Assembly (NCBI GenBank): GCA_009914755.4
Contig: CP068257.2
Span: 16,256,001-16,320,000 of the forward strand
Length of the DNA: 64,000 nt
From: the human T2T-CHM13v2.0 reference genome, Homo sapiens
Direction: 5' to 3'
Position 1 is the stretch's first letter. The number at the start of each line of letters is the position of its first letter. Of the stretch, positions 1 through 64,000 are shown in pieces. A program made the translations under genes and the position numbers. Under the pieces are notes generated by a model. The model had not been told where the DNA came from, ran no database searches, and saw only the letters and a program-made list of their open reading frames with translations.

Positions 1-3000
1 TGCTGTATAGAAGAGCTACTGATTTGTGTATGTTAATTTTGTATTCAGAAACTTTGCTGAATTATTTTATCAGTCCTAGGAACTTTCTGGAGGAGTCTTA
101 ATAATGTTTTCTAGGTAAATGATCATACTGTCAGCAAACAGTGACAGTTTGACTTCCTCTTTACTGATTTGGATGCCCTTTATTTCTTTCTCTTGTCTGA
201 TTGCTCTGGCTAGGATTTCCAGTACTGTGTTGAAGAGGAGTGGTGAGTGAGAGTGGACATCCTTGTCTTGTTCCAGTTCTCGGAGGGAATCCTTTCAACT
301 TTTCCCCATTCAGTACTATGTTGGCTGTGGGTTTGTCATAGATGGCTTTTATTACATTTAGGTATGATGTCCCTTGTATGCTGATTTTGCTGAGAGTTTT
401 AATCATAAAGTGATGCTGGATTTTGTACAATGCTTTTTCTGCATCTATTGAGATGAGTATGTGATTTTTGTTTTTAATTTTGTTTGTGTGGCGTATCACA
501 TTTATTGACTTGCGTATGTTAAACCATTCCTGTTTCTCTGGTATGAAACCCACTTGATCATGGTGGATTATCTTTCTGACATGTTGTTGGGTTCAGTTAG
601 CTAGTATTTAGTTAAGGATTTTAACATCTAAGTTCATCAAGGATATTGGTCTGTAGTTTTCTTTTTGGTTATGTCCTTTCCTGGTTTTGGTATTAGGGTT
701 ATGCTGGCTTCATAGAATGAATTTGGGTGGGTTCCTTCTTTCTTTATCTTATGGAATAGTGTCAATAGGACTGGAACCAACTCTTCTTTGGTAGAATTCT
801 GCTGTGAATCCGTCTGGTCCTGGACTTTTTTGTGTTGGTAATTTTTTAATTACCATTTCAGTCTCACTGCTTGTTATTGGTCTGTTCAGGGTATCTAATT
901 CTTCCTGATTTAAGCTAGGGGGTTGTGTTTTTTTTAGGATTATCCATCTCTTCTAGGTTTGCTAGTTTATGTGTGTAAGGATGTTCATAGTAGCCTTGAA
1001 TAATCTTTTGTATTTCTGTGGTGTCTGTTGTAATATCTCCTGTTTTGTTTCTTAATGAGGTTATTTGGATTTTCTTTCTTCTTTTCTTGGGTTAATCTTG
1101 TTAATGGTCTATCAATTTTATTTATCTTTTCAAGGAAGCAGCTTTTTGTTTCATTTATCTTTTGATATTCTTTCTGTTTGTTTCAATTTCAGTTAGCTCT
1201 GCTCTGATCTTGGTTGTTTCCTTTTCTGCTGGGTTTGGGTTTGGTTTGTTCTTGTTTCTCTTATTCCTTGAGGTATGGCCTTAGAGTGTCAGTTTGTACT
1301 CTTTCTTTTTGATGTAGGCATGTAGGCCTATTAACTTTCCTCTTAGCACTGCCTTTGCCATATCCCAGAGGTTTTGATAGGTTGTATCATTATTGTTGTT
1401 CAGTTTGAAGAATTTTTTAATTTCCATTTGGATTTTGTTTTTGACCCAAAGTTCATTCAGGAGCAGGTTATTTAATTTCCATGTATTTGCATGGTTTCAA
1501 AAGTTCCTTTTGGAGATGATTTCCAATTTTATTACACTGTGGTCTGAGAGTGATTGATATAATTTCAAGTTTCTTAATTTTACTGAGGCTCCTTTTTCGG
1601 CTTATCATACAGTCTATCTTGGAGAAAGTTCCATGCGCTATTGAATAGAATGTGTATTCTGCAGTTGTTGGATGAAATGTTCTGTATATATCTGTTAAGT
1701 CCATTTGTTCCAAGATATAGTTTAAATCCATTGTTTCTTTGTTGACTTTCTGGCTTGATGCCCTGTCTAGTGCTGTCACTGGAGTATTGATGTCCCCACT
1801 ATTATTGTGTTGCTTTATATCTCATTTCCTAGGTCTATTAGTAATTGTTTTATAAATTTGGGAGCTCCAGTGTTAGGTGCATATATGTTTAGGCTTGTGA
1901 TATTTTCCTGTTGGACAAGGCCTTTTACCATTATATAATGTCCCTCTTTGTCACTTTTAACTGCTGTTGCTTTAAAGTTTGTTTTGTCTGATATAAGAAT
2001 AGCTACCCCTACTTGCTTTTGTTGTTCTTTTGCATGAAATGCCTTTTTCACCTCTTTAATTTAAGTTTATGTGAGTCCTTATGTGTCAGGTGAGTCTCTG
2101 GAAGGCAGCAGATGGCTGGTGAGTTCTTATCCATTCTGCAGTTCTGTATCTTTTAAGTGGAGCACTTAGGCCATTTACACTCAATGTTAGTATTGAGATG
2201 TGAGGTACCATTGCTTTCATCTTGCTATTTGTTGCCTTTGTACCTTGTTTTTTGTTTTCACTTTTCCACTTGTATTTTTGTTTTATAGGTCCTGTGTGAT
2301 TTATGCTTTAAAGAGGTTCTATTTAATGTGTTTCCAGGATTCATTTCAAGATTTAGAGCTACTTTTAGCAGTTCTTGTAGTGGTGGCTTGGAAGTGGCAA
2401 ATTCTCTCAGCATTTGTTTGTTTGAAAAAGACTGTATCTTTCCTTCATATATGATGCTTAGTTTTGCTGGATACAAGATTCTTGGCTGATAATTGTTTTG
2501 TTTGAGGAGGCTGAAGATAGGGCCCCAATCCCTTCTAGCTTTTAGGGTTTCTGCTGAGAAATCTGCTGTTAATCTGATAGGTTTTCCTTTATAGGTTACC
2601 TGGTGCTTCTGTCTCACAGCTCTTAAGATTCTTTCCTTTGTCTTAACTTTAGATAACCCGATGACAATGGGCCTAGGTGGTGATCTTTTTGTGATGAAGT
2701 TCCCAAGTGTTCTTTGTGCTTCTTGTATTTCGATGTCTAGATCTCTAGCAAGGCTGGGGAAGTTTTCCCTGATTATTCTGCAAAATATGTTTTCTAAACT
2801 TTTAGATTTCTTGTCTTCCTTAGGAACAGCAACTATTCTTAGGTTTAGTTGTTTAACATAATCCCAAACTTCCTGGAGGCTTTGTTCATATTTTCTTATT
2901 CTTTGTTCGTTGGATTTGGTTAATTCAAAGACCTTATTTTCGAGCTCTGAAGTTCAGAGCATTTTGCATTTCTATAAGTGTATCCAATGTTTTCTGAATT

Positions 3001-3069
3001 TTTTATTGTTTTTTCTTTATGCTATCTAGTTCCTTGGATATGTCTCCCTTCACTTCGTTCACTCGCGTC
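1..3069 (-). mobile_element. L1 LINE (L1PB / old L1PA-like), antisense; ORF2 endonuclease + RT part and ORF1 C-terminal half; the 3' part lies upstream of the window
   Basis: Minus-strand ORFs 161-553 (RT motifs [17 protein letters not shown]), 1468-1779 and 1815-2051 (EN region) and 2258-2617 (ORF1: TYKGKPIRLTADFSAETLKARRDWGPIF, RILYPAKLS) match L1 proteins. Confidence 0.9.
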
Positions 3070-3469
3070 TGTGTGAAGAGACCACCAAACAGGCTTTGTG
3101 TGAGCAACAAGGCTGTTTATTGCACCTGGGTGCAGGCAGGCTGAGTCTGAAAAGAGAGTCAGCGAAGGGAGATAGGGGTAGGGCCATTTTATAAGATTTG
3201 GGTAGATAAAGGAAAATTACAGTCAAAGGGGGGTTGTTCTCTGGCGGGCAGGAGTGGGGGTCACAAGGTGCTCAGTGGGGGAGCTTTTGAGTCAGATGAG
3301 CCAGGAGAAGGAATTTCACAAGATAATGCCATCAGTTAAGGCAGGAACAGGCCATTTTCACTTCTTTTGTGGTGGAATGTCATCAGTTAAGGCAGGAACC
3401 GGCCATCTGGATGTGTACGTGCAGGTCAAAGGGGATATGATGGCTTAGCTTGGGCTCAGAGGCCTGACA
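3070..3469 (+). mobile_element. LTR12-family (HERV9 LTR, ERV1) 5' fragment inserted in L1 ORF1
   Basis: Begins TGTGTGAAGAGACCACCAAACAGGCTTTGTGTGAGCAA and ends GCTTGGGCTCAGAGGCCTGACA, both characteristic of LTR12; L1 ORF1 reading resumes on both sides. Confidence 0.7.
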
Positions 3470-5110
3470 ACTTCTTTTATCAGTTTTTGGATTTCCTTGC
3501 ATTGGTCTTTCCCTTTCTCTGGTGCCTCCCTGATTAGCTTAATAACTGATCTCCTGAATTCTTTTTCATGTAAATCAGGGATTTCTTCTTGGTTGGGATC
3601 CATTGCTGGTAAACTAATGTGATTTTTTAGGGGTGTTAAAGAGCCTTGTTTTGTCATATTACCAGAGTTGATTTTCTGGTTTCTTCTCTTTTGGGTAGCC
3701 TCTGTCAGAGGGAAGATCTAGGGCTGAAGGCTGTTGTTCAGATTCTTTTGTCCCACAAGGTGTTCCCTCGATGTAGTACTCTCCGCCTTTTCCTATGCAT
3801 GTGGCTTCCTGTGAGCCAATCTGCAATGATTGCTGTCTTTCTTTTGTGTCTAGCCAGCCAGTGAGTCTACAGGGCTCCAGTCTGGTACAGGGGGTTGTCT
3901 GCACAGAGTCCTGCGATGTGAACTGTTTATGGGTCTCTCAGCCGTGGATCCCAGCACCTGTTTCCAGTGGAGGTGGCAGGGGTGTGAAATGGACTCTGTG
4001 AGGGTTCTTAGCCTTGGTGGTTTAATGGTCTATTTTTGTGCTGGTTGGCCTCCTGCCAGGAGGTGGCGCTTTCCAGAGAGCATCAGCTGTGGTAGTGTGG
4101 AGAGGAACCGGCAGTGGGTGCGGCCCCAGAACTCCCAAGATTATATCTCCTTTGTCTTCTGCTACCAGGGTGGGTAGGGAAGGGCCATCAGGTTGGGGTG
4201 GGGCTAGGGGGTGTCTGAGTTCAGACTCTCTTTGTGTGGGTCTTGCTGCAGCTGCTGTGGGGGATGGGCATGACATTCCCAAGTCAATGGGGTTGTGTAC
4301 CTAGGAGGATTATGGCTGCCTCTGCTGAGTCATGCAGGTTGTCAGGGAAGTCGGGGAAGCTGGCAGTCACAGGCCTCACCCACCTCCCATGCAAACTGAA
4401 GGGTCAGTCTCACTCCCACCATTGCCCCCCAAACAGCCTTGAGTCTGTTTCCAGGTGGTGGGTAAGCTGAGCTTGAGAACTTGCCCCAGGCTACCCACCT
4501 CCCAGCTGGGAACGAAAAGGGCTTGGTTCTTCCCCCACCTGTGGGAGTGTGCGCACGGGATTCATGCCCTCCCCCCAGTTCTGGCCAGGAGGCTTCTCAC
4601 ATGGTTCCAATTGTTAAAAAATTCAGCTGGAGATTTCCTTCTCCCTGTGGTGTTTTTCCCCCGCTCCTCTGGCTGCCTTCCTGATGGATCTCTGTGGTCC
4701 CAGGCAGGAATGGCCTGCTTGGGGACCCAGCGAGCTCCCAAGGCCTTTCCTGCTGCTTCCTCTATCCCTGTGTTTTGCTTGGCTCTCTAAATTGACTCAG
4801 CTCCAGGTAAGGTTGGAAACTTCTCCCACAAACAGACCTTCAGTTTCTCCAGTGGGGGTGTGTGTTTGGGAGAGGAGGGTCTCCCTTTCCCACTTTTGCA
4901 GTTGGGGCACTCACAGTATTTGAGGCATCTCCCAGGTCCTGCAGGAGCAGTCGGCTTCCTTCAGAGGGGCTGTGGGTCCTCTCGGTATTTCTGGTTTGTT
5001 CTTGTAGTCGATCTGGGGCTAAAATTCACAGTGCCAGCCTCAGCATGCTGCTCTGTCGGAGTCAAAGCTACAGCCTAGTCCTGCCTCCCTTCTGCCATGA
5101 GCTCCTCATT
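3470..5110 (-). mobile_element. Continuation of the same L1: ORF1 N-terminus and GC-rich 5' UTR
   Basis: Minus ORF 3445-3657 (MDPNQEEIPDLHEKEFRR, KEIQKLIKEV) is L1PB-type ORF1 N-terminus; 3.7-5.1 kb has L1 5' UTR character; the 5' end is approximate. Confidence 0.75.
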
Positions 5111-5407
5111 TTCTCAGTAGATGCAATTTCGAACAGCAATAACAACATTGTAGTTTTTTACAACAAGCATAAATGATTGTACTTTTGGGCAGCGGAATTT
5201 TATGTAAAATGAGGAAATGGGTGGTTTCCAGCCTGCTTGCCTCTTGGTGGTGACTCGCAGCTTTCAGCATTTAGAATCTCTTGCTACTCATTGCTTTCAG
5301 GATGCCACAGATTCTCTTTTGTCTGGAGAAATGTATGTGATAACCTGGCACTCACGCCTTGGTGTCTAGGTAGGTATATTAACCTACCAAGGATGTATGC
5401 ATTTTAG

Positions 5408-6266
<859 letters not shown>

Positions 6267-7317
6267 AACAACTGCACAGGCAGGCAGTTGTTTTTGTATT
6301 CCTCGAATCATGCCTCACTGTGGTCATTACTAGCACAATGCTTTGAATATGAGAAGTGTTTAAATAATATATATTAAACGGATCAATGAGTAACTAACTG
6401 GAGATTAACCTAATATGAAAGTTAGTATTGAGGCTTTAAAGTAAAAAATAAATTTTAGCCTTGTGATCATATTTCTCCATAATATTGAAAGCCTTTATTG
6501 GGACTCGAATGGTTTCCTGTTTATCATCAAGTAATGATGGAGGTTTGCTCTTAATTCTGTATTGAGTAAATACATGTCCCATATAAAATTTTTTGCTGCC
6601 CTCTGGTGGATATAGTTCAATAAATAAACATTATACAATTATATATCAAATTCCATATATTAAGCAGTTTCTCATTTGTGTATGTTCCCAAAGTTGCTTT
6701 CTCAGTTTAGAAATTGGAATGCATTTTTCACATCAGAAGAGAGGTTAGTATCTCAGATCTGCTTGTAAATCCCTATTATAATAAATGGTACTTAAAATAT
6801 GGCACAAAAAATAGTGTAGAGCCTAACAAGTAGGTAGTTGCAATGATTTCATGAGGAAATCCATTGAAAGTGATCACTTGGGAACACAGTTAGCCATCTT
6901 CCCTGCTGTGGCCTTGATTACTGAGGAAGGCGAAGTGGAATTTCCTGGATCCCATCCCTGGGGGTGCTTCTATGGCCTGCCATGGGGTGTGTGTATTGGG
7001 AGGTGGGGGTGGGAGGATGGTGAAGGACAGAATCGAAAGCTTTCCAGGAATGGGGTGAGGCTTGGGGGTGTAGTGAAAGGGAATGAGGCAGAGCATAGCC
7101 CGGAGGAACAGAAGTAGCTGAGTTCTAAAGAAATGAAAGATCTGGAAATAAAATACATATGGGACTGAAGGGACAAGAGTGACACTAAAGACAGGCAGAG
7201 AGGAGTGAAGAACAGTGGTAAAGAGTGTCCTGTGCCCGCTCACAAGAGCCAATTGTTAAATTTTCAAGAATTTTGTGAGCCACTTATTAAACACAGACAT
7301 TATTAAAAACTAAGTCA

Positions 7318-7609
<292 letters not shown>

Positions 7610-8843
7610 AAAAAATTAGTCGTATAAACTTACAATGAAGTAAACTGTCTTTAAAACTAAACTAATATGTACTCAAGACTCACCGCTTCCTAAGTATTTT
7701 ACTATTTAGTAAAGTCACCTTTTGAGATGATTTACGTTTTGCATTCATATGGTGGGAATATTCCACAATGATGTGTTGTCCAGCATCTCTCCCCAGCTCT
7801 GCATTCCGAGATATCAGTAACTTCTTGTTGGTTACAGTGTGAATACTTTTGCCAAGAAAACTGAAAAATGCTACAAATCAAATCAGCTCTCCTCTATCCC
7901 CAAGAGCTGAATGTTAAACAGTTGCCAGCATTCCACTGGGTAAGGACATCTCTTCAGTAACAAAAGAAGGTTTTCTTTCTTTTTTAAAAAATAGTTTCAC
8001 TACCTGTGCTAGATTGGTGTTCTAGTTCATTTATTCATTAAATAAAAAATATTATTTTTTGATTCTCTACTTGTTAGGAGATAATTTTCCATGGGTTTCT
8101 TATGTTTCTGCATACCTTATAAGAAAGACACAGATTACCCTTTGTCCCAGAAAATCTTTTCAGTGATGTTCATACAGTGAATGGCCTTGGAAGCTAGGGA
8201 TTGGGTCTCCCTTTGGAGCAAAGGGCAGACATGCTTGCTGCCCATTATAAAATTTTTGCATCCCCTAAACTCAGCATTCCTCTCCTGTATCACAACCCAC
8301 TATGTATTCAGGTATCTTTCGGTTCTTTTGTGTCACCCTGTAGACTTGGGCCTCGAGATACTGTCCCCAAAATGCCAAAATCCTGGCTGTTGCTATTGTT
8401 GTGATTAATAAGCTGTTCTTCTTCTCTGACCCTGAGTCTCCTGTCTTCTACTGGCATCAATGAAACTGTAGCAGGCAAACTTATTGGCTTGTGAGTAGGG
8501 CAAAATTCAGTCCCTTCCCAGTTCTTTACAGTATTATGTGTCAGGCAGTGAGCAAGGAACTGAAATGCAGGGGTGAGTACGGCAAAAAGATCCTTGTGGA
8601 GCTCAATATGTCTTGTAGGATTATAAACAAAAAGCATTAAAAATAAATGATGAATATTTAAAATTTATATTAGGATAAGAATTAAGAAAGAGTAGAACAG
8701 TGGTGCGATAGAGTAATGGAGCTGTCTAGAGGGAAATCTGCATGAGTTGTTGGGGAAGGTCTCTCTGGTAGGTGGTTAAGCCAGGAGAAAGAAGTTACGG
8801 CTGAAGAGTGAAGAGAGGGAGTATGTAAAAATACCATAAAGGA

Positions 8844-8979
8844 GGCCAGCCAGGTGCGAAGGCTCTCGCCTGTAATCCCAGCACTTTGGGAGGCCAAAGG
8901 CAGGAGGATGGCTTGAGCCCAGGTGTTACAGACCAGCCTGGGTAACATAGTGAGACCCTCTCTCTACAAAAAAAAAAAG
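8844..8979 (+). mobile_element. Free left Alu monomer (FLAM-like) or 3'-truncated Alu with A-tail
   Basis: GGCCAGCCAGGTGCGAAGGCTCTCGCCTGTAATCCCAGCACTTTGGGAGGCCAAAGGCAGGAGGATGGCTTGAGCCCAGG ... then poly-A; only the left arm is present. Confidence 0.7.
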
Positions 8980-9768
8980 GAGTCATGAAGTAGCATTTTT
9001 TGGTTGATTAATAAAGGGGATTTTTTTTTATGGGAAAAGATATGTTTTCTTCCATTTTCCTCTTTTCATTAAGGTAAATACGTGGGAGGGGAGGTTTCCA
9101 GACAGTGTGATAGAAATGGCAGGAGATTGCACTTTTCCTGCATTGGAATCACATGAAATTCCAAATATTGTATAAAGACTTGTGATTTGAGGAAATCCCT
9201 GGAAATAACACTTGGGGGCTGAATAAGAGTAGTATTAGTACAGACGGTGGAAGGCAGCGAGGAGGACAGAAAACGTGGCTGTAGTGAGAGGAATGAAATG
9301 ACTGTCTTTGTACCCTCCCTGAGCAGTGCTCCCAAGGTGAGAGCTGATGAACTGGGGATGGATTGCCTGGAGTTTTAATGTTTTCTGTCAACGTTAGGTA
9401 GCAAAATCCACGGAGTATGATTCCAACAAACAATTGAGAGTTAGAGTGAAGTGAAGCTACCTAAAGGACAGAGAAAAAGGGTTTGGAAACTCAGTTCCTG
9501 ACTCTTGATTGCTCTATGACCTCTCTGATATCTTTATTAGGTATGGCACTTTCTTATAAGAGGTTGCTGTAACTACCCTACTGAAGATCTGAGATGGGAA
9601 AGCAAAGGCAGAACAGCAAACTATAAAAGTCCCCTTCTTACATCTTCCACCAATGTGGCGTTTGAATACTTCTGTGAATTTTTAGAAATATGGGTTAGAA
9701 GTTACACTCAAGGCAATTTAAAAGTAATATTTTTTACACTTCCTAGAAGTTACAGTCTAGTCAATTTA

Positions 9769-10131
<363 letters not shown>

Positions 10132-11011
10132 TCAATATCTTTATTGACATAAATGGATATTGTATAACGTCTGTTCTAGATGCAATCTGTAAGTTGGTTT
10201 TATTTGCTTTTTTCTTTTAGTACCAGGTATTAGATAACCTAAAGGTATGCACAAAGTTTTGTCCTTGGATAATAAAGTGCTGGCTGCTGGGTTTATCGGT
10301 TTTCACTGTAAAATGCCAAAAAAAAAAACAATCTAGAAAACATCCAAATTATTTTACTGTGAAATTTTGTTAAAATGAATATATTGCTGTAATCACATAC
10401 CCTTACATTTTACCAAGCACTTAACGTAGTCCTATAAGAATGCCCAAAACTAGTTGTTGATATACTGGTTTTTTTTTTGCAGATGAAAAAGCAGGCTCAG
10501 AGTGGTGGCGTGAGCTGCTTCAAGTCACATAGTAACTAGCCAATGTCTTAAATGAGCCCTTGGAGCATCTACACGGTGTTCTGTGATCAAAGGCCTCAGG
10601 GAGTTTTTACAGATTTCCTTTCTGTTGCTTCCCTTTTTGTTTATGAGACTATCCTTGCTGCACGCCTCCGTTCTCAGTGTCAGTTTTTTTGCTGGCCCAG
10701 GCTTCTTCTATTCATAGCCAGAATGGAAGTCCCAGCACCAGTTCCTGCCCTGTGTGTAAAGCAGGGTCGTTTCTTGTCTGAATAAAATTTGCTGGTGGTT
10801 TTGCATATCTTAAAGTTTTGGAAAATGTATCCAAAGAGAATGCTCTTTTTTTTGAGATCGGGCCATCAGAAACACTGATCCCAGCATCATTTAATTTAAC
10901 ATCCTATTGGAGAGAAGAATAAAACACATCCATTCATATTCAAGGAAATCAGACCTAAATGTATCTACTTCTTAAAAAAATTCGAAGATATTGTCTTTAA
11001 AATAATAACCC

Positions 11012-11309
11012 GGCTGGGCACAGTGGCTCATGCCTCTGATCCCAGCACTTTGGGAGGTCGAGGTGGGCGGATCACGAGGTCAGGAGATCGAGCCCATCCT
11101 GGCTAACACCGTGAAATCCTGTCTCTACTAAAAGTACAAAAAATTAGCCAGGCGTGGTGGCGGGTGCCTGTAGTCCCAGCTACTCAGGAGGCTGAGGCAG
11201 GAGAATGGCGTGAACCCGGCAGGCGGAGCTTGCAGTGAGCCGAGATGGTGCCACTGCGCTCCAGCCTGGGCGACAGAGCAAGACTCCGTCTGAAAACAAA
11301 CAAACAAAG
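11012..11309 (+). mobile_element. AluY SINE, TSD AATAACCC
   Basis: GGCTGGGCACAGTGGCTCATGCC ... GGCGACAGAGCAAGACTCCGTCTGAAAACAAACAAACAAAG; AATAACCC sits on both flanks. Confidence 0.95.
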
Positions 11310-11452
11310 AAACCAATAACCCTCAGGAATATTAAAAACCATCTCAACTTGCTGAGGAACCTAGAATAAGATATGTGTAGGGCTGAGAATATGAGCGATG
11401 AAAAAAAATTTCTTGACATAGTCAAATGGTGAAAACACTTATTTATTTATTT

Positions 11453-13861
<2,409 letters not shown>

Positions 13862-14470
13862 AAACCACTTATTTTAAAATAAAACAATATGATAAGCATT
13901 ATATTAAATCGACAATTAATATAATATGTTAAAAAATAATTAAAAGCATTATTTAAAATAGAATAATAAACTATTTCCTCCATAAGGTCAATTAGGTATT
14001 CTGCCTTCATTGCCTTAAGGAAGGGACAATACAGACAAATCTGATCACAAAAGTTAAATTCTTGGTTAATCTATTTCTACTTCTAGAATTTAGCAGTAAA
14101 TGATAGATTTTGAAGATGAGATAAAGAGTTGTTTTTCCTGCTTCTGATTTACTGAACCTAGGAAGAAAGAAAGTGAGAAGGTGAACAAGAGGCTAGATAT
14201 GGTGTTACTAAAAATTGGAGGCTGACACTTGATTTCTCTCCTTTGTTGACTGCCACTGCCATCTTAAAGGAAGACAGCAACCTCAGATACGTTGGAGTCT
14301 CAGATAATTAATTGAAGGGAACTATGCTGCTGTTTGCTGAACTTAATTTGTCCCATTGCTAGAGCCAATTGTTAAGTTTTTAGGAGTTTCGTGAACTTGC
14401 TAGTATCACATTGGTAACTTGAAATCAGCCATGGTGAGAGTTTTAATCTACAGAAATGGGCAGATGCTCA

Positions 14471-14967
<497 letters not shown>

Positions 14968-15292
14968 TTAGGGTTCCTGCTTGTCTCTTTGTACTCTGAG
15001 GAGGAGTAGAACAATTTCTCATGTATCTAAGAGCAGCACAGAGTGGGAAAGTATCTCAGACAATATTGATAATTGACCTGAAGCCTCAGAGTGGTATGGG
15101 AGAGCAGATCAGTTTTTGCGAGCTCCTTGAAATGGGCATAGCAGTGATTCAATATGACCAAGTTTGAAGATTCCTGAGGTTGAGGCCAAATGATGTGTCA
15201 GCAACCTGTGTGGTTTAGGGTTAGGATTTGGATAAAGCAAGTGAGTCACGAACCCTGGGTGCAACATTTAATGGTGTGCCAAAAAACTCAGT

Positions 15293-15910
<618 letters not shown>

Positions 15911-17494
15911 AAAACTCAATATTTTAATGCCATATTTGAAATATCAAAATTAAGCAAAAGTACATTATGAATAAAATATTAATATATTAAGTAAAGCCAG
16001 TATCGATATCAGTGAGTTTTTCTTCTGCCTCAGGCTGTGATGGACTACAAGGGGTACTGTTACTGATCCTGCTTCACTTCTTGTTGATCCTGCTTCACTC
16101 CTCTCATCCTGGTCTAGGGGAGGGAGTCGGCTGGATCAGGGGTGGGAGGCAGGGTGCCTTGAATAGCTTGCAACTTAGTTCCTGAATGGGAGTTTGAAAT
16201 GGACAGACAATGTATTGAATTTCAGAAAAATAAAGCTGTAATTCTTGCACATGTGACTTGTAGGCTCAGATTTGAACTTCCTGCACATGAGTTTGGCTGC
16301 AAGTTATTCTTGTATCTATAATGAAATAATTTATAAACATTGTTTTTTATCTTCATGTGGGATTAAATATTTCGTTACTTGTTGGTAACAGCTGTAGTCA
16401 GGTATGACTTATAGAAATCATGTTGCCATTTTCTTAGATGGTTTCAAATCTGTAGGGATATCTGTATGTATGTATATATATCTCTGTCTATATATATTCT
16501 GAACTTCATTACAGTGTGCCATCTTTTCTAGTGCTAATATTAGAGTCATTGGTATATAGTTCTCAAGATCCTTCCAGTGATTTATCAAAAATAACAGAAA
16601 AATATTTTGACCAACAATTTCAATAAATTCACCCTTGACTTATTTTCTAATATCTTGGTTAATGTCAGCTTTCATCTCATCTCCTAGTCTCTGCCATTTC
16701 CAATAAAAATAAAACAAAAATAGCTGACATTTTATCAGTCTGACTATGCACCAGAAACTTTGGAAATTGCATTACATGCATTATCTTATTTACTATGACA
16801 GCTCTGTAAGAGATGGACGATTAAAATGTCTATTTACAGATGAAGAAACTATACCTTAAGATAGTCACGGGACTGGCAAATGGCAAACTCAAACCCTTGT
16901 CTGCCTGGTTCCAAAGCTTGTTCATATACTCACTGTGCCAAACCACCAAATCCAATGTTCTTATACCTCAAGATGAGGTCCACTGATCCCCTTACCCCAA
17001 GTGGCAACGGTGTTTTCCTTTTTCTTAGAGCTAGAATATCGTGTAGCATCTCCAGTTTACAGGGGCTGTATTATCTCTTTTTATTCCTAGAACATAATGA
17101 TTGATGAAGTATTAAGACTATGTTTCCTTATGAAAAATAACTGCGAAAATAATGTCAACAGATAGTACTGGTGATGGAATTGAATAGAAAATTTAGCACA
17201 AGATGGAAAATTTATAAAACAAATGACAGACCATGTTGATATTTGTGAATTGGATCAGTATTGTTTTATTTACAAATGACAGAAAACCTTCTCAAGCAAG
17301 ATCGTGGGAGCTGGGCTGGTGGCTTTGTGAGGGTGGACTGGGATCTGGATTTGGAATGGAAGGAAGCACTCACGATGTGGGGATGTGAAGGCCACCTGAG
17401 CCAAGACCAGAACAGGGAATAGGGTAAAGGTTAGGGTTTTAGGGCAAGAGTGAGACTGCAGAAAGAAAACAAGACAGCGGTACAGTAATGGAGG

Positions 17495-17911
17495 TCAGTC
17501 CATTCAGGCTGCTGTAACAAAACACCAGAAACCAGGGGGTTTACAAAAGCTTGCATTTATTTCTCATGGTTCTGGAGACGGGAGAGTTCAAGATCAAGGT
17601 GCCAGCTGTGTTTGGTGAGGGCCCGCTTCTTTACTGATGGTATCTCTTCACCCTCCTCTCACATGGCAGAAGAGTAATGGGTCTCTCTAGGGCCTCTTTT
17701 ATAAGGGCACTAATCCCAAACATGGGGGCTTCACTTCCATGGTCTAATCGCTTCTCAAATGCTTGAGTCACCAGAAACACCAAGGCATGATTAGAGGTCT
17801 GGAACTTTCACCCTAACACTCAACCTATAGGAAGAGGGGCTGAACTTGAGTTCAGTCACCAATGGTCAGTGATTTAATCAATCATGCCTACATAGTGAAA
17901 CCTTCATAACA
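17495..17911 (+). mobile_element. MLT1-type (MaLR) solo LTR
   Basis: GGCTGCTGTAACAAAACACCAGAAACCAGGGGGTTTACAAAAGCTTGCATTTATTTCTCATGGTTCTGGAGACGGGAGAGTTCAAGATCAAGGTGCCAGC ... GGGCACTAATCCCA: the MLT1 5' motif (CTGCCATAACAAAATACCACAGACTGGGTGGCTTAAACAACAGAAATTTATT...CACAGTTCTGGAGGCTGGAAGTCCAAGATCAAGG). Confidence 0.65.
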
Positions 17912-20338
17912 GACCCTAAACAATGGTATTAGAAGAACTTTCTGGCTGGTGTACACATTGAGGTGCTGGGACGGAGACTGGCCTGGAGGAAGCATGGAAA
18001 CTCTGTGCTCCTCAGCCCTCTATACCTCACCCTATGCATAGGGCAAATAGACGTATCACAATATTACAGATGTGCAGAGTGGTTTCTGATTCCAGGTTGG
18101 AGCCTGACTTACACACTGTGCTGCTCATCTTTGATCTTCATAGGCCTATAATCTAATACTACTTTAGTAATACATATATGGGACCACAAGAACACTTAGC
18201 ACAACCATTCTCTTTAAGTGCCATATTTTGGAGAGCTTCAATTCCAAAGCAAAAGATGTCTATCAAATTTTACAGTTAAAAAAAAAAAGAATGAGGTTTT
18301 GGTAAAGGCAGGAAGATAAATCGAGAATACACATGTGGGAGGGGTTGAAAGTAGGTGTAAGACAAGTGGCCTGCACATTTTGGCGTGAGGAGGGGAAGGA
18401 ACTGGTAGAGATGGTGGGTGGGTCATTGACTGAATGGCCTAGTGGTGGCATCTTCAGGTGAGGCACATATATGAGGAGGAGAGGAGAGTTCTTCCTAAGG
18501 GGCAAGTAAAGAGAAGGTGAATAAAAGGAAGGCTGCTATTCGAGAATGGTGCAGTGGAGAGGAAACAGGAAAAAAAATTGAGGAAGATTTCTCCCATTTA
18601 ATGAAGTACTTCAGTATGTCTAATTGGAAGTATACATTATTAGTGGAAGTCTTTGAAATGAATTCCTCAGCAAAGCCTAAGGTAGTTTAAGAATTTAATC
18701 TCTGTTTTTCCTCTTTCACTCATGGATATGCTTATGTATTATTATCAAGTGGACCAGTTGATTCTCTAGTTGGTTTTGTTGTGACATAAAATGTCTGTTT
18801 AAGTGATCTTTTTACGTGGTAAATATGGTACTTTATAGATTTTTGAAATCTCAACTTTTTCTGTCCTGATATTTGCCTTCATCCTTTTTCCCTTTCCTCT
18901 CTTCAAGAAGCTGTGCTGTTTGTGGTCATTTCCTATAGAGGAATGTGGAGCATGAAGGTTTGGTGAAAACATATATGTTTCCATTCTTTCTCAGGCTTTT
19001 CTTTTCCAGAATGCTAAGCCTCAAAGAGAATAAAAAGCCAGAGCTGAGGTTTTGAGGAGGTTAAAGCTTTTCCAGGCAGAGAGAAAAATTCAGATGAATT
19101 TGTGAAATTTGTGAGTAAAGTGATCTGTGCCTTGCTCCCTAGGAATAACACTGGAGAGATGAGAAGATCCCATCTGCCTCTGTCGCCTGGATGAATCTTG
19201 ACTTACCCGCTGTGCTGCCTGTCTTTGAGCTTATAAGCCTATAACCTAACAATGCTTCAGTCATTAGAGATATACATTCCGGTATATAGGACTATTAAGA
19301 ACGCTTAACCATTCTCCTTAAGTGTCATATTTGGCAATAAATGACCGCATGGCATGTCTAGGTACCTGGTACACCTTAGACAATCATACAGATGTTCTGT
19401 ACCCCCAGCATGGTATGAATGTAGAGTGAGTCTTAATCGCCAGTAGTCTCCCAGAAGCAGCAGAGATTGTGTTGGACCTGAAGGAGCCATGCAGACAGGG
19501 ATGAGGCATGTCTCCTTCAGAGGAGGCAATGGGTATACCAGTGTGTGTCCCCAGGCTCAGATTACACACAGAGCCAGATGGTCTCCTTCTGATGCTTGGA
19601 TACCGCAAATAGCCCCAGAACTTAAATGCAACCTCAGAGGAAAGTGGCAAGGGAGCCCAGATTAACCGAGATTAAGAAAAAGAACCTTATTTTTTTCCAG
19701 TTTATATCCAGATTGTCTCCAAGTCATTTATTACAAATTCATCTTTTTTTCAACTGATTGAAAACAACATCACATGATATACTAAAAATTATTTTATATA
19801 TTTAGGTCTATATTTGGGCTTTCTTTTCTATCCCAGTGAATTATTTATCTATTTTTGAACAGGCACTGTATTTTCTTAATGTTGTAGCTTTATAATATAT
19901 TTTATGACTTGTAGAGCTACTTCCTCCTTGTTACTGTTTTTTTTTTAGATTTTTTAAAATTATTTTTGCTCATATTTTTATAGAAACTTTAAGATTAGCT
20001 TCAGTAGTTCAAATTATTGCTAGTATTTTTACTAGAATCAATTTAAAGTTATGAATTAATGGAGGTTTCCAGCTTTATCATGTTGATTTTTCCTATTCAG
20101 AAACATGGTATGCTTTTTTTATTCGTTCATACCTATTTTTGTTGTTGTTGTTCATTACTAGTGTTACATAGTTTCTTCACATACATTTTGCACATTTCTT
20201 ATTAGGTTTCCTGTGTATAAGTCAGAGTCCCAGCAAGAAAGGTATAGCAAATATTCCAATGGGCTAATGGAGGGGAGTTTGATGAAGGGATTATTTTCAA
20301 AGGTGAGGAAAGGGTTAAGGAGACTCAACAAGGGACAG

Positions 20339-20862
20339 TGTAAAGGCTAATTTTAGGTGTACACTTGACTGCATTAAGTAATATCCAGAGAGCCGGTAAA
20401 GCATTATTTCTGGGTCTATGAGGGCGATTTTGGAAAAGATTGACATTTGAGCCAGCAGACTACGTAAGGAAGATCCACTCTCACTGAATGTGAGCGAGCA
20501 CCATCCAATCAGCTGAGGGCCCAGATAGAACAAAAAGGCAGAAGAAAATCAGATTCACTCTCTCTCTTCTGGAGCTGAAACAACTTTCTTTTCCTGCCAT
20601 AGGACATCAGGACCCCAGGTTCTCTGGTCTTGGGACTCTGAGACTTGCACCAGGAATCCTGCCCAGGCTCTCAGGCCTTTGGACTCAGACTGAGCTACTT
20701 CACTGGCTTTCCTGGTTCTCCAGCTTGAAGATGGCAGATCGTGGGACTTCTCAGCCTCCATAATTGAGTGAGCCAATTCCCTGGTAAGTCCCCTCTCACG
20801 TATTTATATCTATATCCTTATACTATTTGTTCTGTTTCTCTGAAAAACCCTGAAGAACACAG
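20339..20862 (+). mobile_element. MLT2-type (ERVL) solo LTR, near full length (~520 bp)
   Basis: Starts GTGTACACTTGACTG, has AGCACCATCCAATCAGCTGAGGGCCCAGATAGAACAAAAAGGC, GACTTCTCAGCCTCCATAATTGAGTGAGCCAATTCCCTGG and ends TGTTCTGTTTCTCTGAAAAACCCTGAAGAACACAG, matching the MLT2 motif order. Confidence 0.65.
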
Positions 20863-21259
20863 CAGTAAAATAACCTGGGGCTAGCGACCACAGAGAGTAA
20901 CAAGAAGGTGGAAGGAGTGTACCAGACTCTGGAGGGGACACTTGGAAGAGATTCATGCCCTACCCAAGGTGGGGCCATCTGTAGAGGGATGCAGACAACC
21001 CAGGGAAGGACACACCCTGACCTCACTCTTCTCTTGCCATCTGATTACCTGGCAGTGCCTTCTATTGGCCAAACCCAACAGAAGCCAGAGAAGAAAGGTG
21101 ACCATTGATGTGGTTCACAAATGTCTATCTGCTGGGACACAGAGAAGAGTAAAGAGTAGATCTACAGGAGGTAAATGAATGATATTTAGCACACTGCATG
21201 TTTTATCTTTTTGTTAACAGTGTAAAAATGAAGTCTTCTGTTGTCTCTCTCTGATATGC

Positions 21260-21289
21260 GTGTGTGTGTGTGTATGTGTGTGTGTGTGT
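21260..21289. repeat. (TG)n microsatellite
   Basis: GTGTGTGTGTGTGTATGTGTGTGTGTGTGT. Confidence 0.95.
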
Positions 21290-21599
21290 AGTTCTGCCGT
21301 TCTTGAAGCTAAACTCTAAAGGAGGTGATGAACAATTAGACAAGTAGTTATAATAAATGTGCTACTATATGGGAAATAAAAGATCTCATGAAAGTTTTAG
21401 TAGGTAAACCTTGTGAAGTCTGTGGAGTCATAAATGGCTCCTGAAACAAGACAGGTTTAAATAGATATCCTGAGGATAAGGAAGGTGTTAGGCAGATGAA
21501 GAGGCTGATACTGGTGGGGTATGGCAAAGAGAAACTGGGGGTGAGGGGGGTTTTCAAGTTTGATGAGGGGTTGAAATATTTTATTTCATATATTTTATT

Positions 21600-21686
21600 T
21601 TTTACTGTTTACTTGCTCTCTGACCTTGGGTGAATTACCTAACTTTTCTGTGCCACAATTTTCCATCTGTAAAGTAGTTATTATAC
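21600..21686 (+). mobile_element. MIR SINE fragment (5' part), split by the THE1-class insertion
   Basis: CTCTGACCTTGGGTGAATTACCTAACTTTTCTGTGCCACAATTTTCCATCTGTAAAGTAGTTATTATA matches MIR core TGACCTTGGGCAAGTTACTTAACCTCTCTGTGCCTCAGTTTCCTCATCTGTAAAATGGGGATAATAATA. Confidence 0.55.
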
Positions 21687-23976
21687 TGTATTAGTCCGTT
21701 TTCACACTGCTGATAAAGACATGTGTGAGACTGGCCAATTTACAAAAGAAAGAGATTTAATGGACTTACAGTTTCACATGGCGGGGGGTTGAGGGGCTCA
21801 CAATCATGGTGGAAGGCAAGAAGGAGCAAGTCATGTCTTACATGGATGGCAGCAGGCAAAGAAAGAGCTTGTGTAGGGAAACTCCCATTTTTAAAAACAT
21901 CAAATGTCTTGAGATTCAGAACTGCCCCCATAATTTAATCACTTCCCCCCGGGTTCCTCCTAGGACACATGGGAATTGTGGGAGTTGCAATTTAAGATGA
22001 GATATGGGTGGGGACACAGACAAAGCATATCATTCTACCCCAGCCCCTCCCAAATCTCATGTCCTCACATTTTAAAACCAATCATGCCTTCCCAACAGTC
22101 CCCCAAAGGCTTAACTCATTTCAGCATTAACTCAGAAGTCTACAGTCCTAAGTCTTATCTGCGGTAAGGCAAGTCACTTCTGCCTACGAGCCTGTAAAAT
22201 CAAAAGCAGGTTAGTTACTTCCTAGATACAATGGCGGTACAGGAATTGGGTAAATGCAGCCATTCCAAATGGGTGAAATTGACCAAAACGAAGGGGCTAC
22301 AGGCCCCGTGCAAATCAGAAATCCAGCAGGGCAGTCAAATCTTAAGGCCCCAAAATGATCTCCTTTAACTCCATGCCTCACACCCAGGTCATGCTGATGT
22401 GAGAGGTGGGCTCCCATCCCCTTGGGCAGCTCTGCCCCTGTGGCTTTGCAGGGTAAAGTCCCGCTCCTGGCTGCCTTCATGGGCTGGTGTTGAGTGTCTG
22501 CGGCTTTTACAGGTGCGCAGTGCAAGCTGTCAGTGGATCTACCATTCTGGGGTCTGGAGGATGATGGCCCTCTTCTCACAGCTGCACTAGGTGGTGCCCC
22601 CATAGGGACTCTGTGTTGGAGCTCTGACCCCACATTTCCCTTCTGTACTGCCCTAGCAGAGGTTCTCCATGAGCACTCTGCCCCTGCAGCAAACTTCTGC
22701 CCGGGCATCCAGGCATTTCCATACATCCTCTGACATCTAGGCAGAGGTTCTCAAACTTCAATTCTTGACCTCTGTGCACCTGCAGACTCAATACCACGTG
22801 GAAGCTACCAAGGTTTGGGATTCCACCCTCTGAAGCAACAGCCCAAGCTGTTACTTTTAGTCATGGCTGGAGCAGCTGGGACACAGGGCACCAAGTCCCT
22901 AAACTGTACACAGCAGAGGGACCCTAGGTCTGGCCCACGAAACCATTTTTTCCTCCTAAATCTCCAAGCCTATGATAAGAGGGGCTGCCACAAACCACAA
23001 AGGTCTCTGACATGCCCTGGAGACATTTTTCCCACTGTCTCGGGGATTAACATTTGGCTCCTTGTTACTTATGCAAATTTATGCAGCCAGCTTGAATTTC
23101 TCCTCAGAAAATGGGATTTTCTTTTCTATAGCATTGTTAGGCTGCAAATTTTTCAAACTTTTATGCTGTTTCCCTTATAAAACTGAATGATTTTAACAGC
23201 ACCCAAGTCACCTCTTGAATGCTTTGCTGCTTATAAATTTCTTTTGCCAGATACCCTAAATCATCTTTCTCAAGTTCAGAGTCCTGCAAATCTCTAGGGC
23301 AGGGACAAAATGCTGCCAGCCTCTTTGCTAAAACATAACAAGAGTCACCTTTGCTCCAGTTTCCAGCAAGTTCCTCATCTCCATCTGAGATCACCTTAGC
23401 CTGGATTTCATTGTCCATATCATTATCAGCATTTTATTCAAAGCCATTCAACAAGTCTCTAGGGAGTTCCAAACTTTCCCACATTTTTCTGTTTTCTTCT
23501 GAACCCTCCAGACTGTTCCAACCTCTGTCTGTTACCCAGTTCCAAAGTTGCTTCCACATTTTCGGGTATCTTTTCAGCAGCACCCCACTTTACTGGTACC
23601 AATTTACTGTATTATTCAGTTTTCATGCTTCTGATAAAGACATACCCAAGACTGGGCAATTTACAAAAGAAAGAAGTTTAATGGACTTACAGTTTCACAT
23701 AGCTGGGGAGGCCTCACAATTATGGCAGAAGGCAAGGAGGAGCAAGTCATGTCTTACATGGATGGCAGCAGGCAAAGAGAGAGCTTGTGCAGGGAAACTC
23801 TCATTTTTAAAACCATCAAATCTTGTGAGACTCATTCACTATCACAAGAACAGCCCAGAAAAGATCTGCCCCCATAATTTAATCACCTCCCACTGGGTTC
23901 CTCCCATGACATATGAGAATTATGGGAGTTACAATTCAAGATGGGATTTGGGTGGGGACACAGAACAACCATATCA
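21687..23976 (-). mobile_element. Full-length THE1/MST-class MaLR element (two LTRs + ~1.58 kb internal), antisense, 5-bp TSD TATAC
   Basis: LTRs 21687-22032 and 23608-23976 are both the reverse complement of the THE1 consensus (TGTATTAGTCCGTTTTCACACTGCTGATAAAGAC ... GGGTGGGGACACAG...CATATCA), ~90% identical to each other; TATAC at 21682-21686 and 23977-23981. Confidence 0.85.
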
Positions 23977-24090
23977 TATACTAAACTCACAAGTTGTTGT
24001 AAGGATTAAACAAGAAAATACATTTACATTTTTGAGACGGTGCTTGGCAGATAGCACATGCTCAATAAATGGTAGCTATTATTATTAACA
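23977..24090 (+). mobile_element. MIR SINE fragment (3' part), continuing the 21600-21686 piece
   Basis: CACAAGTTGTTGTAAGGATTAAACAAG ... GGCAGATAGCACATGCTCAATAAATGGTAGCTATTATTATT matches the MIR 3' region GGGTTGTTGTGAGGATTAAATGAG...GGCACATAGTAAGCGCTCAATAAATGTTAGCTATTATT. Confidence 0.6.
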
Positions 24091-24410
24091 TTGTATGAGG
24101 ATTAGCTGCAGTCAGTAGAGAGTGAGATCTATCGGAGTAAATACATCTGACTGTATACTGCTAGTGAGGTAGTCAGAGGCCCCACTGAAGACAAAGATAA
24201 GGATCTGAAGAACTGACAGCTTGAGAATAAGTTTTCATATTGTTCCAAGGACAATAAAAAGATGGATTTAATACAGGGAAGTTATATGATCACTTGCCTA
24301 TTTTAGAAAGTTTTGCTGCCACTGTTCATGTCTTGCCTGTTCTTCTACAAGGTACATTTCCAAGCTCCCTTGCAGTTAGGGGCCATATACCTAACTTTTG
24401 GCCAAGGGTT

Positions 24411-24776
24411 TGTATTAGTCTGGACTCACAAGAGAAACAGGACCAATAGGATGGATGGATAGATAGATAGACAGAAACAGATTTATTATAAGAAATTGTT
24501 TCCTGTGATTATAGAGGCTGGGAAGTCCAAAATCTGCAGTGTGAACTGGCAGGCAGAGGCTCAGGAGAGTCTATGATGCCAATGAAATGTGAAGGTAGTT
24601 TGCTGAAGAATTCCCTCTTGCTTGAGGAGGCTGGTCTTTTTGTTCTATTCAGGCCTTCAACTGATCGGATGAGCCTCATCTATATTATGGAGGGCAATCT
24701 TCTTTATGCAAAGTTCACTGTTTTAAATGTTAATGCCATTCAGAAACATCATCTAAGTTAACACATAAAATTAACC
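24411..24776 (-). mobile_element. MLT2-type (ERVL) LTR fragment, antisense
   Basis: TGTATTAGTCTGGACTCACAAGAGAAACAGGACCAATAGG ... GGCTGGGAAGTCCAAAATCTGCAG ... CAACTGATCGGATGAGCCTCATC ... ACACATAAAATTAACC is the reverse complement of the MLT2 3' and 5' motifs. Confidence 0.6.
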
Positions 24777-26155
24777 ACCAAGGGTGTGTTGGGCAGAAGT
24801 GATGTGTGCCCCTTATAGGCAGGGGGTCTAACCCTCTTGTGTACAATCTTCCATGCTTTCTTCCTTTGCTACTTGGCAGGTGAGAGGTACAGTATCTAGA
24901 ATAGGATGTAAACTCTAGGGGGATGAAGGAGCCACTAGGAAGAAGGAAGCAAGTCCTTAAAAGATTAGGTGGAATAGACATTTATCCACCTTTGTCTCTC
25001 ATTGAATTGAGACGTGTGAGAAATAGGCAGATGTTGTGTTAAGCTTTGGGACTTAGGGGTTGTTTATTACAGCAGTTAGTATATCCTGACTGATGAATCA
25101 TTCTGGCAGCAGGGAGGGCAATGTGTTGACACAGGTTAAGGCTACAGTCAGGAAGGCCAGCTAGGAATTTTTGGTACAAGTCCAGGCAAGAGATAATGCT
25201 GAGCTGGACTAGGTTGATGCAGCATGTGGACAGCAGATGTTTAAATTAATCATACTGTGAGTAGTAATAAGCATTTAGTGCTTTACCAAATTATCTCAGT
25301 GAACACTCCAAATTTCTATTTTTTCCAAGAAAAAGAATAAATTGACAGATTGTCCAGATTTATTCCACAATAAAGGAAAGTTATGAAATATGATGCTATT
25401 TCTGGTTTCTTATTTACAGTTAAGTTCATGTTCAACTTAACCAAAAGAATCTTAGGGAAAGTTGAAGTGATAATGCTTAATTAGGAGGTACATGGCAGTA
25501 CAGTTAGAGTGAAGAAAAGAAGAAGTGAGACAGAGAAGTCTAAGAAGCAAATTCAAGGTGATATACCAAGTGGGCCACTGCTTATGGCTCTAAAAAAAAA
25601 AAAACACTGTACCTCAGAACAACCCAACAGATGGAAAATTGTGGGGGAAATTTATCTGTGAGCTCACTCATGTCTCCTGTCTCCTGTTGGCTAAAGGTCA
25701 TTCCAGAGAAAATTTACAACATTGTTCCACTGCTTTAGAGGTGGAGCGAGGCCCAGAGATTCTGGATGTCTGGACAGCCTAGTATGACTTGCTGTGGCTG
25801 CAATTACTACAGAGAAAGCAGCCAATGGCCCACAAAATAGATGAGGCTGAAGAATCAGAGGAGACACTCAAGATGGGTTGATAAATCTGGTTTGGAACTC
25901 ATCAGTGGTAGCTCTGATAAGGTTGTTAGCACACTTATCTATGAAGTACTTTAATTAAATAAAGGGTTATTTAATTGCCCATGTAGTGTGATAGTATTAC
26001 TGCTATTTATGTGGAAATTAAACACAATAACAACAGCAATGTTTTACATTAGATTTCAGGAATGTGGGGTGACATTCCTTATGAGGTCTTAGCTTTAAGT
26101 TTATTCTTTTACTGAATGCACTGAGATGTAGCTCCTAAAGGTTGCGAACTCTGAA

Positions 26156-26600
26156 TATCTGAGACAGGTCTCAGTTAATTTAGAGAGTTTATTTTGCCAA
26201 GTTTGAGGACATGCAGCCGTGACAGCCTCAGGAGTCCTGAAGACACGTGCCCAAGGTGGTCAGAGCACAGCTTGCTTTTATTCATTTTAGGGAGACGGGA
26301 GACATCAGTCAACATATGAAAGATGAACATTGGTTCCTTCTGGAAAAGTGGGACAATTGGAAGCAAAGGTGGGACAACTTCAAGCAGGGAGGGGACTTCC
26401 AGCTCATAGGTAGATAAGAAACAAATGGTTACATTCTTTTGAGTTTCTGATTAGCCCCTCCAAAGAAGGCAATGAGATATGCATTTATCTCAGTGAGCAG
26501 GGGTGGGGGTTGGCTTTGAATAGAATGGGAGGCAGGTTTGCCCTAAGTAGTCCCAGCTTGACTTTTCCCTTTAGCTTAGTGATTTGGGGGCCTCAAGATT
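26156..26600 (+). mobile_element. ERV1 LTR fragment, probably the LTR12 (HERV9) U3 region
   Basis: TGAGACAGGTCTCAGTTAATTTAGAGAGTTTATTTTGCCAAGTTTGAGGACATGC ... CATTTTAGGGAGACGGGAGACATCAGTCAACATATG ... TTTCTGATTAGCCCCTCCAAAGAAGGCAATGAGATATGCATTTATCTCAGTGAGCAGGGG resembles remembered LTR12 internal sequence. Confidence 0.4.
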
Positions 26601-26776
26601 TATTTTCCTTTCACAAGCTTTTCCATTATTTACAGCAGACTTTGTCTTTTTCTGCCTCTTTTTTTTTTTCCTGCCAAAGTCTGCATTATCACCATAAATG
26701 CTGACAACTGCCCTATGAGGTAGGTGTAAGCATGGGCTCAATTTTACAGATTTGTAAAATAAATTAAAAAAAGTAA

Positions 26777-27143
<367 letters not shown>

Positions 27144-28344
27144 AGTTCTTCAGTTTTATACAAGTCCCAAAGGCCAGGAACAAAATACTTGTTCTTAAGT
27201 AGCCCTATAATTTAGAAAAGGTGCCAAACTACTCATGTGGAACTAGAAAGATGGCAACACAAAGATAGCTTTAAACAATCACTTACTTGAGTTTTGAAAC
27301 AGGTTGAAGTCAAAGAAGCTGAGAGTCAGGAATTCTTTGGAGAGTGTTGTTGACATGCTGTTCTTCCCCTCTCCCTTTCTTTGGAAGAGAAGGATGTTGA
27401 GGAACGTGAGGGTCTCTTGGAGTTTGAGGGATAGAGTGTCTGATATTTGGCTCATGCCTGAGGAAGCTAAAGGTGAGAGGCTGTGGCTGGAGGTGCCTCT
27501 GCCCGGTAGCACCATACAAAGTGCTAAACAGGGAGCAAAGGCATGTACACAAGGGGGAGAATAAAAGTAGCATTTCCTGTGAAAGCTGTGTGAATGCAGA
27601 AAAGAGAGCTGGTCAGCATCCTCCGCTGGAGTATAGCTGATGGTGAAGGGACTTGAGGAGAGAAATGGGCAGCCAGAAGCCCAAGGGCCAGCAGGAGGGA
27701 GCAGTAAGTAGCCTGTGGGAGGAGAGGCAGTTGGTGCACTCTAGTGCAAAGGTGTCCGAGGGCTGTCTCCAAAAACCCTTTATTGGAGAATCAGCCTTGG
27801 AGACCGGAGAGAAATGATGTGAGATCACAACTGTGTCACCATGGAGCAGCTGTGCACTTTCCTGCCAACTCCTCTTCCCTGGGCCTGACCTAGCAGGAGA
27901 GGAGGTGAACAAGGAAGAGAAAGGAAGCCAGCTTCATCCTATTTGCCCATTGCAGGCTTCCAAGTCTGAAGCTGGGAGAGAAGAGAAGTTTTAACTTGAA
28001 ATGAGATTGTCATTATACAATTAGTCGGGACTGTTCTGACCTGGACTTTTTATTATCTGAAATCTCTAGACTGAAGGACTTTTTAGCTGAACATAACATA
28101 AAAATCAATAATACATGCTTGATATTGCATTCAGGGTAGAAATTAATAAGTCTACAGAAATAAGTTTTTCTTTTTTGTACATTGTCATCATATCCACCTT
28201 GTAAAACCAAATAGGTGCACTGCTAATCATTCTGTTATATTACCACAGAGCTTGTCCTTATCTGGCTCTGTTAAAAAAATGCTACATAAGAAGACAAAGA
28301 CACCAATCAATGATCACTCATTAAGCCTGTGGTCTGAATTAGTT

Positions 28345-28461
28345 AATACAGTTGGGAATCAGGATTAAGACATTCTAAAGGCAAATATTATAAAAAGAAT
28401 AGTCTGGAACATAAGTCACTGGAAGTTTAGGTTAAAGAGTGCATTAGTGAGCAATCTGGGC
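28345..28461. repeat. Low-copy direct repeat, copy A (117 bp; ~96% identical to 30183-30300)
   Basis: AATACAGTTGGGAATCAGGATTAAGACATTCTAAAGGCAAATATTATAAAAAGAATAGTCTGGAACATAAGTCACTGGAAGTTTAGGTTAAAGAGTGCATTAGTGAGCAATCTGGGC. Confidence 0.85.
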
Positions 28462-29782
28462 AGCCAAGCTCAAGGGAGGGGGCACTAGTGGCCGTGTGGG
28501 GTGGAAGAAAGGAAAGGACACACCCCTGAGGAGAATCCAATCTGCGTATGAGCAGCCTCTGTAAATTCCACCTGATGCGACCTCTAGTGGTCACTCTAGT
28601 ACCATGCTACAGTGTGCATATCCAAAATTGTGACCAGTCCATAACATGAAAGTTGACTCTCAGTTTTCACAGGTTTAAAATTTTAGAACTGTGCAGGCAG
28701 AGAGCTCTTAATACATATTAATGGTTTGATTGCTCAGGTGGAGAATGGGTGAAGATGTATGCACCTGGGCCAGTTTCCTGATAGCTGACTTTCATGCTGA
28801 GTGTAAATTTGGCCACACATTTGAAGTGTCAGAGGGCAAATAGGAAAGAATTAAATAACTCATTGATTTCTCAACTGACCTTTGGCATTATTCATAAAGA
28901 GTACATAGAAGGCTTTGAATAAATGCTTGTTGAATAAATAAACAAGGAGCTACTCCTTATGGAGTTTGCTTTTTCATTGTCATGAATTGGGAGATTTAAA
29001 TTATAGGAACTTAGTATGTTAACATCCACAAATTTTAAATTCGCCTGCGAGTAAAAGGATAAATTTATTTATAATAGATTTGGATGATTCCTATTTTTGT
29101 TATTTTATTCATTACATTTTATACAGGCAATCCAGGACTATAAGTGAGCCACACACTTTCTGAGTTCCTTTGAGTAAATGACTATTCCATGTTGGTTGTC
29201 CAGAAAGGTCAAATAGTGGACCCAATATCTTTTATTGGTTATTTTCAAAGTTTAGTAATGTAGTGATTATAAGTTTCTTTGAGATGTTTATTCTTTTTCT
29301 TTGTTTACTCATGAGGATATAATTTGAGATGTTTAATAGACAATTAGTATTTCAAAACTTATTTTAATTTGTGGTTTAATTAATAGTAATTTAATTAGTT
29401 CCAATAAGCATAATGAGAACATAAAAACTCTAAATTAGTAGGTGTAATGATTCTTGTCTTTCCTCAAGAGGGCAGCAAAACCGCACTGCTCAGTTCTCAA
29501 AGATCAGGATGAAAATCTTAAAAAGCTGATACACAGACAGCTTTCATATTAGTCCAACTAATTAAACATAACATGTGTTGATATTTGTATTGCCATTTTA
29601 CAAAAGTTTAGCTTTTCCTTTATGAAATGAAAAAAAAATCTACTTCTTTGTCTTAGGTTAGACAACAGAATTATACTTGCCTAGGGTCTCAACACACATT
29701 GTTTACACAAGGACAAATGATTAAGTAAGCTACTGAGGGTAACAAATAAATAAGGTGGTTTTTTTTTTTTTTTTTCCTGAAG

Positions 29783-30156
29783 TGTATTAGTCCATTCTCA
29801 TACTTCTATGAAGAAATACCTGAGATTGGATAGTTTATAAAGGAAAGAAGTTTAATTAACTCACAGTTCCTCATTGCTGGGGAGGCCTCAGGAAACTTAT
29901 AATCATGGCAGAAGGCAAAGGAGAAGCAAACACCTTCTTCACAGGGCCTCAGCATGGAGAGATGCAAGCAGGGGAAATGCCAGATGGTGATAAAACTATC
30001 AGATCTTGTGATACTCACTCACTGTCACGAGAACAACATGACAGAAACCGCCCCCACGATTCATTTACCTCCACCTGGTCCCGCCCTTGACACGTGGATT
30101 ATAGGGATTACAATTCAAGATGAGATTTTGGGTGGGGACACAGCCAAACCATATCA
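29783..30156 (-). mobile_element. MST/THE1-type MaLR solo LTR, antisense
   Basis: TGTATTAGTCCATTCTCATACTTCTATGAAGAAATACCTGAGATTGG ... GCTGGGGAGGCCTCAGGAAACTTATAATCATGGCAGAAGGCAAAGGAG ... GGGTGGGGACACAGCCAAACCATATCA. Confidence 0.8.
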
Positions 30157-30182
30157 CCAAGTTACTAAAGTGATCGTACTTG

Positions 30183-30300
30183 AATACAGTTGGGAATCAG
30201 GATTAAGACTTTCTAAAGGCAAATATTATAAAAAGAATACTCTGGAACATAAGTCACTGGGAAGTTTAGGATAAAGAGTGCATTAGTGGGCAATCTGGGC
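30183..30300. repeat. Low-copy direct repeat, copy B (118 bp), 26 bp downstream of the MST LTR
   Basis: Same sequence as 28345-28461 with 4 substitutions and 1 single-base indel. Confidence 0.85.
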
Positions 30301-30354
30301 CATTTTGGAAATTGCCTTTCTATAATCTATCCTAGGTAGAAAGACCTTTTAAAT

Positions 30355-30604
30355 ACACAGACACACACACACACACGCACACACACACAGACATACACAC
30401 ATATGTGTATGCATATATGTATATGTATGCATATATGTGTATATGTATGTATATGTATATCTGTGTGTATGTATGTATATCTGTGTGTATGTATATATGT
30501 ATATATGTATATATATGTATATATGTATATATGTATATATATGTATATATGTATATATGTATATATATGTATATGTATGTATGTGTGTGTGTATATATAT
30601 ATAT
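30355..30604. repeat. Compound microsatellite (CA)n-(TATG/TATATG)n-(TG)n-(TA)n, ~250 bp
   Basis: ACACAGACACACACACACACGCACACACACACAG ... TATGTATATATGTATATATATGTATATATGTATATATG ... GTGTGTGTGTATATATATATA. Confidence 0.95.
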
Positions 30605-30952
30605 CCCAGAGTTGAAGAAAACTTGAATATTGGCTCCAGAAAAATAGGGAAATGAGAGGGAGTTGAATATACCCCTGCCCACACGTATAGAATGGAATTT
30701 GGGCATTTCCTAGGCAGATTATAGATGAGGTTTGTCTTTAGCGCTTATAACATTGTCTTTGATATCCTCTCTGTTCCTGGCTTGCTACGTGCTGTTCTTA
30801 TATTTAGAAGGTGGTCATATGGTCCTGACAGTTGTTGCCTAATAGTGGTTCAAAACATTTCTTTTCTGTGGTATATTTGCATTTAATAGAGGACAGGAGA
30901 AGGCTGGAAGATTTTCAAGGCATAAAGGAATGGACTATAATGGATCCTCAGA

Positions 30953-31147
30953 GGCCTGCATCCTGCCCTGGGGCTCCTGCTTTCATTTTAATAGCAGCAG
31001 CTGTAGGGTGGGAACAGGGAGACCAGCACCTACATGTGCCACAATGACCAAATCCACCACTGTTTCTGCCAGAGGGAGGTACGAGTGGGCCATTCACCTT
31101 ATAGCTGCCTGCCTCCACTGCTCATGCTGATAGAATATTCTGATGGA
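30953..31147 (+). mobile_element. Isolated L1 5'-UTR fragment (~90% identical to 33686-33876 inside the L1 at 32756)
   Basis: GGCCTGCATCCTGCCCTGGGGCTCCTGCTTTCATTTTAATAGCAGCAGCTGTAGGGTGGGAACAGGGAGACCAGCACCTACATGTGCCACAATGACC ... repeats at 33686. Confidence 0.6.
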
Positions 31148-34100
31148 CCATAGAGTTGGAGCATTTGGTCCATAGTAGGTTTATCTTTTATATATAGTAG
31201 GCTTCCAATAAATAGTTGTTAAATGAATAAAGACCTCAAATGATAAATGAAAGATGTAGCTGCTCTTCCACCTACGCAACACACAGAATAAAAATCCTCT
31301 TCCTTTTTGTGAGGTTAACTAACTTTGATGGAGAAAAATTTATATTGTTACTGGAAAGGGTACAGGTATATTCAGCTGGAAGCATTTGATGATTCTTTGT
31401 TCCATTATATTGAATAGGTTCACTAGGGTTCAAAACAGGTTCAATGGCATGGTGGCCATCATAAACAAATTTAAAGTTCGAATTTAAGGGTTGTTCTCAT
31501 CTTTCAAATATTTAAAGATCTTGTAAGAATTAATATTTATCAAGCACTTATTCTTTGCAAATCCCTATGCTAGTTTTGTTTTGACATTTACTGCACAGTA
31601 TAAAAAGAATAAACTATACTCTTGTCTTCAATGAATTTATAGTCTCCCTGGAGTTCCAAGACTAGCACACATGAAAACATCACTAAAGAAGGTACAGTAT
31701 AGATCATTAATGCAAATGAGTAAGTGCCATGTCCCGGGATTAAAAGGGTTCTGAAAAGGGAAAGTCAATAAGAGGTAGAGATGCTGGGGGAAGGCTACCC
31801 AAAGAAAAAGGACCTTGAGGTGACTCCTAAAGTACAGGTAGAGTTTGGATACAGAGACAAAGCGGGGTGTCCTAGGAATAACAGCTGTATAAAGATGTAA
31901 GAAGTGCTGAGCATGGTACGTTTTAGAAAACAGATTAGAAAATAACTGCAAATTGGGTAACAGTGGGGGCCAAAGTTGGAAAAGTGATTAGGTTTTTAGA
32001 ATTGAATCTAAAAAAAAAGATGAATTCTATAACATTATTGAGTAGGAGAACAATGAAAGGATAGCCATGTTTCCAGATAATTAACCTCCTTACTTCCCCT
32101 GCTGTGGAAACCAAGTCTGTAGAATAATTGGAAGGGGAGAAATGTTTGGGGTGATTAGAGGATGGTGGGACCAGTTTACTTCTTAACTGTGAATACTGTA
32201 CTTATTGAGCTGAATTATATTTTCAAACGTATACAATAACATTTTAATAATTTAGGCTTAGAAATAATAAATCTGTATTTCAATTTTTATTCTAGGATAG
32301 TATTAGTGATAGATTCCAATCCCTGAACTTCATGCAAGTATCATAGTCACTAGAAATCCACTTAAGAGCTGAGATCCATTGGTGGTACATTTTTATTTTT
32401 TAGTAAGGAGCTGTTTCTAATGTCAACACTGGTAAACTAATGGTTTGTTGGAAGAAAAGACAGCCAACATATTCAGTCAAGAACATTTTACTTGTTCCAT
32501 GTGAAAATCCATTATAGAAACAATTTCTTTTTTTATCCTGAAATAAACATATATTGCAGAAACAGACACAGGATATTTTCATGCCTCAAAGTAATGTCTT
32601 TGGCTAGTTGCTATTGAGTACTTTCATGATGTGAATATCATCACTAACAATTCATCAATTCTAAACTAGATTTCACTTAAACTTGCAAATTTACCATTTT
32701 AATGACATATTTAAAAAGTTTTTTGAAAGAAAAAGTACAAATAAAAGTAAAATAAGGGCTTCTGGTTCAAGATGGCTGACTAGAAGCAGCTAGTGGGTTC
32801 CTCTTCCATGGAGATGAATCAAAATAGTAAATATTCACACTTTGAATAGATCATCTAAAAGAGAGAGCACAACGGAATTCATCAGAGAAGTGATGGGAAT
32901 TATGGAAAGCAAAGAAAGGTGAAGCCATGCAGCCTGCTGAGCTGGGATTGGTATGGAGCCAGGAGTAGCTCCCTGACATGGGGAAGGGCTGAGTGAGCAA
33001 CCCCTGGGGCCCCACTCCCAGTGTGGATTTTCACAATCCTAGCGATGGGAGAGCTCCCTGAACCCCCCGGGGCCTCCAGTCTAACACAGGGAACTTGCCC
33101 GGAGATTGCGCAGAGGCACTGCTTCGGCCCACATGGAATTCCACAGGCTTTTCATTCCTGAAACGCTGCAGCCTGGTACCAGCTGCTGTTGCAGTGCCAG
33201 GAGGGAGTGGGGAGGGAGTGGGGAGGCCAAGTACTTTTGCACACCCCAAAGATGTGTATCACGGCTGCTGCTGCTGCAGGGTAGAGGAGCAAGCACATTG
33301 AGCACCCTTGCTTTCACTGTTCCCGCTAAGGGGGACCTGCCTTCCCTAGGCTCACAGTACAGCCACCTTGCTTCTGCCTGAGCATTTTGGCTGTGGCCTG
33401 GCACCCTTCTGAGAGCCCAGCCCCCAGAGGCCTGCAGTCTGCCCTGGGGATCCTGCTGCTGTTGCTGCAACTGCCACCACCACTGCCAGGCCAAGGAGGG
33501 AGTGGGAAGACAGGACACCTTTGCACACCTCAGTGGTGGATACCACCACTGTTTCTGTGGGAGGAAGGTGTGAGTGGGCCAAAGGCCCCACAGCTGTTAG
33601 CTTTCACTGCTCTCACTGAGCAGGGCTACCCCTGCCTGTGCATTTTGCTGTTGCCTAGCACCCTTTTGAAAGCCTAGCCCTCAGAGGCCTGCATTCTGCC
33701 CTGGGGCTCCTGCTTTCATCTTATTAGCAGCAGTTGTAGGGAGGGAACAGGGAGACCAGCACCTGCATGTGCCACAATGACCAGATCCACCACTGTTTAT
33801 GCCAGAGGGAGGTATGAGTGGGCCATGCACCTTGTAGCTGCCTGCCTCCACTGCTCATGCTGATGGAATATTCCGCAGCTGCCTGAGTGGTCTGCCTGCC
33901 CTTTCCAAAGCATTCTGCCAGCAGCCTGGGGGCCAGCCCACCCCTTCCTATCACAGCCAATACCTGAACTGTGGGAATTTGAAGACATGTTTGCTGGTCC
34001 GGTCCTGGTTTAGTCCCTCCAGGACTCATGCACATTGTCCAGAGAGCCATTTAGGAACCTGAGGATTAGGGGATTGCCTAGCCCAGTGATGGCACCTGTT

Positions 34101-36100
34101 CATTCCCTCTGGGGTCTGAGGTTGAACTAATCCAATCACCTGACACCACCACAGAGGACTCCCACCTGCATGTACTGTAAGGCAGAACCATTCCCCCTCT
34201 CTCTATGAAGCAGCAGTGTTCCTACACTGGAGAACAGGAGAGCCACAAAGTTGTCTGTATTGAGCTGAGGGAAGAGATTCCATGCTGAAGCCATTCCAGT
34301 GAAGAATCACGGGACAGGTGTTTTCCCTGGCTTTCGGTGACATTGTGGCCTGGCGTTAGATGACAGTGTCTGCCTGAACTGAGAGTCATCAGCCCTGGCA
34401 CAAGGGTGTGATACAGAAAGAGACTGTGTTCCTGTCTGCCCAGGATGTGGAGCTGGTGGAGCCCCCTCTCCAACTGCAGCAACCTTGGCACATTTCACCA
34501 GGAGCTCCCTCAGTCACTCCCGTCAGAGCTGGTGCCTGTGCTCCTCATTGAAGTATTCATGGGTGAGCTTGGTGTTTCTGTTCCTCCCAATAAACCGAGA
34601 TCAAGCAAATACCCATCTGCTTCTGTGACAGACAGCTTTTTCCCATAAGCACCACCTACTGGTCTGGAGGTTGAACTGCAAAGCCCGATACAAAACATGC
34701 TAACAAGAAGTACACAAGGCTAAAGAATAAAAGCTAAAGGACGCTACTCAACTTATACTATAGTCACACTGTCATGGGGAAAATAATCCCATCTAAATGA
34801 AAGTAAATAAAAAACAAGAAGTGACAGCTTCTCCAGATGAGAAGAAACCAGTATAAGAACTCTGGCACCATGAAGAAGCAGTGTTGAGACATCCCCAAAG
34901 GATCGTACTAGCTTGCTAGCAATGGATTCTAACCAGAATGAAAATTCTGAAATTACAGATAAATAATTAAAAATATGGATTATAAGGAAGCTCAATGAGG
35001 TCCAAGAGAAAGTTGAAAACCAATGAAACAAAATCAGGAAAACAATGTAGCATATGAAAGAAGAAATAGATATCTTAAAAAAAGACAGGCAGAACTTCTG
35101 GAAATGAAAAATTCACTGAAGGAATTACAAAATACAGGCATGAATGAAACTGGGCCTCTATCTCTCACCATATACAAAAATTAACTCAATGTGAGTTAAA
35201 GACTTAAATATAAGACATGAAACTATGAAAATCCTCGAAGAAAACATGGGGAAAACTGTTCAGAATATTGGCCTAGGCAAAACATTTATGACTAAGAACT
35301 CAAAAGTAAATGCAACAAGAACAAAAATAGACAAATGGGACTTAATTAAACTAAAAAGCATCTGCCAGCAAAAGAAGTAATCAGTGGAGTAAGCAGACAG
35401 CCTACAGAGTGGGAGAAAATATTTGCAGACTATGCATCTGACAAACAACTAATATCCAGAATCTACAAGGAACTCAAGCAACTCTACAACAACAACAATG
35501 ACAAACAACCATATTAAAAAGTGGGTAAGGGATACAAATAGACACTGCTCAAAAGAATACAAGTGACCAACAAAGATATGAAAAAAAGGCTCAACATTAC
35601 TGATCATCAGAAAAGTGCAAACTAAAACCATAGTGAGATACCATCTCACATCAGTCAGAATGGCCATTATTAAAAAACTGAAAAACAGCAGATGTTTGTG
35701 AGGATGAAGAGAAAAGGGAACACTTATACACTGTTTGTGGGAATGTAAATTAGTACAACCTCTGTGGAAGACAGGATGGGTATTTCTCAAAGAACTGAAA
35801 GTAGGATCTACCATTTGACCCAGCAATCCCACTGTTGAGTATCTACCCAAAGGAAAATAAATCATTTTATCAAAAAGACACCTGCACTTGTATGTTTATT
35901 GTGACACTATTCACAATAGCAAAGTCGTGAAATCAGCCTAAGTGTCCATCAATGAATGATTGGATAAAGAAAACGTGGTATATATACTCCGTGAAATGCC
36001 ACTCACTCATAAGAAAGAATAAAATCATGTCTTTGCAGCAGCATGGATGGATTTGGAGGCCATTATTCTAAGTGAAAAACTGCAATGGAAAATCAAATAC

Positions 36101-37068
36101 TGAAGGGGTGCGTTGCCCCTCCACACCTGTGGGTGTTTCTCATTAGGTGGAATGAGAGACTTGGAAAAGAAAAAGACACAGAGACAAAGTATGGAGAAAG
36201 AAATAAGGGGGCCCAGGGGACCAGCGTTCAGCATACGGAGGATCCCGCTGGCCTCTTGAGTTCCCTTAGTATTTATTGATCATTCTTGGGTGTTTCTCGG
36301 AGAGGGGGATGTGGCAGGGTCATAGGATAATAGTGGAGAGAAGGTCAGCAGATAAACACGTGAGGGAAGGTCTCTGCATCATAGACAAGGTAAAGAATTA
36401 AGTGCTGTGCTTTAGATATGCATACACATAAACATCTCAATGCCTTAAAGAGCAGTATTGCTGCCCGCCTGTCCCACCTCCAGCCCTAAGGTGGTTTTCC
36501 CCTATCTCAGTAGATGGAACATACAATCGGGTTTTACACTGAGACATTCCATTGCCCAGGGACGGGCAGGAGACAGATGCCTTCCTCTTGTTTCAACTGC
36601 AAAGAGGTGTTCCTTCCTCTTATACTAATCCTCCTCAGCACAGACCATTTATGGGTGTCGGGCTGGGGGACGGTCAGGTCTTTCCCTTCCCACAAGGCCA
36701 TATTTCAGACTATCATATGGGGAGAAACCTTGGACAATACCTGGCTTTCCTAGGCAGAGGTCCCTGCGGCCTTCCGCAGTGTTTGAGTCCCTGGGTACTT
36801 GAGATTAGGGAGTGGTGATGACTCTTAAAGAGCATGCTGACTTCAAGCATCTGTTTAACAAAGCACATCTTGCATAGCCCTTAATCCATTTAACCCTGAG
36901 TTGACACAGCACATGTTTCAGAGAGCACGGGGTTGGGGTAAGGTCATAGATTAACAGCATCTCAAGGCAGAAGAATTTTTCTTAGTACAGAACAAAATGG
37001 AGACTCCTATGTCTACTTCTTTCTACACAGACACAGTAACAATCCGATCTCTCTTTCTTTTCCCCACA
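36101..37068 (-). mobile_element. HERV-K (HML-2) LTR5-family solo LTR, 968 bp, antisense, TSD AATAC(T), nested in the L1
   Basis: Minus strand reads TGTGGGGAAAAGAAAGAGAGATCGGATTGTTACTGTGTCTGTGTAGAAAGAAGTAGACATAGGAG ... GAGAAACACCCACAGGTGTGGAGGGGCAACGCACCCCTTCA, ~95% identical to my remembered LTR5_Hs consensus; AATAC at 36096-36100 and 37069-37073; L1 ORF2 end resumes at 37074. Confidence 0.8.
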
Positions 37069-37140
37069 AATACTACATGTTCTCACTTATAAGTGGGAGC
37101 TAAACAACAGGCCCACAAGAACATACAGAAAGAAATAGTA

Positions 37141-37440
37141 GGCCGGGCGTGGTGGCTCACACCTGTAACCCCAGCACTTTGGGAGGCCAAGGTGGGTGCA
37201 TCATGAGGTCAAGAGATTGAGACCATCCTGGCCAACATGGTGAAATCCCATCTCTACTAAAAATACAAAAATTAGCTGGGCATGGTGGCATGCACCTGTA
37301 GTCCCAGCTACTCGGGAGGCTGAGACGAGAATCACTTGAACTGGGGAGGCAGAGGTTGCAGTGAGCCGAGATCGAGTCACTGCACTCCAGTCTAAGTAAC
37401 AAGAGTGAAACTTTGTCTCAAAAAAGAAAAAAAAAAAAAG
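37141..37440 (+). mobile_element. AluS SINE nested near the L1 3' end, TSD AAATAGTA
   Basis: GGCCGGGCGTGGTGGCTCACACCTGTAACCCCAGCACTTTGGGAGGCCAAGGTGGGTGCATCATGAGGTCAAGAGATTGAGACCATCCTGGCCAACATGGTGAAATCCCATCTCTACTAAAAATACAAAAATTAGC ... poly-A; AAATAGTA on both flanks. Confidence 0.95.
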
Positions 37441-40176
37441 AAATAGTAGTCACTGGAGACTCCAAAAGTTGAGAGAGAGAGTGAGGGTCGAAAAATTACC
37501 TATTGGATACAATGTTCACTGATTAGGTAATGGGTACATCAGAAGCCCAAACCCCACCACTATGCAATATATCCATGTAGCAAACCTGCACATGTACCCC
37601 CTGAATCTATAAAAATAAAAAAAAAAAACACATTCTCAAAAAACAGTAAAATAAAGTAGAACACATGAAAGAAAATATATCACAAAGTGCTGAGAATAGA
37701 AAAAATAACATCCGAAAGCTCTAGAATTTGGGGTATTTCACCACTTAACACAATTTGGTAAATGACAATGGAGAGCTTTTTAATACTCAGTTCACATTTT
37801 GTCTGTCTTTCACTCTCTCTCTCTCTCTCCCTATTAGTATAGAGTGTTTTCATAAATGTTTTAAGCTTGGGCTTATCCTCAGTCAGGGTTCTTTCTTCCT
37901 TCTTTCCTCCATTGTTATTCAAGCCATTGTTATAATTTGATTTTGTTTTCTCTCTGTGTCTTAAAGTGTATTATTTTTGCTTTTCCAACTGCAAAACAAT
38001 AGTTGCATATTTTTTGGTCCCTTTAAGTTTTTATTATAACGTTTTTCATCCCACCTCTTCCTTTTATAATGTTAAATGGCAAAATGTCTATAATATTTAA
38101 AAATTTGCTTCCTCCCATCATCCTAAATATCTTATTTTTTATTATAAATAGACAAATTTATGTGCATATGTTTTGTTTGATTTTGTTTTCTGAAACAAAT
38201 TAAAATTTGTATGTTCAAAATAATGTTGTGATATGAATACTGCAGGTGTTATTTCTATTTTGGGACTGAGAAGTTAGGCCAATAGACACCTATTTATTGA
38301 ACTTCTTGAAGGATTCCTGGGCAGCCCGCAGTGCTAAGGGGAACAAAAATATAATAAGTACTAGGGATATTTTAGGAATATTTCCTGGCACCTTTTTAAA
38401 TTCTAGTATTTGCAAATATCATGAGAGAATATTAATTTCCTCATATACTTTATTCCTGGCAGCCAGGAGAGTTGAAAACAATAAAGCTCTATTGAGAGAC
38501 TGGACTGTCCAAATTGTTAGATTTTGGACCTGGCAACACCCACACCACCACCTAGTATTTCTTGAGGGTTTCATATATGGCAGGTACTGTTATAAGGACT
38601 TTTCATTTATATACTTATTTATTCATTAAAATAGCTATATGATATACACAGATTATCATAATCATTGTCATTTTATAAATAATAGGTAATGTAGGAAAAA
38701 ATGGTTAAGTAACTGCTAGTGGCCACTCAGTTGGTAAGTGGTAGAGCCATGAATTTGAATCCAGGTATTCTAGCTTGAGAACCCACAGTCTTAACCACAT
38801 ATACCTTCCATTACTCCGTATTTCTTTTCCACAGCTCACAAGCACACTCTGATTAGGGGATGACTCTCTTCTGGTGTGCGTTTAGACAAATTGTACATTG
38901 TTTCATGGCAGAGACATTTGGGATTGTTTTGAAATAAAAATGAATAATTTAAGTGACAAATGTCAAGAATTATCTTTTTTAACAAAATACATTCAATATA
39001 GTTGGATAAATTAGATATATAGATGACATAATTGATGCACAAAGTAGAAATATCTATACCAGCAGTGTATCCTGATATATTAAATCTCTAAAGAGTGTAG
39101 CATGGAGAATAATTAGGAAAGAAAGGATTGGAGAGAGATTTGGAATATATGCAGAGAAAGATTGTATCTTCTGAGGATGTTGAAGAGTGTGTAGGTTTTG
39201 AAGAAGTGATGGGTGCTGATTGAGGTGATGTAAGGGATAGAGAGAAGAGCACGAAGACAGGAGTGCATACACTATTTGAAAGCAATAAAAAGTGATGAGT
39301 GCCACATCTAAGCAAGGTGTTAAGCTCTGAATTGCAGTTTGCCATGCTTTCTTTTCCCCTTTCTGTGAGCCTGGCAATTTTTTAGACAGGGGCTGCTTTA
39401 TCAGCTTGAATTGCAGGGTGAAGAAACATGAAGCAGAGTCTTCTGACAACTCATTATCATATCGTAGAAATAGAACTTTCTTATTGTTAGCCAGGAAGAT
39501 TTTTGTGGAACTTATTAATGTAGCATTTTCTACCTTATAACACTGGTTGGCAGGCAATTTCAGTATCCCAGGCATAAAGGGCTAAGGATTCAGGCAATGA
39601 AGGACAGGAGCAAAATCTAAAAGTCATTGGGAAGGAAGGCTTGAAAGACCTTGGTGACTGATGGGTTACGAGGTACAAAGATTTAGAAGAAACTGTGACA
39701 TAACCTTAATGATTTTGGTTTGAGAAAATAAATCATCAAAATGAGGAAGCAAGGGTGGAAACAAGTGTGGAAGGTAGATTTTTAATAGGTGGGAGAGAGA
39801 CCCTTAAATCCTTTTTATGAAATTAAAGATAGTATAAGATGATGTTAAAAAAAAAAAAAAGAATCATCAGAAAGAGTCCATTTGGAAAATGTGGTAGTTT
39901 AGAGAAATTTCATAGTACTTAGAATGTGAAACAGATCCAATGGAAAGCTGTTGTTTCATTATGTTTTGTTTTAAAGTTTGGCTATACATTTGCATACTTA
40001 AAATAATAAAAACATATAGGAATCCAGCAGTGCAGGAAAGATGCCGTGGACATAAGTGGTAAAATATGAGTTCTAAGGTCCACAGAAATTAGGAAGGGAT
40101 GTGACTGAGAACATACACGGAGGGGTAATCTTTGGAGAAAGGAGAGTAAATATCTATTAAAATTTTAGAAGGAAGG

Positions 40177-40482
40177 GCCGGGCGTGGTGGCTCACGCCTT
40201 TAATCTCGGCAACGTGGGAGGCTGAGGCGGGCAGATCATGAGGTCAGGAGTTTGAGACCAGCCTGGCCAACATGGTGAATCTCTTTCTCTACTAAAAATA
40301 CAAAAATTAGCTGGGCGTGGTGGTGGGCTTCTGTAATCCCAGCTACTCAGGAGGCTGAGGCAGGAGAATCACTTGAACCCTGGAGGCAGAGGTTGCAGTG
40401 AGCCGAGATCCTGAGATTGTGCCATTGCACTCCAGCCTGGGTGACAGGGTGAGACTCCATCTCAAAAAAAAAAAAAAAAAAA
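40177..40482 (+). mobile_element. AluS SINE, ~11-bp TSD TTAG(A/G)AGGAAG
   Basis: GGCCGGGCGTGGTGGCTCACGCCTTTAATCTCGGCAACGTGGGAGGCTGAGGCGGGCAGATCATGAGGTCAGGAGTTTGAGACCAGCCTGGCCAACATGGTGAATC ... GTGAGACTCCATCTCAAAAAAAAAAAAAAAAAAA. Confidence 0.95.
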
Positions 40483-41806
40483 TTAGGAGGAAGAGGATAA
40501 ATGTAGAAATGGATATGCACTGAGATGAAATCAGACACTGGTAAAGTTCAAGATCTTGATGATCCCAGAGCATCAGTTTTCCACTAAAGTCAGTGAAGTT
40601 ATCTGCTAAGTGGGACAGAAGGAGAGGGGCAGGTGAGAGCAGAGAAAAGAGAAGTTTTGAAATTGCCACAGAGAGGAGAATACCTGGTTGTGATTACAGG
40701 ATTGCCAAACACAGAGGGCCCGTTTGAAGTTAGACTGTATGAATTCATAATGCTCCAATTCTGAATAATCCTCTGTCTTCTCTCAGTAGTGTTCAGTGTC
40801 CTGGGAACAGGCAGATCAAGCTCACAGTGAACAGGCAGAGAAAGCTCACGTTGAGGGTGATCCAGGTTTGTGATTCTTACAGATTAGGTTATTTGCACAG
40901 GTCATACTTATAGTTCTCTTTAATCTGTTCTCATTGTTTCTTCATAAAAATACAGTGTCTTTTCACAGATACATTTTATATTCCTGTGGTTCTGATGATC
41001 TTCACACTAGCTTGAAATTCATCTCTTTAACCACTGGAGCCTAGATTTCTTTTTTACACTTGGCTCTTTATAAACTATGATATTAATTTTTGGATAATTT
41101 TTCTACCTTCTCATTTTTTTCACTTTGATAGGCTTTTTCAAATAACTTTTATTGGTGAAAAAGTTATCTATAGTTTTTAATAAAATTTTGTCATCTCATT
41201 TAATTCATCTGTCAGTTACTTAATCATTATTTCATGCTGAATATGTGCCAGGTGCTATGTTAAGGGCCAAGGATACAAAGATAAAGAAAACAAGGTACCT
41301 GTCTTTGATGTGTTTATAGAGATCAAAAGTCTACTGGGCAAGTTCCTAAACTTTGTATAACTTGTGTTACAATGGCTTCTGTTCTCATTTGGTATTGGGC
41401 AAGTTCCCCTCACCCCACATACTTTTCATTAAATTTGTAATATTTGCGAATTTGAAAAGTAAATTTTCATTACATTTGGTTTATTAATACGTAGTTCCCC
41501 ACTGCTGGGGCTGATATTTATTGTTACGACCACCTTATCCCACTAGGCACCACAGTCCCCACTGGGTTTTGCCATGTTTGTGCAAAAACGCTGCCATTTC
41601 TACAGACTGTCCCAATTTCTGTTGCTGTACTAGAACGCTTAAATGTTAATGATGATTGCTGACCTATTTGGACACAAAGGCAAGGTTCTGTTTTCCTATT
41701 TCAAGTTACACTTATTGAGAGGACAAGAAATGCAGTAGATACAGTTGAATAAAAACAGCTACTGCATATATATAGATATATATATATCTGTATATAGTGC
41801 TTATGA

Positions 41807-42162
<356 letters not shown>

Positions 42163-44671
42163 GAAACCCACATTCTTTGCTTTCTAAAGGTCCAAGCTCT
42201 TCTGCAAATTCCCAGGGGCATACAAACATGTGGGCACTTCTGATTTCAATTTACTGCCTCTGCTGGATTTTTTTTCGTTTCTATCCTGTCTAATCTTGTT
42301 TCCACATAGGTATTATTTAAATATTGCTCCTTATCAATATCTACAAATAAATTATCCCTACACTATTCTGAAAATCTATTGGTGGGAAATGGGGAGAAAT
42401 GTTTATAATTTGAAAATGCAAACACATTAAAATTGAAGATTTAAAATTTTATCTTATTTTTTGGTGGTAAAAACACTTAACATGAGATCCACCCTCTTAA
42501 CAAATTTCTAAGTGTATAATACATTATTTTGACTATAGGTACAATGTTGTACAGCAGATCTTTAGAGCTTATTTGTCTTGCTTCACTGAAGCTTTATGCC
42601 TGCTGATTAGTAACTCCTCATTTCTCCTCCCCCCACCTCAGTAACTGCCATTCCACTCTCTGATGATATGGATTTGACTATTTTAGACACTGAATATAAG
42701 AAGAATCATGCAGTATTTGTCTTTCTGTGGTTGGTTTATTTCATTCAGTATAATGCCCTTAAGTTTCATCCATGTTGTCACATATTGCTGAATTTCCTTC
42801 TTTTTAAAGCTAAACAGTATTGCATTATATGTACACAACACATTTTCTTTATCCATTTCATCTGTCAGTGAACATTAAAAACAATAAAGTAATTCACAAT
42901 TAAATAATAATTAAACAATAAATATAAATGTTGATAAATAAAAAATTAAACATTACAAATCCTTATTCATAAAAGTCTGAGAATGGGCATTTCTCACTAA
43001 CCAAACATCTACCATCCTCTCAATTCCTTTCCTTCTCTGCCTCTTCTCTCTTACCTCTTTTACTCCATTCCAAAGTATTTACACTCCTCACATTGTCCGT
43101 GAATAAAATCCAGTATTAATTTGGGTTGCTTTGGATCTTCCTTCAGAATCTTTCCCTTTCTTTACCCTATGAGCTTTATCAAACAAGGTAGTTTCTCATG
43201 CAGTTTTCTTCTGAAGTAGAATTCCGGAACCCACTCTTAAGGCAATAAAACGTTCAATTTTATTACGTGTCTTATAATTTCATGAATCCAAGTGAAAAAG
43301 TGGAGGGTGTACATTGATGCAACCACTTTGGCAAACAGTTTGGCAGGACTAGATTCATGGGTGTGTAACCTGTGCTGTCATAGAGGTTTGTGAACTTAGA
43401 AGGGCCCACACTTCTTTTAGTGTTTGCTGTTGCTGTCTTGAAATTTTAATAATTTTAAAACAAGGAGCCCTGTGTTTTCATATTTCATTGGCCCAGAAAG
43501 TTCTATATGTGGTTCCACGGTCTGGCATTATTTAACACAGCTGAGCAAACTCAATGTTTCAGGGATTTCACTTCTAGATAAAAACCCAACTGCAGCTCAT
43601 ATCTATATTCACCAAAAGATATTACAGAAATATTTATCTCAACATATTGTCTATTATTCATAACAGGCAAAAATCTGGAAACAATCCCATTTTCATCACC
43701 AATGAAGAAACAAATGAATTGAGCTATATTCATACAAAGAAATACTACACAGTGAAGAAAATTCATAGTCTAGTGCTATAAATTATAGTGAACTAATATC
43801 ACCAACATAATATTAGAAAAAAAGACAAAAAGAACAGTTCAATTTACCATGAAGTCTGAGATGAAGCAATCTTATAAAGCTAGAGGAGATTATATAGTGG
43901 TAGACTTTATGGAAGAAAGGCTTATAAATAGTAACTGGGAGGAAACATGATGGAGGCCCCTGGGATTCTGCTAATAGCTTTTCTTGACCTGGAGGGGAGT
44001 TACAAGTATGTTAGTTTATAAAGCTATACATTTATATTTTATGCACTTAAAACGTTTCTTATATGCACAAAAATTTAAAAGAATGCGTAGCATGGTGTTG
44101 TTACCAAGAGAAATCAGGGTGTATCTATCTGTTGTGAGCAGGGTAGAAGCTCTTCTAAACAATCTCTGATTAAGAAACTCATTGTATTAATAGACGCTCT
44201 TCATCCCCTCTATGAGCACACTGTCAGATTCTTGAAACTCACTGAATGGTCGTATCTGTAAACTTCTCTCTTACATACCATTTCGATAAACCATCTGATT
44301 TCCACTTGGATAAGTGAACATCTATGGTAATAGAAATATATTCATGATACTTAATTTTAAAGTAAACTATTAATAAGAATTTAAGAGAATTTTCAAGGTC
44401 CAGAGTGAGACTATGCCTCAGTAGGAGTCTGGTATAAAGAAACAGAAAGCCAACATGAATTGCTTGCCATCTCTTATCTCTAAATCTTTATGTGCCCTGT
44501 TTCATTCTTGTCAGTCTTACTTTTCTAATACTCATCTACTTGGTAAAATATGGCCATGCCAAGGTTTTCAAACTCTTATGTTCCTTTAGTTCAAAAGACA
44601 AGGCAGATTGATATATTCTCAAACTGAATTCTAAATTTTGGGGAAGAAAATCCCAAAACTTAACTTGCCTC

Positions 44672-44697
44672 TTTTTTTTTTTTTTTTTTTTTTTCAT
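44672..44697. repeat. Poly(T) homopolymer, ~26 nt
   Basis: CTTTTTTTTTTTTTTTTTTTTTTTTTCATCCC; a second T19 run lies at 44824-44843. Confidence 0.9.
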
Positions 44698-57113: not shown

Positions 57114-57390
57114 AGTCTGGGTGTGGTGGCTCACGCCTGTAATTCCAGCACTTTGGGAGCCTGAGGTGAAAGGATCATGAGGTCAGGAGTCCAAGACCAG
57201 CCTGACCAACATGGTGAAACCTTGTCTCTACTAAAAATACAAACATTAGCTGGGTGTGGTGGTGCGTGCCTGTAATCCTAGCTACTCAGGAGGCTGAGGC
57301 AGGACAATCACTTGAACCCGGGAGGTGGAGGTTGCATGAGCTGAGACTGTGCCACTGCACTCCAGCCTGGGCGACAGAGCGAGACTCTGT
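57114..57390 (+). mobile_element. AluS SINE
   Basis: CTGGGTGTGGTGGCTCACGCCTGTAATTCCAGCACTTTGGGAGCCTGAGGTGAAAGGATCATGAGGTCAGGAGTCCAAGACCAGCCTGACCAACATGGTGAAACC ... GCGAGACTCTGTCTCAAAAAAAA. Confidence 0.9.
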
Positions 57391-57671
57391 CTCAAAAAAA
57401 ATTTTTTTAAATAAATAAATGTATAAATGTAAAGACTAAGAAGTTGAAATTAAGGATGAAAGCAGATTTAACATATAAACATTAAGCAAAAAGAAAAAAA
57501 TTTGTGTTGTGGCCATAATATCAGAAAAAGTAGATTTTAAGACAAGGAGTATTACAAGAGATAATGAGTGATATTTTGCAATAAGTGGTTAATTTATTGG
57601 GAAGGCATAAAAGTCTTAAGTATATACAAGAAAACTTCAAAATACACGATGTAAAAGGTGTCAGAAATAAA

Positions 57672-57907
57672 GGAAAGAAGAGATAAACCCAAGAACATAG
57701 TTGCAAATTTTAACATCCTTGTGAAGGTTAATTTTATGTATAAGCTTGACTGGGCCACTAGATATTCAGATATCTAGTTAAACATTATTTCTGGGTGTGT
57801 CTGTGAGTGTTTCTGGAAGAGATCAGCATTTGAATCAGTGAACTGAGTAAAGAAGGTTGTCCTCTCCAATGTGGGTGGGCAACCAATCTGTTGATGGCCT
57901 AACTAGA
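57672..57907. repeat. Donor copy of an exactly duplicated 236-bp segment (L1M ORF2 / MLT2 LTR junction)
   Basis: GGAAAGAAGAGATAAACCCAAGAACATAGTTGCAAATTTTAACATCC ... AATGTGGGTGGGCAACCAATCTGTTGATGGCCTAACTAGA recurs base-for-base at 60181-60416. Confidence 0.9.
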
Positions 57908-58335
57908 ACAAAGAGACAGAGGAAGGGAGAATTTGTTCTCTCTGCCTGACTGAGCTTGGACATCAGTCTTCTCCTGCATTGGACTGTGTTTATACCATCA
58001 GTGCAGCTGGTCCTCAGGCCTTTGGACTTGGATTGGAACTTGAAGTATTGGTTCTGTTGTTTCTCAGGCTTCAGACTCAGGCTGGAACTACACCACCAGC
58101 TTTCCTGAATCTCCAGCTTGCAGATACATATTGCAAGACACATGTTACAGCTCAGCCTCCATAATTCATAAGCCAATTCCTCCAATTATTCATAATTCTC
58201 TCTCTGTATATATTTATAAATATATATTTAAAATATAAATATATAATTCTTATATATTTATATTTTAAATTAAATCATATATTTTATATAATATCTATAA
58301 TTTTATGTAATGTATAATTTTTAAAAAATATTTAT
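57727..58335 (+). mobile_element. MLT2-type (ERVL) solo LTR; 3' end merges into an AT-rich simple repeat
   Basis: TTAATTTTATGTATAAGCTTGACTGGGCCACTAGATATTCAGATATCTAGTTAAACATTATTTCTGGGTGTGTCTGTGAGTGTTTCTGGAAGAGATCAGCATTTGAATCAGTGAACTGAGTAAAGAAGGTTGTCCTCTCCAATGTGGGTGGGC ... CAGCCTCCATAATTCATAAGCCAATTCCTCC follows the MLT2 consensus. Confidence 0.7.
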
Positions 58336-58345
58336 AATCTGGGTC

Positions 58346-58495
58346 TGTTTAGGCTACTGTCATAAACTTTTACTACCATCAACTGGATAGCTTATAGACA
58401 AGAGGAATTTATTTCTCACAGTTCTGGAGGCTGGAAAGTCCAAGATGAAGGCACAGGCAGATTCAGTGTCTGGTGAGAGCATGTCCATTAAGGTG
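58346..58495 (+). mobile_element. MLT1-type LTR 5' fragment
   Basis: TGTTTAGGCTACTGTCATAAACTTTTACTACCATCAACTGGATAGCTTATAGACAAGAGGAATTTATTTCTCACAGTTCTGGAGGCTGGAAAGTCCAAGATGAAGGCACAGGCAG. Confidence 0.55.
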
Positions 58496-59149
58496 TTCTA
58501 AGCAAAAGAGCAGTTCTTTTCTAAGAAATTTTTACCTTCAATGTTGACCAACTGAATAAAAATTCAGCCACCTTAAAAATGATAATTTCTTTTTTCACTG
58601 AAATAATCTTACCTGCCTGAAGTCATGGGATTAAATATTATCCTGGAGATTCATCTCATGATTGCAGGTGGCATTAAGTGAATGATTAAATGGCTATTCT
58701 TAATCTCCTATTGTCCATTTCTGAAAAAGTTTTCCTGAGAAAAACCCTGACTTCTTTAGTAGGGGTTGTGCTATTATTGTCATAGATGTAAATACTGTAC
58801 AATTGTTCTACTCCTTTCTCTTGAAATCTTACAACCTGACTTTAAGCTCCGCTGTTTTATTACTTTTTTTTCCTCTTGGAAACACCTTTAGTTTTCAGGA
58901 GAGTCCTAGGAATATTCAATTAAAATTCTGCATAATGACTCTTTAGACAGTCACCAGGGGAGTACTAATGCAGAAACCATGAGACCAGCTTATCTTAGAG
59001 TTGCCAAATATACCTGAAAATCATATAATGAGTGGATTGATATTGCACATAAGAGTCAGAGTAGTGGGAATTTTGATTTGCCCTCAGAAATGATGTGCTT
59101 TAGGGAAAAAAATTGCTTGCTTTTTTGGGAATAGACTTTTATAAAAACC

Positions 59150-59300
59150 TGAAGTGCTGTGAAGCAAGTCAGGGGATTTGGGTTCCAGGGCTTGCATGGT
59201 CACTTACTAATTCTGTGGTTAGATGTCTTCAATCCTTTATTTGTCAATAATTTGTGAGGCTGTTTTGAGGATTAAACAAGGATGTCTCAGAAAAGAGCTT
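59150..59300 (+). mobile_element. MIR SINE fragment
   Basis: GGTTCCAGGGCTTGCATGGTCACTTACTAATTCTGTGGTTAGATGTCTTCAATCCTTTATTTGTCAATAATTTGTGAGGCTGTTTTGAGGATTAAACAAGGATG parallels MIR GGTTCGAATCCCGGCTCTGCCACTTACTAGCTGTGTGACCTTGGGCAAG...GGGTTGTTGTGAGGATTAAATGAG. Confidence 0.5.
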
Positions 59301-59458
59301 CAGAAATATATTAAAGCCCATCTATCTGTTTGACTGAATGCCTTGATCCCGGAAGAAAAAGATTTTGAGGAGTTCATATAACTTTCAGGGAGTCTTTTCA
59401 TATGTTCTATGGGGATTGCAGGCTAGGAGTATCGAGTCAAAAGAGAAGCATCTCCATC

Positions 59459-59874
59459 TGATATAGTTTGAATATTTGTCTGCATCCAAATCTCATGTTG
59501 AGATGTAATCCCCAGTGTTGGAGATGGGGCCCAGTGGGAGGTGTTGGAATCACGGGGGTGGGTCCTTCATGAATGATTTGGGTCATCTCCTTGATGACAA
59601 GTGAACTCTTGCACTGAATTCACATGAGATCTGGTCTTTTAAAAATGTGTGACACCTCCCCTCACTCTCTCTCTCATGCTTCTCCTGCCATGACACGCCT
59701 GCTCCACCTTTATCTTATGCCATAATTGAAAGCCTCCTGAGGCCCCCCCAGAAGCAGATGCTAGCACTATGCTTCCTGCACAGCCTCCAGAACTGTGAGC
59801 TAATTAAACCTCTTTTCTTATAAATTACCTAGTCTCAGATATTTCTTTATTGCAATGCAAGAACAACCTAAGAT
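59459..59874 (+). mobile_element. MSTB-type MaLR solo LTR
   Basis: TGATATAGTTTGAATATTTGTCTGCATCCAAATCTCATGTTGAGATGTAATCCCCAGTGTTGGAGATGGGGCCCAGTGGGAGGTGTTGGAATCACGGGGGTGGGTCCTTCATGAATGATTTGGGTCATC ... CCCCCAGAAGCAGATGCTAGCACTATGCTTCCTGCACAGCCTCCAGAACTGTGAGCTAATTAAACC ... CAATGCAAGAACAACCTAAGATA. Confidence 0.8.
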
Positions 59875-59902
59875 ACCATCCTTCCAATCTTTATATCAGT
59901 TT

Positions 59903-60482
59903 CTTAGTCTGTTTGGGCTGGCATAACAAAAATATCAAAGACTAGATGGCTTATAAACAACATAAATTTATTTATCACAGTTCTGGAGGCTGAGAGGTCC
60001 AAGATCAAGGCACCAGCATATTCAGTGTCTGGTGAGGGCCCACTTCTGGTACCTTAGAGAGCTATCTTCTCACTGTGTTTTCATATGGCAGAAGGGGCCA
60101 GAAAATTATCTGGAGTTTTTTCTATGAGTGCACTAATCCCATTCATGAGAGCTGTGTCCTTATGACCTTAACCCCTCAAAGGAAAGAAGAGATAAACCCA
60201 AGAACATAGTTGCAAATTTTAACATCCTTGTGAAGGTTAATTTTATGTATAAGCTTGACTGGGCCACTAGATATTCAGATATCTAGTTAAACATTATTTC
60301 TGGGTGTGTCTGTGAGTGTTTCTGGAAGAGATCAGCATTTGAATCAGTGAACTGAGTAAAGAAGGTTGTCCTCTCCAATGTGGGTGGGCAACCAATCTGT
60401 TGATGGCCTAACTAGATGAGGCCCTCAAAGGCCTCATCCCAAATATATCACATTGGGGATTAGGTTTCAACATATGAATTAA
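59903..60482 (+). mobile_element. MLT1-type MaLR solo LTR interrupted at 60180-60421 by the 236-bp templated insertion
   Basis: TGTTTGGGCTGGCATAACAAAAATATCAAAGACTAGATGGCTTATAAACAACATAAATTTATTTATCACAGTTCTGGAGGCTGAGAGGTCCAAGATCAAGGCACCAGC ... CTTATGACCTTAACCCCTCAAAGG [insert] GCCCTCAAAGGCCTCATCCCAAATATATCACATTGGGGATTAGGTTTCAACATATGAATT. Confidence 0.7.
60181..60416. repeat. Inserted copy of the 236-bp segment, 100% identical to 57672-57907, followed by TGAG and flanked by 10-bp direct repeats CCCTCAAAGG
   Basis: Identical by eye over all 236 nt; CCCTCAAAGG occurs at 60173-60182 and 60422-60431. Confidence 0.9.
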
Positions 60483-63400
60483 ATCAGATAGTTGATAATT
60501 GTCCTGGATTTTTCTCTCTTATTCACTAACTCTATCTAATCAATCATTATGCTTTATCAACTGTGCCTCTTAGATATCTCTGGAGTCTACTTGAAATGCT
60601 CCACCTTGACCACCACCAACATGTTTAGGCCACAACCGTGTCTCATATCTAGTTTCATGTCAGTCTATTCTTCGGTTGCAGAATGATTTTAATAAAATGA
60701 ACATTGGATTATATAACTTTTTTACTTAAAATCTTTTACTGCTCCCTCCCTCCATCAAGATAGAGTTTAAACTTCGTACTCTTCCTACATGTTTCCTGAT
60801 CTTGCTCTTGCTTCCTTTGTATCTTCACCTCTATTCTCCTCCATGTTTTGTTCATCAGGCACTAGGAAACCACACAGGGTAGGTTGTTGTAATGTTATGA
60901 AGAAAATCCACTGTGATGGGACCATGAATAGTGGAAATTGGAGGTCTTTTTGTACCTTTTTTATATAAGCCTTTTGTATTGCTCATATTCTATAAACCAG
61001 AATCTTTATCTTCTGTTCAATAACCACAAAGTGCTAAAGGATCCAAGATATTAAAAGAGATGATGGTTCAAGAAATAGAGACAAAGCCACATTATAAAAA
61101 TAATAAAATATAAAATAAAATATAAAAATAATAAAAATAATCTCTTAGTGCAAATTAGTTCTCAAATCTAATCAAATAAAACAAGAGGTATCGGAGTCCT
61201 AAATATTGTTTATAAAGAAAATGTTTTGGACTTGGGAGTGTCTGTTTGACCTTACCTTTTAGGCAGCCTTTTTTTTTTCTTTATAAATACGCCTCAGAAC
61301 TGGAACTTCAAAAAATATTGATTTAAACTTTTTCTTCAGAGGGAAATGTCTTCATCAATTAGTACAGATTGTTATTGATGTTTCCAAGAAATTTTACAAC
61401 TTTTTGTTTGGCAGAATACTTCAGTCTCAACATCAAGGCCAAGAGTTTTTTTCTTACGCCTAACCAAGCCCTCCCTCCCTCTTTCTAATTTAGGCACATT
61501 TCCTGTCATTGTTTCCTTGGTCAAGATGAAGAATAATTTGGTTTATTTTTTTACTCACTGTAACATTTGTCATTAAATTTCCTCATGGGCTTTTCTTCTC
61601 CAGAGGAAATGATCCCAGTGCCTTTATTCTTTTCTCCAAATGATAGTTTTCTATTTTTCTCATTATATTTTATGTTTTTTGCCTTTCTGATCCCCTCTCA
61701 AATTTCTTCACATTCATGTAAACTGTAAAGACAAACACTGGGCACAGTATTCTATTAGGGTCAGACCATTGCCAAAAAAGAAGTGGAAGGTTGCTTCCTA
61801 GCTCTAGGCAAGTGACACTACTGTTAATATATCCTGGTATCATACTACTTCTCCCAACCCCCTTCTAATAACATTATCTTCAAAAGCATTTGTTCAATGT
61901 CTGTGTGCAAAGCCAGCTTTTAGAAGTATCAGAAGAAATTCAGATGCTCATCTGTTTCCATCAGACACTTGGTAGGAACAGGCATCCAGTGTTGGAAGCC
62001 AGAGGGATACAAAGAAGGAAGATTGTAAAACCAAAGTTAAGATTTTCTCAGTGGAAGTTAGTGAGAAAGTAGGAGTCTAAGATGGTAGTTTTGTCTAAAA
62101 TTTCTGGAAATATCAGGAGAGAGCAGTACAACAAAGGCAGGTTTACTTTGCAGTAAGCCTTTGATAATAGAATTCCGTTCATTCTCTGTATGGAGGGGAA
62201 ATGCACATGATATTTCAATGCAAACTTGATGGCCCTTTCTTGGTCCAGAGTGGTTCAGTGTATTCTTTCTGTTTTGTTGCAAGATTGGGGGACTCAGCCT
62301 GATTTCCTTGTCTTCTCTGGCTGACACTACACTGTCCCATGGATATTTTTCCTCTCCTTAGGTTTCTTCAGCTTGCTCTTTCTTTTTTGCCTCTAAAGAC
62401 AAAACTACACAAGTTCCTTCTATGTTAAGGATATAATTACCCCCGCTAAAAGGAAATAAGGAAAAAGGGAGATTTTTTAGAAAGCAGGAGGAAGGTACAT
62501 AGTTCACAAAAAGTGGCCACCAAGATGAACTATGTGCTACAAAATATTTCTGCCCCCAGCTTAAGTCCTGGGTGTCAAGTATTCTAAACCTATTGAATCT
62601 TTCTGACTGTGTTCTTAGAAGTGATCAAGGCCAGGTCATGAAGTAAAAATAACATGGTAATGAATCCATCCCTAATGTCTCTGAGGCTTTCCAATCAAGT
62701 TTACTCTGTCCACTACGTTTTTGGTGTTTAATTTCCTCAGTATTTCTCAATGTCTGTTGTGAGTATACAGTTTGATATTGTGAGGACATAGTTTAAAATT
62801 AAAACTCTAAATTAACAAGCCATTTGGGATCCAGAAAAGATCTGGAAATTCTATACTCTGACTTTTGATGAAAATCATGGATTCTGATCATCAATATTAA
62901 CTTGAGAAAATTCTCATTTTCCAAATACATATGAAGTAAATAAAAAAGGAAACGGGCAGAGAGCGCTCATAGGCTATAACATTTATTACAAGTAAGAAAA
63001 ACAACTGTTGTTATAAGGAATACATCTAGCTTGCTCCTAGGAAATTAATCTTATTTTTCTTTTTTACTTTCCAAAAGTTCACAGACTGAGTCAGTTGGCA
63101 TTTATATTTGTAATTTAGAGAAAGTAGGTCTTATCATGAAAAAGAGAAAATTATTTTCCTGCATTTCCATACTTAGGACAGTTTGGATGTTACTTTAAAA
63201 TGTTAAATTTAAAAAGTGATTCAATGTTCTAACAAATACACTCAGTGTAATTATATTTATAATTTTCAGGAAATTAAAATGTAATTACTGCCCTTTAGAA
63301 GATATTAGTTGCTGTGCTATGAAATATTATCTAACACTTCAGTGGTATCAGTATTGATATGGGCATTGGTGAACAGTGCGGGGGTGATAGAGGAGCAGAT

Positions 63401-64000
63401 GATTATGAGATGAAGAGTTGACAGAGAAGCCTGTCTTGTGTTGGATGACGTAGCTGGGTATAATGTATGTATTTGCCCCTCAAGATGCCTCAGGGATACA
63501 CTAGGCTTCTCCATGATACAGCAAATGAGGGGTTAATGCCTAGAAACAGGGTCTTCCTAAAACCCTGCACACACTTGGTATCCAAGCTTATTGGATTGAG
63601 AGTATTTTCGGCAAGTTGACAGAAACTCCATCTCTTATAGCTGGCCTGAATTTTCTTGTGTAAAAGTTGAGAATAATTATTAAATAAATATTCTAGTTTC
63701 TCAGCTAGTATGATTTATTAAATCCTTCAGTCAAGGGTATGTTAGATGATAGATTAAATGACTCCTCAAACACCAACATGCCTAGCATGCAGTGTTGCTT
63801 TCAAGGCTCTGTTGAGCACCCTGGCCAAATTCAATAACATGTCCCTAATTTTCAGATCCGAGGAAGATTTTTTTCAGTTCTCATCTTAACTTTCCAGAGA
63901 CATTTGATACAATTGAGTGTTCCTTGTTTTGAAACCTTTCTTGGCATTCCAGAAGCCAAGTTTTGGTCTCTTTGCTCACCAACTGTCATTCCTGTCTCCT

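What the first reader, a model, noticed from the sequence alone, without database searches (positions are those of the whole stretch)
57669..60431. Exact 236-bp templated insertion with a 10-bp flanking duplication, copied from 2.5 kb upstream
Positions 60181-60416 are base-for-base identical to 57672-57907. The donor spans the unique junction between an L1M ORF2 remnant and the 5' half of an MLT2 LTR. The copy therefore came from this locus and not from an independent transposon insertion. The copy sits inside an MLT1 LTR and is followed by 4 untemplated-looking bases (TGAG). The MLT1 sequence CCCTCAAAGG is duplicated on both sides (60173-60182 and 60422-60431), and there is AAAGG microhomology at the left junction. 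It has no poly-A and no transposon termini. The surrounding LTRs and L1s are 10-30% diverged, but this copy shows 0 mismatches in 236 bp, so the event is very recent or is an assembly or cloning artefact. Candidate mechanisms are a replication template switch (FoSTeS/MMBIR-type) with a short flanking duplication, or reverse transcription of a local non-polyadenylated transcript.
Basis: seen in the sequence. Interest (0 to 1): 0.6.

Follow-up and report, generated by a model that had tools for sequence, protein, structure and literature searches.

The report
Local copy-paste DNA repair scar
A 234-base stretch of old transposon debris was copied once from 2.5 kb upstream and pasted into another old repeat, and the junctions fit an error-prone DNA repair or replication template switch, which is a known and ordinary kind of mutation with no sign of function.

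Summary
Window 57669-57907 and 60178-60416 are 239/239 identical, and this is the only long perfect repeat in the 64 kb. The copy interrupts an old LTR and is flanked by CCCTCAAAGG on both sides. Removing 60183-60431 restores an LTR that aligns straight through the junction with a paralogous copy.

Three corrections:
- **Copied length.** Five of the 239 bases (AAAGG) are microhomology with the target, so 234 bases are unambiguously copied.
- **Filler.** It is 5 nt (TGAGG), not 4, and it looks templated. GATGAGGCC (60415-60423) is the reverse complement of GGCCTCATC (60430-60438) in the adjacent flank (Monte Carlo p about 0.01).
- **Age.** Zero mismatches only bound the age to under about 11-16 Myr.

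Every junction therefore carries microhomology (5, 2 and 2 nt). The event reads as three template switches: back 2.5 kb, onto the inverted adjacent flank, then home 10 nt behind the departure point. That last step produces the "target-site duplication".

There is no poly(A), no L1 endonuclease site and no terminal repeats. The best reading is DNA-templated, microhomology-primed synthesis (MMBIR/FoSTeS or polymerase-theta-type repair). This is a clean example of a known class, of modest interest. I could not obtain population or ape comparisons.

The parts
57488..57719 (+). Degraded L1 ORF2 (endonuclease-domain) remnant. Its last ~51 nt form the left part of the donor.
   Evidence: The translation with stops masked hits only LINE-1 ORF2 chains in the PDB (residues 68-102, E 0.02-0.3). 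The frame runs on colinearly to 57721. The part inside the donor gives no significant match on its own. A weak L1 ORF1 dsRBD hit lies upstream at ~55800 (E 0.11).
57720..58180 (+). Its first ~188 nt form the right part of the donor.
   Evidence: Aligns over 474 columns at 65% to a second copy at 20339-20780.
57669..57907 (+). Donor segment (the original), spanning the unique L1/LTR junction at about 57720.
   Evidence: 239/239 identical to 60178-60416. It is continuous with both of its flanking elements. An independent ENA metagenome contig (L001) is 895/895 identical to 57349-58243 and runs straight through it.
59902..60182 (+).
   Evidence: 69-70% identity to a paralog at 45097-45368/45426. 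85% identity to a fragment at 58382-58480 (D2).
60173..60182 (+). Left copy of the 10-bp flanking duplication CCCTCAAAGG. Its last 5 nt (AAAGG, 60178-60182) are the microhomology with the donor start (57669-57673).
60183..60416 (+). Unambiguously copied DNA: 234 nt, identical to 57674-57907, in the same orientation as the donor.
   Evidence: Zero mismatches, 38% GC, no CpG.
60415..60423 (+). GATGAGGCC, an inverted templated stretch. GA is shared with the end of the donor copy, TGAGG (60417-60421) is the 'filler', and CC is shared with the right flanking duplicate.
   Evidence: It is the exact reverse complement of 60430-60438. Only 31 of 3000 random 5-nt fillers give a match of 9 nt or more within +-100 nt of the three breakpoints on either strand. 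It creates a 9-10 bp hairpin (-9.5 and -10.4 kcal/mol on the two strands, z -3.9 and -4.5) that is absent from the reconstructed empty site (-1.4 kcal/mol).
60422..60431 (+). Right copy of the flanking duplication CCCTCAAAGG.
60430..60438 (+). GGCCTCATC, the presumed template of the inverted stretch. In the pre-insertion allele it lay directly at the departure point.
60432..60475 (+). Right part of the target LTR.
   Evidence: The reconstructed empty site aligns without interruption across the junction to 45097-45426, where the CCCTCAAAGG-equivalent is single-copy.

Best explanation
This is a single germline mutational event in a primate genome, most likely human. A free 3' DNA end in the target LTR, ending ...CCCTCAAAGG-3', left its template. 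It re-annealed through its last 5 bases (AAAGG) to the complementary strand 2.5 kb upstream on the same chromosome (or on the sister chromatid or homolog) and was extended for 234 nt. The join back to the target went through a second short synthesis step that copied 5-9 nt of the adjacent flank in inverted orientation (GATGAGGCC from GGCCTCATC), with 2-nt overlaps (GA and CC) on either side. This step could be a snap-back of the opposite 3' tail or a switch to the opposite strand. Synthesis or ligation resumed 10 nt behind the point of departure, which is what duplicates CCCTCAAAGG. So the '10-bp target-site duplication' comes from overlapping 3' ends or an upstream re-entry, not from a transposase or L1 endonuclease cut. 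Two settings give this outcome and the sequence cannot separate them: (a) fork stalling and template switching / microhomology-mediated break-induced replication, and (b) repair of a staggered double-strand break by microhomology-primed synthesis (polymerase-theta-like, SD-MMEJ), finished by end joining. What is shown: the anatomy, the microhomologies, the direction of copying, and the absence of retrotransposition hallmarks. What is inferred: the order of the steps, the enzymes, and the germline timing. No function is implied, since the product sits in repeat-derived non-coding DNA.
For: The exact 239-nt direct repeat is the only one of its kind in the window. The donor spans a unique L1/LTR junction and is continuous with its flanks, while the copy interrupts an LTR that is restored by removing 60183-60431. 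The left junction has 5-nt microhomology (chance about 1.3e-3). The filler is explained as an inverted copy of the adjacent flank with 2-nt overlaps on both sides (p about 0.01) and gives a new strong hairpin. There is no poly(A), no TT/AAAA-type L1 endonuclease site in either orientation and no terminal inverted repeats (10/25 matches). Published descriptions match. Germline templated insertions flanked by microhomology, with several templates, are attributed to MMBIR-like switching (PMC8421209). Pol theta alternates between snap-back (in cis) and in trans templated extension during end joining (PMC4912351). In human cells, templated insertions at breaks have a median size of 120 bp, and 59% have one microhomology end and one blunt end, interpreted as microhomology-mediated invasion completed by end joining (bioRxiv 10.1101/2022.09.30.509517).
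Against: 234 nt copied from 2.5 kb away is longer and more distant than the classic Pol-theta or MMB-TI inserts, which are usually under about 30-100 nt and drawn from within 100 bp. End-joining scars usually carry small deletions rather than a 10-bp duplication. The 2-nt overlaps are individually weak (chance about 0.07 each), and the p of about 0.01 for the inverted filler depends on the search space I chose. Nothing in the sequence distinguishes a DNA template from an RNA template. No second genome or read set covering the target site could be obtained, so the presence of the insertion in real chromosomes rests on this one sequence.
Confidence: 0.7

Rival explanations
1. RNA-templated patch. 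A local, non-polyadenylated transcript or R-loop RNA covering 57669-57907 was reverse-transcribed and used to fill a break in the target LTR. The reverse transcriptase could be L1 ORF2p acting independently of its endonuclease, Pol theta, or another RT. This would be a 'templated sequence insertion' in the sense of Onozawa and Aplan.
For: Templated sequence insertions of 73-414 bp (median 191) occur at breaks in human cells. They are enriched for transcribed sequence and are reduced by RT inhibitors (PMC5110952). Transcription and R-loops at donor sites promote insertions. The insert size of 234 nt fits. Junction microhomology and a short extra sequence are class 2 features.
Against: There is no poly(A), no polyadenylation-type 3' end and no L1 endonuclease site. 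A flanking duplication is not a class 2 feature, and class 1 requires poly(A) and TTTT/A. The donor is only 2.5 kb away in cis and in the same orientation, which local DNA template switching predicts and a diffusible RNA does not particularly predict. The filler is templated from the target flank. No evidence of transcription was available. No Rfam family lies in the window.
Confidence: 0.12
2. Capture of a free double-stranded DNA fragment, about 240 bp long and released from the neighbouring region during repair, replication or microDNA formation, into a staggered double-strand break by end joining.
For: Fragment capture at breaks is documented for plasmid and mitochondrial DNA (PMC5110952). 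The donor is intact, as expected if the fragment was a copy. Fill-in of a staggered break gives a flanking duplication.
Against: It requires an extra, unexplained step to make a free copy of exactly this segment. The 5-nt microhomology precisely at the copy's start, and the inverted templated filler with 2-nt overlaps, are what primed synthesis predicts rather than blunt ligation. Same orientation and proximity would be coincidental for a free fragment.
Confidence: 0.1
3. Assembly or cloning artefact. The second copy does not exist in the organism and arose in a clone (for example a template switch during propagation in E. coli) or in assembly.
For: Perfect identity among otherwise 15-35% diverged repeats. 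No independent sequence of the target site could be found. The only independent contig, from a short-read metagenome assembly at 3x coverage, runs through the donor without breaking at the repeat ends. That would be easiest if the sample lacked a second copy, but this is weak evidence.
Against: Assembly errors give collapses, tandem expansions or chimeric joins. They do not give a 249-bp insertion with a precise 10-bp flanking duplication, 5-nt microhomology and an inverted templated filler, all of which are biological repair signatures. Zero differences is fully compatible with a real event up to several Myr old.
Confidence: 0.05
4. Mobilisation by a transposon machinery, such as a non-autonomous DNA transposon, a Pack-type capture or an L1-mediated processed copy.
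For: A flanking duplication of 10 bp lies within the range of L1 (7-20 bp) and of some DNA transposases.
Against: There are no terminal inverted repeats (10/25 matches), no poly(A) and no L1 cleavage motif in either orientation. The 'element' is a fragment that straddles two unrelated dead repeats. There are only two copies in the window, and no hit in the scanned collections.
Confidence: 0.02

Closest known systems
MMBIR/FoSTeS templated insertions (MMB-TI; Hastings/Lupski model; Osia et al. 2021, PMC8421209)
   Same: The insert is copied from a nearby template and the donor is retained. There is microhomology at every junction and more than one template is used in a single event. One template is inverted and lies within 100 bp. 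The event returns to the original locus and persists as a harmless germline variant in non-coding DNA.
   Different: The main template is direct, 2.5 kb away and 234 nt long. The operational MMB-TI signature is an inverted template within 100 bp. The inverted piece here (5-9 nt) is below the 10-bp minimum of that detector. Dependence on replication is untested.
Polymerase-theta-mediated end joining with snap-back or in trans templated inserts (Kent et al. 2016, PMC4912351; SD-MMEJ, Yu and McVey 2010, PMC2943611, title/abstract seen only in the search list, not read)
   Same: A short inverted copy of the flank is primed by a 2-nt pairing. In the snap-back reading, the 3' tail CC-TTTGAG-GG folds on itself and is extended by CCTCA(TC). 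The newly made sequence then provides the microhomology for the final join.
   Different: A 234-nt distant copy and a net 10-bp duplication are atypical; short inserts with deletions are usual. No genetic evidence for POLQ involvement is available.
Templated sequence insertion polymorphisms (TSIPs), class 1 and class 2 (Onozawa and Aplan 2016, PMC5110952)
   Same: A 100-400 bp non-repeat-unit sequence is copied, not cut, from elsewhere and inserted. It shares a flanking duplication of 5 bp or more with class 1, and microhomology plus extra nucleotides with class 2.
   Different: It lacks the poly(A), poly(A) signal and TTTT/A site of class 1. It has the duplication that class 2 lacks. The donor is local (2.5 kb in cis) rather than distant. 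It fits neither class as defined.
Templated insertions at induced and spontaneous breaks in human cells (Min et al., bioRxiv 10.1101/2022.09.30.509517)
   Same: The insert size is of the same order (reported median 120 bp). One junction has clear microhomology and the other is near-blunt or has filler. The donor is preferentially close to, or in contact with, the acceptor. The model is microhomology-mediated invasion, synthesis, displacement and end joining.
   Different: Those are somatic events in a reporter setting, linked to transcription or R-loops or to a second break at the donor. Neither link can be assessed here.

Membership tests
MMBIR/FoSTeS-type templated insertion | The inserted sequence is a copy of a nearby genomic template, and the template is retained. 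| tested here: met
   239/239 identity to 57669-57907, which lies 2,509 bp upstream with the donor intact.
MMBIR/FoSTeS-type templated insertion | Microhomology at the switch junctions. | tested here: met
   5 nt (AAAGG) at switch 1. 2 nt (GA) and 2 nt (CC) at switches 2 and 3 if the inverted template is accepted.
MMBIR/FoSTeS-type templated insertion | Iterative switching or several templates in one event. | tested here: met
   A second, inverted 9-nt template lies at 60430-60438 (p about 0.01).
MMBIR/FoSTeS-type templated insertion | Origin at a stalled or collapsed replication fork (POLD3/BIR dependence). | not testable with these tools
   This needs genetics or replication-timing and fork-direction data.
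MMB-TI as operationally defined by MMBSearch | Insert of 10 bp or more that is an inverted copy of a template within 100 bp. | tested here: not met
   The main insert is direct and 2.5 kb away. The inverted piece is only 5-9 nt (definition).
Pol-theta-mediated end joining (TMEJ / SD-MMEJ) | A short templated insert copied from the flanks, in cis snap-back or in trans, that creates the microhomology used for joining. | tested here: met
   GATGAGGCC is the reverse complement of the adjacent GGCCTCATC, and the hairpin is absent from the empty site.
Pol-theta-mediated end joining (TMEJ / SD-MMEJ) | Dependence on POLQ, with typical accompanying deletion. | tested here: inconclusive
   There is no deletion; instead there is a 10-bp duplication. 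Enzyme dependence is not testable.
Class 1 TSIP / L1 ORF2p-mediated retrocopy | Target-site duplication of 5 bp or more. | tested here: met
   CCCTCAAAGG occurs twice.
Class 1 TSIP / L1 ORF2p-mediated retrocopy | Poly(A) tail downstream of a polyadenylation signal. | tested here: not met
   The insert ends ...CCTAACTAGA|TGAGG and begins AAAGGAAAGAAG. There is no A or T run at either end.
Class 1 TSIP / L1 ORF2p-mediated retrocopy | Insertion at a 5'-TTTT/A-3'-like endonuclease site. | tested here: not met
   The sites are ACCTTAAC/CCCTCA on the top strand and GGATGAGG/CCTTTG on the bottom.
Class 2 TSIP (break patched by a distant templated sequence) | No target-site duplication; microdeletion, microhomology and extra nucleotides at the junctions; a distant donor. 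| tested here: not met
   Microhomology and extra nucleotides are present. However, a 10-bp duplication is also present and the donor is only 2.5 kb away in cis.
Transposable element insertion (DNA transposon / LTR / SINE) | Defined element termini (TIRs, LTRs or an A-tail) and multiple copies with the same ends. | tested here: not met
   There are no TIRs (10/25). The segment straddles two unrelated dead repeats. It has two copies only, and no match in the viral or genome collections.
NAHR-type segmental duplication | Breakpoints within long homologous repeats. | tested here: not met
   The flanks at the breakpoints share only 5 nt.

The most novel reading that the evidence does not exclude
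The event may represent an under-described third kind of germline templated insertion. It would be local (kilobase-range, in cis, same orientation), a few hundred bases long, bounded by a transposon-like flanking duplication, yet made without any transposon enzyme. One possible route is invasion of a transcription bubble or R-loop at the donor, or use of the nascent RNA itself as template. If such events are common, some 'target-site duplications' in genomes are repair products, and part of what is catalogued as small dispersed duplications would share one mechanism. The second, older 118-nt dispersed duplication in the same window (28345-28461 / 30183-30300) hints that short-range copy-paste events may not be rare.
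Probability: 0.1. Interest if true: 0.5.

Novelty: new member of a known kind. Interest (0 to 1): 0.25.

Why it matters
This is a clean natural specimen. The donor, the acceptor and all three junctions can be read base by base, so it works as a teaching or benchmark case for germline template-switch insertions. It also shows that a neat 10-bp 'target-site duplication' can arise without a transposase or L1 endonuclease, which matters for automated transposon and retrocopy callers. It has no evident functional consequence, because it lies in repeat-derived non-coding DNA. If it is polymorphic or human-specific, it would be a dated example of this mutation class.

Tried and rejected
**Independent copies of the target site.** I looked for these to test polymorphism, lineage specificity and artefact, and all attempts were negative:
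- Exact-pattern scans of metagenome contigs with the left and right flanks.
- Scans of genome contigs with the left flank and with a donor-internal pattern.
- A scan of viral contigs.
- Exact protein look-ups of ORFs across or near the junctions.
- A homology search with a concatenate of eight stop-to-stop frames around the target, including the predicted empty-site frame.

Only the donor locus turned up, as one 896-nt ENA metagenome contig.

**Repeat identity.** I tried to confirm the L1 identity of the donor's own 51 nt by searching the second half of the frame against the PDB, and found no significant hit. Pfam gave only a weak L1 ORF1 hint upstream. The family names MLT1 and MLT2 could not be tested because no repeat library is available. 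I could only show that both are old dispersed repeats with 65-70% paralogs in the window.

**Structured RNA.** Rfam found nothing in the window.

**Readings rejected.** I rejected a transposon, an L1 retrocopy, NAHR and gene conversion. Gene conversion fails because the copy is an insertion with duplicated flanks, not a replacement of homologous sequence. I also rejected out-of-register pairing of the two 85%-identical LTR fragments (58382-58480 / 59941-60039), because their offset of 1,559 does not match the 2,509 offset of the event.
Full report
**Observation**

Reading the sequence, the repeat finder (family D1) and a direct base-by-base extension agree. Window 57669-57907 and 60178-60416 are identical over 239 nt, in direct orientation, 2,509 nt apart. 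A self-BLAST of the whole 64 kb shows this is the only long perfect repeat. The next most similar pair is 118 nt at 95.8%.

The decamer CCCTCAAAGG occurs exactly twice in the window, at 60173-60182 and 60422-60431, immediately flanking the inserted material. The first five bases of the identity run (AAAGG) are also the last five bases of the left decamer. So 234 nt (60183-60416) are unambiguously copied and 5 nt are junction microhomology. The chance of 5 or more matching bases at a junction is about 1.3e-3 at local base composition. Between the copy and the right decamer lie five bases, TGAGG (60417-60421), not four.

**Direction of the event and context**

The window is primate DNA, with Alu-like units at 56700-57400 (D3-D5; my own recognition of Alu consensus) and L1 fragments. 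An 896-nt contig from an unrelated ENA metagenome assembly is 895/895 identical to 57349-58243. This suggests human contamination there and hence a human origin for the window.

The upstream copy is the original:
- To its left, a degraded reading frame (57488-57721) hits only LINE-1 ORF2 chains in the PDB, at endonuclease residues 68-102 (E 0.02), and runs colinearly into the donor.
- The donor's own 51 nt of that frame are too decayed to score alone.
- From 57720 to 58180, an LTR-type repeat aligns at 65% to a second copy at 20339-20780.

The donor thus straddles a junction that exists only at this locus.

The downstream copy interrupts another old LTR. When 60183-60431 is deleted in silico, the reconstructed sequence aligns without a break across the junction to a 70% paralog at 45097-45426. 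In that paralog the decamer-equivalent is present once. I could not test the family names MLT1, MLT2 or L1M because no repeat library is available.

**The 'filler' is templated**

GATGAGGCC (60415-60423) is the exact reverse complement of GGCCTCATC (60430-60438). This nonamer consists of the last two bases of the donor copy (GA), the five filler bases, and the first two bases of the right decamer (CC).

I replaced the filler with random 5-mers and searched +-100 nt around all three breakpoints on both strands. Only 31 of 3000 trials gave a match of 9 nt or more containing the whole filler (p about 0.01).

The junction now folds into a 9-10 bp hairpin (-9.5 and -10.4 kcal/mol on the two strands; z -3.9 and -4.5). 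The reconstructed empty site has essentially no structure (-1.4 kcal/mol). In the pre-insertion allele, the template GGCCTCATC lay exactly at the point where the copied strand departed.

**What it is not**

- The insert has no A or T run at either end.
- The cleavage contexts (ACCTTAAC/CCCTCA on one strand, GGATGAGG/CCTTTG on the other) do not resemble the L1 endonuclease site.
- The ends of the insert are not inverted repeats (10/25).
- No Rfam family is present in the window.
- It fits neither class of templated sequence insertion polymorphism as defined by Onozawa and Aplan (PMC5110952). Class 1 needs poly(A) and TTTT/A. Class 2 lacks a flanking duplication and uses distant donors.

**Mechanism**

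The simplest account is three microhomology-guided template switches in one event:
1. A 3' end terminating in ...CCCTCAAAGG anneals by AAAGG to the complement of 57669-57673 and copies 234 nt.
2. The join back passes through 5-9 nt copied from the adjacent flank in inverted orientation, with a GA overlap.
3. Synthesis or joining resumes with a CC overlap 10 nt behind the departure point, which duplicates the decamer.

In a double-strand-break version, the right-hand 3' tail 5'-CC TTTGAG GG-3' folds back on itself. Its terminal GG pairs with CC and it is extended by CCTCA(TC). That extension then pairs with the ...GA-3' end of the newly copied strand. In a replication-fork version, the nascent strand makes the same three jumps.

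These are the published signatures of three processes:
- MMBIR-like templated insertions, which accumulate as harmless germline variants (PMC8421209).
- Pol theta alternating between snap-back and in trans templated extension (PMC4912351).
- Microhomology-initiated, end-joining-completed insertions at breaks in human cells, with median size 120 bp (10.1101/2022.09.30.509517).

The anatomy is shown. The order of steps, the enzymes and the setting are inferred. I put 0.7 on DNA-templated, microhomology-primed copying. The rivals are an RNA template (0.12), capture of a free fragment (0.10), an artefact (0.05) and transposon machinery (0.02).

**Age**

The segment has no CpG and 38% GC. With 0.4-0.6e-9 substitutions per site per year on each copy, zero differences in 234 nt still has probability 0.16-0.30 for an event 6.5 Myr old. 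The 95% upper bound is about 11-16 Myr.

The event is therefore far younger than the surrounding repeats, whose paralogs are 65-85% identical. However, 'very recent' is not demonstrated. It could be human-specific, polymorphic, or shared with other African apes.

**What could not be done**

No tool here holds primate genomes. I tried to find independent sequence of the target site among contaminating human DNA in the public collections. I used exact DNA patterns, exact ORF look-ups and a protein search with concatenated frames that included the predicted empty-site frame. All were negative.

The single contig recovered covers only the donor. It runs through the 239-nt segment without breaking at its ends, in a short-read assembly at about 3x coverage. 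That is slightly easier to explain if the sample lacks the second copy, but it is not evidence I would lean on.

**Verdict**

The feature is a well-preserved instance of a known class of mutation, a local templated insertion made by microhomology-mediated template switching. I see no indication of function. Interest is modest.

Noticed in passing
window 28345-28461 and 30183-30300: A second short dispersed direct duplication: 118 nt at 95.8% identity (4 mismatches, 1 indel), 1,838 nt apart, with sharp boundaries (AATACAG...CTGGGC). I saw no flanking duplication, and the flanks have no other match in the window. It may be an older event of the same general kind. I did not work out which copy is the donor.
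   Followed up: partly
window 58226-58246 / 58250-58270: A perfect 21-nt AT-only inverted repeat with a 3-nt spacer, inside an AT-rich tract (58200-58340). It lies between donor and target, about 320 nt right of the donor end (I14). Such palindromes can stall forks or break, so a link to the event is conceivable but untested. The independent metagenome contig also ends here.
   Followed up: no
window 57757-57778 (and its copy at 60266-60287): A near-palindrome, ACTAGATATTCAGATATCTAGT (9-bp arms, 4-nt loop), lies inside the duplicated segment (I20). It is not at either breakpoint.
   Followed up: no
L001 (ENA ERZ15610175, NODE_384284, 896 nt) = window 57349-58243: A metagenome assembly contains a contig 895/895 identical to this primate locus, with a 132-aa 'protein' (P0001) called on an LTR. 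This is an example of host DNA contamination producing a spurious protein entry.
   Followed up: partly
window 58382-58480 and 59941-60039: Two fragments of the same old LTR family, 85% identical over 99 nt and in direct orientation, lie between the donor and the insertion point: one about 475 nt right of the donor end, the other about 140 nt left of the insertion (D2). Their offset (1,559) does not match that of the event (2,509), so they probably played no role.
   Followed up: partly
window 11580-14010 (- strand): A much younger L1 copy with long open ORF2-derived frames (405, 276 and 110 aa). It shows that the window also holds primate-specific L1 insertions.
   Followed up: no
window 30332-30706: A long TA/CA-type microsatellite tract that produces spurious 111-124-aa ORFs. 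It lies directly right of the second dispersed duplicate at 30183-30300.
   Followed up: no
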